DNA from: Thecamonas trahens ATCC 50062 | Taxonomy: Eukaryota; Protista; Apusomonadida | Direction: 5' to 3' | Length of the DNA stretch: 63,098 bases | Assembly: GCF_000142905.1 (NCBI RefSeq) | Contig: NW_013657619.1 | Location: 1-63,098 of the forward strand | Shown here: in pieces, positions 1-63,098 of the stretch | Numbering within the stretch: the stretch's first letter is position 1 | Layout of the letters: every line of letters starts with the position of its first letter | Made by a program: the position numbers and the translations under genes | Notes under the pieces: model-generated | What the model saw: only the letters and a program-made list of their open reading frames with translations | Told to the model about the DNA's origin: nothing | Database searches by the model: none

Positions 1-2957
1 TTGTCTGGCTTCATGTTCTTGCTTTGGTTGCTTTTGCCTGTGATGGTTGACTACAATCGACATGCATTCCCATTCATCATTCCTTTCGTTCTTCTCGTTG
101 CTTTGTATTATTACTCGTCATGCTTCATTTGTTCTTGACTCCCCTGTTTTTATCGACCTTGACTTCCACATTCATTAGCCCTTGCTCACTACACTATCGA
201 TTCTCAACTTTGTTTTCGTCAGTCATGATCAATAGTTGTGCATGCAATGTATTTTGTGTTGACCCTGTTGTGTCGTGAACATGGTGATCTGCTGATCGAT
301 CAACCGCGCCCTGCCTCATCGACCTCAACGTCACCCGAGTTCATCCCATTGCCTGTTAGCTTTGTCCAGTTCCTGTTGGCTTACTCATACGTGTGCTGTG
401 CAAGCCATGTATGATCTTTGGTTGTTGTTGTGGACGTCATTGCCTCGTTTGATGCTGGTTCCGGCTTTTCTTCAATTAATTCAACGTTCAACTCAATTGA
501 CGTCCGCCGCCTTTCCTCTGCCGCCCAAGCCCCTCCACCCTCATCAACCACACCCCACACACACCCATCAGCCGTATCATACTCACCTTCATCAATGCTC
601 TAGCCCAATCTTCATACCCACCACCTCTTCGCCAGTCCCGCCACCCACGTCACGACCCCCCTCATCCACCCCTACCATGCTCATTACGCCCCATCACCAC
701 AAACCACCACCCTCACCGCCTACTCCACCACTTCCACTCTCATTTCAACCTCAACTACCACCCCCATGCCATGGCCATACCCACCACCATCTCGTCGCGC
801 ACTCCGCTTCCTCTTCCTCCTCATCCTCCTCGTCTCCCCGCTCCAACTCACCCTCATCCTCTACCCGGACCCCAACACTGCCACCGCCCAACCATCACAT
901 GCCTTACTGCCCATCCACCAACCAACGGCAATCTCAAGCCACCCAGCCTCGACCCCGCCCCCTCAGCTGCTCCGCCTCGCCGACCACCAGCCGCAAGCCG
1001 TCGCCCGCTCGCCCGAACAGCCGACCCTCTTCACCACCTAGCTCCCACCCACCACCAGCTACACAACCCACGACCACACCCAATGTTATCACTCACCGTG
1101 CACTATCACCAGTACAAATATCGCCGTCATCCATTCCCATCTTCCTCGGCTCATTTCCGCGTCGACTTGTTTGCCCTAGGCGGTTGAGCACGTCCTCGAC
1201 CGCCCGACCCCGCACATGCCCCCCACCAACCTCATTACCAGCTATACCCAATCTGATTTCACTACTACTCTACTACACGCTCACCCTCCCCCCTTGCACA
1301 ATCTCCAATCCACAGCTGCAGTATTTCAGAATCCGAGTTCTGCCACCTGAGGCCCAAGCTGTTGGCCCTGTGTCCCTTCGATGCTGCTGACTCCCCTGCC
1401 GCGGGCCCATCTCCGACCCCCACTCCCCAACCTGTCCACCCACAACCACCACACCAACACCCCACATACTCACTACCCCTGCAAACATAGCCACCCACTT
1501 CCCGTTCCCCGATACGTACATCAGCCGACGCCAACCCGTCAACAGCATCGCTGCCGGCCGCCTGCTGCCCACCGCCGACCGCCGCCCGCCGCCGACCGAC
1601 CACTGCCGGCACCACCAAGAGCAAGCTAGCCATCGACAGGGCATTGGAGACAATGCATAGAGATAGCCACATCATTGGCAATGACTACCAGTCCGCCCTC
1701 CAACCCATTTCTCCCCTCCCTTCTCCGGCCTTGCCCGTCACAGCCCCCGCCGGCCTGCTCATCGCCAGCCACCCCTGCTGCCGATCACCAAGCCAGACGA
1801 CGAAGCCACCGGGCTGGCCAAGACAAGGAAGAACAAGAGAGGGCAAGGCCAAGCGATAGGCAATGCAGTGGGTGGGCTAGAGTGCAGTGGTCTGCCTCCT
1901 CCTCCAATCCCAAGCCATCGTCTCCATCGACACCCATCTCAATCCAATCCGTCCGCCCTCCTCCCCCTGCCGCCCAACTGCCCGTCTTCTTCATCGCCCA
2001 CACTCCACACACAGCCGTAGCTTTACTATACCCACCCTTATCATAGCGGGAGTCGGCTGATAAGAGGACCTTGTCGTTCGAAACGTACTAGGAGAAGCCT
2101 TGCAGAGCTCGATAGGATGTGATAAGGTCGGGCGGGGTGAGACTGAGCTCGACAGGCAGAAGGCGCAGTGCGATGAAGAGCTCAGTTGCAAGGCCGCCAG
2201 CTCGTCCGAGGTAAACCAGCCGTCAAGGATCGAGGACTTGTCCTCTCCGACGGCACAGACCGAAGTGGATGAACTTGTCTCCGCCCACGTCACGTGTCTG
2301 GAAGCGGGAGATCTCCCACGTAATGCGGATGCCAGCGTCGTGTCGTCATGGTGGCGCCGCTTGAGCCGGGGCCATGCATGGTCCGCTGCTGTGCCAAGCC
2401 CAATCAAAGAGCGTCCAGCCCTCGGTCGGGACTTTTCTGTGTATGTTGTGGAACGCGGGAATGGTCATGTGGCGTGCAGGCACACACAACATGCCCCACC
2501 CGCCGATCCAGCCGCGTTTCCCCCATCGCTCACGCAAGCAAATACACCCCAACTTTCTCCACGGCCTCCTCGCACTCTTCTGCAATATCTGTCGCCTGCC
2601 GTGCTGGAGATGTCTCCGGATGTTGTTGCCACGGACAACTTGCGCCGGGAAATACGAAAGTGTGGCACTTTCTTCGCTGGATTGTGCCCTCAGCACAACC
2701 GAGGACAACAAGGTAGGGCCCAGCGATGTGAAATGGCCATTGAGGACGACGGCGGTTATAGCGATTGCAGTAGTCATCTCGAGATCAACAACAATATATT
2801 GTTGCTCATGTGTCCACCCAAGTAGTTACCACATGACCTGCAAACTCGCCAATTTTGCGATCGCTCCGCTTCACGCATCAGCCTCCCACAGCCGGTTTCA
2901 CCCAGGCGTCAGGGTCCTCGCCCTCGCCCTACCTGCCACCACCTGACTACCACCGCC

Positions 2958-4085
2958 ATGTCGCGTGCCCAGTCTCGCTGGGCCCTCCTCCGCGCCGCGC
3001 TCCTCTCTGGCAAGGTCACCTCCCCGACCGCTTTGTCGGCTTCGTCGGCTTCGTCGGTCTCGGTCCGCCGCCACCCTGGCTTTCGCCTCCTCCCCCGCCC
3101 GCTTCCGTCGTCTCCGGCTGTCGCTGCCGCTGTTGCCGACGCCCCGCCTGCGCTTGCCGACGGTAACCCGCTTCACGTCTCACTTCCTCGCCGAGGCGAA
3201 CGCGATGGTGAGAGTGCTCCTGATGACATGGCCGTAGTCTCTGTGTGGGAGGTTCCGCCAAAGGTCTCGGCTACCACGCTGATGGGCAACAACAATACCG
3301 GCAACATCTGCATCTGGCCGTCCGAGGAGGTCCTCGCCCATATTCTCCTCACCCGCCACGCCGGCCTTCTCGCCCGCGACTCGTTTCGGGCCATCGAGCT
3401 TGGCGCCGGCATGACCGGTCTTGCCGGCGTTGTCGTTGCGGCTGCAGCGGCTTCCGACACTGCCGCGGTTGTTGTCACCGACGGCAACCCGACCTCGGTT
3501 GATCTGCTCTCTGCCAATCTTGCCACCAACCACGGCGTCAGCGTAGCACCCTCCAAGACGCTCGTCGGGGCACTCCTTGAGTGGGACGCTGCCGTAGACT
3601 ACTCGGCCGATGTGGCGTTGTGGGGCGGTCGCTTTGATCTTGTCTTTGCCGCCGACTGCCTCTTCTTCGAAGCTGTCCACTCGGGCCTCATCCATGCCAT
3701 TGCGTCTCTGCTCAGCGACGCGCCGCATGCTCGCGCCGTTCTTGTCGCGCCGTCCCGCGGCGGCTCTGCCTCCAGATTCCTCGACGCGGTTGCCGCCGAC
3801 GGCCAGCTCACACTCATCCACGCCACCCTCGACGCCTCCTACGACCCCGATCTTGCTTCCCAGCACGCCGAGTTCTCCGCTACAGACCCCCGATACGAGC
3901 CTGATCTCCACTTGCCGCTCCTCATCGAGCTTGCCCTCACCCCACCACAACATAGACCGAACGACGTCCTTCCACCACCGCACCTGCCGCAGACCATGAT
4001 CCTCCCCTCCTCTCGTTCTCCTCCCACCCGACGCACACGCCTCTCCCTCTCTGTCGACCACGGCGAGACCAGCACACCGTCATGA
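2958..4085 (+). CDS. CAMKMT: Calmodulin-lysine N-methyltransferase (class I SAM-dependent, METTL21/family-16 type)
   Basis: N-terminal RWALLR, then NTGNICIWPSEEVLA, IELGAGMTGLAG, VTDGN, FDLVFAADCLFF, LVAPSRG and YEPDLHLPLL motifs typical of CAMKMT. The tail after about 3940 is low-complexity; the true stop may be TAG 3953-3955 if one C is missing. Confidence 0.9.
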   Translation: MSRAQSRWALLRAALLSGKVTSPTALSASSASSVSVRRHPGFRLLPRPLPSSPAVAAAVADAPPALADGNPLHVSLPRRGERDGESAPDDMAVVSVWEVPPKVSATTLMGNNNTGNICIWPSEEVLAHILLTRHAGLLARDSFRAIELGAGMTGLAGVVVAAAAASDTAAVVVTDGNPTSVDLLSANLATNHGVSVAPSKTLVGALLEWDAAVDYSADVALWGGRFDLVFAADCLFFEAVHSGLIHAIASLLSDAPHARAVLVAPSRGGSASRFLDAVAADGQLTLIHATLDASYDPDLASQHAEFSATDPRYEPDLHLPLLIELALTPPQHRPNDVLPPPHLPQTMILPSSRSPPTRRTRLSLSVDHGETSTPS

Positions 4086-5373
4086 CCACACTGGGCTTCT
4101 CGAGTGCCCCGCTTGACGCACTCAATGCTGACTGCCCCTACACCAACAAGCTTGGCGGCCAGCCGGTATGGCTCCGTCCACCTCCGCCCGAGCTGGTGGA
4201 TGGCCTGCTCGCCTGCCCGACCTGCGGGAGCAAGATGACCCTCATGGCACAGCTCTACACGCCGCTTCATACACATCCGCGTCACCATCGGGTCCTCTAC
4301 CTACTGGCATGCTTGACGCCACCCTGTGCCGCTACATCTGCCGGCTGGCGTGTCCTCCGCGACCAGCTTGACCTCGACTCGGTGCCGTACCTCGTCCGCG
4401 CCGCCTCGGTGCCCAAGGCTGCCCTGGTGGCCTCCGCCGAGGCTGCCGCAGCTGCCGCCGCTGAGGCGTCCGAGGCCGAGGCCAAGGCGCAACCGTCGGC
4501 AAGTGTCTCGGCGGCGGCGCTCATGTTTGGCTCCGACTCGGACTCGGACGACGACTCAGACGACGACTTTGCCGCCCTCCTTGCTGCCCGCGATGCCGCG
4601 GCCTCGTCGGCCTCGTCTTCGGCCGCAGCAACCAAGCAGAAGCACGGCAGTGCGCCACCAGCAGCGTCGTCGGGCAAGTTTGCAGTCATTGCTGTTGATG
4701 CGCCGCCGGCCTCGAGTGAGGCCACCGTCGGCGAGCTTGTCGACTTTGATCCCAGCGAGTGGCCGCAGCTATACCGGCCCGAACGTGGCGCTCCACTGCT
4801 GGACGCCGCACTCGACCCGTACGGAGTGACGGCTGCCCCGGAGCCTTCCGGACGTGCTGCCGGCGACAAGGACGTCGACGACGTCGACGGTCTCGCACAC
4901 CTCATGGCCGGCGTGTCGCTCGAGGACGCCGGCGGCGCGAGCTGCGACCGTGCGAGTGGACCGGGCGACGACGATGAGGTCTACGAGTCTGTGGGCGGCG
5001 CACTCTTCCGCGCCTACTGCGAGCGAGTCGCGCGTGCGCCGTCGCAGCTGCTGCGGTATGCGGCCGAGCCGCTGCTTATCGAGCCGCTTGGCAGCGTGGT
5101 CGACACCGAGTCGGACTCGGACGACGAGGGCGAGGCCCCAGCTCGCGCTTCAGCCGCCGTCCCGCCCTGTCGACGGTGCGGCGCGGCGCGTCTCTTTGAG
5201 CTCCAGCTCCTCTCCTCCTTTATCAACGAGTACTCTGACGAGAGCCTCCCGCACGCGCGGGCTATCCAGTCTATGGCCTGGGGCACTGCGCTCGTCTTTC
5301 GTGCTCGGCCTCGTGCGACGGCGACCTCACAGCAGAGCACATCGTGGTGCAGAGCGCAGAGCGGATCGAGTAA
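4082..5373 (+). CDS. PDCD2L: PDCD2-like / Tsr4 ribosomal protein uS5 chaperone (frameshift near 5297)
   Basis: NKLGGQPVWL, CPTC..MTLMAQLYTP, RVLYLLAC, QLLRY, PPCRRCGAARLFELQL, WGTALVF. The conserved CSASC ending appears in the -1 frame after TTT 5297-5299 and runs to TAA 5371-5373. Confidence 0.85.
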
Positions 5374-5504
5374 ATGCTCACAATCACAAAGCAACACCCA
5401 AGTTCATCACATCGTTTGCTGGTAAGTGCTGTTGACGTCCCGGAGGAAGACAGAAGAGAGGGGGAGGGGGGGAGAGAGAGAGGAAGAACCACGGCGCAGT
5501 CCGA

Positions 5505-7428
5505 CTACTGGTAGGCGCCCGAGACGATGACGTCGTCCAGCTTGAGAATCATCTTGACCATCTGGGTGGCGAGGCGGAACTGCTGGACCTTGGACGAGAG
5601 CGGGTCAAAGACGCCCTGGGCCTTCATGTCGTTGGTGCCCTTGAGGGCGCAGTCGACGCCGAGGAACGAGTTACCGGTCTCGACCTGGGCAGCCTTGACG
5701 GCGGCGAGGGTGCCGACCGGGTCGAGGCCCGAGTTGGCGGCGAGAGCCATGGGGATGTCATCGAGCGCGTTGGCAAAGGCGCGGATGGCGTACTGCTCGA
5801 CGTTCGAGTGCTTGTCGGCCGCGTCCGAAACCGCGAGCGAGCAAGTGATCTCGGCGGCGCCGCCACCGTAGATGATGGTGGACTCGCGGACGAGGTTGCG
5901 TGCCACGCAGAGCGCGTCGTGGATCGACCGCTCGGTCTCCTTGACAATCATCTGGTTGCCGCCACGGACAAAGATGGTGACGGCCTTCTGGTTCGGGCAG
6001 TCCTCAAACACAATCATCTTGTCCTTGGTCGTACCGAACGAGAGCTCGCGGACGGTGCCCGCAGTCCCGAGCTTCTCGGGCGTCAGGTCCGAGAAGCGCG
6101 GCACAATGTTCCCGTTGGTGGCGATGGCAATGAGCTCCATCTCCACTCCGCCGATCCACCGGATGGCCGGCAGGTCGTTCTGCAGGAGGAGGTGGTTGGC
6201 CTCGTCGTCAAAGCCCCACTGCGAGCACGCAAGCGTCGCGCCCGACGCCTTGACCTGCGCCACCATCTCGGTAAAGTATGCCTGCTCCTGCTTGTACAGC
6301 TTCTCAAACTCCTCCTTCGACTTGACGTTGAGCTTGTGCTTGGTCTTGGGCTTAGGCGGCTCGAACGGGCACGTCAGAATCGCAATCTTGACATCCTTAA
6401 GCTCCTTGTCCATCTGCGGGTGCGAGAACTGCTTGTCGATGATCACGCCCTTGATCAGCTGCGTGTCCTCCATCGCGCCACCCTCCTTGCCCACCACCTT
6501 GATGAGCTCAAAGTCGACGTCGCGCCGCTCGAGGTCCGCCACAGACAGCACAGCGTCCACGCACACCTCGGCAAGGTGCCGCAGGTCGCGGTTGACAATC
6601 TTCGAGCCGAGCGAGGTCATGCACGTCTTGACAAGCTGCTCCGGGTCCTCCGCCGTGAACTCGAACGTGTCCGCCTGCGTCTTGAGGTGCTCCACCGCAA
6701 TGTCGCACGCCGTCTCGAACCCGTCCGCAATCCGGATCGGGTGCAGCCCGCGATCGAGCAGGAGCTCAGCCTGCTGGAGGAGCGCGCCGGCAAGGACCAC
6801 CACACCGGTCGTCCCGTCGCCGATCTCATCGTCCTGCGCCTTGGACAGCTGCACAAGGAGCTTGGCAATCTCGTTCTCCACCTGCATCTCCTGGAGAATC
6901 GTCGCGCCGTCGTTCGTCACAGTCACACCGCCGTCACCGTCGACAATGATCTTGTCCAGTCCCTTGGGGCCCAGCGACGACCGGAGCGTCGACGCCACAG
7001 TCTTCGCCGCAAGGATGTGCGCCTTGTGCGCCTCAATCCCGCGAAGCCGCGCCTTCTTCTCCTGCTCGCGGAGGATAAGCACAGGCCGTCCATTCTCGTC
7101 AAACGCCAGAGACACTACCACACCCGACACATCCACCGCCAGCCACACACTCTGTCAGTCATGCCCCTGCCTCGCCCCTGCTCCACTCCTCGCCCGCCGC
7201 GCCCCTGCCCCTTCCCTCCCCGGGTCGCCTTGAGGTGGATGCTACCGACACTCAAAATATTCCCACCGCGCCAACACACGCCGCCCAAGGCCCTTGCCCC
7301 GCTCCCGCTTCCCCCCCACACACACCCAGCCGACCTTCTCCAGCCCGCTTGCCTCCCCTTTCTCCCTCTCTCCACCCTGCATGCCTCCTCTCCCCCCCCA
7401 TGCTGCCCTCTTGCCTGCTCTCCGTACT
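5505..7428 (-). CDS. CCT5: T-complex protein 1 subunit epsilon (CCT/TRiC chaperonin); join(7428,7114..5505)
   Basis: [36 protein letters not shown] and [14 protein letters not shown] are CCT5-specific. Intron 7427-7115 (GTACGG...ACTGAC...TAG) splits the start codon as A|TG. Confidence 0.97.
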
Positions 7429-7636
7429 CTTGTGGAAGTCACGACAAGTTTGCCGTCGCCTCGCGATCCCGCCCGCCCCCTCTCCTCCCACCACCACTCA
7501 TTCAACAGCTCATCATTTTCTCGTTCACTCTCCCCCCCCCCCTCCCTCCCACCTCCCTTTGGCGCGAACCTTCCCGCCATCCTGCCACCTCCCCTCGGCG
7601 ACACCTTCCCGTCTGCCCCCCCCCCCCCCCCCCCCA

Positions 7637-8308
7637 ATGGCTGTTGTTGGCTCGGCTGACGGTGTGGCTGTCATCGGCCCCTCGGGCTCGGGTAAGACAA
7701 GGTTGATACTTGCCTTGGCTGCACTTGCTGCTGGCGGTGAACCTGCCTTGCTGCGGACAACGTGGCTGTTGGCCCCGTCGCGGCTGACCGGGTACGAGAC
7801 CACAAGCCTGACCGTCGACGGTGACGCCGTTGTCCTCCATGAGGCTGGTGGCTCGCATGCCAACACCTGGGCACAGCTTGCGGCTCGCTGTGGCAAGGTT
7901 ATGTTTGTCGTCGACGCATCGGCGCCCAACGCTGCGACCGCCGCCCTCGCCGCTTGGGCCGGCCTCGTCTACGGCTCGCCTGCTGACGACGATGCTGCGC
8001 TTCCTGCCGGTCTCCATGCTGCTGCACTTGCCGATCCCATCGAGCTTGGCATCGACGCTGACGTTGTTGCCGCCGTCTCGCCGCTGGGCCGCTCACGCCT
8101 CCCGCTCGCCGACAACGTCGACGTTCTTGTTGTCCTCAACAAGATCGACCGCCGACGAGCCAACGCGCTCACACCACACGATCTCCGCGAGCTCTTCGAC
8201 ACTCTGCCCAACGATCCACATGCTCCGCGCAACCTCTCCATCGTCCAGGTCTCTGCCGCTGAGCTGACTGGTACGCCAGCTATTCTCGAGTGGCTCTCCC
8301 AATGGTAG
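7637..8308 (+). CDS. ARL16: ADP-ribosylation factor-like small GTPase, ARL16 type
   Basis: P-loop GPSGSGKT; switch II is HEAGG (ExGG replaces DxxG, as in ARL16); FVVDAS, LNKID, VSA..G..ILEWL. Confidence 0.75.
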   Translation: MAVVGSADGVAVIGPSGSGKTRLILALAALAAGGEPALLRTTWLLAPSRLTGYETTSLTVDGDAVVLHEAGGSHANTWAQLAARCGKVMFVVDASAPNAATAALAAWAGLVYGSPADDDAALPAGLHAAALADPIELGIDADVVAAVSPLGRSRLPLADNVDVLVVLNKIDRRRANALTPHDLRELFDTLPNDPHAPRNLSIVQVSAAELTGTPAILEWLSQW

Positions 8309-8506
8309 CGATCCTAGCCGACCACCCATCACCCACCATCCATCATCCACCATCCACCATCGACGCGCCGTGGAGGCTCCGTCGTGGCATCAAAGTCTCT
8401 GCGCTACCTCTCCCATCCTCCGATTCTCCACCTTGTCGACCCATCTCCTCACTGCCTCCGCCACCGCCACCGCCACCGCCACCCACACCTCACCCTCCAC
8501 CACACC

Positions 8507-9360
8507 ATGCACGCAGGAATCTACACCACCGTCGCCATCATCGTGGCTCTGGCTCTTGCAGCTGCCACCCCGGCTGTGACCGCCGACCCCACTGCGGTCT
8601 TCTCCTTCCACACCACCTTCCAGGGGTACGTCTCCTCAACCAAGATGGATGCCTCTCCTCCCCTCCCCTCCTCCCCCCCCTTTCTCACCCATGCACACAG
8701 CGAGTGGGTTCTGCAGCGGACTGAGTCGCTCGCGTCCGAGATGTTTGCGCCCGAGGCCGGTGAGAAGACCAAGTACGTCATGTCGGCGCGCGGTGACTCG
8801 CTTTGGTCGGCAAGATGTACGCCGAGGCCGACCTCGTCGACGAGAGCAACGCCGAGGACGAGTTCGATGAGGTCATGGCCACCGGCGCTGTCGGATGGAA
8901 GCACGTGGCCGACATCCGGGTCGAGTTTGATGACGCCTCGGGCTCGCACGGCGAATTCAAGGCGGCTGCCGTGGACGAGTCGGACGACGCCGGCTTTGTC
9001 ACCCTCTTTGCCTTCGACTTTGCACCCATGTCGCGCGACGTGCCGACGCCCATCTCGCAGGGCGCGTACGCCCCGGACAGAGTCTACGAGTTTGCCTTCC
9101 ACTCGGGCACGACCTTTACCCTCACCACGGTCGGCATCGACGCCGACTCGGGCGACTACGTCCTCACCACCTTTTCGGGCGCAAAGACCGTCGACGAGAA
9201 GGAGGAGCCCTCGTTCCTCTCCAAGTACGGCACCATGATCTTTATGGTTGCCTTCCTCCTCGGCCGCCCCATCCTCACCAAGTGGCTCGGCGCCCGCCAG
9301 CGTGCCAACCTCAAGGACGACTCCGCTGACGGCTCTGATGCCGCCACAAACGCCGAGTAA
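8507..9360 (+). CDS. Signal-peptide + C-terminal TM protein, possibly EMC10-like (intron 8626-8700; frameshift near 8802)
   Basis: Hydrophobic N-terminal signal peptide and an in-frame 75-nt GTACGT...CAG intron. Coding continues in the -1 frame (ORF 8803-9360) to EEPSFLSKYG + TM segment, which resembles the SFxxKY juxtamembrane motif of EMC10. Confidence 0.55.
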
Positions 9361-9379
9361 ACACAGCGCTGCGGCTACT

Positions 9380-10707
9380 TTACTCCATCTGCGCCGCAAT
9401 CTCGTCGCGGAGCTTAAACTCCTCGGCCTGGGTGTAGTACGAGTCGTCAAAGTGGTGGATGCGGACGTAACCATCCTCACCGCCCGAGGTAAACCCGCGC
9501 CCGTTCGGCGCAAAGTCGAGGTAGTTGATGGGACCGAAGTGGCCGGTCACGCCGCCGAGCTCCTCCTCGTACACAGCATGGAAGAACCGGACCTGGAACT
9601 TGCCGACACGCGAGTGCGTGGTCGTCACAGACATGGCGTCCTGGCCACCGCCAAGAATGACGTGGTCGTAGATCGGCGAGATCTTGGCCGAGTTGACCGG
9701 GTGCTCCGTCCGGTACGTCCGGATCACCGCGTTGCTCTTGACATCCCACAGCATCGCCGTCTTGTCCTTGGACGCCGTGATGAACATCTGCTTGTCGTCC
9801 GAGAACGAGAGGTCATGCACACGTGCCCGGTGCCCGTCGAGGTGCGCAAGCTCCTGCTGCGTCTCGGCATCAAACACCCGCACAGACCCGTCGTCCATCC
9901 CGCAGTAGATCGACTGGTTGAGCGCAGACCACCGCGCAGTCTGGCACTTCATCCCCAGCCCGAGCTCAAACAGCGGCTCCGACGACTGCGCCTCGCCCAT
10001 CTCCGCAATCGCGTACACGTACAGGTACGCGTCGTGGCCCATGATCCGGTCTGTCACAAATGCCGCGAGCTTGTTGCCCTCAGACCACTCCGCCACACGC
10101 GCAGGCGTCTTGAACTCAAACGCATGCATCTGGCTCCCGTCCTCTACCTTCCAGATCCGAGCCGTGTTATCCGCAGACGCCGTCAGCAGCCGCTCCGTCA
10201 TAAAGTCCACAGAGCAGTCCCACACCGTACCCTTGTGCCCGTCAAACGTGCCGAGACGCTCGCCGTTGTCCGCAAACCACACATGCGGCGTCGAATCCTT
10301 GGACGTCGAGAACACAAGATCGCCCTCGCGGTTGTACTGCACCGTCGTGATCGACCGCTCGTGGCCCTGCAGCATGAACGGCTTCTACTCGCCCTCCCAC
10401 CGCATCCATCACCAGAATACCGCACAAGCACAGACACACACACAAACACACACGCACACATACATACCATACAGACATATCACCATACACACAACTCTCT
10501 CTCTCTCCATGAGTCGCCACCTATTCCGCCCCGTGTGCTTCCCCCCCTACCCCACCCCTTATCCCTCCCCCCCTCGGAGGATTGAAGATTATTGCCGACC
10601 CGACACAGCCTCTCCCCCCTTCCATAGCCACCCCCCTACACACACGCACACACCAACCACCACTATACACACACGCTCCCTCCCTCACCGTCTGCGCCAC
10701 GTACCAT
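9380..10707 (-). CDS. EIF3I: Eukaryotic translation initiation factor 3 subunit I (WD40); join(10707..10705,10384..9380)
   Basis: MKPFMLQGHERSITTVQYNREGDL, NGERLGT, GGGQDAMSVTTT, GHFGPIN, SGGEDGYVRIH. The first coding exon is only ATG, followed by a GTACGT...TAG intron. Confidence 0.97.
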
Positions 10708-10932
10708 GATGGGCAGGTTGGTGAAGTGTACTGTCTCTTCCCCCCTCCCCCCGNNNNNNNNNNNNNNNNNNNNNNNNNNNNNNNNNNNNNNNNNNNNNNN
10801 NNNNNNNNNNNNNNNNNNNNNNNNNNNNNNNNNNNNNNNNNNNNNNNNNNNNNGCTCCCCCCCCCCCCCCCCACCGCGCCGCCCGCTTGGCCCTTGGCTT
10901 GTCGCCACACTTCACCCACCCAACCCGCCAAC

Positions 10933-12143
10933 ATGGCCACCGGGGTCCTTTCCTACCGCGGCTCGGCCATGTTCCGCATGCGCCTCGTCACAGCCACACT
11001 GACAGGCAAGTCTGTTCTCATTGAAGACATCCGCGTCGACGAGCAAGAGATTGGCCTCCGTGGTACGCCTTCCCCTTCCCCCCCCACCCCCTCGCCCTCC
11101 CCGACCGAGGGCAGGTAGCCCATCCATCATCATCCTGCCACACTCACCACCCTCTCACCCCCCCCCCCTTCCTCCCTCCCCACCACACAGACTACGAAGC
11201 CGGCCTGCTTCGCTTGCTGGAAAAGGTGTCGAACGGATGCCGTGTGGAGATCAATGAGACCGGTACCTCTGTTCTGTATACGCCTGGTGTGCTGACCGGA
11301 GGCAAGTTCTCCCATGACTGTGCTCTCTCCCGCGGCATTGGCTACTACGCAGAGGCGCTGTTTGTTCTGGGGCCGTTCTGCAAGAAGCCGATCTCCGCCG
11401 TCCTCCGCGGCGTCACCAACGAGAGCCTCGACACTTCTGTCGACGTCCTTCGCATGGTCGTCGTCCCCGTCCTCCGCACTTTTGGCCTCGAGGCCGACGC
11501 TTTTGTGCTCAAGATCAACAAGCGCGGCGCCCCGCCCGGCGGCGGCGGCGAGATCAAGCTCACCATTCCCACGGCCAAGGCTCTGAGTCCCGTGCTAAAG
11601 GTGGCTGGCGGCGAGATCCGCCGCATCCGTGGCGTCGCCTACACAACCCGCCTCTCACCGCTCTTTGCCTCGCGCATGGTCGACGCCGCAAAGTCGGTCC
11701 TCGTCGACTACATGGCCGACGTCTTTATCTACACCGACCACTACAAGGGCTCCGGCGGCGGCGCCTCGCCGGGCTTTGCCATCTCGCTCGTCGCAGAGTC
11801 GGAGACCGGTGCCCTCCTCCCCGCAGAGCTCACCGCCTCAAAGGGCGACATGCCCGAGGCCATCGGCGAGGCCGCGGCTCTCCTACTGCTGGAGGAGGTC
11901 GCACGCGGCGGCGCCATCGCTACCGTCATGCAGCCGCTCGTTCTCATGTACATGGCCTTTTCATCAGAAGACGTCTCTGCCGTTCGCTTCGGCACCCTCT
12001 CCAAGTACGCCATCTCGGTCCTCCGCCTCATCCGCGACTTTGTCGGCGTAGTCTTCAAAATCGAGGCCGACCGCACCACAGAGACCGTCTTGCTCTCATG
12101 CATGGGTTCAGGACACGCGAACACTGCCCGCGTCGTGCAATAA
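10933..12143 (+). CDS. RCL1: RNA 3'-terminal phosphate cyclase-like protein (18S rRNA processing); join(10933..11062,11191..12143)
   Basis: FRMRLVTATLTGKSV.IEDIR..GLRDYE, EINETGT, RGIGYY, GVTN, RGAPPGGGGE, RIRGVAY, SPGFAISLVAES. Intron 11063-11190 GTACGC...CAG. Confidence 0.96.
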
Positions 12144-12208
12144 ACCATTACTCGCCGCTCTCGTGCTCTTGTGCACACAACCGGTACAGCTCATGCGCAT
12201 CCGCCTTG

Positions 12209-12550
12209 GTCAAGTTTTCTGGTTGTACTCTGGCCACAACAGCGGCATCAGCCGATCGCCAATCTCGCGCATCGCCTCCGGCGGAGGAAGCCTGACCAAA
12301 ACACGGAGCTATTACGGAAGCGTAATCTTGGTACAGAGCAGAACGTCGCCCTCTCCACAGTCGGATTGCCAGCCTCGGCCTGAACCTGCTTCACCATGAG
12401 TAGCAAAAGATCGCGCAGCTGGCCGCTAAACCCTCCCCGGCGCCGAAACTCCTCTCGTATCTCGCTCGCCGTCATGTATAGCAGCGGCACCGTGCCAAGC
12501 CCCTTGCTCGCCTTGGCCATTGCCCTGCCGGCACCAGCCCTCGCCAACAT
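12209..12550 (-). CDS. Possible small hypothetical protein
   Basis: ORF with MLARAGAGRAMAK start (transit-peptide-like) fills the gap between RCL1 and the ankyrin gene. May need +1 T at about 12297-12300 to reach a TGA near 12209. No recognisable family. Confidence 0.25.
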
Positions 12551-12585
12551 GGCCGAAGAGAAGACGCCAGTCGACACGCAATCCT

Positions 12586-14118
12586 TCATGACACATCAGC
12601 CTCTGGCCACGGAGGCGTGGCGATCCATGAGAACAGGACCATCAGGAGCTCATTGGGAAGGTGCGGAAGAAAAGTGGTAGACGCCGCGGCATAGGCGTTG
12701 TCGCGCCGCGCCCGCGCTATGATCAGCACCTGCTCGATAGCCGCACGGACTCGAGAAGGGAACCACTTGTGGAGCTCATAGCTCCATTCCGTTGTCAGCG
12801 CCGCAATGCCCGCCCACCACTCCATCCACCGCAGCGAGAGTGAGTCGCCCCGGATGCGCGACGCGACGATGCTAGTGCACGTCTCAAAGTCGATGCTATT
12901 GCCGTGCATCGCATTGTGCGCGGCGAAAAGCCGGAGCGCCGTCACCCGGTTCAGCGCACCGGCGGCGACAACGTCCCGAGCTGAGAGAGTACCCACATGG
13001 GCGAGTACAAGCTTCACCACCTCGGCATCGGTCTCCTCGACGGCAAGTCGGAGCCCGTGCTGCGGGCTAAAGTTGGGTCCTCTTGCCGCCGCCACTGCCA
13101 GCACCGTCTCAAGCGACCCGCCCCACACCGCCACATCCGCTAGCGACATGCCAAACGCCTGCTGTGGGACCTCGATGTCAGGCTGCGCGAGAAGCCATGA
13201 CACAACATCGACGTGCCCACGCTCTGTCGCCACACATAGCGGCGTGAAGCCACGCGAGTCGAGCGCGTTGAGCTCGCAACGTGCCTCCTCGACAAGCCAC
13301 CGGACTACATCCATGTGGCCCTCGATGCATGCAATGTGCAGCGCAGTCGAGCCGTCCCTCGCCTTGGCGCGGCACTCGTGCTCGTCCCACAGCCACTTGA
13401 CCATCTCCAGATGGCCCTCCTGGGCCGCTGCCAGCGCCGAGGTGTACCCACCGCGCGCCGCGCCGTGCACGTTGGCGCCATATCCCAAAAGTAGCTCGGC
13501 CACATCACGATGGTTGCAAAAACACGCCGCAATGAGCGGCGGCGCGAGCCGGGACGATCCGACCTCCACATCGGCACCGGCCTCTACCAGCATCTGCACT
13601 ATCTCGGCGTTGCCGCTTCGCGCCGCCATATACAGCGCCGACGCCTGCCACTTGATTGCCACAGAGAGCGTCTGCATCGACGCCACCTTGGGATCCAGAA
13701 ACCCAAGATACTCGGTCGACCACGTCAGGTACACCATCCTGTCGACATCGATGCCCGGCGTCGCCAAGAGCTCTTCCACTAGGTCCACCTCGCCGGCATC
13801 CGCCGCCCGCACCAGTCGCTCCTCCATCGTCAGTACAATCCCGGCGGGATCCACCCCGACCGTGTGTGGCGGCAGCGACTCGCGTATCTCGGCAAACGTG
13901 TGACGATCAGCCTTGTCTGCAGAAGACATGGCGCTGGCTTCCACCGCCTCGGCCTCCTCCCACATGTGCCGCGGCAATGGCGCCATAGGCAGCGCTCGCC
14001 ACACCTTCTCTGGCACCACCTCGGCGCCCGCAGCATCCGTCATGCCTGCCACGTCCTTGCTGCTGTCTTCACTCATGACGAGGCGAGTGAGCACCTCCAC
14101 AGCACCGCCCAGGTACAT
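12586..14118 (-). CDS. Ankyrin-repeat protein with C-terminal F-box/SOCS-like helix
   Basis: Several ANK repeats (SALYMAARSGNAEIVQMLVEAGAD, TALHIACIEGHMDVVRWL, GFTPLCVATERGHVDVVSWLL). C-terminus W..ELHKWFP..VR and LPHLPNELLMVLF. Start codon uncertain. Confidence 0.85.
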   Translation of the reverse strand: MYLGGAVEVLTRLVMSEDSSKDVAGMTDAAGAEVVPEKVWRALPMAPLPRHMWEEAEAVEASAMSSADKADRHTFAEIRESLPPHTVGVDPAGIVLTMEERLVRAADAGEVDLVEELLATPGIDVDRMVYLTWSTEYLGFLDPKVASMQTLSVAIKWQASALYMAARSGNAEIVQMLVEAGADVEVGSSRLAPPLIAACFCNHRDVAELLLGYGANVHGAARGGYTSALAAAQEGHLEMVKWLWDEHECRAKARDGSTALHIACIEGHMDVVRWLVEEARCELNALDSRGFTPLCVATERGHVDVVSWLLAQPDIEVPQQAFGMSLADVAVWGGSLETVLAVAAARGPNFSPQHGLRLAVEETDAEVVKLVLAHVGTLSARDVVAAGALNRVTALRLFAAHNAMHGNSIDFETCTSIVASRIRGDSLSLRWMEWWAGIAALTTEWSYELHKWFPSRVRAAIEQVLIIARARRDNAYAAASTTFLPHLPNELLMVLFSWIATPPWPEADVS

Positions 14119-14314
14119 CTGCTCCGGGCCTTGTCGTCGTGTCTACTGTGAGGTAGGCTCACCACCCAAATATTTTCTCCTCACCCCCACCCCCACCCGC
14201 CACCCTCCAACCCCCCACACACAACCCTACGATCCCTCCACCCTCTCTCCCTCCCCCCTCTTTCCCTCTTCCACACCCTCCCCACCACCCAACTCGAGTC
14301 GACTCGACATCAAC

Positions 14315-15451
14315 ATGGCGGCTTCTATGCTCAGCGCAGGTGTGACCGACGTAGCGTCTGCCGCAGGCTCGCTCCTTGCTGCGGCGTCGTCAGCGTGGTC
14401 GTCGTCACGGACGGCGGCAGTGGCCAAGGTCCTCTCGGCGAGTCTGGTGGGTCTCGGCGCAACGAACCTGCTGTCGTACATCATTCCGCAGGTCTATGTC
14501 CAGAACATCGCCGGCGTGCAGCAGCTCGGTCGCAAGTACAAGACAAAGTGGGCGGTCGTAACCGGATCGTCGTCGGGCCTTGGCGAAGCCATCGCCGAGA
14601 AGCTCCTCTCCCAGGGCACCAACGTCGTCCTGGTTGCCCTCGCCAACGCCGTCCTCGACAAGACCCATGACCGGCTGAGCCGCGCATACCCACGATGCGA
14701 GGTCCGCAAGGTTGGCGTCGACATGTCCAAGTCGGATGCCTGCCTTGCTGCTGTCGCTGCTGCCACCGCTGACATCGACGTCGGCCTTCTGTTCAACAAC
14801 GCGGGCTACGTCTACCTAGAGTCGTTTGAGCACGCCGTCATGGCCAAGCAGATCGCCAACATCGAGGTCCTTGTCCTCTCCTCGGTCAAGCTCACCGACC
14901 ACTTTTACAAGCGCATGATCGCCGCCGGCCGACCGGGCGCCATCGTCTTTACCTCGTCGCAGGCCTCGTTCTTCCCCTCGCCGCTCTCCACCGTCTACTC
15001 GGGCTCCAAAGCCTTCATCGCCTCGTACGCCCAGGCGCTCGCCGTCGAGGCCCAGCCCCACGACATCGACGTCATGTCGCTGCAGCCTGGCTACATGCGC
15101 TCCAACTTTATCGACGACCTGCCCGACCTCAAGCTCTGGAACTACCTCAACATGATCGGTCAGTACCCCGAGGAGGTGGCGGACAACGTGTTCCGTGCCG
15201 TCGGCCGCGTCACTCTCCTCGACTCGGGCGCCTTCTCATGGGGCTCGCGCCTCGTCACAAAGGTCCTCGACCTCAACCCGCTTGTCTCGGCCATCACCTA
15301 CTTTTCCAACATGGACTCAGAGTACCAGTCGTTCCACGGCGCGCCCAAGTCGTCGGCCTCGCGGACTTCAACCGTCAAGCCCAAGCCGGCCTCCGCCGCT
15401 GCGCTCTCCGCCGCCGGTCTCCCGACCCCTGTCCTCCGCTCCAAGCTCTAG
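14315..15451 (+). CDS. Short-chain dehydrogenase/reductase, very-long-chain 3-oxoacyl-CoA reductase (KAR/HSD17B12)-like
   Basis: WAVVTGSSSGLG, LFNNAG, catalytic S...YSGSK, N-terminal hydrophobic anchor. Confidence 0.85.
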   Translation: MAASMLSAGVTDVASAAGSLLAAASSAWSSSRTAAVAKVLSASLVGLGATNLLSYIIPQVYVQNIAGVQQLGRKYKTKWAVVTGSSSGLGEAIAEKLLSQGTNVVLVALANAVLDKTHDRLSRAYPRCEVRKVGVDMSKSDACLAAVAAATADIDVGLLFNNAGYVYLESFEHAVMAKQIANIEVLVLSSVKLTDHFYKRMIAAGRPGAIVFTSSQASFFPSPLSTVYSGSKAFIASYAQALAVEAQPHDIDVMSLQPGYMRSNFIDDLPDLKLWNYLNMIGQYPEEVADNVFRAVGRVTLLDSGAFSWGSRLVTKVLDLNPLVSAITYFSNMDSEYQSFHGAPKSSASRTSTVKPKPASAAALSAAGLPTPVLRSKL

Positions 15452-15485
15452 CCGCCAGCCAACTGCCAGCCCCACTCTGCCAGCC

Positions 15486-16310
15486 TCACGACACCACGCA
15501 ACCGCCCTTGTCGCCATCGCCCTTGCCCTTGCCCTTCCCCTTGCCCTTCCTCTTGTACTTGCCCTTGCCTGCGGCCTTTCCCGGGCGCCCGCCCCGCTCC
15601 CAGCATCTCTGCCACCGGCGCTCTCGCTGGCATCGTTCCGCGACTCGCGATAGGTGACAACGTGGGCGGTGACAACCGGCGCCTGGACTCCAACCTGGGC
15701 CTGGGTCAGCTGGATGCCAGCCATGTCGGCGGCGATACGGTAAAAGGTCGAGTTGATGCGGTCGCCGGTCTTGGCCGAGACAAAGAACGAGTACATGTTG
15801 TTGTCCTGCGCAAACGCCTTGTGCTTCGCCAGCTTGGTCGCCCGCATGTGCGACAAGTCCGACTTGTTGCCCACCAGCGCCATGTACGGCATCGGCCCGC
15901 GGCCGGCAAACGACGCCTTGGCCACGCCCAGCCAGTCCTCCAGATTAAGAAACGAGTCGACCGATGTGATATCATACACAAACAGAATTGCATTGGCACC
16001 ATAGATGTAGTTCGGCAGCATGTTGCCGCCCATGTTCTGCCCGCCAATGTCCCACAGCGAGAGACTCGCCTCGGTTGCGTCCGGCAGCTCCAGCTGCTTG
16101 GAGAACCAATCCAGCCCAATCGTCTGCTTGTACGACTTTGCAAACGTATCATGACCAAACCGATGCGCAATCGATGTCTTCCTATCCTCCACCATACCCA
16201 CGCCCACGCCCACGCCCACACCCATGCCCACGTCCGCACCATTCAATCGCCCGCCCCACCCTGATGAGTCAGCCCCGCCTCACCCGCCCTTCCGGCCACC
16301 ACATCCGCCT

Positions 16311-16355
<45 letters not shown>

Positions 16356-16450
16356 TACCCCACAGACCCATCCCCGAGCAGAATGACCTTAAAGTGCATC
16401 TGCTCCAGGTCCGACGACGACGACGAGGCAGACATGGCTCCGTCAGACAT
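15486..16450 (-). CDS. RAB28: Ras-related protein Rab28; join(16450..16359,16181..15486) with frameshift near 15580
   Basis: Spliced GDGSVG|KTS (intron 16358-16182 GTATGT...TAG), YKQTIGLD, WDIGGQ, YIYGA, LEDW, VGNKSDL.HMR, VSAKTGD. The -1 frame gives a polybasic tail and a CaaX end (GGCVVS*) at TGA 15488-15486. Confidence 0.92.
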
Positions 16451-16587
16451 GCCTTACGCGCGTGAGTGACGTGTGTCTCCCCACCCGCGCCTCGCTCTCC
16501 GCGCCAGTTCTCGCCAAGACCGTTGCTGATCGCTGCATGGCGTGGCTACCGCGACACGAGTCCACCCAGGCGCGCTTTTACTCATCA

Positions 16588-17430
16588 TCAGCTCGCTCGA
16601 CGGCCTGCTGATGGCACAAGGGTGCGGAAGACGTTGGCAAACATGTAGCTGGCAAAGCCGATGTAGAGCCAGCGGAACCAGACCATTTGTGAGGCGTGGA
16701 TCCGCATGGCCGAGAGGGCGCGGAGCCACGAGCGCGGGCCGGAGACGACACAGATCTTGCTCGCATCGAGCGCGTCCAAGTAGAGCAGCGGCAGCAGTGC
16801 CAGCCAGCCCAGATACTTGCGGCTCCATGAGACCGAGTCGAGGGCGAGTAGCGCCACAACACCACGGGGTGGTGCTTCCGCCATCGACGCCACAGCCCGC
16901 GCCACCGCGCGATGATTGACGTGGCCCGAGACGCCGTAGTCATCAAACGAGGCGACGACTACCTCTACGCCGTCATCGCCACCCGCAGCACGGACCGCAG
17001 CTTCAACATGTGGCACCACATCATCCACACGCCACTCCTCGTTTGGGCCGTCTGGCAGCGGACCCACATCGACCCGAGCCAGACCCAGCTCGCTCCCGAC
17101 CCGCTCCAGCTCCTTACTCCGCACCTTGCCGAGACCATCGTACCCGCCATCCGAGAGGCAACAGACCGACTTGGGACCGGGCCAGTGTAGCAAAAGTGGA
17201 GCAAAGAACATGACCTCGTCATCCGGATGCGCAGTTACCACCACAAGTGCCACATCGTCCCCGTCTGCCCTGCATCGCCCGCCATCGTTGCCGAGCACAG
17301 CCGTCGTCAGGGGCGTCCGACGGGCGCGCCGAAGCGCGGTGACCACACCGGCGACAAAGAGTACCACGTTGCAGCCCGCGAGCACAGCCTTGAGTGTCCA
17401 GAGCTCGTCGTCGAGTAGAGAAGAGAGCAT
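16588..17430 (-). CDS. PIGL: N-acetylglucosaminyl-phosphatidylinositol de-N-acetylase (GPI biosynthesis)
   Basis: N-terminal TM, TAHPDDEVMFFAP, GKVRSKEL, SFDDYGVSGHVNH, AMRIHASQMVWFRWLY. Confidence 0.95.
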   Translation of the reverse strand: MLSSLLDDELWTLKAVLAGCNVVLFVAGVVTALRRARRTPLTTAVLGNDGGRCRADGDDVALVVVTAHPDDEVMFFAPLLLHWPGPKSVCCLSDGGYDGLGKVRSKELERVGSELGLARVDVGPLPDGPNEEWRVDDVVPHVEAAVRAAGGDDGVEVVVASFDDYGVSGHVNHRAVARAVASMAEAPPRGVVALLALDSVSWSRKYLGWLALLPLLYLDALDASKICVVSGPRSWLRALSAMRIHASQMVWFRWLYIGFASYMFANVFRTLVPSAGRRAS

Positions 17431-17548
17431 GGCGAGGGTGAGGGAGTGGAGTAGCGAAGCCGAGACCGAGGCGACGCCGGACGACCGGCACGCGGCCACG
17501 CTGCTCTTGCTGGTGTACTTTACTGGCGCTCGTCGCGGCATCGACCTG

Positions 17549-19267
17549 TCAACCATCCTTGCTGGTCTCCTGGTTGGAAGCATGGACAATCGGCGGTGAC
17601 GCGGGCTTGGCATTGGTTGCTTGCCGGTCGGCTTGGCCTTCCGGCTTGGCCTTGGCCTTTGGCTTGATCTTTGGCTTGGCATTGGCCTTGGCCTTGGCCT
17701 TTGGCTTGATCTTTGGCTTGATCTTTGGCTTGATCTTTGGCTTGGCCTTGGCCTTGGCCTGGGCCTTTGGCTTGATCTTTGGCTTGGCCTTGGCCTTGGC
17801 CTTGGCCTTGGTCTTGGTATTGGTCTTCGTCGACGCACCAGGTTTCGCCTCGCCGACTGCCTTTGTCACAAAGCCCTCGCTGGCCATGGCAGCCTTGGCG
17901 GCCGCGACCTTGCGGCGGTGGGACTTGATGCTTACAATCTGGTCCGCCCGAGCCACCACATCGTGCTCGTCGAGGTGAGCGAGGACGGCGGAAAGTACGG
18001 CGGGTGACGCAAAGTTGAGCCGCTGTCTGATGTCGAGGCCTGTGGCGACGGCAAACGCCTGTGCACCCTCAACGATGGCGCCGGCGAGCGCGCCAGGCAC
18101 GCCGCAAATCGCCGCACCCACGGGTGCTGCCGCTGCGCGGGTGATGGTGGCCACAAGCAGCTGCACCTCGCTGGCTGCCATGCCTGCCGCGGTAACAATG
18201 CTCGCTACCGCAGTACTGCCGCTCTGGAGGAGGATCTGCTCGCCAGAGACGCTCTCGATGGCGGAGGCGAGGACGTTCTGTCGGAGACTGGAGCTCGAGT
18301 CGCCGCCATCGAGACAGGCGGGGAGCTCGGCGAGTGAGCTGCCGGCAGCCTCGGCGTGCACTGCATGTGCAAGGACGCCGAGCAGGCGCGAGTCGATGAG
18401 CAGCGAGCCAAGCTTGTCTTGGCACTTTGGCGCGGCAGCGTCGTGCGGTGAAGTGATGAGGATCTCGCCGTGCCACAACGTCGCCGCATGCTGCAGCACC
18501 TCGAGGTGATTCATGGCGCGCTTGGTGCTCATTGCCGCGAGCCCCCAGTGCGCCTGTGCAACTGCTGGTGTCTGCATGGCCGTAAAGAAGCAACCGGTGG
18601 CCCAGTACCACGGAACGGCGGCGCAGACGACCGCGGCAAAGGCACGAAGCGCGACGCCGGCAGACCGGTCCATCTGCGGGACCAGCGCCACCACCGGAAG
18701 AAGAGACACATTTCCGACTGCTTTCTTCAGCGCCGCCACGACCGTGGCTTGGTTGCCAGCTTGGGTCTGATGCCGGATGACGTTGTACACAGCCTTGTTG
18801 ATCTCGCCAAAGGCCGTCTCGACCGCAGCCCGTTGACTTGCCTGCCACGCAAAGCCACGGAAGAAGATGTCTCGGAGTGAGGAGCTGAAGCTGCGGGTAA
18901 TGAGCAGAAAGTGTGCCCAGAACATGTCGACCGGCATGGCGTCAAAGATCTCCGCCGTGCCAAACTTGTCGCCGAGCGCCTCCAGCGGCCGCAGCACCGC
19001 CGACAATCCGGCCACCACCTGATGCTCGTGGTAGCCATTGACTGCGGTCACCACCTTGCTCTCTACCGACGCTAGGAGGCTCGCCACCACCTCCTTGTCC
19101 ACCGGCATCGTTTGCCCCGCCGATAATCGAGGCGATGCCGATGACGACGGCGCAGTCGATGGCGGAGCCGGCGCTGCACCGGTTGGTGACCACTCTGGCA
19201 CAGATGCCAGATCGCGGCGAGCGATCTCCATCCACGTGCTCATCGCCAACAAACTGTGTCCGCCCAT
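17549..19267 (-). CDS. Hypothetical protein with Lys/Ala/Pro-rich (KAKAKPKIKP) C-terminal tail
   Basis: 572-aa ORF with globular-like composition and a histone-H1-like basic repeat tail. No family recognised. Confidence 0.6.
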   Translation of the reverse strand: MGGHSLLAMSTWMEIARRDLASVPEWSPTGAAPAPPSTAPSSSASPRLSAGQTMPVDKEVVASLLASVESKVVTAVNGYHEHQVVAGLSAVLRPLEALGDKFGTAEIFDAMPVDMFWAHFLLITRSFSSSLRDIFFRGFAWQASQRAAVETAFGEINKAVYNVIRHQTQAGNQATVVAALKKAVGNVSLLPVVALVPQMDRSAGVALRAFAAVVCAAVPWYWATGCFFTAMQTPAVAQAHWGLAAMSTKRAMNHLEVLQHAATLWHGEILITSPHDAAAPKCQDKLGSLLIDSRLLGVLAHAVHAEAAGSSLAELPACLDGGDSSSSLRQNVLASAIESVSGEQILLQSGSTAVASIVTAAGMAASEVQLLVATITRAAAAPVGAAICGVPGALAGAIVEGAQAFAVATGLDIRQRLNFASPAVLSAVLAHLDEHDVVARADQIVSIKSHRRKVAAAKAAMASEGFVTKAVGEAKPGASTKTNTKTKAKAKAKAKPKIKPKAQAKAKAKPKIKPKIKPKIKPKAKAKANAKPKIKPKAKAKPEGQADRQATNAKPASPPIVHASNQETSKDG

Positions 19268-19789
19268 GGGTCAGCAGCCGACGACGACGCGTGTGAGAGC
19301 TGTATTGTGAGGTCACTGCTCAGCTCACCCGCGGCGACGAGGGTGACGAGGGCGACAAGGCCGACGAGGGCGACAAAGGCAGCAGCGGCGAGACGGGTGC
19401 CGTGACACTCTCAAAGATCCAGCTTGCGCAGCCTTGACGTCGCCGTCGGGCACAACCTGGTAGACGCCAATGGGCTGGCGGGGAGAGCCGTACCCTCTTC
19501 CCGCTCTGGGCAATTGGTCGAGAGACGACCGCCGGACAGAGGCCAAGCCAATGCGAGCGGCGGCAGACTGGTGGCCGGCCGACGACAGGGCGACAGCCTC
19601 TGCTTGGGCGGCGAATTCACCCTTGGCGACATGTACGGACGCTACATACTGTGACTACGAATAGATCTTACTGTGCTACATGTCGCTCCCAAGTTGGCGC
19701 TCCGCAAGGGCGACAGCATCGAGACAACCAAGGAGCCAAGCGCGGCATGGCTGGCCAAAGCACAGAACGGCGCAGCTTTACATCTGATC

Positions 19790-20698
19790 TCAACGACGAC
19801 GCGACGACTTGCCCTTGCGTGAGCCCTTACGCGAGCCCTTGCCCTTGCCCTTGCCCTTGCCCTTGCCCTTGCCCTTGTCCTTGCCCTTTCCATCGGTCTT
19901 GCCGCTTCCGGTGTTCCAGGCATCCTTGATGCGCGAGGCTGCCGTCGACTTGCCCTCAGGCTTGGCATCGGCCATGAGGTTGGCGCGACGGATGTTGTCG
20001 ACCTCGTGGGCAACCTGGACGGTGGAGCACGGGGCGAGGAGGCAGCCGGTGCAGATGTCAGTACAGCAGTTGCCGTCGATGCGCTGCTGCTCGCGGACAA
20101 TGTTGCGGACAAGTGCTGGGGTGGTGCAGAGGACGTTGAAGCACCAGTCGGACGAGTCGTACGATGCCCGGACCTGGGCCGAGAAGCACGGCATGCAGAC
20201 GCAGGCGCGGCAGAACGGGCCGAGGCCATCGTGGCACACATCGCAGGAGCGGATGGCCCACGCGCCGCCATGCCGGCGGCCACTGACGTTCATCCGCGAC
20301 CGCTTGGCGTTCCGCCGCGACGCCTTGGTATGCTTGGGCTTGACCTCGCCGCGGACCGAGGTCTCGAACAGCATCTGGCGTGCCATGCACGGGAGGCAGA
20401 AGCAGGCGGTGCAGATGTCGGCAGTGCAGGACGAGTCGATGCCGTAGCCCTCGCGCATGATGTTCCGCGAGGCAGCCGGTGGAGCACAGAAGAGAGTAAA
20501 GACCCAGTTGGTCCGCGAGTACGCGTTCATAGCCGATGCCACGGCGCAGCATGGGCAGAAGAGCGCGTACAGGTTGTCGCAGAACGAACCCTCGCACGAG
20601 CACAGCGCAGAGGTAAAGTCAGGCCGCTCAGAGTACGACAGCTCGTCCGAGTAGCTGCTCCCGCTACTCTTGCTGCTTCCATCATACGAAGACGACAT
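19790..20698 (-). CDS. Protein with two tandem PLAC8/cornifelin Cys-rich domains and a (GK)n tail
   Basis: FTSALCSC..ALFCPCC..RNIMREGYGIDSSC..DIC..CFCLPC..RQ, repeated as W..CDVC..CVCMPC..RNIVREQQRIDGNCC.DIC..PC..Q. Confidence 0.85.
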   Translation of the reverse strand: MSSSYDGSSKSSGSSYSDELSYSERPDFTSALCSCEGSFCDNLYALFCPCCAVASAMNAYSRTNWVFTLFCAPPAASRNIMREGYGIDSSCTADICTACFCLPCMARQMLFETSVRGEVKPKHTKASRRNAKRSRMNVSGRRHGGAWAIRSCDVCHDGLGPFCRACVCMPCFSAQVRASYDSSDWCFNVLCTTPALVRNIVREQQRIDGNCCTDICTGCLLAPCSTVQVAHEVDNIRRANLMADAKPEGKSTAASRIKDAWNTGSGKTDGKGKDKGKGKGKGKGKGKGSRKGSRKGKSSRRR

Positions 20699-21167
20699 CC
20701 TTGTTTGTTTCACCTTAGACTCAAGTATACTTTCCACCACCACCACACGCCCATCGCCGTCTCGCTGTCCCGCTGTCCCGCCGTCTTGCCGTCTCGCCGA
20801 GCATACCTGGAATGGCCGCCCGCCACCAGCCACCAGGCCACCGGCCACCGGCCACCGGCCATCAGCCACCAGCCACTAGCCACCAGCCACCGGCAACCGG
20901 CCACCGGCCATCGGCCACCGGCCACTCCACCCCCCCCCCTGNNNNNNNNNNNNNNNNNNNNNNNNNNNNNNNNNNNNNNNNNNNNNNNNNNNNNNNNNNN
21001 NNNNNNNNNNNNNNNNNNNNNNNNNNNNNNNNNNNNNNNNNCAAGAGAAATTCTTAGCTACCCGACCCCGGGACCCACGTCCGGCCCGACCCGGGACCCA
21101 CCTCCCACCCCCCCACCCCCCCCCCCCCCCCTCCCCCCCCACCCCACCCACCCACCCACTCAGCCTC

Positions 21168-23545
21168 ATGTCGGCAGCCAATGCAGCAGCAGAGGCAGAA
21201 GTGGTGATGCCTACATACTTGGCATCATCATCTATTTCGCTTGTGGGGTGCTTACTCTCCTTTGCCTCCTTTGCGGCCTTTCCCGACCTCCGAAGCCACC
21301 CGTCCAACATCATCCTCTTCAACCTCGTCGCCGACTTCTTCTTCACTCTCAAGTTCTTCATTCTCTCCACAGTATGGTATGCCACACCATCACACACCAG
21401 ATCGTCGCTCCTCGGCAAGTCCTTTCACTTTATTCCTGATGGCTGTGTCTCGGCCTCTATCTATGGCCAGTTCTTCTCTCTGGCGTCAACATCGTGGAAT
21501 GCCGTCTGGTGCTACAACCTCTACCGCGAGCTGGAGAATCCCGTCAAGTCGACAAAGCCCCTGATGAAGGTCTACCATGTCTTTGTATGGGGCATTGCGG
21601 TTGTTGCCGTCTTGGTCATTGTCATCACCGATGCCTACGCCCTCGCCTCGGATCAGACCTGCTGGGTCTCGGCCTCGTCGGCGGCTTCCTGGATCACAAA
21701 CCTCCTCATCAACGCCTACCTTGTTGGTGCCATTGCCTCGCTTGTCTACGTTGTCCGTCGCCTCCGTCGCGGCCTCTCCATCACCCGTCACAAGCGCCGC
21801 CAGCTCGCCCTCTACCACGTCATCTACGTTGTTGTTTTCATCGCTACCTGGCTCCCGTTTGTTGTCTTTGGCTGGTGGGTCCTCCTCGCGCCGTCGTCGC
21901 CTGTCCCACGTTTCCTGCTACAGATGAACGCCGCCGCCTACTGCTCGCAGGCGGCCGCGGTCTCGTTTGTCCGCCTCGCCGACCCACGCGTCCGCCGCCG
22001 GGTCCGCAACGCCATCCGCGCCCGCCTCGGTCTCCAGCTCAGCACCGAGCCGGCACTCCGTGATCTTGACGACTTTGCCCACACAGCCTCGCGCCCGCTC
22101 GCTCCCTCGCAAGCCCGCATCGAGCCCATGCCCATCGACGATGCCGGCCCGCACGATCTCGTGGCTGACCAGTCGCTCACCGTCTCGGCCCAGCACCGGT
22201 TCTTTGACGAGCAGCGCGCGTCGGGCTACTTTCCGCCGCCCATGGTCCCGGCCCCACTCATCCTCCCCGCCCGCTCGCGAACCATTTTTGACACGGTAGA
22301 GGATCTCGCCGAGGCCGACGGCGACTCGGGCTCGCCGCTCTCGCTCATGAGCTCCTCGGTCAGCGACGCAAGTACGCCAGTCCGTGCCACCCGCGGCGCA
22401 GGCGACATCTTCCGCCACGAGCTTATGGTCTGCCTCTTCTCCGGCCTTGAGCAAGCCTTTGCTGCCGAAGCCTTTCTGGCCGCCCGCGGTGAGCCGCTGC
22501 CGGCCGACGAGCTCCAGACCCCGATCTCGGTCTCAGTCTCTGCTGCCGCCGACGTTGCCTCTACCGGCACGCCTGCAACGTCGGATCATTCGCTGATCAT
22601 GACCTCGTACGCGCCGGACGCCTTTGCTGCCGTCCGCGCCCTCGCAGGTGTCGAGCCCGCCGACATCATCGCTCGCCTCAACGCCGCCGACTACCTCACC
22701 GGCGCCATTCACGCACACTTTTCCGCCGCCGCCTCTGGCTCGTTCTTCTGCAAGTCGCCCGATGGCCTGTTTGTGGTCAAGACCATGGACAAGCGCGAGC
22801 TCGCCGTCCTCCTCGATCTCATGCCGGCGTACACCGCCCACCTCACGCGTTACCCTCGCTCGCTCCTGTGCCGCTTCTACGGCGCCTTTGCCGTCTCGGG
22901 TGGCATCTTCAAGACCACGTACGTCATCATCATGTCCAACGTCCTTGCGCCCGACGCGCCCGTAGACGCCGGCGACGCGGGCGACCTCATTCCGCCGCAC
23001 TCCTTTGACACAGTCTTTGATCTCAAGGGCTCGACTGTTAATCGCTCCGCCCTCAAGGTCGAGGCCCTCGAGCCGGGCGCCTCGCTCTCGGACGCTGCCT
23101 CGGGCAAGATCCTCAAGGACAACGACTTTGGCCTCCGTAGCGACGGCCTGCTCCTCGGCCCTACGCTCCGCGCGCAGTTCCTCGACCAGCTCCATGCCGA
23201 CACCGAGCTCCTCCGCAGCCACAACATCATGGACTACTCGCTGCTTGTCGGCATCGCCCCGGTCGTGGGTGAGCCCGACATTCTCGAGTCGCGTGCAGCC
23301 GTCACTTTTGGCTACGACGAGCTGGGCGGTTACATCGTCTCGCGCAACGACGTCGAGCAAGTTATTCCCCGCGAGTGGTACGCTTTTGGCCTCATCGACC
23401 TCCTCCAAAAGTACGATGTGTCAAAAAGGTGGAGAGAGGCATCAAGCAGATCCGCCACACCTCGCGGACCGTCGACATCTCATCCATCTCGGCTGACCAG
23501 TACGCGGCACGAATGCTCGAGTTTTTCGCCGACACTACTATTTAG
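21168..23545 (+). CDS. GPCR-PIPK fusion: 7TM receptor domain fused to a phosphatidylinositol-phosphate kinase domain (frameshift near 23423)
   Basis: Seven hydrophobic segments of cAMP-receptor-like type (C..QFFSLAS.SWN, YHVFVWG, CWV, VFIATWLP). Then SGSFFCKS.D.FVVKT, LLCRFYG, MSNV, FDLKGS, KDNDF, IMDYSLLVGI, GLIDLLQKY. The -1 frame gives KKVERGIK..ISS...YAARM to TAG 23543-23545. Confidence 0.92.
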
Positions 23546-23580
23546 CGCCGCCGCGCGTTTACACGCCAAGTAACACACGC

Positions 23581-25398
23581 TTACAGGCTCGCAATGAGCC
23601 GCCCCACCATCGGCTCGGCATCAAGCAGTGCGCGCGCGCCGGCCACGGACTCGGCCGCGCCAGCGGCGAGTAGGATGGCGGTCGGCACGACTCGCACTCG
23701 CTTCATGGCCTGCTTGATATGCGCAGACTCGGGAAGGTCGTCGACATTGGCAGGCACGCTGTCGGCGTAGATGGACCGCAGAAGGGCAGCCTCGGCCGCA
23801 GCCTCGTCGACCTGTCCGTATTTGGCGATGATGCCGCGCGAGCGGGCAAAGAGCTTCGAGTTGGAAACCGCAAGGTCGACCATCCGGTTGCCGACCACCT
23901 TGCCACGGAGAACGTGCGCACCAGTCGTGAGCGCGTTGAACGAGAGCTTATACCCGAGCTCGGTGTAGAGAAAGTCCCAACTGTCGCTGTCGGCGAGCAG
24001 CGGCGCAGACGCGGCGCCGGACCGAGTCGTCACCGTCACCACGCACGGCTCAAAGCCGGCGGCAACCGCAGCGGCATTGGCCACCCCCACGCTCTCGACC
24101 TTGTGCGCCGGGCAAACCGTGAGCGCAATCTTGGTCACGCCCGGAATGCTGCCGAGAGCTGCCAGTGTGGCTGCGGCGTCAGTGAGCTTCGTGGCATCGG
24201 TGTCGACCGGCAGGTTGGCCACCACTGTCGCCCCCGTGTCGGCAAGCGCCGGCGCGAGCTCGTCGAGCAGAAACGTTGTCGAAAGCTGCCAGTCAAAGCC
24301 ATCGTCTTTGGGAGCGAGCGAGAGGTCGCCGTTGCGGTTTCCCAGCGCGGCCCAGCCGCCGTCCACAAAGCCACGGACGTCGTTGATGCTCGCGCCGTAC
24401 GTGGGCGGGCACTCGGACGCGTCGATGATGCCCAGGTGGCCAACGCCAAAGTCAGAGCCGACGTAGTAGATGGGCGCACCGCTGCGGAGCGACGCGCCTC
24501 CGGCCTCGACCAGCCGCGCCAGCACCTCCATGTTCTCGCCCTGGTACACCGACCGCAGCGTCGCGGCGTAGCAGTCGAGCGCATGCAGCGCCTCGGCCGC
24601 CGGATCCGACGCGCCCATGAGTGCGCTCCGGACTAGAATCTCCAACAGCATCTTGGTCGCGCTCCCGCCCTTCATCCGCGTCGAGCCGGTCACCGACTCG
24701 GGCCCGACCACTGGGTTGATAATAAAGTTGCCAGCGCCCGATGGCAAGTCCATCGACGCCACCAGCGCGTCGGCCACGTCCTTGAACGACGACGTCCAAC
24801 CCTCGATGACGCTCGACCGCGCCAGCGCCACCGGGTTGAAGCCGACAAGACCGGCGATCCAGCGAATGGCCGGCTCGCTCGCCTGCTTGGCAAGGACATA
24901 GTCGAGCTGGCCGGCAACGTACGGCGCCGACAGGCCGCAGGTAATGCCGACATACACCACCAGGTCGGGCACAACATCCAGCCCCACAATCAATTGCTCC
25001 AGATCAGTGACCGCCTGATGCGGATCGTCCTCGCCGCGCTCCTGTGACTTGAGCAGAGCATAGTCGCCGCCTGCGATGAGATAAGCGACTCTGGCCCGAT
25101 CCGGCACCAGCGAGGCAAACGAGGTGGCGACGTGAAAGGCCAGCCGACCAGAGGTGCCACAACCAGAGAGAATGACCAATGGTGAGGCCGCGCCAGTGCA
25201 CGCCGCCCGCAGCTCTGTCGCCGTCGTCGCCACCTTCTCCCTCACAACCGCGCCAGCGAGACCTTCCTCTCCGTCAAAGCCGGTAAAGACCTGGTTGTCT
25301 GAGCACCTCAGCAGCCGCAGCATCCCACGCACATCACTCCGTGCTGCTGTCTCCAGCTCTTCCGTCAGCGCATTGCTCTGCTCTGTGTACCGCAGCAT
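23581..25398 (-). CDS. GCKR: Glucokinase regulatory protein-like / duplicated MurQ-like double-SIS-domain protein
   Basis: TEQSN.LT, SGCGTSGRLAF, LIAGGD.AL, GITCGLSAPYVAGQL, GFNPV, NPVVGPE.VTGSTRMKGGSATK, DASECPPTYG, KL..NALTTGAHVLRGKV..NRMVDL.VSNSKLF. Confidence 0.9.
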   Translation of the reverse strand: MLRYTEQSNALTEELETAARSDVRGMLRLLRCSDNQVFTGFDGEEGLAGAVVREKVATTATELRAACTGAASPLVILSGCGTSGRLAFHVATSFASLVPDRARVAYLIAGGDYALLKSQERGEDDPHQAVTDLEQLIVGLDVVPDLVVYVGITCGLSAPYVAGQLDYVLAKQASEPAIRWIAGLVGFNPVALARSSVIEGWTSSFKDVADALVASMDLPSGAGNFIINPVVGPESVTGSTRMKGGSATKMLLEILVRSALMGASDPAAEALHALDCYAATLRSVYQGENMEVLARLVEAGGASLRSGAPIYYVGSDFGVGHLGIIDASECPPTYGASINDVRGFVDGGWAALGNRNGDLSLAPKDDGFDWQLSTTFLLDELAPALADTGATVVANLPVDTDATKLTDAAATLAALGSIPGVTKIALTVCPAHKVESVGVANAAAVAAGFEPCVVTVTTRSGAASAPLLADSDSWDFLYTELGYKLSFNALTTGAHVLRGKVVGNRMVDLAVSNSKLFARSRGIIAKYGQVDEAAAEAALLRSIYADSVPANVDDLPESAHIKQAMKRVRVVPTAILLAAGAAESVAGARALLDAEPMVGRLIASL

Positions 25399-25666
25399 GG
25401 TCGCGAGAGTGGAGTGGCCCTCGGCACGCACGGCGGGCGCGGCGTGACAAGTGACCCGTCTCCACGTCACCACGCCCATGCGCCATCCATGCCACTTGCA
25501 GAGCATAGGCCCAAGTCGGCGGCGTGTGGCTGATCGTAGACAATGCCAAACCTGTATGTACGTATGTGGGCTGACTTGGTGTGTTACTACTGCCGCCATC
25601 TCGACTCATCTGCGCTAGCTTCCGGTGGGAGCGTGTGGAGCGAGGAGAGCTACACGGCGGAACTCC

Positions 25667-25755
25667 CTCCCGGGGGTAACGGGACCTCGGACAGCACACG
25701 TCCGCAGCATCAAGTGCAAGCGGGTAGCGTGGTGCGTCGTCAATGGCGTTGGGAA
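25667..25755 (-). promoter_or_regulatory. Candidate non-canonical SECIS element in the selenoprotein 3' UTR
   Basis: Minus strand: TGAC (25742-25739) and CGAG (25689-25686) form a GA/GA quartet. Helix GACGCAC(C)ACG / CGTGTGC(T)GTC, apical mini-helix CCGC..GCA/TGC..GCGG, basal AACG/CGTT and TTCCC/GGGAG. Lacks the apical AA and the 5' purine. Folded by eye only. Confidence 0.4.
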
Positions 25756-25873
25756 GCGAGAGCAGTGGACGATCAAAACGATGACGGCAGAGCGATGGCT
25801 GCGCGGACAACAGCAGCTGGATGCTCAGCCGAAGGCGGCCAGCGCAGCGCGAGAGGTAGCATGATGAGCATAT

Positions 25874-26169
25874 CTAGCCGTACATGCCCGAGGCGATCAT
25901 GGCATCGACAACCGACTGCGGCGAGGGGAACGAGCCCTTGTCGAGCTTTGAGAAGAACAGCGTTCCTTGTGGTAGTCGGTGATCTCAAACGCTCCGCGAC
26001 GCGGGCGAGCGAGTTCATTGCCTCGGACGACAACGTCCGGAAAGGCGGTGGTAATGGCCCGGGCGACCTGACGGTAGCGCCCGGAGTAACCTCACGAGGT
26101 ACAGTACTCAATGTGAATAGCCGGCGTGCCCTCAGGCACGGGCTCCGGTGCCGAAAACAGTCCTCCCAT
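25874..26169 (-). CDS. Rdx-family (SelW/SelT/SelH-like) selenoprotein with CxxU; in-frame TGA 26094-26092; frameshift near 25966
   Basis: MGGLFSAPEPVPEGTPAIHIEYCTS-TGA-GYSGRYRQVARAITTAFPDVVVRGNELARPRRGAFEIT, then in the -1 frame GTLFFSKLDKGSFPSPQSVVDAM..*. Matches the Rdx pattern IEYCxxUGY...FP...G.FE...FSK...G.FP. Confidence 0.85.
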
Positions 26170-26547
26170 ACCTTGTTGTCGCGTCGAGTCTGCTCCCCTT
26201 CCCCTCCCCCCCCCCCCCTCCCCCCTCCCCCCCCTCTTCCCCCCTCCTTCCCCCGGACTGCCGTCCTTCCCGTCTTTGTCAGCCAATCGCTGTCGGTTTG
26301 ACGGACCAGAGGGCGACCGAGGTAGAGGAGCTGATCACGCGCGCATACACACGTACACACACATACATGCACATACACATACATACACACACGCATGTAC
26401 GTACACATACACATACACACATACACACTTGCACACCCATCCATCCACCCATCCACCAATCAGCATCAGTCCATACCACCACTGCCACCAATGCCACCAC
26501 TGCCACCACCTCACTCTTGCACACACACACACACACACACACACACT

Positions 26548-27759
26548 ATGCTCCGCACTGCCCGCCAGCCCCTCCAGAATCTTGCGCGACTGGCCTCCAG
26601 CGCCGCCGCTGGTAATGAGCCTCCGGTCCTCGCCTCTGTGGCCTCGGGCGTGGCCAAGGTTGTCCTCAACCGCGAGTCCAAACTCAACGCCCTCAACTAC
26701 CCCATGATCGAGCTGATGACGCCGCTGTACGAGGAGCTTGATGCCGACAACAATGTCCATGCTATTGTTCTCCGTGGTGCCGGCGAGAAGGCGTTCTGCG
26801 CAGGCGGCGATGTTGTGTCCATCGTCAACTCGATCAAGGAGAATGGCGACCTGCACCGGTACTTTTTCCGCGATGAGTACGCCCTCGACTACGCCATTGC
26901 CAGCCTCAAGACCCCACATGTGGCGCTGTACAACGGCATTGCCATGGGCGGCGGCATCGGCCTCTCGGTCCATGGTACCTTCCGCGTCGCCACAGACAGC
27001 GCACTCTTTGCCATGCCCGAGACCGCCATCGGTCTCTTCCCAGACGTCGGCGGGACCCACTTCCTCCCCCGCCTCCCGCACGGCCTCGGTATGTACCTCG
27101 CCCTCACTGGCGCCCGCGTCAAGGGTGCCGATCTTGTCTACTACGGTATCGCCACTCATCACCTCGACGCGCCCGAGGATGAGCTGTACTCGGCCCTAGC
27201 CGCGGCCTCGTCGCCCGACGCTGTCGCCGCCGCCCTCGACGACGTCTGCTCGCTCTCGCGTGACGCCCTCGACGACGGTGCTCGCGTCGCCGCCATCGAG
27301 GCCTCGCTCGGCGGCGTGCCGGTCTCGGTCGTCGACTCGGTCTTTGGCCAGGCCGCCTCTTACCCTGAGGTTGTCGACTCGCTCGCCGCCCTCGAGTCCG
27401 GTGCCGACGAGCCGGCTGTCGCCAAGTGGGCGGCCAAAACCTCCGCCATCCTCGCTGCCATGTCGCCGACCTCGCTCCTTGTCACCTTTGAGCAGATCAA
27501 GCGCGGCGGCTCGCTCACCCTCGCCGAGTCATTTGCCCTCGAGGCCCGCCTCGTCTGGCGCGTCGCCAACGGGCACGACTTTGCCGCCGGCGTCGACGCT
27601 CTCCTCATCAACAAGACCAAGATCGCCCCGCAGGACCTCTGGTCGCCCAACACCGTCGACGCCGTCACCCGCGACGCCGTCCTCGCCCACTTTGCGCCCT
27701 TTGACGATCCGGCTGATGAGCTCATCCTCGACCCGTCTGTCAACCCGGCGACGATCTAA
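26548..27759 (+). CDS. HIBCH: 3-hydroxyisobutyryl-CoA hydrolase, mitochondrial
   Basis: Transit peptide MLRTARQPL, LNR..KLNALN, KAFCAGGDV, FFRDEY.LD, GIAMGGGIGLS.HG.FRVAT, AMPETAIGLFPDVG, MSPTSL, DF..GV.ALLI.K. Confidence 0.95.
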   Translation: MLRTARQPLQNLARLASSAAAGNEPPVLASVASGVAKVVLNRESKLNALNYPMIELMTPLYEELDADNNVHAIVLRGAGEKAFCAGGDVVSIVNSIKENGDLHRYFFRDEYALDYAIASLKTPHVALYNGIAMGGGIGLSVHGTFRVATDSALFAMPETAIGLFPDVGGTHFLPRLPHGLGMYLALTGARVKGADLVYYGIATHHLDAPEDELYSALAAASSPDAVAAALDDVCSLSRDALDDGARVAAIEASLGGVPVSVVDSVFGQAASYPEVVDSLAALESGADEPAVAKWAAKTSAILAAMSPTSLLVTFEQIKRGGSLTLAESFALEARLVWRVANGHDFAAGVDALLINKTKIAPQDLWSPNTVDAVTRDAVLAHFAPFDDPADELILDPSVNPATI

Positions 27760-28529
27760 CTCCAACCCACCACCTCCCCCCCCCCCCCTCCTCCTCCTCC
27801 TCGGGCACGTGACACCTTAGCGCGGTGNNNNNNNNNNNNNNNNNNNNNNNNNNNNNNNNNNNNNNNNNNNNNNNNNNNNNNNNNNNNNNNNNNNNNNNNN
27901 NNNNNNNNNNNNNNNNNNNNNNNNNNNNNNNNNNNNNNNNNNNNNNNNNNNNNNNNNNNNNNNNNNNNNNNNNNNNNNNNNNNNNNNNNNNNNNNNNNNN
28001 NNNNNNNNNNNNNNNNNNNNNNNNNNNNNNNNNNNNNNNNNNNNNNNNNNNNNNNNNNNNNNNNNNNNNNNNNNNNNNNNNNNNNNNNNNNNNNNNNNNN
28101 NNNNNNNNNNNNNNNNNNNNNNNNNNNNNNNNNNNNNNNNNNNNNNNNNNNNNNNNNNNNNNNNNNNNNNNNNNNNNNNNNNNNNNNNNNNNNNNNNNNN
28201 NNNNNNNNNNNNNNNNNNNNNNNNNNNNNNNNNNNNNNNNNNNNNNNNNNNNNNNNNNNNNNNNNNNNNNNNNNNNNNNNNNNNNNNNNNNNNNNNNNNN
28301 NNNNNNNNNNNNNNNNNNNNNNNNNNNNNNNNNNNNNNNNNNNNNNNNNNNNNNNNNNNNNNNNNNNNNNNNNNNNNNNNNNNNNNNNNNNNNNNNNNNN
28401 NNNNNNNNNNNNNNNNNNNNNNNNNNNNNNNNNNNNNNNNNNNNNNNNNNNNNNNNNNNNNNNNNNNNNNNNNNNNNNNNNNNNNNNNNNNNNNNNNNNN
28501 NNNNNNNNNNNNNNNNNNNNNNNNCACTA

Positions 28530-28568
<39 letters not shown>

Positions 28569-28693
28569 AACACACACACACACACACACACACACACGCG
28601 CGCATACCCGCACACCCCAGACACACGTCATACACATACCCTACTCACCCCCCCCCCCCCTCCCTCCTCCTCCTCGGGCACGTGACACCTTAG

Positions 28694-30713
28694 CGCGGTG
28701 CCCGACGAGGTGACCTCAGTGACGCAGTTTGATGCTGGGCTGGTGGTCGAGGCCATCTCGGTCGGATTGCACATGATGAACGAAGAACTGGCTTTCCCGA
28801 CTCAGTTGCCTCCGTCAATGTCGGCAAAGGTTCGCCTGTGCAACGCCATGGCAGAGGCCGTCAAGGAGCTCGGCTACCGCGGTGAGATTGGCTACGCCTC
28901 CATCATTTACACCCACGAGAAGGAGATCCGGGAACTGTTTGTCTGGCTCACCTCCCACATGCAGGAGGTTGGCGGCGTGGCGCCCGAGGCTGCACAGGCC
29001 GCGCCCGATCCGGGCTCGGACTCGCGGGCCCAGCTGATGAGGGCCGTCAAGTCGCGGGTCAACGCTCTTGTCAAGCGCGAGTCGTGGCGCTCGCCGCGGC
29101 TCCCGCGCCGGGCGTCGATGGTGCAGCGCGGCTCGGGAGCGACGTTTAAGGTTGCCACCGCGCGCCTCTACGCCCCGGGCCGGTACAAGGGCAAGAAGAA
29201 CGCCGCCGTCCTCCGCTACCTCCGCCGCTACCTGCCGCTGGTCACTCTCCAGCCGCCGGACACCATGGACGTGGCGCCGTCGATCATGGAGGACAATGTG
29301 ACGCAGGTCCTGCAAAAAGCTGACGTCGAGAACGAGTGGAACACCGCCGGCCTCGAGTCGGGCCTCACCCAGGCCCAGTACTGGGCGACCAAGAAGCAGG
29401 CGCTCATGTCCTCGTTTGCCTCGGACATCCACAAGGCGGTCCTCCTCAAGAAGCCCTCGCTCGAGTCCGAGTCCAAGGGCGCGCTCCGTGCCACCCACCA
29501 GTCGCTCTTTGTCCTCTCCTCCATGTTCAAGACTGGTAAGTCGAACCCGGCGCAGGCCGCCGTTGCCAAGGAGGCCGACGCCGAGCCGGTCGAGACCGAG
29601 GAGCAGGTCGCCGCCAAGCGCGCCGCCATCCTCTCGGACCTGCAGGCCGAGGAGGATGAGCTCTCGTACAACATCTCGGACGCAAACCGCCGTATTGCCG
29701 CTCTTGATGCCGAGCTGCACACGCTGCAGGAGCGGTTCAAGACTGAGGTGGCCAAGAAAAAGGAGCTCGAGGCTGCGTACATGTTTGAGAAGCGGGTCTT
29801 TGACGCCCTGGATGACCCCGAGCCAGCCATCGCCGAGCTCACCGCTAAGGTCGCCGCCATGCGCAAGGCGCTCGTCGAGCTGGCCGGGAAGTGGGAGCTC
29901 CGGCGCGCCCCGCTTGTGGCCAAGATCCGCGAGCTCAAGTCGGGCGAGGGTGACACCATGATCGAGATCAACGCGCTCATGGGCGCCATCCGCGACATCC
30001 GCGACGCCATGAAGGGCGTCATGGACGAGGGCCGCGAGCAGGAGGCCATCTACCAGGGCCTTCTCGCCGAGTACAAGGCCCTGCCCAAGGACATCACCCG
30101 CTCGCACTACACCAAGCGCATCCTCGACATTGTGGCACAAGTCCGCAAGCAAAAGGTCGACATCGACAAGGTTCTCATCGACACCCGCGCCCTCCAGCGC
30201 GACATCAACACCGTGACCGAGAAGCTCAAGCGCTCGTTTGCCATCACCGACGAGCTTATTTACGAGGACGCGCCTAACGACAAGGACGCCAAGGCCTCGT
30301 ACCGCGCCCTCGCCTCGCTTCACTCGCGCTTTGACGAGCTCATCGAGACAGTCCGCTCCATCGGCCATCTCGGCAACGAGATCCGCGACCTCGAGGCCAA
30401 GCACGCCAAGCTCGCCGACGCCAACGCCTCGCTCCAAGTCGATCGCCTCGAGGCCGACTATGAGGCCATTCGCTCCGAGAACAAGCAGCTAATTGCCCGC
30501 CTCAAGGCCATCGCCGAGGGCCTCGACGACCCAGGCGCCAACGCCGACGATGACGCCGATGCCGACGACGACGAGTACGACGACACCGACGCTGACTACG
30601 ACGAGGTGGAGTACGAGTACGAGGAGGTCGATGACGATGATCTCTTCGCCGCGGGCGACGATGCCGACGACGACGCTGACGATCCCGACGGGGACGACGA
30701 CAGCGACGAGTAG
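28694..30713 (+). CDS. CCDC22: Coiled-coil domain-containing protein 22 (CCC/Commander complex); 5' exon probably lies in the gap
   Basis: NN-CH region LP.SMSAK.R.C..MA.A.KELGY.GEIGY...Y, coiled coils, W...R.PL, R.HYT.RILDIV..VRKQK.DI.KVL.DTR.LQ.DIN....L.RSFA.TDELIY.DA, acidic tail. Acceptor TAG at 28691-28693. Confidence 0.92.
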
Positions 30714-30759
30714 CTCGCGTCCGCGGCCTGCGAAGGAAACGGGCCTCGTTTACCGCCGT

Positions 30760-32695
30760 CTACATAAAATCGAGGTCGTCCGCAAGCGCAGCGAGGTCGC
30801 TCTCGGAGAGCGCCGCCAGTGCGTCCTCAACCTCGACCTCGGACTTTGTCCGCGGCCGCGACTTCTTCTTGGCGGCGGCGGCGGCCTTCTTACGCTCGAC
30901 GGCGTCCCAGTCTTTGAGATCCTTGTCGCGGCCCTTGTACACGACGTAGTCGTTGCCAATCGTGGACTCGAGGGCTTCAACAATGAGGGCTTCGCGCAGC
31001 TTGTCGCGGTCGATCTTGGCCTTGGGCATCGCCTCGACCTGCTTGACCACCGACGGCTTGAGCGCCGGCTTCTGGCCCGAGAGCTCGAGCGCGAGCTCCG
31101 CGAGCTCTGCCTCGCTCAGTCCCTCGAGGATCTCCTCCTCCTCGCGGGTCAGGGGTGCGGCTGCAGCATCAATGGCAGCGGCGGCCTTCTTACCCTTCTT
31201 ACCCTTCTTGCCCTTCTTGCCGCTCTCCTCATTGGCGCTGCTCGCCGCGGCTTCCGCCGCAACCTTCTCCTTCTCGGCGCGGCGCTTGGCGGTAAACGAC
31301 TCGTCACTGCGCTTCTTGTACTCTTTCTTCTTGCGAGTCACGCCGCCTTTGGTCACCTTGACCGCGGCCTTTGGCTTCTCGGCCGCGGGCTCGGGAGCGT
31401 CGGCAGGCGCCTCGTCCTCGCCGCCGGTTGCAATGAGCTGCGAGATGTCCTCTGCGGCGTTCGGGTCGATGGCGCCGGCCTTGGCCTTGTCCTTCTTGGG
31501 CGTTTTCTTCCCCTTTTTGTCTTTCTTGGGCGTCTTGGACCCCTTCTTGCCGTTCTTGTTGTTCTTGTCGTTCTTGCCCTTCTTGCCCTTCTTGCCCTTC
31601 TTGCCCTTCTTGCCCTTCTTGGGCGTGTCGTCGGTAGCGTCGGCGGTGTCGGCAGCGGCGTCGGCAGCGGTCGAGGGCTCGGTCTCAGCCTCAGATGCAG
31701 GTTCGGGTGCGGGCGCGGCCTTGTCCTTCTTGGGTGTCTTGGACCCCTTTTTGTCGTTCTTGCCCTTCTTGCCCTTCTTGCTCTTCTTGCCCTTCTTGGG
31801 CGTGTCGTCGGCAGCGGCGTCGGCAGCGGTCGAGGGCTCGGTCTCAGCCTCAGATGCAGGTTCGGGTGCGGGCGCGGCCTTGTCCTTCTTGGGCGTCTTG
31901 GACCCCTTCTTGTCGTTCTTGCCCTTCTTGCCCTTCTTGCTCTTCTTGCCCTTCTTGGGCGTGTCGTCGGCGGTGGCGGTAGCGTCGGCGGTGTCGGCAG
32001 CGGCGTCGGCAGCGGCGTCGGCAGCGGTCTTGGCCTCGGCCACACCGACAGCTTCGGCCACACCCTCACCCTCACCCTCACCCTCAGCCAGAGCCACACC
32101 CTCGGCCCCGGCTACGGCTTCAGGATCAGGAGAAGCCTCACTATCAGCCTTGGACGAGTCTCCCACAGCCGTCACCGACGGACCGGCAGCAGCCTTCACC
32201 GCCTTGACCGGACCCGCCGTACCACTTGCGCCAACTACCACACCGCCCCCCCCCCCCCCCCCACCACACACACACCCATCCGCCCCAAGCCACACCATGA
32301 GTACCCGCGCATACCACCAGCAAGCCCGGACCGACCACCAACTGTGCCATGGGCTCATGGCTGCAAGCCATGTTCAGGTGCAGGGTCACACTGCGGGGGA
32401 GTCACACAGGCATGCGGCACGTACTCCAGGCAACAAGCAGAGAGTCGCCAGCAGCAATGCCGAGGTCCTTGGTCGTCTTGGTCATGTCCAGCAAGGAGGC
32501 ATGCTCAATGGGTGCGTCGGGCGAGGAGAGGCCGAAGAGACCGTACTTGGCCATGCGCTTGGTGCCCTTGAAGCCGACCTTTTTCAGCGTCCTCTCCTTA
32601 AGCTCATGCAATGGCAGCTTGTTGGTCACTTGCACCTCATCATGCACACTACGTTCGCCGTCCTTGGTCACAACAACAATGTTCAGCTTGGGCAT
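30760..32695 (-). CDS. Ubiquitin-like domain + Lys-rich repeats + C-terminal tropomodulin N-domain-like protein; join(32695..32425,32234..30760)
   Basis: GTACGT...TAG intron 32424-32235 joins the exons in frame (AW-I-GASG). C-terminal EEILEGLSEAELAELALEL..IDRDKLREAL..DYVVYKG..EVEDALAALSESDLAALADDL resembles the tropomodulin N-terminal half. Confidence 0.75.
31481..31975 (-). repeat. Coding tandem repeat, about 3 copies of about 160 bp, encoding DDTPKKGKK..GSKTPKKDKAAPAPEPASEAETEPSTAADAAA
   Basis: Near-identical nucleotide blocks repeated three times within the CDS. Confidence 0.9.
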
Positions 32696-32745
32696 GGTCC
32701 TCCAAGAATGATCTTTGCTCCACTTCCCGCCTTGCCTCTCTTCGT

Positions 32746-32785
<40 letters not shown>

Positions 32786-32857
32786 GCGCTTTTTCGGGAG
32801 AAAAGTGCTTCGTTCACTGGCACGCTGACACGCCGGCTCGCTGGCACGCAGACAGGT

Positions 32858-33120
32858 CGATACGCCGACACAGCGACACGCAGACACAGCGACACGCAGA
32901 CACGCTGACACGAAGACTGGCCGATACGCAGACACGCTGACATGCCGATACGCAGACACGCTGACATGCCGATACGCAGATACACCGACACACAGACACA
33001 GCGACACGAAGACTGGCCGATACGCAGACACGCAGACATGCCGATACGCAGATACACCGATACACAGACACAACAATACACAGACACAACAATACACCGA
33101 TACGCCAATACGCCAATACA
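32858..33120. repeat. Compound intergenic minisatellite (CCGATACGCAGACACGCTGACATG-like units)
   Basis: Reiterated GATACGCAGACAC / GACACAGCGACACG motifs, preceded by (CT)n at about 32750-32780. Confidence 0.75.
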
Positions 33121-33222
33121 GTGTCAATCGCCCACAACAGTGTGATCTGCGACCAAATTCATTCCGCCTCCGCCTCTCCCTCCCTCGCACCCGGTGATGG
33201 TCTGTCTCTACATTACTTTGGC

Positions 33223-35222
33223 TTAGCTCTGCGGCGTGAAGACGTGGACGGTTCCAGAGTCCGATGCAACGTACAGCGCGGCGGCCTTGGGCGCAAAGAC
33301 GACTGCGGTAGCCGCGCCCTCGGGTGAGTTGAGGGTGACGATCGCCGCCGGAGACTGCTCCGGTGCGTCGTCGCCGTCGTCAGCGGCAGGATCCATGCTG
33401 CCGTAGATGGCCACCTGCTCGCCCACGCCCACCGCAAGGTACGTTCCGGTGGCGTCAAAGCCGAGCGCCGAGACCGGCGCCGAGTGGCGGAGGACGCGGA
33501 AGACCTGCTGGTTGCGCAGGTCAAAGGCACAGACCGTGCCGTCGGCAAAGCCGCCGGCAACCACGTACCCGATCTCCGAGAACGCCACGTGGGTGCAGCT
33601 GCCGGCGCCCGCAGGTGCCGCCAGCTCGGCAATCCGGGCCATCGTCTGCAGCGACCAGATCTCAACACATCCAGCCTCGGAGGCCGCACCAAGGATGAGC
33701 CCGTCTGGGTGAAAGGCGACCGCGTGGAGCGGCGCCGTGTTGCCGCCGCGCGCCTCGGCGCCCTTCTGCGTCACCACAGCGCCGTCGCTCGCCGAGTACA
33801 GCGCCAGCGTCCCGTCGTCCGAGCTCGTCACGTACAGCTTGCCGGTGTGGTGGACGTCGACGCCGGTCACCGCTCCATTGTGCACCTTGTTGTGCAAATG
33901 GGTCTTGTGGTAGCTCCCGCTTTCATCGCGGGTCCACATCCGCGCGCTCCCGTCGCTCGACGCCGTGTACACAACGCTTGCCCCGTCGGCCACCGCCGCC
34001 GCCGCCGTCACACGCCCCTTGTGCCCGCGCAGCGTCGCCACCACACTCCCGTCCACCGCCGATGCAATCTTGACCACTCCGTGGCCTGAGCCGACCACAA
34101 GCGTCTGTCCGTGACTCGCCACGTGCTCACCCGCAGCCACGCCCGCGGCCACCGGCACCGCCACCGAGATCCCGCCCTTGTCTGCAGGGAAGACGTGGGT
34201 GAGCGGCACCTCATCTGCCGCCGCAAACTCAGCCACCATCGACGTCGTAGCCATGTCCGGCGGTGGCACTGCCTTCTTCCGCAGCTTGCGCACCGCCTTG
34301 CCCGCCTTGCTCAACGCCTTGAACTCGGCCGGCGAGAAGACATCCGCCGGGCCGTCGCCTGCTGCTGGAGCTGCAGCAGCCGCCGAAGGAGCCGGAGCTG
34401 CCTCGCCAGCCACGTCCATTGCCGCCACGCCCGAGTCCGTCCCGTTGCCCGCAGCTCCACCGCTGGTGGCAGGCGTCGGGAGCGAGGCCGGAATCGACTT
34501 GTTGAGGGCCGTCAGTGCGGCGCGGGCCTCATCGCGCTCGCGCACCAGGCGGGCAATGACCCGAGCAGCTGCGTCGTTCTTGTACAGGGCATGAGCCAGC
34601 TCCTGGCGGGTGGCCAGCAGTGCTTGCTTGACCTGGAACGACTCGAGCATGACCGCGTCCCACTCTGCCTGAAAGGCAGCGAGCATGCCCGGGATGGAGT
34701 TGGCTGAGGGCGGGCGGGGCGCCGCAAAGGCCGTCTTTGGTGCCACCACCTCGATCAGCTGATCCATGCCCAGCGGATTGCCGGTGTGCGGACAGCGTCC
34801 GTCGCTCTCCAGATGCTGCCCAATGAGCCGCTTCTCGTACACATACCCCGTAGCCGGGTCCACCACAGGCTCCTTAGCCACCGTGTTCGACACTGCATAC
34901 CAAAGAAGGGAAGGAATGAGTGAGTGACCAGTATGTATGCTGTCGTAAGGGGGGAGGGGAGGGGGGGGAAGGGGAGGAGGTGCTGGTACTGGCTGGCCCT
35001 TTGCCCGGCTGGCTGGCCGGGGATTAGCTGCTTGCGTTGGTACGAGGTCGCTGGCCGGAGGGGGGGGGGGGGGGGGGGGGGGATGGGCTGCTTAGCACCA
35101 GCTAGACCAGACACATGACCTTCCGCACAAGCACACAAGCACACAAACTCACTCACTCACTCGTGTGTGTGTTCATATGGGTGTGGCTGGGGCGAGTGTG
35201 GGTACGTACGGGAGCAGAACAT
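33223..35222 (-). CDS. PRPF19: Pre-mRNA-processing factor 19 (U-box, coiled coil, WD40); join(35222..35210,34892..33223)
   Basis: Spliced MFCSLSNTVAKEPVV..GYVYEKRLI (intron 35209-34893 GTACGT...CAG), PRPPSANSIPGML..FQ.EWDAVMLE.F..RQELAHALY..DAA.RVIARL, FHPDGLIL, WD40 repeats. Confidence 0.96.
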
Positions 35223-35407
35223 GATGTGCGAAGTGGGGTGCCGACCGGGCGGGCTGGTCGCTGGTTGGTGGCTTGTCGGCTCGTCGGTTCGTCAGCAGCT
35301 GCTGACTCTACGCCTGATGCAAGCGCAATATGCATTGTGTAGCGTATCCATGACAGGTGATCATATGCTGTGCTCGCTCGGTGGCGCGCTTTTGTGTCGG
35401 CAGGTGC

Positions 35408-37735
35408 CTACGACTGGACAGGGACGTCGGGGTGGCCCCATCGCGGATCAGATGTGTGCAGGTGTGGGACGGCGGCGTACTTGGGCCACGGAAAGATGAC
35501 TACTGCGGCGAGGACAGCCTGCACCATCGGTGTCGGCCGCTTGTCGCCACGGAGGAGGGCGATGCGCTCGGCCGGCGCAACAACGTTAGACTCGCGGAGG
35601 AGACGTGCCGGCGCCGACAGCGACCCTCTGTTCAGCAATTCAGCCAGGAAGCTACACGCATGCTCCGGATGCGCATACATTTTGTCAGCGAGGGCGGCCG
35701 AGAGCTTGTCGCGGGCGAGGTTGCCTTCCTGGTGGGTGTATGCCCGTAAAAAGAGCGCGCGGGCGTAGGTGTCGTGGAAGACGCCTGCAGCCTCGAGGAG
35801 AGGGAGGACATAGATGCCGTCGAACGGTATAGTCCCACGCTTCAGCTGAATCATGATCGGGTCGTAGAGCCACTCGATGTAGGTCCCGAGTGAGCGCGCC
35901 GGAAGTGGGACCTGGATCCGAGTGGCGAGACCATCGGTGCCGTACTCGACGATGAAGCCGCGGTCGGCGGCCATGGCCTCGGTCCAGGCTTCAGTGTCAA
36001 CGACAAACGGGTGGTGGCACGCCGGATCCGGCTGCAACGATACTTCGCGGGGAGTGGTCGCGGACGCGTTCATGGCCTCGCGATCGACGACAGCCGCAAA
36101 CGCCGCTGATCGCAGCGCGAGGACCACTCGGTGGGCGCGGATGGCGAGCGGCGGCTCACCGGGCCAGGTCGACTCGACAACCACGTCGGACGTGGCGAGG
36201 GCAAATCGCTCCGTCCACGGGTACGTCCGAAATGGGTTAGGATACACCTCGGGATCAAGAAGGTGGTCAAATGTGGTGATGTACGTCCCGTTGTTGAATT
36301 GCTCACCGGCGACTGTCCCGTTGTACACCGCCGAGTCCACGGTTTTGGCAAACGAGTGGATCCAGGACTGCGAGAGCGTGAAGATGGAGACTGCACGCCG
36401 CAGCTTTGAGAGATCATCCATGGTAACAAACGCCGGCATGGCGGTGAGGGTGCGCGGGAGGCGCAACAAACTTGCCTCGCCAGCCGAGAGATCGGCCCAT
36501 GCTCGTGGCAGCGGGCCGACCGCCAAGGTGTTGACTTCAAGCGGAACAGGTGGGTCGTTGACGGCGGCCATCATCTCGGCGTCGTTGTAGAGCTTCTTCT
36601 TGCGGTGGCTCTTGGTGGCAATCGCCTTTTCAACTGCGCGCACATGGCGAAAGTCGGAGTCGTTGGCAAGAGAGATCCGCGAAAAGTACGGTGCGTAGAG
36701 CCCGGCAGCGAGCGGCGAGTAGAGCGGGAGGCTCTCACGCCCGCATGCATCGGGCTCGATGAGATACAGCTCGGCGTCGGCGAGGCGGGAAAACTTTTGA
36801 TCAAGAACCGCAAGAACGCTGTCGCTGTACCCGAGCTTGCCTGGGTAGCAGGCGGGGCGGGCGGTCCTGGAGGCCTGCGAGTCGAGGTTGATGCTGCCGA
36901 CTTGCGGCAACGGCGCGCGCAGCGTCGGTAGTTGCGGCTTGGGCAGCGTCGGATCGGCAATAAACGCGCTCACCACTGCCGCTACCTTGCGGACGAAACG
37001 AATGAGCTTGGCAGTGATGAACGCCGAGAACTGGCCTGACTCGATGTGGTAGTTGTAACCGGCCTCGTGGAGCCTGCGGGCGAGGAGCCACGCCGAGCGC
37101 GGCTTGGGCGCGCTGAGTGCGACATCAAGCGGCATGTCGCCGCCGACCGGCGAGCGGGTCACGCTCACGCCAGCCGCGCCTCTGCTGCCTGACGGTCCGG
37201 CGCCATCGTCCCCTCCGATCATCATCCTGCAGAGGACGCGGCGACCGACGTCGGCAGCAGTCTGTGGCGACGAGTCGGGCTCCAGCTCGGCTGCGATGGC
37301 GGAGGTCAGGCCACTCAGATCGACAGGCGTCGGCGAAGAGTCGTGATTTGCCACGAGGAAGAAGTGCACGTGATCCGGCGAGCGGTCGGCGAACATGGTG
37401 CGGGCGGTCTCGGCCCACACGCCGATGGCGCTTGCCAGCGACTTTGGATCGGTCAGCGAGTACACAAGCATGACGGCGACGTAAGGCTCGGGCACGGCAC
37501 GTGATGCGTCCCACTGATAGCGGGATGACAGGCACGAGGTATCTGGCGTGGGCAAGTTGGCGACGCTGGTCGGGACCCACGTAAAGCCGACCCGGGTGCC
37601 TGGACCGAGCGCCCCGGCCTCGGCCGAGACTGCCTCATTGCTGCCGGATATGTACCCGCGGGCGAGCGCATTGGCCAGTTTGGAAGCCCCGGATGAGTCA
37701 TCGCCGAACATGACTATGTGGAGACGCTGAGCCAT
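35408..37735 (-). CDS. RhoBTB-like protein: degenerate Ras-like GTPase domain + BTB domain(s)
   Basis: IVMFGDDSSGASKL (degenerate G1), MLVYSLTD.KSL....W, FFLVANHD (degenerate G4); BTB motifs SDVVV..IRAHRVVLALRSAAF and YIEWLY; C-terminal FPWPKY. Confidence 0.65.
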   Translation of the reverse strand: MAQRLHIVMFGDDSSGASKLANALARGYISGSNEAVSAEAGALGPGTRVGFTWVPTSVANLPTPDTSCLSSRYQWDASRAVPEPYVAVMLVYSLTDPKSLASAIGVWAETARTMFADRSPDHVHFFLVANHDSSPTPVDLSGLTSAIAAELEPDSSPQTAADVGRRVLCRMMIGGDDGAGPSGSRGAAGVSVTRSPVGGDMPLDVALSAPKPRSAWLLARRLHEAGYNYHIESGQFSAFITAKLIRFVRKVAAVVSAFIADPTLPKPQLPTLRAPLPQVGSINLDSQASRTARPACYPGKLGYSDSVLAVLDQKFSRLADAELYLIEPDACGRESLPLYSPLAAGLYAPYFSRISLANDSDFRHVRAVEKAIATKSHRKKKLYNDAEMMAAVNDPPVPLEVNTLAVGPLPRAWADLSAGEASLLRLPRTLTAMPAFVTMDDLSKLRRAVSIFTLSQSWIHSFAKTVDSAVYNGTVAGEQFNNGTYITTFDHLLDPEVYPNPFRTYPWTERFALATSDVVVESTWPGEPPLAIRAHRVVLALRSAAFAAVVDREAMNASATTPREVSLQPDPACHHPFVVDTEAWTEAMAADRGFIVEYGTDGLATRIQVPLPARSLGTYIEWLYDPIMIQLKRGTIPFDGIYVLPLLEAAGVFHDTYARALFLRAYTHQEGNLARDKLSAALADKMYAHPEHACSFLAELLNRGSLSAPARLLRESNVVAPAERIALLRGDKRPTPMVQAVLAAVVIFPWPKYAAVPHLHTSDPRWGHPDVPVQS

Positions 37736-37862
37736 GGTGGCGGTGGTGGGGGTGGAGGAGGTGGGGAGGGGATGGGGGGGGGGGATGGGGGGTGGACAGG
37801 TGTTAGGGGGTTTGAGTGAGGAGCTGTGCTTCCATTGCTCGAATGGGGGGAGGGGGTGCGTC

Positions 37863-38063
37863 CAACAACAACAATCGTTAACCAACGATTATTCCACACA
37901 CACTGCAACAACAGCAATCGTTAGCCAACGATTATTCCACACACACTGCAACAACAACAATCGTTAGCCAACGATTATCCCCCACACACTGCAACAACAA
38001 CAATCGTTAGCCAACGATTATCCCCCACACACTGCAACAACAACAATCGTTAGCCAACGATTA
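37863..38063. repeat. 43-bp tandem repeat x4.7 containing the inverted repeat AATCGTT-AGCC-AACGATT
   Basis: Units start at 37863, 37906, 37949, 37992, 38035; no unique spacers. Confidence 0.95.
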
Positions 38064-38113
38064 ACCAAGTCCAAACCCTCGTGCTCGCCCGGCCACACCC
38101 CTCTGTGCCACAC

Positions 38114-40578
38114 ATGGCGTACGCCACAGGCGACGACCATGCCCGAGCCGTCTTCACACGAATAGACGAGGTACGCACGCCCCCCCCCCCCTCCCTCCCT
38201 CCCTCCCTCCCTCCCTCCCTCCTCTTCCCCACACCCACTCACCACCACCACCACCACCACCGCCAGACCCTCGCCGCCATGGCCTCGACCAGCAAGCTGT
38301 CCAAGACCAAGACCAAGGAGGTGATCGATGCGCTCCGGCAGGGCCTCCAGCTGGTCATTGCGGCGCCGACGGTGGCGACGGTCATGACTGATGGCACGGC
38401 TCTCGCGCTGGACGCTGTCATGCTGGACGGACGCCTCCCGCATCGGATCCGGTTCCTCGCCGGCTGGATCCTCCGTGCCGCCGGCGAGAACCAGGGTCTG
38501 TACAACTCGTCAGCACGAGTCATCGGCTCACCCGGCCAAACCGTCTTTCATCTTCCGCTCGCGCTTGCTCTCTGTCCCGCTCGCCGCCAGAGAGCGCAAA
38601 GATCGCCGAGTTTGTTCCGCTCCTCGACCTCTCGCCGGCAGGCAAGTCGCTCACCCGCGCGTGCTCGCTCATCGCGTACGCCACGGTTGCGATCGAGGGC
38701 GTGGTGGACGGCAACGAGGCGGCAGCACTCCATGCCGTCTTTGACGAAGCTCTGGCCTCGGTCCTCGCCCGTGGCTACACCCAGCCTGCGGTTGAGCGCA
38801 AGCGCGAGTCGGTGTGGGGATTCGGCTCGTCGAGCTCGGGCAGCGGCTCAGGCGGGCCAGTCGAGGTAACCGAGCTTGACGGCTCACGGGCTCTCGGCCC
38901 AGCGACCATTCTCTCCATCACCGGCAAGTACTCGCACGAGCAGCTCTTTGCGGCGCTCGCCTTTTCATTGGTGCGAGAGCTGCTGAGCGCAAACGCCTCG
39001 GTCCACAGCCCGGCGCTTCGCGACGCACTGCTTGGCTACTGCATGCGGCTGCTAGCGCAGGCTGAGAAGACCGAGTCGGCCTCGCTCTTTGACTCGCTCG
39101 CCAACGCCTCTGGATTTACACTTTCGCGGACCAAGGCCCACCCAATCGACGAGGCTTCGCTGCAGGCTGCGACCGTCGACGTGGTGCGGCTGCTCGACAC
39201 CCTCGCCGCGCAGGATCCAGACGTCATCCCGGACGTTTTTCCCATTGTGCAGCGGCTGTATGCACGCAACCTCAAGCGGCCTGACGGCTTTGTCTTTCTC
39301 GCCCTTCTCCGCTTCTTCCTCCACCACTCGGCCGCGGTCGGCTATGACACCGACCCGGTCTTTGCCGCCTTCTTTCAGGGCTTTCTGGGAAACCACGTCG
39401 ACGACACGCTGCTAACGACGGCGACGCTCGGGTTCTGCCTCGGCGCCGCCGACGAGCTCGCCGCCAGCACCGGGGTCTTCAAGCACTACTACCCAGTCCT
39501 CCTCCAGGCCATCGCCTTTGCCCCGCACACTCTCGCCGCTGACGCGCTGGCCCTGCTGCCGCGCATCGCGTCGAGCGCATCGGCCGTGGAGCTTCTGCAC
39601 TCGCTCCTCGATTTGCCGCTCATGTCGGCCACGATGGAGACCCGCCGTGCTGGCGGCGCCGCCGCCGCCGTCTACCGCGTCCTCTACAACTACGTGCTCC
39701 GGACTGAGGCCGGCGTCTCGATCAACTTTTGGGAGTCGACCACAACCGCCGAGCTCATGTCGTCGTTCTGCGCCGAAATCCGCATGTCGCCGCGCATCCA
39801 CGCCGCCGCCCAGCTCGCGCCGGCGCTACTCACCGCCTTCTTCGACGTTGTCCTCGCCCTCCCACACCTTGACTCGAGCCTCGCCACCACGCTCTTTACT
39901 CATGCCCTTGCCCGCTTTGAGCAGCTCTTTCTCCTTGACCTCTACACCGTCGCCGTCCGTGGGGTTCTTGTCGAGTACGTGCTCGCGCTTATCTCGCGCT
40001 TTCCCATCCTCGTCGCCACCGCCCGCGACGACATTGTGGCTGTTCTCGCCGGCGGCGCCACGCCAGGCACCCTCGAGCTCCACACCGCGCTCACCTGGGC
40101 GGTTGGCCAGTACGCTGCACCCGAGACCTCCCCGTCGTTCACCTCGGAGGTCCTCGACGATCTCCACTCGACACTCCAGGTCATGGTTTTTGAGCACATC
40201 GCGTCGGCCGCGCAGGGTCGCGACGTGCTCGCCGCCCTCGGCTTTGAGCCCGACGTCCTCAACAGACTCATGTACATCCTCATCTCGGCCCTTGCCAAGC
40301 TCGCCGCTCGCTACCAGACCCTCACTCCCTCGGTCACCCTCTGCCTCACCAAGCTCATCTCCAAGGCCGATCTCTTCGATCCGTACGTCATCTCGGCCGC
40401 CTCGCAGCACATCCGCCTCCTCCAGTTCCCCGGCATGGCCGCCGCCCTCCTCGCTGCCCCGACCCAGCCCGGCTACGTCGACGACAACTCCTCGCTCGCC
40501 TTTGTCCTCCAGGCCCACACCTCCATGCTCGGCTCGCGCGAAGCTTTCGGCGAGGTACATGCCTTTCACAATGGATAA
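38114..40578 (+). CDS. AP5Z1: AP-5 complex subunit zeta (SPG48); intron 38171-38266; frameshift near 38560-38600
   Basis: HYYPVLLQAIAF, ELLHSLLDLPL, YNYVLR..INFW, WAVGQY, SALAKLAARYQ.L.P...LCL.K, LLQFPGMA are AP5Z1-like HEAT features. GTACGC...CAG intron. Confidence 0.85.
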
Positions 40579-40964
40579 TTCATCCATCATACCGCTGAAG
40601 AAGTAGACCAACGAGACATCGAGCGAATGAAAACGAGAATCGCGGAAAAAGTAGGGTGCATGCAGGTGAAAAACAGAGATCTCCGGTCAACGCCAGATAC
40701 CTCAGTTTCCCCTCAGCTTCCCCAGTCGTATCCCACTCAGCTAGACGAGTACCACGCATCCCCCCCAGATGTCTTACTTGTCCCACAGCTCCACTTCCCC
40801 ATCTCCGATCCCCCCTCCCTCCTGCTCACCGCTTCCCTCATCCCCACCCTTCCCGCCGCTGCCAATTCGGCCAGCCAACCCAAGATTCACCAAACGACTC
40901 GGGCCGGGACCGAGACGGGCAGCGGCAACGGGCACACGGCTCTCCTGCACACCCAGTTGAGACC

Positions 40965-41801
40965 ATGTCGCGAGTGCTGTCGAACGGAAAGGCGCAGCCT
41001 TCGCCGACGCTGAGCAAGGAGAAGCGGGCGCGGTTTCGGGAGGCGTTTGCTCGGATGGACCACGACGGGTCGGGCCAACTCAACGCTAACGACATTAGCG
41101 AGCTGCTCAGCAGGCTCGGGTACGAGGTGACGCGGGAGGAGGTGCTGGGCTACATCGGCGAGGTGGACGAGGATGGTGATGGCGAGATCTCGTTTCCAGA
41201 GTTTGTGGACATGCTGACGCTGCACAAGAACGCGGTTCTTGCCGGAGTCGTCGATGATCTCATTCTCTCGGACGAGCAGATTCGCGAGCTGGAGGACGTG
41301 TTCAACCTGTTTGACGCTGATCGCGATGGCACCATTTCGGCGAGCGAGCTTGAAAAGGTGCTGCGTGATTTGGGGCAAGAGGTGGATCATGACGAGCTGG
41401 TGGAGATGATTGCCGAGGTGGACGAGGACGGCAACGGGGTCATCGACTTTGACGAGTTCTGCCTCATGATGTCGCGGCGGATGAAGGACTCGGACCTGCA
41501 GTCGAACATTGCGTCTGTCTTTTCGCTGTTTGATCCCGACGAGACCGGCGCTGCCACGCCCGACGCCATCGTCTCGGTCTTTGCCTCGGTCGGCGAGACC
41601 ATCACCCGTGCCGATGCGGTCCGGCTCCTTCGGGCCGCCGACGCCGACCACGACGGCTACGTCACGCTCGATGACCTTCTGGACGTCATGGGCATCACGC
41701 GGTCGGGCTCGTCGGCCTCGCTCCACACCATGTCGGCGCTCAATCTCTCATCGTTCCTCTCGTCGTCACAGAGTCTGGCGTCGCTTGCGCGCGACGGGTA
41801 G
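40965..41801 (+). CDS. Calmodulin-like protein with six EF-hands
   Basis: Loops DHDGSGQLNAND, DEDGDGEISFPE, DADRDGTISASE, DEDGNGVIDFDE, DPDETGAATPDA (degenerate), DADHDGYVTLDD; CaM-like linker MMSRRMKDSD. Confidence 0.9.
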   Translation: MSRVLSNGKAQPSPTLSKEKRARFREAFARMDHDGSGQLNANDISELLSRLGYEVTREEVLGYIGEVDEDGDGEISFPEFVDMLTLHKNAVLAGVVDDLILSDEQIRELEDVFNLFDADRDGTISASELEKVLRDLGQEVDHDELVEMIAEVDEDGNGVIDFDEFCLMMSRRMKDSDLQSNIASVFSLFDPDETGAATPDAIVSVFASVGETITRADAVRLLRAADADHDGYVTLDDLLDVMGITRSGSSASLHTMSALNLSSFLSSSQSLASLARDG

Positions 41802-41802
41802 T

Positions 41803-42665
41803 TTACGCGTCGGGCGAGTCGTGCTCAGCGAGGAGGGCCTTACTCGCCTGCAGAGCGTCGTTGGCGGCGGCGACCGCGGCGCCGGCGTCCTCGGACGACG
41901 CCGGGTCGACTGCCTGGGTCTCCATGACCTCCTCGAGGTCCTCGACAGCTGCGGTGAGCCGCTTGATGCAATCTGCGATCATCATGTGCGACTCGGCAGC
42001 GACGGCCTTCTGCTTGTTCACATCGTACTCGTCGCGGCCTTCGGCCTCGTACTTGCGAACGCGCTCGGCCTCGCGCTCAGACTCTTCCTTGTACCCGTGT
42101 GTCTCGCGCGAAATGCTGTATGTCGATGGCCAGCACAGCATCCATCATTAGCAAGTGTGGCGATCAAAGCACACCCATGACCATCCCCAGCACATCCACA
42201 GCCATCATGACCATCCCCAGCACATCCACAGCCATCATGACCATCCCCGCACATCCACATCCACCATGACCATCCCCAGCACATCCACATCCACCATGAC
42301 CATCCCCAGCACATCCACAACCATCATGACCATCCCCAGCACATCCACATCCACCATGACCATCCCCAGCACATCCACATCCACCATGACCATCCCCAGC
42401 ACATCCACAACCTTCTTTCCATCCCCAGCACATCCACATCCACCATGACCATAGCCTCCTCCACATCCACCATNNNNNNNNNNNNNNNNNNNNNNNNNNN
42501 NNNNNNNNNNNNNNNNNNNNNNNNNNNNNNNNNNNNNNNNNNNNNNNNNNNNNNNNNNNNNNNNNNNNNNNNNNNNNNNNNNNNNNNNNNNNNNNNNNNT
42601 CCCCTTCTGCGCACATACCGCTGGCACACTTTGGTCTTGATGGTAAGCTGCCGCACAGGATCCAT
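41803..42665 (-). CDS. TBCA: Tubulin-specific chaperone A; join(42665..42619,42115..41803)
   Basis: MDPVRQLTIKTKVCQR|ISRE..GYKEE..DEYDVNKQ.AV.AES.MMIADC.KRL..AVEDL. Intron 42618-42116 GTATGT...GCTAAT...CAG. Confidence 0.93.
42176..42473. repeat. 30-bp tandem repeat (CATGACCATCCCCAGCACATCCACATCCAC), about 10 copies, inside the TBCA intron
   Basis: Directly visible tandem units running into the N-gap. Confidence 0.95.
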
Positions 42666-42944
42666 ACTGAGCAGTTAGAGTGGTGTGCCGAGCCTCCCCA
42701 CCTGCTGTATCTCCATCCCCACCACCGGTGCTGGCCACCGACTCACACTCATTTTCGCGCGCGCGGGAACGACCAATCGCTCCGCCACCACCATGCAGAG
42801 GCTCACAGGCACTGCGTGGCCGGAGTCGACTCCATAAGAGCAGATCCTTTTCGCTTCGCTCAGCCCGACTCTATGCTAGCGACACAGACGGCACTAGTCG
42901 CGGCAATCATTCATTAATAGCCACATACCCTATGCTGCCGCTCG

Positions 42945-43883
42945 TCACCGCTGCACGTATTGCGCCTGCACCGGCTGGCCCTGGACAGGCTGGCCGTGCT
43001 GGCGCTGGACGTTGTGCTGGGTCGGAGAGGCAGGATAAGAGGCCTGCGCTGGCCGCTGCGGGCTGATGACGTTGGCAGGAAGCACATCGTCGCCGCGGAG
43101 GATGAGCTCGCGGGCATGCTGGCAGTTGGCGCAGGGGAGGCAGCAGCAGACGACGGCGTAGTCGGAGAGGCCAAGCGAGGTGTTGCCGTTGTACCCGATG
43201 AGGTAGCGGTTCTTGATCCGGGCCCGGTTCATCAGCTCAGAGATGCAGTGGAGCGGGAGGCAGAAGCCCGACGAGAAAAAGTCGAGGAGGAACCAGCAGA
43301 CGCCACAGCCGTAGTCCATAAACGCCGCAGGCCGGTTGTTGAGCCACGCGTTTGTCCGTCGATCCTGGCACCAGCAGCAGAAGAGGCCCAGCGCAAGCGT
43401 CTCCATGTCTTCAAAGCACTCAAACGGCTCAGTCATCCACTCAGCCACAGATCCGACCGTGACCACTCCGCCCCTCGCGTCTCCGTCTCTCATCGGCGTC
43501 GCTACAGGTGCCGCAATCGGCGTCGCCACAGGTGGCGAGCTAGGCCCACCGCCTTCCACAGGCCTCGCCACCGGCGGTGGCCTGCCTTGGTTCGACGCTC
43601 CCGCCTGGTCCGACCTGCCGGGTCCATCGTACGCTGGCGGCGGGCCCGGCTCTTGTCTTGACTGCGGTCGCTCCTTGCCTTGCCCCGACCCAGGCGGCGC
43701 TTTGTGCCGGTCCGACGACTGTGACGTGCCCGGCCTCGGTCGTGATCCCCCCGACGGCGCAGTCGCGGGCACAGGCCGTGCCGATGCTGGCGGAGGGCCT
43801 GATGCCGGGGCAGCGATAGGCGGAAAGAGAGCAGCCGATGACGATGATGACGACGAGGCCGAGTTTGACGACGACGACGGCAT
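42945..43883 (-). CDS. PLAC8/cornifelin-family Cys-rich protein with Pro-rich N-terminus
   Basis: W.TEPFECFEDMETLALGLFCCWC, RARIKNRYLIG, DYAVVCCCLPCANCQHAREL. Confidence 0.85.
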   Translation of the reverse strand: MPSSSSNSASSSSSSSAALFPPIAAPASGPPPASARPVPATAPSGGSRPRPGTSQSSDRHKAPPGSGQGKERPQSRQEPGPPPAYDGPGRSDQAGASNQGRPPPVARPVEGGGPSSPPVATPIAAPVATPMRDGDARGGVVTVGSVAEWMTEPFECFEDMETLALGLFCCWCQDRRTNAWLNNRPAAFMDYGCGVCWFLLDFFSSGFCLPLHCISELMNRARIKNRYLIGYNGNTSLGLSDYAVVCCCLPCANCQHARELILRGDDVLPANVISPQRPAQASYPASPTQHNVQRQHGQPVQGQPVQAQYVQR

Positions 43884-44868
43884 GGCGAGTGTGACCGGAA
43901 GAGGAGGAGGGGGGGGAGGGGGGGGGGTGGGGGGGGAGGGGGTAGGGGGTAGGGGTAGTAGTACGGGTTACGGAACGNNNNNNNNNNNNNNNNNNNNNNN
44001 NNNNNNNNNNNNNNNNNNNNNNNNNNNNNNNNNNNNNNNNNNNNNNNNNNNNNNNNNNNNNNNNNNNNNNNNNNNNNNNNNNNNNNNNNNNNNNNNNNNN
44101 NNNNNNNNNNNNNNNNNNNNNNNNNNNNNNNNNNNNNNNNNNNNNNNNNNNNNNNNNNNNNNNNNNNNNNNNNNNNNNNNNNNNNNNNNNNNNNNNNNNN
44201 NNNNNNNNNNNNNNNNNNNNNNNNNNNNNNNNNNNNNNNNNNNNNNNNNNNNNNNNNNNNNNNNNNNNNNNNNNNNNNNNNNNNNNNNNNNNNNNNNNNN
44301 NNNNNNNNNNNNNNNNNNNNNNNNNNNNNNNNNNNNNNNNNNNNNNNNNNNNNNNNNNNNNNNNNNNNNNNNNNNNNNNNNNNNNNNNNNNNNNNNNNNN
44401 NNNNNNNNNNNNNNNNNNNNNNNNNNNNNNNNNNNNNNNNNNNNNNNNNNNNNNNNNNNNNNNNNNNNNNNNNNNNNNNNNNNNNNNNNNNNNNNNNNNN
44501 NNNNNNNNNNNNNNNNNNNNNNNNNNNNNNNNNNNNNNNNNNNNNNNNNNNNNNNNNNNNNNNNNNNNNNNNNNNNNNNNNNNNNNNNNNNNNNNNNNNN
44601 NNNNNNNNNNNNNNNNNNNNNNNNNNNNNNNNNNNNNNNNNNNNNNNNNNNNNNNNNNNNNNNNNNNNNNNNNNNNNNNNNNNNNNNNNNNNNNNNNNNN
44701 NNNNNNNNNNNNNNNNNNNNNNNNNNNNNNNNNNNNNNNNNNNNNNNNNNNNNNNNNNNNNNNNNNNNNNNNNNNNNNNNNNNNNNNNAAGGGGGGAAGG
44801 GTATTGGTTACGGTTACCAACGGGGACAGCTACGAGTATTGCTACTGCAGGAAGGTTGACGGTATGTG

Positions 44869-44899
<31 letters not shown>

Positions 44900-45297
44900 C
44901 CGCTCTCTTTCCTTCCCTGCGTCAACTGTGGCACCGTCTGGCCAACTGCCCAGCCAGCCGTCGGCGTGGGTTGGACAGACACCCTCGCATCAACCACAAC
45001 CAGCCACCATCAGTCAACCATCAGTCAGCCATCAGTCAGCCATCAACCACCATCAGCACACTCCACATCCCCGACAGCACACATTCCCCCCCCCTCCTTC
45101 CCCCCCCCTCTTCCCCCCCTCTTCCGCCTCTTCCTCCAATCCCTCTACACCCCCCCTCCCCCCTCTACCAATTTGTTTCCATTCCACCCCCCACCCCCCA
45201 CCACCTCCCCGGCCACCACCTCTTCCCTCTCCTACCCGCCCCCCTCCCCCACCCACTCCACGTCTTTCCACACCTCACGCTACACATAGACACAGAC

Positions 45298-46068
45298 ATG
45301 CGGGAGATAGCACGTGACGCTGTGGACGGACTCTACCGTGAGTACGTCTCGCGGTTCTTCTTTGGCCTCCGCATCCTCACATACGAGCGCAACTTGCTTG
45401 TCTCGGAGCTGGCTCGGGTGGCGCCGGCCGCTGCGGCGCATCGTGACCCGCTGGTCCTGGTCGTCCGCATGGACTACGACAAGAAGAAGGCTTCGAGTTG
45501 GGCACTTCGTCGCGTTTCCAAAATTGTTGCCTCCGCAAAGCCTCTTGTTCGCATCCGCACCTTGCTCTCCGAGAGTGAGCTCTCTTCGCCGGACAAGATC
45601 AATGCTGTTGTATTGGATGTCGCGGCTGCCTACGACCGCTGGTCGCTGCAGGTGGCCATGTATGATGGCGCGCCGCTCGATCGAGACTCGCGCTCGTTCT
45701 TCTTTGAACAGATCAACAACCTGTCGTCGCTGGAGGAGGTCTTCTCGGACCCCATGGGCATCGGCGCAAAGTTCCTCAAGGACTACTTTGCCGAGCTCGA
45801 GCTCGTCGACCTGCTCAGCAACGATCCGGGCGCAGATGATGAGCGCGCTACCCAGGACACTGTCCACCACGACCAGGAAGACGATCACGAGGAGGCCGAC
45901 GACGCTCTGGAGCCTGCACCCGAGGAGCTCGCCGCCGCCGCCCAGGCCAAGGCCAAGGCCAAGGCCGCCGCTGACGCCGTTGCTGACGCAACCTCGGCCG
46001 CTGCCGCGCCCGTTCCCATGGACCTTGCCTCTGCCAAGCCGCGGGCGCCGAGCCCGGATCCTGCCGCT
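45298..46068 (+). CDS. Hypothetical protein, 3' end lost in the gap
   Basis: Open frame with strong GC3 codon bias from ATG 45298 into the N-gap. No family recognised. Confidence 0.65.
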
Positions 46069-46946
46069 NNNNNNNNNNNNNNNNNNNNNNNNNNNNNNNN
46101 NNNNNNNNNNNNNNNNNNNNNNNNNNNNNNNNNNNNNNNNNNNNNNNNNNNNNNNNNNNNNNNNNNNNNNNNNNNNNNNNNNNNNNNNNNNNNNNNNNNN
46201 NNNNNNNNNNNNNNNNNNNNNNNNNNNNNNNNNNNNNNNNNNNNNNNNNNNNNNNNNNNNNNNNNNNNNNNNNNNNNNNNNNNNNNNNNNNNNNNNNNNN
46301 NNNNNNNNNNNNNNNNNNNNNNNNNNNNNNNNNNNNNNNNNNNNNNNNNNNNNNNNNNNNNNNNNNNNNNNNNNNNNNNNNNNNNNNNNNNNNNNNNNNN
46401 NNNNNNNNNNNNNNNNNNNNNNNNNNNNNNNNNNNNNNNNNNNNNNNNNNNNNNNNNNNNNNNNNNNNNNNNNNNNNNNNNNNNNNNNNNNNNNNNNNNN
46501 NNNNNNNNNNNNNNNNNNNNNNNNNNNNNNNNNNNNNNNNNNNNNNNNNNNNNNNNNNNNNNNNNNNNNNNNNNNNNNNNNNNNNNNNNNNNNNNNNNNN
46601 NNNNNNNNNNNNNNNNNNNNNNNNNNNNNNNNNNNNNNNNNNNNNNNNNNNNNNNNNNNNNNNNNNNNNNNNNNNNNNNNNNNNNNNNNNNNNNNNNNNN
46701 NNNNNNNNNNNNNNNNNNNNNNNNNNNNNNNNNNNNNNNNNNNNNNNNNNNNNNNNNNNNNNNNNNNNNNNNNNNNNNNNNNNNNNNNNNNNNNNNNNNN
46801 NNNNNNNNNNNNNNNNNNNNNNNNNNNNNNNNNNNNNNNNNNNNNNNNNNNNNNNNNNNNNNNNNNNNNNNNCGGTCGCCAGCGGCCCGGCCGCCTCATC
46901 CAAGCGCCGCAAGCGGGCGTAGCGACATGCATTGCTGTCGCTCCCT

Positions 46947-47753
46947 TTACTTCCGCCTCCCCCACCACTCGCGCCCGGCCCGCAGAAAGCTGACCAGATG
47001 CAGCGCGGCGCCGATGGCGGCCACGTCACGGAGCCCGGCCCGCGTCCGCGACACCTTCTTCCTCCCTTTCAGCACTTGCTCCTCCTTCAAACGCTCCACC
47101 ACCGGTGCCGCAGCCCGCGCCTCGCCCAGTGCCGCCTGCCATGCCACAACCCGCCCCAGCCCGACCTGATCGTCCAGCCACACACCCTCGTCCCACATAA
47201 CCAGCTGTGGCAGATCGACATGGTCGGCGCCGGGCTCGGCACTCGCTGGTACCAGCACTCCACGCCCGATCCGCTTCATCTTGCTCTCGGCCATCGCCAT
47301 CTTGGTTCCGGCCTTGGTCCTCCCGAGCAGGATGTTGGCGATCCGCACCGTTGCACCGCGGCTCCGTGCCACACCCACCGGCGGCAGCGTCAGCACCACC
47401 ACCTCGGGTGCATGTTGCGCCATCAGCCCCTCCAGCGCCCGCTCCACATCAAACGACTCCATCCTGCCCGGGAAGATCGACGTCGCCACCGGGACCACGC
47501 CCTCCTCCAGCCCGTCCCACGCATCGCCGCCGCCTGCGCCAGCCACCGCCACGCCGAGCGTCCCTCGCGTCACATACAGCGACATCAGTCTCTGCGGAGC
47601 ATTTTCTGTAGCGCCCACCTCTTCCGATGAGCCCTCGCCATTCTTCCCGCGAGCACCGCCCACGCCCGCCAGCACCGCCATGACCGAGCTCGCCCGCACC
47701 ACGCCAGCAACAGAGCCACACCTTTGTAGCAGCCACCGTGTAGCACCAAGCAT
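46947..47753 (-). CDS. YqgF/RNase H-like fold protein with putative mitochondrial transit peptide
   Basis: LMSLYV.RGTLGVAVA (beta1-2), LEGLMAQHAPEVVVLTLP, LVMWDEG and DVAAIGAALHLVSFL mirror YqgF motifs; Arg-rich MLGATRWLLQR N-terminus. Confidence 0.55.
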   Translation of the reverse strand: MLGATRWLLQRCGSVAGVVRASSVMAVLAGVGGARGKNGEGSSEEVGATENAPQRLMSLYVTRGTLGVAVAGAGGGDAWDGLEEGVVPVATSIFPGRMESFDVERALEGLMAQHAPEVVVLTLPPVGVARSRGATVRIANILLGRTKAGTKMAMAESKMKRIGRGVLVPASAEPGADHVDLPQLVMWDEGVWLDDQVGLGRVVAWQAALGEARAAAPVVERLKEEQVLKGRKKVSRTRAGLRDVAAIGAALHLVSFLRAGREWWGRRK

Positions 47754-47819
47754 TCTCCACAACGACTGTGAACCTTGTCCGCTCTGCGCTTTCCCCTCGC
47801 CACCCGCGACGTGCTCGAG

Positions 47820-49031
47820 TTAGGTGCCTCTGCTGCTCGCCCTCCTCGCCCCGCCCCTGCCGCCAGCCCACCCACTCGCTCACCCATCGCGTTCAATGCC
47901 ACCATCGCTCTCTCCGGCATCTGCACGGATCCATTCACATGCATTGTCAGACTCTTGCTGGCCTTATCACTGATCAGCTCAACTTCTGTGGTCTCGATGA
48001 GGCGTGCCGTGGAGCTCGAGCGATCGCGCGGCTTCGCGCCGGTGGTGAAGGAGGACAAGCTCGGCGAGGTCAGATTCATCGGCAGACGGCGCAGCGAGGG
48101 TCTCCTTACGAGGAGGCACGCCGTAGCGCGATCGTAGAAACGGCTGCGGAGGCGCCGGTGGATCGGACGAAGCGCTGCGAAGCGCAACATGCGCCAGGTG
48201 GACAACGATGGCTGCCGACGGCGGCGCGTGCTCGGTCGCCACCGTATTGATGGCCGCAACCGAGGCTCGTCTCGACTTCCGCGCCGGCCTCGCCCGCAGC
48301 GGCCGCGGCTCGAGCGACGACGACGACGTGCAAGATGCAGTCGATACCGACGAGGACCACGAGCCGAGCGGGCTGGTCGAGCCCACAGACCCAATCGACG
48401 CCCTCCGACCTGGCCGGCCCCGAAGCGCCGCGTACATCCGCCCCGCTGACTCGGCCGTCCTCAGCGCAGTCGGCGAGTCGGCAACAAGCGACGCAACCGA
48501 CGACGACGGTACCGAGACAAGCCCAGCCCCAGGCGCAACATCTTCCACATCCACCAGCCCCGGCGCCTCGTCCTTCAACGCCCGCGCCTCATCGCATCGC
48601 CTCCGCAGCGACACCAGCTTCCGACGTTCCACCACCTCGCTCGTCGACTTGCTCGTGCTCATCGCCAAGCCGCTCTTGGACTTGGACCGACCCTTTTCGC
48701 CGGTCACTCTGGGACGCACCTCCGGCATCGATCCATGCGTCGCGCTCGACCAGCTCCTGCGCTCTGCGCTCCTTCTTCGCCGAGAAGAGCCTCCCTTCCG
48801 CCTCTTCTCACCGCCCTCCTCGTCCCCAGTCTCCAGAAGCACGCCCAGTCGAGCGGCAAGCTTGGCTCGCCGGCTCCGAGAAAGTGGTCGCGAGCGAGTG
48901 CCGAGACTGCCGCCGCTTCCGCTGCTCGCTCCACCACCGGAGGCGCGCCCGGCGCTCAGCCCATGACGACCACGCTCTCGGCGCGGCGGCGAGAGTGAGC
49001 CATCCACTCCCAGCCATACCGGCATAGCCAT
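47820..49031 (-). CDS. Hypothetical Ser/Arg-rich protein (possible frameshift near 48139; 3' end uncertain)
   Basis: 350-aa ORF 49031-47979, apparently continued in the -1 frame (FYDRATACLL...). No family recognised. Confidence 0.45.
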
Positions 49032-49371
49032 GGCCTTCCCCCTTCACTTGCTTGTTGTCAAAGACAAGTCTGTCCCACCCATCAGCGCAGCTACCCTCCT
49101 CCACCCCTCCCTCTCTCGCCCTTCTCGCCACGTGCGCTCAGCCTCAGCATGCGCCGAAACAGGGCCAAACGTCTTTTTTTTTTTCTGTGAATTCACTCCG
49201 CCGCATGCGTCTTCCGCACGCGTATACGGACAAGTACAATTTTTCCCCACCCCCCACCCCCCACCCCCCCCCCCCCCCCCCACCCTCACCGCCACCCTTC
49301 GCTCCAGTCAGCTGCCAACCGACCACCCAAAGGGGCCAAGAACGAGGGAGACGAGACACCACGCGTCGTGC

Positions 49372-52300
49372 ATGTCAGCCAAGATCACCCACTTTAACGG
49401 GTGGTTGGCTGGGTGGCGGGTACCGCAGCTGGGTGCTACCCTCCGAGCATGGGTGACGCATGCGACTCGGGAACGCTACGCACCGGTGAAGAAGCTGCGG
49501 GAAGACCTGGCCGACTCGGTCGTCTTGCTCCATCTCGTCTCTGAAGCCGTGGGAAGCAACTTGTTTGCTCGTGATGACATTGTGCCTCGGCCGACGAGTG
49601 GTGCTGACATTGCGCAAAACATCAATGTCATCATTGCTGTCCTGGCTGATCACGGCATCGTACACATGGCTGATCTCTCGGCGAGCAAGCTCGCTCGCTC
49701 CGCTACCGATGCCTACCTCGTCTTTGTCCTCCACATCGCCCGCCTCTACTACAAGCGGCGACTCTTCCCACACAACGAGCCTGCGTCAGTCAAGTCGTCC
49801 AAGCTCGCCAAGATGCCTTCGCTCGTCCGCGTTGTGAGGAGGCACATCCTCAATCCGGCCACCAACCCGCTGCTGGCCCAGATCAAGGGTCTGCCCGGCG
49901 GCGACGCTGTCCTCACCGCCGCCAAGGCCATGTCTAACCTCCACTCGGACTGGGCCTCGGGCACGCTCTTCTACATGCTTGTCTTCTCCTTCTTCCCCGG
50001 CGACTTTTCGCCGTCAGACCTGCTCTCCTGCACCCCGACCGAGCGCTACGGCCTCGCCTACCACAAGCTCGCTGACGAGCTGGGCATCCAGCCGCTGCTC
50101 TCCTCGGCCGCCATCGTCTCGCGGCCCGAGGAGCATTCGCTCTATGTCATCGTCGCCTACACCTTCTACGAGCTCTCGATGCACCAAGGCGGCGGCATTG
50201 GCCTCGACTCACGGACAAAGTCCATCGTCACCAGCCTGCGCGAGGAGCTGTTGCAGGTCAAAACGGCCGAAGCCGATGTCACCTCGGAGCTCGAGCGCCT
50301 CTCACTCGCTGTTCAGGCGCTCACTCGCGAGCGCGACGCGCTTGCCGAGGCCAGCAAGGCCGAGCTCGACCCCAATGACGCCTCGGTCCAGTACCTGGTC
50401 CACGCCCAGGCCGAGGCCAAAGCCTCCGAGGATGCCGCCGTCATAGAGCGGCTCCACGCCGACCTTTCCGTTGCCATTGCTGACCGCGACAGCCTCTCCA
50501 CCAAAAACGTGGCCCTCGCCGACGCTGCCGCCGCCGCCAACGCTTACGCTGCCGAGCTCTCCTCGCTCGTCCTCTCGAGGCTCAACAAGTGGTTCCGACA
50601 CACCACCATGTTCTCTGATCGCTGCCGCGCCATTGTTGCCGCTGCCGACGACCTCCGCATGAAGTCGCGCATTCTGCGCCAGGCCGCCAGCCTCGGCCTC
50701 GCTCCGCCGCTCGCGCCGGGGCGTCCACTTCGTTTCAATCTCTCGCAGGGCTCACTCGCCGGCACCGCCGATTGCTCTGCCGTTCTCGTTGTTCGCGTCA
50801 ACATCCGCCCGTTTCTCTGGGACGACGTCTCCTCGCTCGTCCATCCGCTCAAGGCCGCGAGTCAAGTCCATCACACTGCCCGTGCCCGCCTCGACATTCT
50901 TGCCGCTAACTATGCCGGCGTTCTGCTCCCGGCTGAACTCGTCGGCGGGGTCAGTGGCCACGAGCAGCTCGCGACCGAACACTCACTCTCCATGTCGCGC
51001 ACCGACATCGGCTCGCCAGCTTCGCCGGCCTTTCCGGGCACACCCGCCGACTCGCCGGCCGGCACCCCGACCTCGGGCTCGATCACACTCATGACGACTG
51101 ACGTTGTCGAGCCTGGGCCGGACGCTGACAGCCCGTCGCGGCCAACCTCAGTCCTCGCGGGAACGTACGCGTACGCCTTTCCCACTCCGATCGACGCGCT
51201 TCGTGCCGCGCTCGACATGAAAATCCACCTCGAGTCGCGGGCGCCACCTGATGGCGCTGTCGTTGCGCCGCGGGTCACCAACGTCCTTGCTGGCGTCGGT
51301 GCCGACAAAGCGGTGTCAGACGCAGAGGCTGCGGCCGGCGTCGGCGGAACGTCGTCGTCGGCGACCGCAAAGACAATGCTATCCGGTGCGTTGGATCCGG
51401 TGAGTGACAACTACCTGCTGCTCTCGATGGCGCTGACTGAGGCGCCCAAGACCGCCACCGCGCCGGCCCGCGAGGCCGCAGCCTCGTCGCTCGCGCTGCT
51501 CTCTATCGCCCCGCTCGGCGGCCTGCTGCTCGACTCGCGGCCGTACGACGCATGCCGGCCCAAGCTCAACAACATCACCACTCTCGCGGCCATCAAGGCT
51601 CACTCGCTCGGGAAGCGGACGTTTGTCTCGATCGATAACCCGATGCATGTCTTCGAGCTCAACATCGAGCCTACGCCGCTCGGCAACAACACCGTTGACT
51701 CGAGTCTGGCCTCCATGGGGCCATTCCTCTTCCCGGACACGTCGGGAGCGCTCGAGTCGGCTGTCGGCGATGCAGCACCGGGCGCACTCCCGCCCCCGCC
51801 GTCCAGCCCAGCCGAGGCGATCACCATATTCTGCGACTGTCTCACCTCATTTGCCGCTGCTTCGGAGACCATCTCGGCTGAGCTGGCCGCCATCCTGGAT
51901 CTCGAGTCAGCGTTTTTCGAGACGCAGCGCTCGCTGCGGCGCGAGGTCGAGGCGGCAACCAAGGCCGCAAAGCGGCCGCGGGCCAAGCGCGACCCGCTCG
52001 AGCTCCGCGACGCAAAGTCCGAGCTGAGCAAGGCGAGGAGCCAGTTGAAAGAGTCGATGCAGCTGTGCAATGTGCTCGCCGCCGCCAATGCCGCCCACGA
52101 GGCCCAAATTGCGGCGCTCGAGAACTCACTCGCCCAGTACCGCTCCAACTTTACCACCAACCTCAAGTCACAGGCTGCGCCGTCGGCGTCGCCGGGTGCC
52201 GAAGCCGCCGACAACATGCTCCGCATGGGCCGCATGCGTGTCGCTTTTGCCTCGGAGCGCTCAAAGTACGAGCAGTCCATCGCCATGCTTAACGCCAAGG

Positions 52301-54657
52301 TCGGCCGCCTCACCCGCCTCCTCCGCTCGGCCAACTACGATCCGTCATCACCGGCGGGTGGGGCCGGGCCGAGCGGCTCGCGTCCCGCGGCGCGCCTCGG
52401 CAACCGCCGCACCTGGCGCTCCGGCACCGACCTTGCCAACCCCCTTCTTGCCGAAGATCCGGGTCTTGTCCTCGACGTGACCCGGTCAGAGCGCGAGCTC
52501 GATGGCGGGCTGGCGTCGCCAGCATCGGGCGAGTCGACACCACCAGGCTCGCGCTCGCGCTCGCCGCGCCCGTCCATGGCACTTGTCGCCGGCGTTCACG
52601 TCGAGCCCATTGCCGTCCCACGCGGTAACGAAGTCCCTGTTCTCCCGGTCATCCGCGGGTCCAGGAAGCGCGGCTCGTTGCCCGACGGCTCGCCGGTCAT
52701 GCGCCAGCGGCGGACCGGTTCAGTCGATTTTGCGTCGCGACACTCCCCACAGGGCTTGCGCCCGCCCAAGGCGCCGCGCTCACGGTCCAAGTCGCCGCGC
52801 GGGGCCGGGCGGACACTCTCGCCGCTCGCCGTCGTCTCGCCCGATGATGGCGAGCCATCGTCATCGTCGGTGAGCAACGTACCCGTCCGCGGCGCCTCGG
52901 GCTCGGGGCACTATGACAGCACGCCCGGCTCGCCCGACGTTTCGTCGTCAGGCTCGTTACGAGTCTGCATGCGCAAGCACTCTGATGGTGCCGCCCTTGC
53001 CGACGCTGTCGTTGTCGCCCGCCGTCACCGCCGCCGTCGCTCAACTGCAGAGTCCATGTCGTCTATCGACGAGATTATGTCCGACTCACAGGGCGTGCTT
53101 GATGCCATCCACGACGCCCGCGCCCGAATGATCAAACGGTCGTCTGGCCGTGGCATTGCCCAGCTCAGGGCGGCCCACTCGCGCCGCAATCGTGACGCGC
53201 GATCGTCGCTCAAAGCCAAGGCCAAGGCCAAAGCCAAGACCAAATCAAAGGCTAAGGACAAGGACAAGGACAAGGAGATGGGCAAGGACAAGTCCAAGGC
53301 CAAAGGCAAGGCCAAGACCAAGGACAAGGGCAAGGGCAAAGACAAGTCCAAGGGGAAGACAAAGGGCAAAGATCGTGCGCACGCTCTGGCCGCGCTCGGC
53401 GAATCGGACCACATCCGTGCTCACGGCAGCAGGACGCCAACCTCGGCAGCAGCGTACGCGCTTGCGACCACGACGCGCCGCCCGTCCGAGCCTGCGATGG
53501 CCTTTCAGCGAGAGTCTTCCGCCGAATCACTTGTGCCGTCGCGCCGCGGCAAGACACGTACACGGGCTGGGACAATGTCACCAACGGTCTCGCCCAACTC
53601 GTCGTTGTGGCAGTCCGCGAGTATCGCTCTGCCCACAGCTACTGCAGCCGCCACATCGCCCAACGGCGTCGACCAGGCTGCGGACCGCTTTGCGCTCCCG
53701 GCAAGGTCCAAGTCGCGTTCAGACTTGTTGCCGAACCAGAAGGCCAGCAGAAGGGGTAAGTCGCGGACACGCGACGACGGCCCTCTAGGCCGCAAGCTCG
53801 GGCGCAACTTTTCAGGCACCCAGGTGAGGGGCGGTGGTAAGTCGTCGCGGTCCCGGTCCCGGTCGCGGCAGTCCAACTCGCGCGACGTCTCGTCATCAGG
53901 CCTTCTCGAACGCGAGTCGTCGGGCGAGAACGTGCTCTCGCCGTCGCACTCACGGTCGGAGCTCTCGCTGTCGCGGCGGTCGGCATCAGCACTTTCTTCG
54001 TCGGGCGAGCGCTCGTCGGTCTCGCAAACAGCAGTGGCGCCAGTCATGCGTAGCACTGTGGAGGGAACGTCAGTCAAGCGGAGGAAGCAAGTCATGACGG
54101 CCGAAGAGGCCGAGCAGAAGAAGACTCTCCCGCGGACCCGGTCGCTCCAGTCGTCGCCGTCCAACTCGCGCTCGAGTCTCCACGCCGGTGGAATTGGGAG
54201 CAGGAGCGGCGCAAATCTGGCGCCATCGGTCCATTCGCTCGCCGATATGTTTGTCCCGGGCCTCGACACCATCTCGTCGGGCACGTCGTCGTTCCGTAGC
54301 GACTCTGACTCGAATGATGATTGCCTCCCCCTCTCGTCCAACTCCTCGCAGAGTTCGCCGGCGGCACGGCGCTCGCAAAGAACGCGGGCTCGGTCCAGGT
54401 CACACACTAAGACTGCCACATCCAGCGTCAATGTGCTCGGCAAGGCCAAGACCAAAGCCGCCGCCAAAGGAAGGGGCAAGGGCAAAGGCAAGAGCAAGGG
54501 AAAAAGCAAGGGCAAGGGTAAGGGTAAGGGCAAGGGCAAGGGCAAGGGCAAGGGCAAGGGCAACGATATGCCCGATGGCCTCCCTGCTGACGTCTTCGAT
54601 ACTTCGTTCCGGGCCGCGTCGCGTGTGTATTCAACCAACGTCCCGAGGCGTCGGTAG
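49372..54657 (+). CDS. Large protein: tandem calponin-homology domains, coiled coils, degenerate class III nucleotidyl-cyclase-like domain, long disordered basic tail
   Basis: CH1: LRAWV..V.KLREDLADSVVLLHLV..QNIN. CH2: SNLHSDWASGTLF..P....L...AY..ADELGIQPLL....PEEHS. Cyclase-like: LW..., YAYAFPTPIDALRAALDM, LSMAL, APLGGLLLD, LGKRTF...MHVFEL. Confidence 0.8.
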   Translation: MSAKITHFNGWLAGWRVPQLGATLRAWVTHATRERYAPVKKLREDLADSVVLLHLVSEAVGSNLFARDDIVPRPTSGADIAQNINVIIAVLADHGIVHMADLSASKLARSATDAYLVFVLHIARLYYKRRLFPHNEPASVKSSKLAKMPSLVRVVRRHILNPATNPLLAQIKGLPGGDAVLTAAKAMSNLHSDWASGTLFYMLVFSFFPGDFSPSDLLSCTPTERYGLAYHKLADELGIQPLLSSAAIVSRPEEHSLYVIVAYTFYELSMHQGGGIGLDSRTKSIVTSLREELLQVKTAEADVTSELERLSLAVQALTRERDALAEASKAELDPNDASVQYLVHAQAEAKASEDAAVIERLHADLSVAIADRDSLSTKNVALADAAAAANAYAAELSSLVLSRLNKWFRHTTMFSDRCRAIVAAADDLRMKSRILRQAASLGLAPPLAPGRPLRFNLSQGSLAGTADCSAVLVVRVNIRPFLWDDVSSLVHPLKAASQVHHTARARLDILAANYAGVLLPAELVGGVSGHEQLATEHSLSMSRTDIGSPASPAFPGTPADSPAGTPTSGSITLMTTDVVEPGPDADSPSRPTSVLAGTYAYAFPTPIDALRAALDMKIHLESRAPPDGAVVAPRVTNVLAGVGADKAVSDAEAAAGVGGTSSSATAKTMLSGALDPVSDNYLLLSMALTEAPKTATAPAREAAASSLALLSIAPLGGLLLDSRPYDACRPKLNNITTLAAIKAHSLGKRTFVSIDNPMHVFELNIEPTPLGNNTVDSSLASMGPFLFPDTSGALESAVGDAAPGALPPPPSSPAEAITIFCDCLTSFAAASETISAELAAILDLESAFFETQRSLRREVEAATKAAKRPRAKRDPLELRDAKSELSKARSQLKESMQLCNVLAAANAAHEAQIAALENSLAQYRSNFTTNLKSQAAPSASPGAEAADNMLRMGRMRVAFASERSKYEQSIAMLNAKVGRLTRLLRSANYDPSSPAGGAGPSGSRPAARLGNRRTWRSGTDLANPLLAEDPGLVLDVTRSERELDGGLASPASGESTPPGSRSRSPRPSMALVAGVHVEPIAVPRGNEVPVLPVIRGSRKRGSLPDGSPVMRQRRTGSVDFASRHSPQGLRPPKAPRSRSKSPRGAGRTLSPLAVVSPDDGEPSSSSVSNVPVRGASGSGHYDSTPGSPDVSSSGSLRVCMRKHSDGAALADAVVVARRHRRRRSTAESMSSIDEIMSDSQGVLDAIHDARARMIKRSSGRGIAQLRAAHSRRNRDARSSLKAKAKAKAKTKSKAKDKDKDKEMGKDKSKAKGKAKTKDKGKGKDKSKGKTKGKDRAHALAALGESDHIRAHGSRTPTSAAAYALATTTRRPSEPAMAFQRESSAESLVPSRRGKTRTRAGTMSPTVSPNSSLWQSASIALPTATAAATSPNGVDQAADRFALPARSKSRSDLLPNQKASRRGKSRTRDDGPLGRKLGRNFSGTQVRGGGKSSRSRSRSRQSNSRDVSSSGLLERESSGENVLSPSHSRSELSLSRRSASALSSSGERSSVSQTAVAPVMRSTVEGTSVKRRKQVMTAEEAEQKKTLPRTRSLQSSPSNSRSSLHAGGIGSRSGANLAPSVHSLADMFVPGLDTISSGTSSFRSDSDSNDDCLPLSSNSSQSSPAARRSQRTRARSRSHTKTATSSVNVLGKAKTKAAAKGRGKGKGKSKGKSKGKGKGKGKGKGKGKGKGNDMPDGLPADVFDTSFRAASRVYSTNVPRRR

Positions 54658-54674
54658 TGGTAATGAAAGCTTAG

Positions 54675-56273
54675 CTAGCTGTCTGGAAAGGCAAAGGCGC
54701 GCTGGCCGTCGCGCGGAGTGGCGGCGGCAACAGGTGTGGCCGACGCGGCCGATGTCTCGTTCCGCATGGTGACAAAGAACTGGCGCTGGAGGGTGGCGAC
54801 GAGCGAGGACGCAGACGAGGCCTCTGGATCAAAGACGTGGACTGGATCGTGGGCCGAGAGCGGGTCAAGGGCCACAAGCGGCGCGCCGTAGGCCTCCGAC
54901 TCGGGCAGCAGCTCAAGCCATGCCGCGAGCAGATCGTCGGCAATAATATGCTCGTCCGGAGTGAGGAACCGCGGCGGGAGAGTGCCGGCCTTAGTCTGCA
55001 GTAGGAGCGCCCGCCGCTCACCTCCCGACGTGCCCTGGACTGTAGTGACGGCCGAAAAGTGTGCGCCGTTGAAGAGGACTACCAGCGGGGCCCGCGACGT
55101 TAGTCCGGGATCGCCCCACAGTAGCGGGAGGTAGACGCCGACCATACCGGCAAGGAGCGCATCGTGGTCGCCAAACAGCACAATCGGGCGGCGGAGAACG
55201 TTGGCAAGAACAAAGGCGTGGAGTTCAGTGAGGTAGCCAGCCCGCAGCGATGCTCCGTGGTCGGTCATGACCAAGCCGAGCTGCTCGTCCCACTGACTCG
55301 CAAGCGCCGTCTCAGACGGCTCTTGGATGCCGAGCGCGACATCAATCCGCTTGCGCTCGGCAAAAACCGCGCCTTGATGGCGGCTACGGTCGCGGCGGCA
55401 GCATCACTGCTGCTGCTCGGCATCAACGTACTGGCGATGCACGAGCGGAGGACGGTGGTCCGGTCGTGGACTCGCCACAGCAGGAGCGAGGCCGAGTGGC
55501 AGAGGCAGTTGCCGTCGCCAAGTGTGTGAAGAACCACCGCGCGTGACGCGCCAGTCTCGCTCCGCCGCCAGTTGAGAACGCCGGCGTCGTCGGCCTCGGT
55601 CCGCGCCGTCACGTACTCGTCGATGAGGAGCTTGTTGACCAGTGCCTGCATAGTAGCGTCGCCAAAGGCTGGCACCACAAAGACCGGCGGAGTCTCGGCC
55701 ATCGCCCGCAGCCCATGCTCCTCGTCGTCAATCACCAGCCCGGCGAGCATCGTCCGCAACGCACTCGCCAGCTCGGGCTCGGATGCCGAGAACCGCCGGA
55801 CAGCAGGCAGCGTCTCCTCCTCCATCGACCGCCGCAGCGCCTCGGACATGCCGTCGTCGTCGGCGCCGCCGCCGCCCAAAGGCTCGGCCGGGTTGAGGAA
55901 CTCATCCATCTCGGCCTCGGCCTCGGCCAAATCAGCCTCGGCACGGGTCAGGTCCATAGTCAGCACCAGCAGCCTGTCCTCCACCGCTGCCATCATGCCC
56001 GGATTCGCCTCCAACTGCGACTGCAACGTGATCAGCTCGAGCTGCGTCCGCTCCTGCGCCGCCCTAGCCGCACTCATTTTGTCTGTCCACCCGCCGCTCT
56101 CTGTGTGAGTGTGTCCGCCTGCACACCCTCGTCCTACGGCACTGCGCCCGACTAGCCGTACTGCGGATGATGGAGTTGCGCGACTTGAAGCACTGCGAGC
56201 AGTACCCGTTCTGCGAGCCGAAGAAGCCACACTCGGGCGCCTTGCACGTCGCCCGTCCACCCGTAGCAGCCAT
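54675..56273 (-). CDS. A20-type zinc finger + UIM + OTU deubiquitinase (A20/Cezanne/TRABID family); intron 56161-56083; frameshift near 55364
   Basis: CKAPECGFFGSQNGYCSQCF (A20 ZnF), SEALRRSMEE (UIM), TLGDGNCLCHSAS..W.V.D...LR, LTELHAFVLANVLRRPIV, GVYLPLLW, FNGAHFSAV. Confidence 0.9.
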
Positions 56274-56964
56274 GTTTTGGGGATGGGGGGGGGGGGGGGG
56301 GGGGGGGTGGGTGGGTGGGTGGTGGTGGGTGGGTGTGGGTGGGTAAAATTTATTTTTGTATAGGCCCAGTACCTGTGGCTGTGGCTGTGGCTGTGCCTGT
56401 GGCTGGGGCTGGGGCTGGGGGGGGAAACGGGACATTTCCGCTTTGTTGTTTTGGCTGATTTTGGTTTAGATCCCCCCCCCCCCCCCCCCCCCCAATGGAA
56501 GGTCTTGTGGGAAGGAACTGGCGATAAAATTGTATTCTTTTGATCTGTCACGGAAGGCGTCTCGGGATCTCCTGTACCGTGACATTGTTCTGACCATTGG
56601 GAGCTTTTGTACGTATTTTTTTTTCGCCATCCGCTGCCGGCGCGTGGGTCACTGGCGGACCACCACCTCACGCTCACGTGGAGGCAGAAGAGGGAAGAGA
56701 GATAGAGAGGGAGGGAGAGGGAGAGAGGGAGAGAGACATAGAGATATAGAGAGCTCGGTAGAGATAGAAGAGGGAGGGGTGGGAACAAGATAACAAGAAG
56801 CAAGCAAGCAGCTAGGCATAGGTGTACTCATGCCCGCCGTGCCGTTGATGCGCTTCAACTGTCAGCAGGCAAAGGGGTGGCAAGCATGGCTGGGGCCAGA
56901 CCGACCGACTGGGACTGGGGCTGGGACTGGGACTGGGACTGGGACTGGGACTGGGCTAACGGCA

Positions 56965-58503
56965 ATGCTGTCAGCTCGGCTGGTGGCAGTGCTGGTGGTG
57001 GCGGTGGTACTCGTGGGTGGCGGTGCTGGTGGTGTGGCTGGTGAGCCTGTGCTGGTGGTCTCGTACGCATCGACGGAGACGGCCATGGCCACGTCGTCCA
57101 CTATGTCGCTCCAGCTCATCAACGGGACCTTTGTGGTTGGTACCACCTTTGACGCTGTCAAGGAGGCCATTCTGGCAGGCATCACGGTCTCACAATCAAT
57201 TGGTCCGCATGGCTGGGCCGAGCTCATCACTCCGCGGCTGCTGTCGGAGAACGCTACTCGAGTCGTGGCCGTCTCGCCAACGATCACCCAGATCCTTGTC
57301 CCAGCTGCACCTGGCTACGACATTGACGGCGACGAGGTGTTGTCTATCCGGCTGCCAGCCGCGGCGCTACACGGTAATGAGACGGCGGATGTGGTGGCGG
57401 TGGACGCCGCGAGGATCCAGGCCGTCGGGACGTGCGCCATTCTGGAGGGCACGCCGTGGACTGAGTCGGACGTCCGCGACGGCACCATGTCATTTTCCGT
57501 CCGACTCACCGGCATCCAGCTGGTGACCGAGCCGCATTTTACGCCGTCGACGCTCGCGACGGCGGCGCTTGTTCGGTCAACCCTCGACGCGTCGCCGCCG
57601 CTGGAGGCCGGGTGGGACGCGGTCGTCAAGCCGCAGCTGGAGCAGCTGGCGGCCTCGGTTTTCATCCGAGTCTCGGCACACGAGTTGATGGTGGCAGTTC
57701 CATCGGTCCCGACGTTTTCCGTTGGCGAGTTCATCTCGGAGCCGATCGATATCCAGCTGCACTCGTCGATGGTGACGGTTGGCTCGCATGTGTTGTGCTC
57801 GGGCCTCACCGTGGTGTATAACGACCTGGTCAACAGCACTGGACCAGGTGCCCAAGACGAGTCGATCGACCTGCCGCTACTCAACCGCCTGCCGTCGCGC
57901 ATGTATGGCTTGGCCACGTGGCTATTTCTAATCCTAGTCTTTGTGGGCTGCTGCTGCTTCTGCATCTGCTGCTCCAAGCTGCTCCGCAAGTGCTGCTGCT
58001 CCGGTGAGAAGAACGCGGTCGGGCCGGGCCCGATGGGCACCCACGGCTTTGCGCCACCGACCATCGTCCTTCCGGCCGAGGAGGTGGCGTCGCCGCGGCA
58101 GACGCAGATGGGCACGGCGTCGGCCCCTGTCTCGCCGACCTCGCCGTCGGTGGTCTCGCCCAAGTCGCCCAACGCGCTTTACATGCTCGGCGCCGTTCCG
58201 CACCACGCGGCCTCGTCGCGAGTCCTCCCGCTGCACACGTCGTTCAGCGAGGAGCTCGACTACTCGATGCCGTCGGATCCGTCCCCGCGCGACGCCTCGA
58301 TTCATCTGGAGCAGCAGCGAGCGGGTGGCGGTGGCGAGCGCCCGCGCATGCCACGCGCCACAACATTCCTTGCGCCTGCCGATGCTACCGCTCGCGCCGC
58401 CGATCGCTCCGCCCGCCGCTCGCGGCTCAAACCGTCCAAGTCTCTGGCCACCCTCTCCCGATCGCCGACGTACTCGGGCTACAAGGGCTCAGGTGGATGG
58501 TGA
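56965..58503 (+). CDS. Type I membrane protein with two extracellular beta-rich repeats and a Cys-rich juxtamembrane segment
   Basis: Signal peptide MLSARLVAVLVVAVVL; repeats GW.ELI.P..VAVS..ILVP.APGYDI..E.LSI and GWDAVVKP..IRVS..VAVP.VP.F.V..EPIDI; TM followed by GCCCFCICCSKLLRKCCC. Confidence 0.75.
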   Translation: MLSARLVAVLVVAVVLVGGGAGGVAGEPVLVVSYASTETAMATSSTMSLQLINGTFVVGTTFDAVKEAILAGITVSQSIGPHGWAELITPRLLSENATRVVAVSPTITQILVPAAPGYDIDGDEVLSIRLPAAALHGNETADVVAVDAARIQAVGTCAILEGTPWTESDVRDGTMSFSVRLTGIQLVTEPHFTPSTLATAALVRSTLDASPPLEAGWDAVVKPQLEQLAASVFIRVSAHELMVAVPSVPTFSVGEFISEPIDIQLHSSMVTVGSHVLCSGLTVVYNDLVNSTGPGAQDESIDLPLLNRLPSRMYGLATWLFLILVFVGCCCFCICCSKLLRKCCCSGEKNAVGPGPMGTHGFAPPTIVLPAEEVASPRQTQMGTASAPVSPTSPSVVSPKSPNALYMLGAVPHHAASSRVLPLHTSFSEELDYSMPSDPSPRDASIHLEQQRAGGGGERPRMPRATTFLAPADATARAADRSARRSRLKPSKSLATLSRSPTYSGYKGSGGW

Positions 58504-58900
58504 TGAACGTGAATGATTGGAGTATTCTTGGGTAGGGGGGGGGGGGGGGGGGGGGGGGGGGAAAAAAAAAAAAGGGGTGCGGAAGAGAAAGTCCCCTTTT
58601 TTAAAAAGGGGGGGAAGGGGAAGGCCTAAGAGACACGATNNNNNNNNNNNNNNNNNNNNNNNNNNNNNNNNNNNNNNNNNNNNNNNNNNNNNNNNNNNNN
58701 NNNNNNNNNNNNNNNNNNNNNNNNNNNNNNNNNNNNNNNNNNNNNNNNNCACTGCTCCCCCCCCCCCCCTCCAGCTCCTCGGGGTGTGCGCAGCATGCGC
58801 GGCACTCTCGGCCCATCTGATCTCCACCGCCCAATGGGGCCCTGCTGCTCTCTTTGCTCCGCTGGCGGCCCTTGCGTACCACCTCTCCACCCTCCCCCTC

Positions 58901-59689
58901 ATGTCACATCCCCAGGATCCAGCCGCATCAGCTCCCGCATCGGCTCCGGCTCCAGCTTTGGCTCCGTCTGCACCGCACGCATCGCTTTCGCTTGACCTTG
59001 GTGAGACGCCGCCGTGGCATCATGGTGGACGCGAGCCACGGGCGGCGTATGAGCCGAGACTGGCCATGCCGTATCGGACTGGAGGCGCGAGGGGTGGTGG
59101 AGGTGCGGGCGCGGAGGGCGAGCCAGAGTCGCCGGTAGAGGCGAGGGCAAGAGGCGGGGCACTGGCTGTGTCCACTCCGCCGGCTACGCCAGGCAGTCAG
59201 ATGGGGATGATGGCGGACATCTCGATGTCGCCGCTGACTCCTGCCCAGTCGTCGACCTTTTCCATGTCGCGCATCTCTATTCTGCCGACGCCGCCACTGA
59301 TGAGCGGCGGCTTGTCGCACCATCCATCGCGGGTCATCCGCGATGCCACACTGCTGCAGAGCCCGCTGCGTCGCAGTCCGGCTCCGACCGCACCGGCTCG
59401 CTCGCCGAGCCGCGCCCCGCAGTTCCTCGCCAACCCGCCGACGGCCTCACTCACCGATGTACTCCTCCCCAAGCAAAGCAGCAGACCGGCCGCAGCACGG
59501 CGTGGCACGAGCGGGCTCTGCGCCAAGATCGACCACTCGCCCACTGCCGATGGCAGGGAGGAGGCACCGCCGCCAGCAGTGTCAGCCCGCGCCGTGATTG
59601 ACGAGCCGGCCAAGGTGGTGCACCGGACAGACGGACTTTACCTCGGACGGGGGCGGTTTGTGACCTCGTCGCCGGGCGACGGCGGGTGA
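58901..59689 (+). CDS. Hypothetical low-complexity Pro/Ser/Ala-rich protein
   Basis: Open frame from ATG 58901 whose stop lies 4 bp from the convergent RasGEF stop. No family recognised. Confidence 0.5.
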   Translation: MSHPQDPAASAPASAPAPALAPSAPHASLSLDLGETPPWHHGGREPRAAYEPRLAMPYRTGGARGGGGAGAEGEPESPVEARARGGALAVSTPPATPGSQMGMMADISMSPLTPAQSSTFSMSRISILPTPPLMSGGLSHHPSRVIRDATLLQSPLRRSPAPTAPARSPSRAPQFLANPPTASLTDVLLPKQSSRPAAARRGTSGLCAKIDHSPTADGREEAPPPAVSARAVIDEPAKVVHRTDGLYLGRGRFVTSSPGDGG

Positions 59690-59693
59690 GCAG

Positions 59694-62489
59694 CTAGCGA
59701 CGGTTTGACGACTGGCTGTGCGATGACGAGGCAGCCAGCGCCTCGGCGAGCTCCTTCATCCACGGCGGGACGAGCGCGCGGGCGTCCTTGGCGTTCTTGG
59801 CACGGGCTCGCGAGAGCTTGCGGAACGATTTGCGGGTCTTGGGAAACTTATTGAGGACGGACTCGCAGTCAGCCTTGGAGAGTGCGAGGAGCACGACGTC
59901 CGAGTGGGCTCGGACCGAGGCCGAGCGCGGCTTGGAGGTGAAGAGCGAGACCTCGCCAAAGAAGGTGCCCTGGTTGGCCGGAAACGTCCGGCCGTCGGGC
60001 AGCTCAAAGTCGACGATGCCCTTGGAGATAAAGTACATGTTTGCGTCATCCGAGTCGCCCTCGCGGATGATGTACTCACCTGCGCGGAAGGTGCGCTTGC
60101 GCAGGTGCTGACGCATGGCAGAGAGGAGGCCCTTTTCGGCAGCCTCGTCCGAGGCCTTGGCCGCCTCCTTGGCCAGCTTTTGCATCCACTCGGGCGGCTC
60201 ACCGTCCGAGTTGAGGCGCGCCTCGCCGAGCTTTTGGAACCGGGCGCGCATGTGCGGAAACTCGGTGAGCACCTCATCGCACGCAGCCTTGGTGAGGACG
60301 AGCGCCTCGACCCGGGTCTGGGCCCAGATGCTGGCGGTCCGCTTGCGGTGGAGGAAGAGCGCGATCTCGCCAAAGAATGCGCCCTGGTTGAGCGGGAACG
60401 AGCGGCCGTCGGCAAGATCAACGTTGACGATGCCGTCGCGGACAAAGAACATCTCCGAGCCGACCTCGCCCTCGCGGACAATGTACTCGCCCTCGGCGTA
60501 GGTCCGCAGCGTCATGGCAGCAAAGAGCTTGTCAAGCATCTCGGGATTGTCGCCGATGTCGAACGAGGGCCGCTGCGAGCCGGCCGGTGGCGCGTGGGTG
60601 ATGCGGGTCATGGTCTCGCGCGAGAGGAACGGCTCGGCGTCGACTTCGAGTCTTGCGCCGCGTGGCTTGAGCTGCAGCGAGCGCGCGTACTGCGCGTCCT
60701 CGTCGAGAGTGCCCGGCATGTTGATAAAGGTCTCGATGGTGGAGACCGGATTGAGAAGGTAGTCATCGGCGCGGCCGCGGAGAACGGCCTGGACGACGTC
60801 GGCGGTCATGCGCTCTTTCTCGAGGTTGACGAGCTTGGTTGGCCCGACTTTGCTCTCATTGCCGTCGTCGATAAAGACAAGGTCCTGGAGAAAGACACCG
60901 AGGTATGGGATGAACGGCGTCGGTGCCCGCTTGAGCGTCTCGCGGTACGACTTGGAGTTGTTCGACATGGACATAAACTCGGAGAGCTCCGAGTAGTTGT
61001 CCTCGTAGCTCTGCGGAATGGCAGCAAAGGTCGACGAGAGCCGCGAGAGCGCAACAGAGCCGAGCGCCGAGAGAATGGCCATGAGCGTGGCGTAGTTGCG
61101 GAGGACCATGCAGTTGTTGGCGACATCGATGAGGAAGCAGACGGCGTGGGCGCGCTCGTGTGGGTCGCTCCCTCGGAGCACGTGGGTCACCGCCCACCGA
61201 GTGGTCATGTTGAACTCGTCGATGGCGGCGAGGAGGTTGGGTGCGGCGACGGCGGCCGAGTCCTTGGCCCACGCCTGCTTGAGAAACTCGGGCGCGGTGA
61301 TGTGCTTGTACGCCGCAAACGCGCGCCGGGTCAGCTGACGCGCAAGCTCGAGCGGATGGACCTGCTCGTTGGCGAGCTTGGAGATGGTTGACGATGAAAC
61401 GAGCTCGGCCCGTGGCGCCGCTGCCGAGCTCACCGCCGAGTAAGTGTGTTCGGTGACAAAGTCGCGGGCGCGGGTTTGCTGCAGCTCACGGAGGCGAGCA
61501 ATACGGACGAGGGCGGCGTCGTTGCCGAGGCCAGCTGCAAGCTGCTCCATCGAGTCAAAGGCGGTGGTAAGGGCAGAGAGCTCGTGCGCGCGGTCAGGGC
61601 CGGCAAAGTCGCAGTAGTGGTTGGTGATCCAGGTGGCGATGACGTCGAGGACCTTGGTCTGGATGGCTGGACGGATGGTGGCGGTGAAACGAGAGACCTC
61701 GTGTTGGGTGGCAGAGATAGGCATGGCGCAGCTGAAGCGGGACACGAGGAGATCGATGAGTGAACTGGTTGAAATGTAGTTGGAGTGGGTGAGAAGGACG
61801 ACAGTACGGAGCTCCGAGGCGGCGACGCCCGGCAGCGTCAGCCGCCACACCAGCAGCTTGGTCTCCATGGCAAGAACGGCGAGTCTTGCGCGCGAGTCGG
61901 TGTACGCATCGGGCCAAAAGACCGAAATGTCCCACTCGTTGGCGGTCGACGAGTCGTCGTCGATGGCCACCTCCATGAGCGAGTGCGAGAACTGCCTGTT
62001 CGAGCCGAACGAGGCCGACGAGTTGAGCCGCGCCGCCAGCGCCGCCAGCGAGTCTGGCCGTCCACGACTTCGATCCTTGGCATCGCCCTCCGCCATCGGG
62101 CTCTTTCCCGCCGCACCACGCGATCGCCCGTCGTCGTCACCGGTGGACGACGAGAGCAGCCGAGCCTCCTCGAGCTTGAGCTGGGTCGACTGTACGCGCA
62201 GGGCACGGTAGCGCGACTGTAGATCCGAAAGTCGCGTCCCGCGCGGTGTGGCGGCCACGCCTGTCTCCTTCTCGTGGGCCATCATCGACTCGAGCTTGGA
62301 CTTGATCTCGGCCTTTTGCGCCGTTGCCTTTGCCCGTCGTGCGCCGACCTCTTGCTCCACGCTCACCTCCTCGCCCAGGGCGCGCTTGACCTCGAGGTAA
62401 TCGTCATAAGCGCCCTGCAGGGCTATCTTGAGCGACCGAATCCGCTCCTTCAGTTTCTGCTTCCGCGCCAACAGCGCAGCCGTTGTCAT
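59694..62489 (-). CDS. RasGEF (REM + CDC25) with two C-terminal cyclic-nucleotide-binding domains
   Basis: REM: LLTHSNY.S...LI.LL..RF, KVLDVIATWI..HY.DF. CDC25: ELARQLT, EFLKQAW, LRNYATLMAILSAL, PFIPYLGVFLQDLVFIDDGN. CNBs: YIVREGEVGSEMFFV..G..FFGEIAL..RTASI and FFGEVSL..RSASV. Confidence 0.93.
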   Translation of the reverse strand: MTTAALLARKQKLKERIRSLKIALQGAYDDYLEVKRALGEEVSVEQEVGARRAKATAQKAEIKSKLESMMAHEKETGVAATPRGTRLSDLQSRYRALRVQSTQLKLEEARLLSSSTGDDDGRSRGAAGKSPMAEGDAKDRSRGRPDSLAALAARLNSSASFGSNRQFSHSLMEVAIDDDSSTANEWDISVFWPDAYTDSRARLAVLAMETKLLVWRLTLPGVAASELRTVVLLTHSNYISTSSLIDLLVSRFSCAMPISATQHEVSRFTATIRPAIQTKVLDVIATWITNHYCDFAGPDRAHELSALTTAFDSMEQLAAGLGNDAALVRIARLRELQQTRARDFVTEHTYSAVSSAAAPRAELVSSSTISKLANEQVHPLELARQLTRRAFAAYKHITAPEFLKQAWAKDSAAVAAPNLLAAIDEFNMTTRWAVTHVLRGSDPHERAHAVCFLIDVANNCMVLRNYATLMAILSALGSVALSRLSSTFAAIPQSYEDNYSELSEFMSMSNNSKSYRETLKRAPTPFIPYLGVFLQDLVFIDDGNESKVGPTKLVNLEKERMTADVVQAVLRGRADDYLLNPVSTIETFINMPGTLDEDAQYARSLQLKPRGARLEVDAEPFLSRETMTRITHAPPAGSQRPSFDIGDNPEMLDKLFAAMTLRTYAEGEYIVREGEVGSEMFFVRDGIVNVDLADGRSFPLNQGAFFGEIALFLHRKRTASIWAQTRVEALVLTKAACDEVLTEFPHMRARFQKLGEARLNSDGEPPEWMQKLAKEAAKASDEAAEKGLLSAMRQHLRKRTFRAGEYIIREGDSDDANMYFISKGIVDFELPDGRTFPANQGTFFGEVSLFTSKPRSASVRAHSDVVLLALSKADCESVLNKFPKTRKSFRKLSRARAKNAKDARALVPPWMKELAEALAASSSHSQSSNRR

Positions 62490-62565
62490 GCTGGCCCTGT
62501 TCTGCCTTGACAGACTTTGGAAGGACGGAGAGAGCTGACGGTGTGCAACGACATGGACCGCTCAC

Positions 62566-62900
62566 CTTCAATTGTTGCCTGTTGAAATAATCGTTGCCAC
62601 TCCCTTCAATTGTTGCTTGTTGAAATAATCGTTGCCACTCCCTTCAATTGTTGCTTGTTGAAATAATCGTTGCCACTCCCTTCAATTGTTGCTTGTTGAA
62701 ATAATCGTTGCCACTCCCTTCAATTGTTGCCTGTTGAAATAATCGTTGCCACTCCCTTCATTGTTGCTTGTTGAAATAATCGTTGCACTCCCTTCAATTG
62801 TTGCTTGTTGAAATAATCGTTGCCACTCCCTTCAATTGTTGCTTGTTGAAATAATCGTTGCCACTCCCTTCAATTGTTGCCTGTTGAAATAATCGTCACT
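62566..62900. repeat. 38-bp tandem repeat x9 (CTTCAATTGTTGCTTGTTGAAATAATCGTTGCCACTCC) with TTCAA-N10-TTGAA dyad
   Basis: Units start at 62566, 62604, 62642, 62680, 62718, 62756, 62792, 62830, 62868. AT-rich relative to the surroundings; no spacers. Confidence 0.95.
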
Positions 62901-63032
62901 AGCACTTCCTTCAATTACATCTCGTTCACATACTCGTGTCACACAGTTCGTTGCCAATTCCCGCCAGCCAACGGACCAGCTCACCCACCCACCCACCACC
63001 CTACCCCCCCCCCCCCCCCCTTCCCTGTCCTC

Positions 63033-63098
63033 ATGGAGAGCGTACTCGCCAAGTACGGCCCCGTGGAGAGCAGCGGACTGGAATGGACGTCCCCGCTG
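63033..63098 (+). CDS. Probable 5' end of the next gene (MESVLAKYGPVESSGLEW...)
   Basis: ATG following a poly-C tract, as for other genes in this window; frame open to the window end. Confidence 0.35.
   Translation, partial: MESVLAKYGPVESSGLEWTSPL

Follow-up and report, generated by a model that had tools for sequence, protein, structure and literature searches.

Within the window, the whole stretch of 63,098 nucleotides of Thecamonas trahens DNA that was analysed, an ATG at 26169-26167 on the minus strand starts the frame MGGLFSAPEPVPEGTPAIHIEYCTS, which runs for 25 codons to ...IHIEYCTS and then meets an in-frame TGA. Past this TGA, the same frame continues as GYSGRYRQVARAITTAFPDVVVRGNELARPRRGAFEITDYHK. 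Thereafter the assembled frame drifts into an unrelated stretch (...ERCSSQ...) and stops at a further TGA, and the -1 register reads LFFSKLDKGSFPSPQSVVDAMIASGMYG, which contains FFSKLDKGSFP and closes at a TAG. A preliminary description, made from the sequence, had proposed a hidden Rdx/SelW-type selenoprotein gene read through the in-frame UGA; the coordinates, the C-T-S-TGA motif, the MGGLFS start and the continuation past the TGA are all present as it described them. The features of the locus are collected in Table 1. An exact-sequence look-up of the neighbouring enoyl-CoA hydratase gave no record. The sequence of the locus is present in runs of marine, estuarine and subsurface samples as well as in runs of one organism from 2010-2011.

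Table 1. Coordinates of the features of the SelW-like locus, counted from the first position of the window
Feature	Coordinates	Strand	Basis
Transcript extent in metatranscriptome contig (short 5'UTR, CDS, 3'UTR with SECIS-like element)	25571..26191	-	RNA contig X6
CDS, 98 codons with the missing base counted (97 codons and 2 bases as assembled)	25874..26169	-	
Conserved N-terminal extension MGGLFSAPEPVPEGT, without counterpart in the paralogue	26125..26169	-	codon comparison with ortholog L010
Predicted redox motif Cys23-Thr-Ser-Sec26 (putative Sec codon TGA 26094-26092)	26092..26103	-	sequence, Rdx match
Site of 1-nt deficit, GG on the coding strand as against GGG in four data sets	25964..25966	-	environmental contigs
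Stop codon TAG of the corrected frame	25874..25876	-	
SECIS-like stem-loop in the 3'UTR	25663..25760	-	constrained folding, descriptor scan

Family assignment and selenocysteine use

When all six frames of the genome (28.7 Mb, 131 contigs) were searched with the Pfam Rdx model PF10262, a match was obtained at 25978-26118 on the minus strand with exactly one TGA inside (33.5 bits as compared to the curated cut-off of 22.6 bits, E 1.2e-6). The alignment covers positions 2-47 of 74 and runs across the TGA; it ends at position 47 because of the frame slip in the assembly. The CxxU-type motif C-T-S-TGA opens the domain, and its second redox position is the UGA. By itself, the piece behind the TGA was matched by Rdx (E 0.0055) and by the NCBIfam model TIGR02174, CXXU_selWTH (SelT/SelW/SelH, E 3.2e-7), and both alignments begin at profile position 10-11, just past the CxxU. 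All searches were performed with separate, unjoined pieces; the HMM scores and the structural model mentioned below therefore apply per piece and not to the full-length protein.

With the 43-residue post-TGA piece as query, phmmer was run against 1.84 billion representatives. The best match, P0001 (73 aa, 74% identity, E 2.6e-9), is a truncated ORF call on the ENA metagenome contig L010. P0001 aligns to positions 14-72 of TIGR02174 (44.2 bits, cut-off 34.2 bits), its low-confidence ESM-Atlas model (pLDDT 0.56) aligns to an Rdx cluster with a TM of 0.68, and the nearest ESM-Atlas cluster is 'Selenoprotein W (fragment)' (0.89). Another phmmer result, P0003, is a repeat protein and was taken as spurious. 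A homologue search with P0001 returned P0001 alone, and back-translated pattern scans of JGI metagenome contigs for the N-terminus and for FFSKLDKGSFP found nothing. In tblastn, P0001 led back to this locus with 60+45 bits as compared to 40 bits for the SelW-like paralogue of T. trahens. Two short pieces of the T. trahens protein had no sequence match in the PDB. For the ortholog, the PDB gave a single sequence match, MIEN1/C17orf37 (2LJK, E 0.0067); 2LJK was matched weakly by both the ortholog and the paralogue, which gave no separation of SelW from SelW2/Rdx12. The locus is a new member of the known SelW-like/Rdx family.

The Sec machinery on which the proposed readthrough would depend is encoded in the T. 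trahens genome: a tRNA-Sec (74.4 bits), assigned by ARAGORN as tRNA-SeC(tca), SepSecS (285+131 bits), SelD/SPS (192.8 bits) and domain III of eEFSec (127.7 bits). PSTK gave weak matches only, the eEFSec domain-4 model had no match anywhere in the genome, and the Selenoprotein_S model gave just a 16.8-bit match there. The genome holds at least nine other TGA-containing selenoprotein loci, namely the SelW-like paralogue, SelT, four GPx and three deiodinase-like matches, with one TGA in each of the GPx and deiodinase-like matches. Two further loci were found in the Rdx search itself, the SelT gene on C38, which reads F-C-Q-S-TGA-G-Y, and the paralogue on C1 (L002), which reads MSSKSITIEY-C, is interrupted by an intron of ~250 nt that splits the Cys codon, and goes on with T-N-TGA-GYFSRY...GAFEVTDDAGTVYWSKLSGQGFP... 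This gene content indicates that T. trahens uses selenocysteine.

Compared to SelW (SELENOW) and to the SelW-like proteins of protists, algae and bacteria, the predicted protein is likewise small and single-domain (~10 kDa), with a CxxU near the N-terminus straight after a beta-strand (I-E-Y-C-x-x-U-G-Y), the GAFE...SK...G.FP motifs and, as a candidate element, a SECIS in the 3'UTR. In contrast to SelW, it carries a 15-residue extension with an MGxxxS lipidation-type start, and its SECIS-like core reads UUGA and has no apical AA. The C1 paralogue shares C-T-N-TGA-G-Y, the C-terminal motifs and the UGAC...CGA frame of the SECIS, and it is ~41% identical to the ortholog over the C-terminal 51 residues. 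It differs in having no N-terminal extension, in the intron inside its Cys codon and in its canonical SECIS (AUGA, AAA).

Transcript, frame slip and selection

Transcription of the locus was followed in assembled metatranscriptome contigs, which can include DNA. RNA contig X6 (625 nt) is colinear with the genome on 25571-26191, and RNA contigs of X9 lie on 25607-25757 and 25765-26174, in all cases without a joint. The RNA contigs end at the gene borders and the DNA contigs extend beyond both ends. The 5'UTR in the RNA contig comprises 22 nt without any other ATG, so that the AUG of MGGLFS is the first of the contig, and ~300 nt of the 3'UTR are covered by RNA. No intron was seen in the T. trahens locus.

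These contigs bear on the possibility, raised in the preliminary description, that GTGAGG at this site acts as a splice donor and that the UGA is removed from the mRNA. The letters GT-GAGG do look donor-like, and in another SelW-like gene, L011, an intron follows directly after TGA-G, yet there the TGA stays in the mRNA. Contigs from two metatranscriptome studies are colinear across the site without joints, which argues that the UGA is not spliced out. Moreover, excision would delete the Rdx core, and the ortholog reads AGC-TGA-GGG (CTGAGG), so no GT donor exists at its UGA. Removal of the UGA by splicing is thus given next to no probability, and the UGA is taken to be part of the mature message.

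For the frame slip, four runs from four studies were mapped to 25300-26195, the DNA metagenomes X1 and X4 and the metatranscriptomes X6 and X9. In all four runs (environmental samples only, one contig per run at the slip site, all mapped contigs at least 99% alike), an extra C was found behind position 25964 of the plus strand, which gives GGG on the coding strand. The start codon and all bases of the C-T-S-TGA motif (26103-26092) are identical to the assembly in all four. The extra base restores the 98-codon frame, ...DYHK-G-TLFFSKLDKGSFP..., in agreement with DYHKNTLFFSKLDKGSFP of the ortholog and ...GTVYWSKL... of the paralogue. The same follows from the paralogue's ...DDAGTVYWSKL..., from which ...DYHK-G-T-LFFSKL... 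is expected, i.e. one G was lost from a GGG run.

Since the extra base is present in all four data sets, the slip arose in the assembly or else is a peculiarity of the reference strain. The second case would imply a selenoprotein gene that is functional in the species and a true pseudogene in the reference strain, the deletion being real and the C-terminal third lost. For this speaks that the assembly itself shows the deletion and that the data compared came from environmental samples alone. On the other hand, the deficit sits in a G homopolymer, the runs of the organism from 2010-2011 are small read sets of a presumably homopolymer-error-prone chemistry, the frame is intact in all four natural samples (at least 99% identity), and the assembled copy has no other damage. 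A pseudogene in the reference strain is accordingly considered unlikely. The frame slip is a missing G in a homopolymer that reflects a mistake in the assembly or, at most, damage confined to the sequenced strain; in natural populations the frame is intact. The 1-nt slip noted in the preliminary description is therefore a property of the assembly and does not hold as a feature of the gene. Its expectation that standard annotation would miss the gene was right twice over, as the UGA and the homopolymer error in the assembly both hide the frame.

The ortholog on L010 reads ATG-MGGLFSAPEPVPEGTNAIHVEYCTS-TGA-GYSGYFR, followed by an intron that is absent from the T. trahens gene, and then DVARAI...GAFEITDYHKNTLFFSKLDKGSFP... 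and a stop. It shares MGGLFSAPEPVPEGT and CTS-TGA-GYSG with the T. trahens gene, and the TGA is kept in L010, the C1 paralogue and L011. Codon by codon, the first 15 codons of the two genes are identical (7) or synonymous (8) without any non-synonymous difference. Over all 25 codons before the TGA, 13 are identical, 10 synonymous and 2 non-synonymous, and for the 63 codons after the TGA these numbers are 23, 24 and 16. A glycosyltransferase gene next to the ortholog on L010 is just 46% identical to its T. trahens homologue, which sits on another contig. This low identity sets the two organisms far apart, and the perfect conservation of the N-terminus reflects constraint rather than recency. 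Judged from these codon comparisons, there is purifying selection on both sides of the TGA.

The SECIS-like element in the 3'UTR

Constrained folding, in which N-UGA-N...N-GA-N with a helix directly adjoining the core was searched for, revealed a SECIS-like element ~350 nt downstream of the UGA and within the RNA contig. Its 5' core UUGAC (25743-25739) starts 131 nt after the stop codon and its 3' core is CGAG (25689-25686). Helix 2 has ~10 bp, the 5' internal loop CUAC occupies the position of the AA, an apical mini-stem gives the type-II form, and helix 1 outside the core is closed in the minimum-free-energy fold. On both strands of the 63-kb window it is the sole match to UGAC...CGA with a helix of at least 10 bp, for a descriptor that was tuned post hoc on the elements of this organism after this element had been seen.

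The architecture is common to seven other SECIS candidates of the genome and to the element of the ortholog. AUGAC...CGA(G/C) with a helix 2 of ~10 bp and a type-II apex was found in the 3'UTRs of SelT, the C1 paralogue, the three deiodinase-like genes and one GPx gene; the element of the GPx gene on C12 appears to read CUGAC...AA...CGAG, and that of another GPx gene is ambiguous. The apical AA is also absent from SelT (CCAC) and from one deiodinase-like gene (UCAUC) of the same genome. At the corresponding place, around 2306-2391 of L010, the ortholog has the canonical AUGAC...ACAAA...CGAG. In all four environmental data sets UUGAC is unchanged, and the SNPs lie in the apical loop (25712) and outside helix 2 (25677).

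The published SECIS consensus comprises AUGA, GA and AAA/G or CCX, of which the A of AUGA and the apical motif are highly conserved (PMC2761289). Like a canonical type-II SECIS, the T. trahens element lies in a 3'UTR and has a helix 1 and an internal loop, with tandem sheared UGA/GA pairs forming the base of its ~10-bp helix 2, a suitably spaced 5' internal loop and an apical mini-stem. It departs from this consensus of human elements at two points: UGA and GA are present, but a U replaces the A before UGA, and CUAC is found at the apical distance instead of AAA/G or CCX.

Rfam cmscan (E<=10) of the three Rdx loci found no SECIS family and only microsatellite-driven miRNA look-alikes; as it also misses the canonical elements of the paralogue and of SelT, Rfam is uninformative here. 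The folding energy of the SECIS region equals that of shuffles (z -0.10), which means little because the DNA is 63% G+C. For a covariance model, four SECIS elements were subjected to MAFFT, which failed to align the cores. Two other candidates were rejected: ATGAG at ~25609 lies at or beyond the 3' ends of the RNA contigs and has no helix, and TTGAT at 25712 varies among the environmental contigs. In our judgement, the candidate stem-loop is probably the functional SECIS.

The deviations of the element also enter into an alternative in which the UGA is a plain stop, so that a 25-residue peptide or nothing is made and the Rdx-like stretch behind it is a remnant. The off-consensus core (UUGA, no AA) and the missing Rfam match would fit this. 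Against it, the downstream frame is open, and in comparison to a distant ortholog its 63 codons have more synonymous (24) than non-synonymous (16) differences; the TGA coincides exactly with the Sec position of the Rdx profile, Sec is clearly used by this genome, and a SECIS-like element is in the right place. A plain stop is considered very improbable. The reading as an Rdx/SelW-type gene read through an in-frame UGA, as first proposed, is borne out by the HMM match across the TGA, the Sec machinery, the SECIS-like element, the colinear RNA and the TGA of the ortholog. The SelW-like gene is very probably genuine and encodes Sec, and its frame slip very probably does not exist in nature. The intron-less minus-strand gene, with a transcript from ~26191 to 25571, would thus encode a 98-residue SelW-like Rdx selenoprotein. 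Translation would start at the AUG at 26169, and codon 26 would be decoded as Sec, resulting in Cys23-x-x-Sec26. Decoding would be directed by the type-II SECIS-like hairpin of the 3'UTR, which follows the organism's own consensus UGAC...CGA[G/C].

The conserved N-terminus and a possible lipid anchor

The first residues, M-G-G-L-F-S-A, fit the NMT consensus, with Gly2, a small uncharged residue 3, Ser6 and a non-Pro residue 7. In PROSITE PS00008 this consensus reads G-{EDRKHPFYW}-x-x-[STAGCN]-{P}; roughly 1-2% of random N-termini would fit so short a pattern. An NMT gene is present in the genome (PF01233, 247.7 bits, 435-residue open frame), and conservation relative to L010 starts sharply at the ATG. 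In L010, another ATG precedes MGGLFS in frame by 13 codons; if that ATG is in the transcript and used, the motif is lost there. The remainder of the extension is acidic and Pro-rich (APEPVPEGT), without Cys or a basic patch. A literature search found no paper that links SelW to myristoylation.

MIEN1, which we take to be the protein called Rdx12, provides a comparison. Its N-terminal extension ahead of the CxxC is Pro/Glu-rich and is not known to be lipidated. MIEN1 is an Rdx-type thioredoxin-like protein with a redox-active CxxC that acts at the plasma membrane, on its inner face, and is geranylgeranylated at its C-terminal CVIL (PMC3527542, PMC4536591). It shares with the T. trahens protein membership in the Rdx family and an extension before the redox motif, and it shows that an Rdx protein can be lipidated. 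It differs in using Cys and not Sec, and in carrying its lipid at the C-terminus as opposed to the N-terminal lipid predicted here; the corrected T. trahens protein ends in ...SGMYG and a CAAX box is absent. In a study that names Rdx12 only, Rdx12 is a tetrapod-era duplicate of SelW2 that arose within vertebrates (PMC3316567). If the two names stand for one protein, the resemblance to MIEN1 is one of analogy and not of orthology.

Two readings of the extension were weighed. Lipidation of MGGLFSAPEPVPEGT at Gly2, which would give a myristoyl-GGLFSAPEPVPEGTPAIHIEY N-terminal peptide, is given a slightly better than even chance. Alternatively, the extension is not a myristoylation signal; it may be an interaction or targeting peptide, or another start may be used, and the protein would be soluble like SelW. 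The acidic, Pro-rich composition without Cys or basic patch points to this, as does a conservation that runs through 15 residues, beyond the 6-7 that NMT reads; the upstream in-frame ATG of the ortholog and the Pro/Glu-rich extension of MIEN1, which is not known to be lipidated, agree with it. Against it are the exact fit of Gly2, Ser6 and the non-Pro residue 7 to the NMT consensus, the sharp beginning of interspecies conservation at the ATG, the T. trahens RNA contig, which starts 22 nt upstream and has no other ATG, and the NMT of the genome. This soluble alternative is plausible, with somewhat less than an even chance. Even if Gly2 is myristoylated, no Cys or basic patch is available as a second membrane signal, and the term 'membrane-anchored' goes beyond the evidence. 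Of the myristoylated membrane anchor proposed in the preliminary description, the fit of MGGLFS to the consensus is retained and the anchoring is not. A myristoylated selenol/thiol oxidoreductase would rather associate weakly or reversibly with membranes, comparable to the prenylated MIEN1.

Taken together, the gene has two moderately unusual features, a conserved N-terminus of lipidation type and a UUGA, AA-less SECIS-like hairpin. Tentatively, with somewhat less than an even chance, they might mark an apusomonad-specific, N-myristoylated branch of SelW-like proteins, with Sec inserted in T. trahens by a UUGA SECIS without apical AA. If true, a lipid anchor would be described for the first time in a SelW-type selenoprotein, at the opposite end to the prenyl group of MIEN1, and both 'invariant' SECIS features would be dispensable in this lineage.

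Thecamonas trahens is a marine flagellate, an apusomonad near the root of animals and fungi. A literature search turned up no work on its selenoproteins, and the gene adds to this set. Within one genome, its SECIS candidates form a natural series of AUGA, CUGA and UUGA cores with and without AA, and the ortholog pair, one with a canonical and one with a deviant element, is a ready test of the requirements on the SECIS core. The function of SelW is still poorly understood. With the conserved MGGLFS, lipidation of a SelW-type redox protein can be put to the test, and knowing that such a protein resides at a membrane would leave fewer substrates to consider.

Base composition and neighbouring genes

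Two parts of the window were lower in G+C than the about 0.63 found elsewhere, one (44001-48000) at 0.37-0.40 and the other (28001-30000) at 0.475, the latter overlapping the ORF of a CCDC22 homologue. The SelW-like gene and an enoyl-CoA hydratase gene are separated by a divergent intergenic region, in which a G/A-rich tract of ~60 nt, itself containing long G runs, precedes a (GT/GTAT)n microsatellite of imperfect repeats. The tract and the microsatellite give rise to long ORFs and miRNA-model matches that are spurious.

Downstream lies a GKRP-like gene whose long ORF opens at ATG 25599, within the 3' end of the RNA contig of the SelW-like gene (overlap 25571-25599). Because this ATG falls inside that contig, the true GKRP-like start probably lies further downstream; the location proposed in the preliminary description (23581-25398) also implies a start downstream of 25599.

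Features in the window and at other loci (L, loci examined; C, other contigs of T. trahens)
Feature	Location	Strand	Remark
G+C dip	window 44001-48000		
ORF, 767 residues	window 44866-47169	+	sole domain match Alfin, weak
G+C dip	window 28001-30000		
ORF, CCDC22 homologue	window 28698-30710		
Divergent intergenic region	window 26200-26470		
Enoyl-CoA hydratase gene	window, ATG about 26548	+	
SelW-like gene	L011 1-600		...IYIEYCNS-TGA-G
Upstream in-frame ATG, ortholog	L010 about 1735-1776		
SelT-type gene	C38, L003 about 1000-1830	+	...VAFCQS-TGA-GYANHF...
GPx matches (4)	L013; L014; L017/L018; C41:31645-31782		one in-frame TGA each
Deiodinase-family matches (3)	L020; L021; L022		one in-frame TGA each
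SECIS candidate, C12 GPx 3'UTR	L018 1869-1925	+	

SelW-like and SelT-type genes at other loci

A further SelW-like gene was observed on a eukaryotic JGI metagenome contig (L011). Its first intron has the GT donor directly after TGA-G, the second is located after ...FWSKLG and before GAGFP, and a SECIS of textbook form (AUGAA...GAAA...UGAG) is present downstream. The gene-caller product at this gene, P0002, is a chimera of 109 residues.

In the distant ortholog on metagenome contig L010, an in-frame ATG is located 13 codons upstream of MGGLFS. Initiation at this putative start would place MLAVLALACNLIG, a hydrophobic, signal-peptide-like stretch, ahead of MGGLFS; T. trahens has no counterpart of this upstream extension.

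The SelT-type gene of T. trahens encodes a hydrophobic middle segment and contains the GAFELYVDGKLVFSKL motif. Its 3'UTR harbors a SECIS (AUGAC...CGAC) with CCAC in the apical bulge in place of AA.

Candidate Sec genes and SECIS elements

Together with the three Rdx genes, the GPx and deiodinase-like genes bring the 28.7-Mb T. trahens genome to at least ten Sec-gene candidates. Downstream of most of these seven GPx and deiodinase-like genes, an AUGAC...CGA(G/C) hairpin was detected. For the GPx on C12, the top SECIS candidate reads CUGAC, not AUGAC, and combines an 11-bp helix with CGAG and a correctly spaced AA. An ATGAC 18 nt upstream of it lacks a matching helix. The CUGAC of this candidate suggests that the base preceding the UGA of the SECIS is free in the T. 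trahens lineage.

What the first reader, a model, noticed from the sequence alone, without database searches (positions are those of the whole stretch)
30760..32695. Tropomodulin N-terminal domain at the C-terminus of a ubiquitin-like/Lys-rich protein, without the LRR
Seen: the last ~130 aa (EEILEGLSEAELAELALEL...KQVEAMPKAKIDRDKLREAL..EA...DYVVYKG...EVEDALAALSESDLAALADDL) align by eye with the tropomodulin N-half (DEILGALTEEEL..L...FKREELLDHL...DLVPYTG...ELEEALANASDAELCDIAAILG). Established: that half holds two tropomyosin-binding sites and an actin-capping site, and in animal Tmod/Lmod it is N-terminal and followed by an LRR. Here it follows a spliced ubiquitin/FERM-F0-like domain and basic repeats. 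Inference: a pre-metazoan pointed-end/tropomyosin-binding module in a new architecture.
Basis: partly seen in the sequence, partly recalled or inferred. Interest (0 to 1): 0.8.

Follow-up and report, generated by a model that had tools for sequence, protein, structure and literature searches.

The report
Split tropomodulin in a protist
A single-celled eukaryote carries the tropomyosin- and actin-binding front half of the animal filament-capping protein tropomodulin at the tail of a ubiquitin-like protein, and the back (leucine-rich-repeat) half as a separate small gene, so the two working halves of this cap occur naturally apart.

Summary
The last ~125 aa of the minus-strand gene at 30760-32695 match Pfam Tropomodulin (PF03250) above the curated cut-off: 33.4 bits against 23.3, profile positions 12-132 of 142. 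It is the only such hit in the 28.7-Mb genome. The only PDB sequences that ring are Tropomodulin-1, aligned in register over residues 14-132.

The two-exon model is supported by the one relative found among 1.84 billion representatives, P0002. It is an intronless 326-aa protein with the same layout (ubiquitin-like N-terminus, linker, Tmod-N-like C-terminus), and it passes PF03250 on its own.

New here: the missing LRR (ABS2) is not lost. It is a separate 197-aa gene on another contig (G000:C27), with Leiomodin-2 at E 2.7e-27 and Tropomodulin-1 at E 4e-20. It is conserved as a stand-alone protein in marine relatives. Together the two genes cover Tmod1 ~14-138 and 189-343. The genome also encodes short tropomyosins.

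Best reading: a naturally split tropomodulin. Binding to tropomyosin and actin is inferred, not shown. "FERM-F0-like" is not supported beyond a generic beta-grasp fold, and the organism, hence "pre-metazoan", was not determined.

The scan had noted the Lys-rich repeat of this gene (s1-760208) and the LRR gene (s1-748709) separately.

The parts
32425..32695 (-). Exon 1 (271 nt, ends in phase 1): 90-aa N-terminal ubiquitin-like (beta-grasp) domain, ATG at 32695-32693
   Evidence: 36% identity, E 3e-14, to residues 1-83 of the orthologue P0002; the homology ends at the same Trp, where the donor lies. AF2 topology is beta-beta-alpha-beta..beta, pLDDT 66.6. Foldseek hits are Ubl/SUMO/UBX/RBD folds, TMq 0.5-0.64. 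Only sub-threshold Pfam hits: Rad60-SLD, Ras_bdg_2.
32235..32424 (-). Intron, 190 nt, GTACGT...TAG
   Evidence: Canonical GT-AG. The only reading that joins the exon 1 frame (phase 1) to the long downstream ORF. Without splicing, exon 1 runs into a stop at 32402-32404. The orthologue P0002 is one uninterrupted ORF holding both domains.
30760..32234 (-). Exon 2 (1475 nt including stop): acidic/Ala-rich stretch, Lys-rich repeats, Tmod-N-like module; whole protein about 581 aa
   Evidence: Open frame listed; coordinates computed.
31481..31978 (-). Charge-blocked tandem repeats (about 53 aa, KKGKK runs and acidic/Ala blocks), with seven TPKK (CDK-type) motifs; pI about 10
   Evidence: TRF period 159 nt, 2.5 copies, 91% matches. 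Composition and motif count. Not conserved in P0002.
31066..31143 (-). TMBS1-like amphipathic helix (aligns with Tmod1 14-39; a Leu at the position of Tmod1 L27)
   Evidence: Alignment; predicted helices at residues 19-40 of the 146-aa segment; conserved in P0002.
30907..31017 (-). ABS1-like segment (aligns with Tmod1 61-96; equivalents of L71, Y87, G89 and W96 kept)
   Evidence: Alignment; predicted helix at 65-81. The helix and the 'ALEST.G.DYV' core are conserved in P0002, which lacks the Trp-containing extension.
30763..30852 (-). TMBS2-like helix pair (aligns with Tmod1 109-138; a Leu at the position of Tmod1 I131); the protein ends here
   Evidence: Alignment; helices at 119-145 with the highest pLDDT of the model. 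The 'RPRTKSE....DALA' block is invariant between the window and P0002, and both proteins stop at the same point.

Best explanation
The locus is a real two-exon gene for a mostly disordered protein of about 581 aa. It has an N-terminal ubiquitin-like (beta-grasp) domain, a long charged linker with recently triplicated Lys-rich TPKK repeats, and a C-terminal module of about 125 aa. That module is homologous to the N-terminal half of tropomodulin, with the same order of elements: TMBS1, ABS1, TMBS2. The other half of tropomodulin, the LRR actin-binding domain ABS2, is encoded by a separate 197-aa gene on another contig. The organism therefore has a naturally split tropomodulin. Inferred mechanism: the two amphipathic helices (TMBS1 and TMBS2) each bind the N-terminal end of one of the organism's short tropomyosins at the filament pointed end, and ABS1 lies on the terminal actin subunit. 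This would give tropomyosin-dependent pointed-end binding or capping. The free LRR protein would supply the tropomyosin-independent contact with the next subunits, either on its own or alongside. The ubiquitin-like domain and the basic linker would tether or regulate this module, for example through a GTPase or other partner, acidic surfaces, or CDK phosphorylation. Shown here: gene structure, domain homology, conservation of the architecture in a second species, the separate LRR gene and the presence of tropomyosins. Inferred: all binding and capping activity, and any cooperation between the two gene products.
For: PF03250 hit at 33.4 bits against a cut-off of 23.3, over profile positions 12-132 of 142. 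It is the only hit in the 28.7-Mb genome in six frames, with none in the controls. Only Tmod1 is found in the PDB, in register. The equivalents of the functionally mapped Tmod1 residues L27, L71 and I131, and of the Y-x-G...W motif of ABS1, are hydrophobic or identical in that alignment. AF2 gives no globular fold but helices at the three expected places, as described for the unstructured Tmod N-terminal region of about 160 aa (PMC4571291). The orthologue P0002 (326 aa, one ORF) has the same domain order, 36% and 42-48% identity in the two end domains, no similarity in the linker, and its own PF03250 hit of 24.8 bits. The stand-alone LRR gene at G000:C27:278655-279348 matches Lmod2 4rwt at E 2.7e-27 and Tmod1 1io0 at E 4e-20, over Tmod1 189-343. 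Its orthologues P0003 to P0006 carry the precomputed Pfam family PF27087 LRR_TMOD-LMOD; P0005 is a complete 194-aa ORF on four marine contigs. There is one N-half gene and one LRR gene in the genome. Two short tropomyosin genes are present, PF00261 at 42.8 and 37.1 bits.
Against: Pairwise similarity to Tmod1 is weak (E about 1), so homology rests on the Pfam profile. The matched elements are E/L/A-rich amphipathic helices, which are prone to compositional matches. The family has only two known members, so conservation statistics are thin. P0002 lacks the Trp-containing extension of ABS1. In vertebrate cells Tmod1 N-half and ABS2 expressed separately lose sharp pointed-end localisation (PMC4571291), so separate halves may cap poorly or do something else. 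There are no expression, localisation or binding data. The Lys-rich TPKK repeats look like histone-H1-type tails and could point to another compartment.
Confidence: 0.6

Rival explanations
1. Resemblance without homology or shared function. The C-terminus is a set of acidic amphipathic helices of the 'LSxxEL..L' type that score against PF03250 by composition and periodicity. It binds some other coiled-coil or basic partner unrelated to tropomyosin or actin.
For: Pairwise E-values to Tmod1 are only about 1 and 0.23. No metazoan Tmod reached E <= 0.001 in the 1.84-billion-protein phmmer search. The region is low in complexity and predicted without a fold.
Against: The Pfam score is 10 bits above the curated cut-off after HMMER's bias correction, and spans 120 profile positions in order, including the non-helical ABS1 core. 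A GC-rich 28.7-Mb genome full of Ala/Glu/Leu-rich frames gives no second hit even at E <= 1. The orthologue passes the cut-off independently. Tmod1 is the only PDB sequence found, twice. The same genome keeps the matching LRR half and tropomyosins.
Confidence: 0.15
2. A chromatin or nucleolar protein. The H1-like TPKK/KKGKK repeats bind nucleic acid, the ubiquitin-like domain acts as a SUMO-like interaction module, and the Tmod-like tail is a co-opted acidic interaction motif.
For: Seven TPKK motifs and a 180-aa block of pI about 10. The weak Pfam hint for exon 1 is Rad60 SUMO-like domain, E 0.08, below cut-off. SUMO structures are among the top Foldseek matches.
Against: The basic repeats are a recent tandem expansion (91% identical copies) and are absent from the orthologue P0002. 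Its linker is Ala/Gly/Pro-rich, so they are not what the family conserves. The conserved parts are the two end domains.
Confidence: 0.1
3. Two independent genes, not one: a 97-aa ubiquitin-like protein (32402-32695) and a separate downstream Lys-rich/Tmod-like protein. The proposed intron would not be removed.
For: No transcript evidence was available. The acceptor is preceded by a G-rich rather than a pyrimidine-rich tract. The unspliced exon 1 frame closes after seven more codons.
Against: P0002 carries both domains in one uninterrupted 981-nt ORF. Homology of exon 1 to P0002 stops at the Trp immediately before the GTACGT donor, and a 'GAS' motif follows in both proteins. The downstream ORF's own ATG lies inside the putative intron and would add about 40 aa of non-conserved Trp/Gly/Cys-rich sequence.
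Confidence: 0.05

Closest known systems
Tropomodulins (Tmod1-4), N-terminal region with TMBS1-ABS1-TMBS2 (Pfam PF03250)
   Same: All three elements are present in the same order and spacing, aligning with Tmod1 14-138. Hydrophobic residues sit at the positions of L27, L71 and I131, and the Y-x-G...W motif of ABS1 is kept. The region is predicted disordered with three helical segments. Tropomyosins are present in the same genome.
   Different: The module sits at the C-terminus of a protein of about 581 aa, not at the N-terminus. It is preceded by a ubiquitin-like domain and a charged repeat linker. No LRR/ABS2 follows, and the polypeptide ends after TMBS2. The first ~13 residues of Tmod TMBS1 are not matched. 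Sequence similarity is detectable only at profile level.
Tmod/Lmod LRR domain, ABS2 (PF27087 LRR_TMOD-LMOD; PDB 1io0, 4pki, 4rwt)
   Same: The separate gene on G000:C27 aligns over the whole LRR cap including the C-terminal helix (Tmod1 189-343, Lmod2 184-338), E 1e-19 to 1e-27.
   Different: It stands alone at 197 aa, with a short N-terminal extension of about 39 aa and no TMBS/ABS1 region, no Lmod-type proline-rich extension and no WH2 domain. It lies on a different contig from the N-half gene.
Leiomodins (Lmod1-3)
   Same: They share TMBS1 and the LRR fold. The C27 LRR protein scores slightly better against Lmod2 than against Tmod1.
   Different: Lmods have lost ABS1 and TMBS2 (PMC4571291), whereas the window protein keeps matches to both. 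There is no WH2 domain here.
Laboratory Tmod1 half-molecules (N-terminal fragment and ABS2 fragment)
   Same: The natural break between the two genes falls in the same TMBS2-ABS2 linker where experimenters cut Tmod1 into an N-terminal fragment and an ABS2 fragment (the Tmod1N and Tmod1ABS2 constructs of PMC4571291).
   Different: These are engineered fragments of one gene. Here the halves are separate, conserved genes, and the N-half is fused to other domains.

Membership tests
Tropomodulin N-terminal region (Pfam PF03250) | Profile match above the curated gathering score | tested here: met
   33.4 bits (domain alone) and 28.5 bits (ORF) against 23.3. Orthologue P0002 gives 24.8 bits. It is the only hit in the genome.
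Tropomodulin N-terminal region (Pfam PF03250) | TMBS1, ABS1 and TMBS2 present in that order, with the key hydrophobic positions (Tmod1 L27, L71, I131) | tested here: met
   In-register alignment to Tmod1 14-132 with Leu at all three positions and Y/G/W of ABS1 kept. Helices are predicted at the three sites. The functional importance of these residues is from the Tmod literature (own knowledge), not tested here.
Tropomodulin/Leiomodin family (full-length architecture) | The N-terminal TM/actin-binding region is followed in the same polypeptide by the LRR domain (ABS2) | tested here: not met
   The stop codon at 30760-30762 follows TMBS2 directly, and a convergent CCDC22 gene ends 46 bp further on. 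P0002 ends at the same point. The LRR is encoded on contig C27.
Tropomodulin/Leiomodin family (full-length architecture) | The Tmod region lies at the N-terminus of the protein | tested here: not met
   It occupies the last ~125 of ~581 residues here and the last ~130 of 326 in P0002.
Tropomodulin/Leiomodin family (function) | Binds tropomyosin N-termini and caps or binds actin pointed ends | not testable with these tools
   Only the presence of candidate ligands was checked: two short tropomyosin genes.
LRR_TMOD-LMOD (PF27087), for the companion gene on G000:C27 | Sequence match over the whole Tmod/Lmod LRR cap | tested here: met
   phmmer against PDB: Lmod2 E 2.7e-27, Lmod1 ABS2 2.4e-23, Tmod1 4e-20, over 155 residues. 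Orthologues carry precomputed PF27087. The family is not in the local Pfam copy, so it could not be scanned directly.
Ubiquitin-like (beta-grasp) fold, for exon 1 | beta-beta-alpha-beta-beta topology and structural match to Ubl domains | tested here: met
   AF2 model with pLDDT 66.6. Foldseek against PDB gives 5 hits at E <= 1e-3, all Ubl/SUMO/UBX, TMq up to 0.64. The model confidence is only moderate.
   Talin F0 (2kc1) appears at rank 43 and TMq 0.59, no better than SUMO, NEDD8, TBCE-Ubl or Raf-RBD. There is no Pfam FERM hit.

The most novel reading that the evidence does not exclude
The two genes preserve the pre-fusion state of tropomodulin. In an ancestor at or below the base of the opisthokonts, a tropomyosin/actin-binding tail on a ubiquitin-like adaptor and a free LRR actin-binder worked together at pointed ends. 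The animal Tmod/Lmod family arose when the two were fused into one chain (a 'Rosetta stone' pair). The protist pair would then be a natural two-component pointed-end cap whose assembly can be regulated through the ubiquitin-like domain and the CDK-type sites of the linker.
Probability: 0.25. Interest if true: 0.8.

Novelty: new variant of a known kind. Interest (0 to 1): 0.6.

Why it matters
Tropomodulin is the classic pointed-end cap of actin filaments. It is treated as an animal protein whose four alternating tropomyosin- and actin-binding sites must sit in one chain to work. I found no paper in the held library that discusses tropomodulin in unicellular relatives of animals.

A protist that keeps the N-terminal (tropomyosin-dependent) and LRR (tropomyosin-independent) halves as separate, conserved genes, next to short tropomyosins, gives two things:
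- A testable scenario for how the cap was assembled, by gene fusion or by lineage-specific fission.
- A natural experiment on what each half does alone, and on whether they cooperate in trans.

It also shows that tropomyosin-linked pointed-end regulation may predate muscle and animals. The ubiquitin-like head and phosphorylatable linker suggest a mode of regulation not known for animal Tmods.

Tried and rejected
- Word-indexed protein searches found only P0002 itself and no Tmod-N relative, apparently because low-complexity words filled the 8000-candidate limit. These used the C-terminal region of the ORF and P0002.
- Two scans of JGI metagenome contigs, with the window domain and with P0002, found nothing.
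- In the big HMMER search, P0001 is a spurious hit: a bacterial-type repeat protein matching a 30-residue stretch seven times. It was discarded.
- No exact-product record exists for the 532-aa ORF.
- ESM Atlas was unavailable at every try.
- PF27087 could not be used for a genome scan because it is not in the local library. The LRR gene was found instead via LRR_6 hits with short open frames.
- The low-GC stretches in the first composition profile, which looked like AT-rich islands, are runs of N.
- Literature searches for tropomodulin in choanoflagellates, filastereans, apusomonads, fungi or Dictyostelium returned no paper holding both terms. The 2012 and 2013 Tmod reviews are not held.
- Metazoan Tmod sequences could not be obtained as referenced ids, so no hhalign profile-profile test or LRR phylogeny was run.
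Every search was done exon by exon, by reference.

Full report
**1. What is at the coordinates**

On the minus strand an ATG at 32695 opens a 90-codon frame. Unspliced, it closes at 32402. A canonical GTACGT donor follows codon 90 at 32424. A TAG acceptor at 32235 joins the frame, in phase 1, to the long ORF that runs to the stop at 30760-30762.

Every search was done exon by exon, by reference.

The neighbours are ordinary eukaryotic genes:
- A CCDC22 homologue at 28698-30713 on the plus strand (PF05667, E 6e-100). It converges on this gene with 46 bp between the stop codons.
- A Prp19 homologue at 33223-34893 on the minus strand.

The genome (G000) is 28.7 Mb in 131 contigs and about 63% G+C.

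**2. Is the tropomodulin resemblance real?**

Yes, at profile level.
- The last 146 aa score 33.4 bits (E 5e-08) against Pfam PF03250, whose curated cut-off is 23.3. The match covers profile positions 12-132 of 142 in one stretch.
- A six-frame scan of the whole genome with the same profile finds this site alone, even at E <= 1. Fourteen control genomes give nothing. This is a useful empirical control, because the genome is full of Ala/Glu/Leu-rich frames.
- phmmer against all distinct PDB sequences returns only Tropomodulin-1. The E-value is about 1, but the alignment runs in register from Tmod1 residue 14 to 132.
- A profile of the window sequence plus its orthologue again returns only Tmod1, at E 0.23.

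In the alignment a Leu sits at the positions of Tmod1 L27 (TMBS1), L71 (ABS1) and I131 (TMBS2). The Y-x-G...W motif of ABS1 is also kept. That these positions matter for function is my own knowledge of the Tmod literature.

AlphaFold2 gives no globular fold (pTM 0.21). It predicts helices at residues 19-40, 65-81 and 119-145 of the segment. This matches the description of the Tmod N-terminal ~160 aa as unstructured, with helical segments in TMBS1, ABS1 and TMBS2 (PMC4571291).

**3. Relatives, and support for the splice**

The exhaustive HMMER search of 1.84 billion representatives gave two hits. P0001 is a spurious repeat protein. P0002 is a 326-aa protein encoded by one uninterrupted ORF on a 5.4-kb contig assembled from run SRR30952584.

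P0002 has the same layout as the window gene:
- Residues 1-83 match exon 1 at 36% identity, E 3e-14. The match ends at the same Trp that precedes the donor in the window.
- Its last ~130 residues match the Tmod-like module at 42-48% identity.
- The linker between the two domains shows no similarity.
- It passes PF03250 on its own, at 24.8 bits.
- Both proteins stop at the same point, just after the TMBS2-like helix.

So the two end domains are the conserved parts, and one polypeptide carries both. In G000 the gene is single-copy. No further members were found by word search or in metagenome contigs. The family is therefore rare in current data.

**4. The other parts of the protein**

*Exon 1.* It folds, with moderate confidence (pLDDT 66.6), as beta-beta-alpha-beta..beta. 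It matches ubiquitin-like folds in the PDB: a bacterial Ubl, SUMO, UBX, NEDD8, TBCE-Ubl, Raf-RBD, talin F0 and the COBLL1 Ubl, at TMq 0.5-0.64. Nothing singles out FERM F0. Pfam gives only sub-threshold hints.

*The linker.* It holds an acidic/Ala-rich stretch and then about 2.5 copies of a 159-nt unit at 91% identity. These encode KKGKK runs and seven TPKK motifs, with pI about 10. The repeats are recent and are absent from P0002, so they are a lineage-specific elaboration.

**5. The LRR is not missing from the organism**

An earlier scan note (s1-748709) mentioned a minimal tropomodulin LRR elsewhere in this genome, without coordinates. I located it independently among LRR_6 hits with short open frames.

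- Location and structure: G000:C27, minus strand. Exon 1 is 279232-279348, the intron (100 nt, GTATGT..CAG) is 279132-279231, and exon 2 is 278655-279131. The product is 197 aa.
- Matches over the entire LRR cap (Tmod1 189-343): Leiomodin-2 (4rwt) at E 2.7e-27, Lmod1 ABS2 at 2.4e-23 and Tmod1 (1io0) at 4e-20.
- Orthologues P0003 (99% identity), P0004, P0005 (78%) and P0006 all carry the precomputed Pfam family PF27087 LRR_TMOD-LMOD.
- P0005 is a complete 194-aa ORF on four short marine-sample contigs. It starts with the same N-terminal motif as my spliced model.
- No paralogue with a Tmod N-terminal region exists in G000.

The two genes therefore cover Tmod1 from about residue 14 to 138 and, by direct alignment, from 189 to 343. 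The LRR protein's 39-residue N-terminal extension would carry that back to about residue 150, but this part is extrapolated rather than aligned. The break falls in the TMBS2-ABS2 linker, the same boundary experimenters use to cut Tmod into halves.

**6. Ligands and lineage**

The genome has at least two short, intron-containing tropomyosin genes, on C24 and C17. They give PF00261 scores of 42.8 and 37.1 bits (the cut-off is 38.6, so only the C24 fragment clears it) and have fungal/animal-like N-termini.

Integrin beta is present (E 8.5e-41). Runt and T-box domains were not detected. Other readers noted talin, RSU1 and SF-assemblin.

This pattern and the marine relatives would fit an apusomonad-like or other deep obazoan flagellate. 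I did not identify the organism, so 'pre-metazoan' remains an inference.

**7. Mechanism**

*Shown:*
- A conserved gene combining a Ubl domain with a Tmod N-half homologue.
- A separate, conserved Tmod/Lmod-type LRR gene.
- Tropomyosins in the same genome.

*Inferred:*
- TMBS1 and TMBS2 bind the N-terminal ends of the two tropomyosin strands at the pointed end, and ABS1 covers the terminal actin subunit.
- The free LRR protein binds at the interface of the first three subunits, as ABS2 does in Tmod (PMC4571291).
- The Ubl domain and the phosphorylatable basic linker localise or regulate the module.

*Caveat:* in cardiomyocytes the isolated Tmod1 N-region and the isolated ABS2 each lose sharp pointed-end localisation (PMC4571291). 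The split pair may therefore cap weakly, need each other in trans, or act as tropomyosin-end and filament-side binders rather than as a true cap.

**8. Comparison and novelty**

The C-terminal module meets the sequence definition of the Tmod N-terminal region. It fails the architectural definition of the Tmod/Lmod family, because there is no LRR in cis and the module is not N-terminal. I therefore file it as a homologous module in a new architecture, not as a tropomodulin.

I found no paper in the held library that discusses tropomodulin in unicellular lineages. That is absence in a limited library, not proof of novelty.

Whether the split is ancestral (fusion later produced Tmod) or derived (fission here) could not be tested.

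**9. Verdict**

- It is a new variant of a known kind.
- Interest is 0.6.

Noticed in passing
G000:C27:278655-279348 (loci L010, L018), minus strand: Stand-alone two-exon gene for a 197-aa Tmod/Lmod-type LRR cap (ABS2). PDB matches: Lmod2 E 2.7e-27, Tmod1 E 4e-20. Orthologues P0003 to P0006 occur as stand-alone proteins in marine samples. It is the companion half of the window gene.
   Followed up: yes
G000:C24:261908-262942 (L003) and G000:C17:114503-115217 (L007): Two short tropomyosin genes, each with one intron after a conserved N-terminal exon of about 28 aa beginning MEKVR. They end in the same C-terminal motif. They are candidate ligands of the Tmod-like module.
   Followed up: partly
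window 32749-33113: The intergenic region between the Prp19 stop and the ATG of this gene is almost entirely repeats: a (CT)16 run at 32749-32781 and a degenerate 16/24/48/96-nt tandem array at 32821-33113. Function unknown; possibly promoter or 5'UTR.
   Followed up: no
window 27828-28524, 43978-44788, 46069-46872 and four shorter runs: Runs of N (assembly gaps or withheld sequence). They cause the apparent low-GC islands in coarse composition profiles. The gap at 27828-28524 lies just upstream of the CCDC22 ORF and may hide its true 5' end.
   Followed up: partly
window 28698-30713 (+) and 33223-34893 (-): Clear CCDC22 (Commander complex) and Prp19 homologues flank the gene. The CCDC22 stop lies 46 bp from this gene's stop, so the 3' UTRs of the convergent genes must overlap or be very short. 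CCDC22 has an Asp/Glu-rich acidic tail.
   Followed up: no
G000:C30:55564-56313: A single integrin beta gene (PF00362, E 8.5e-41) in a genome where Runt and T-box domains were not detected. This is useful for placing the organism.
   Followed up: no
P0002 contig (Logan SRR30952584, 5359 nt): In the orthologue's contig the downstream convergent neighbour is a 634-aa product cut by the contig end. That is the position CCDC22 holds in the window, so synteny is possible. No DNA was available to check.
   Followed up: no
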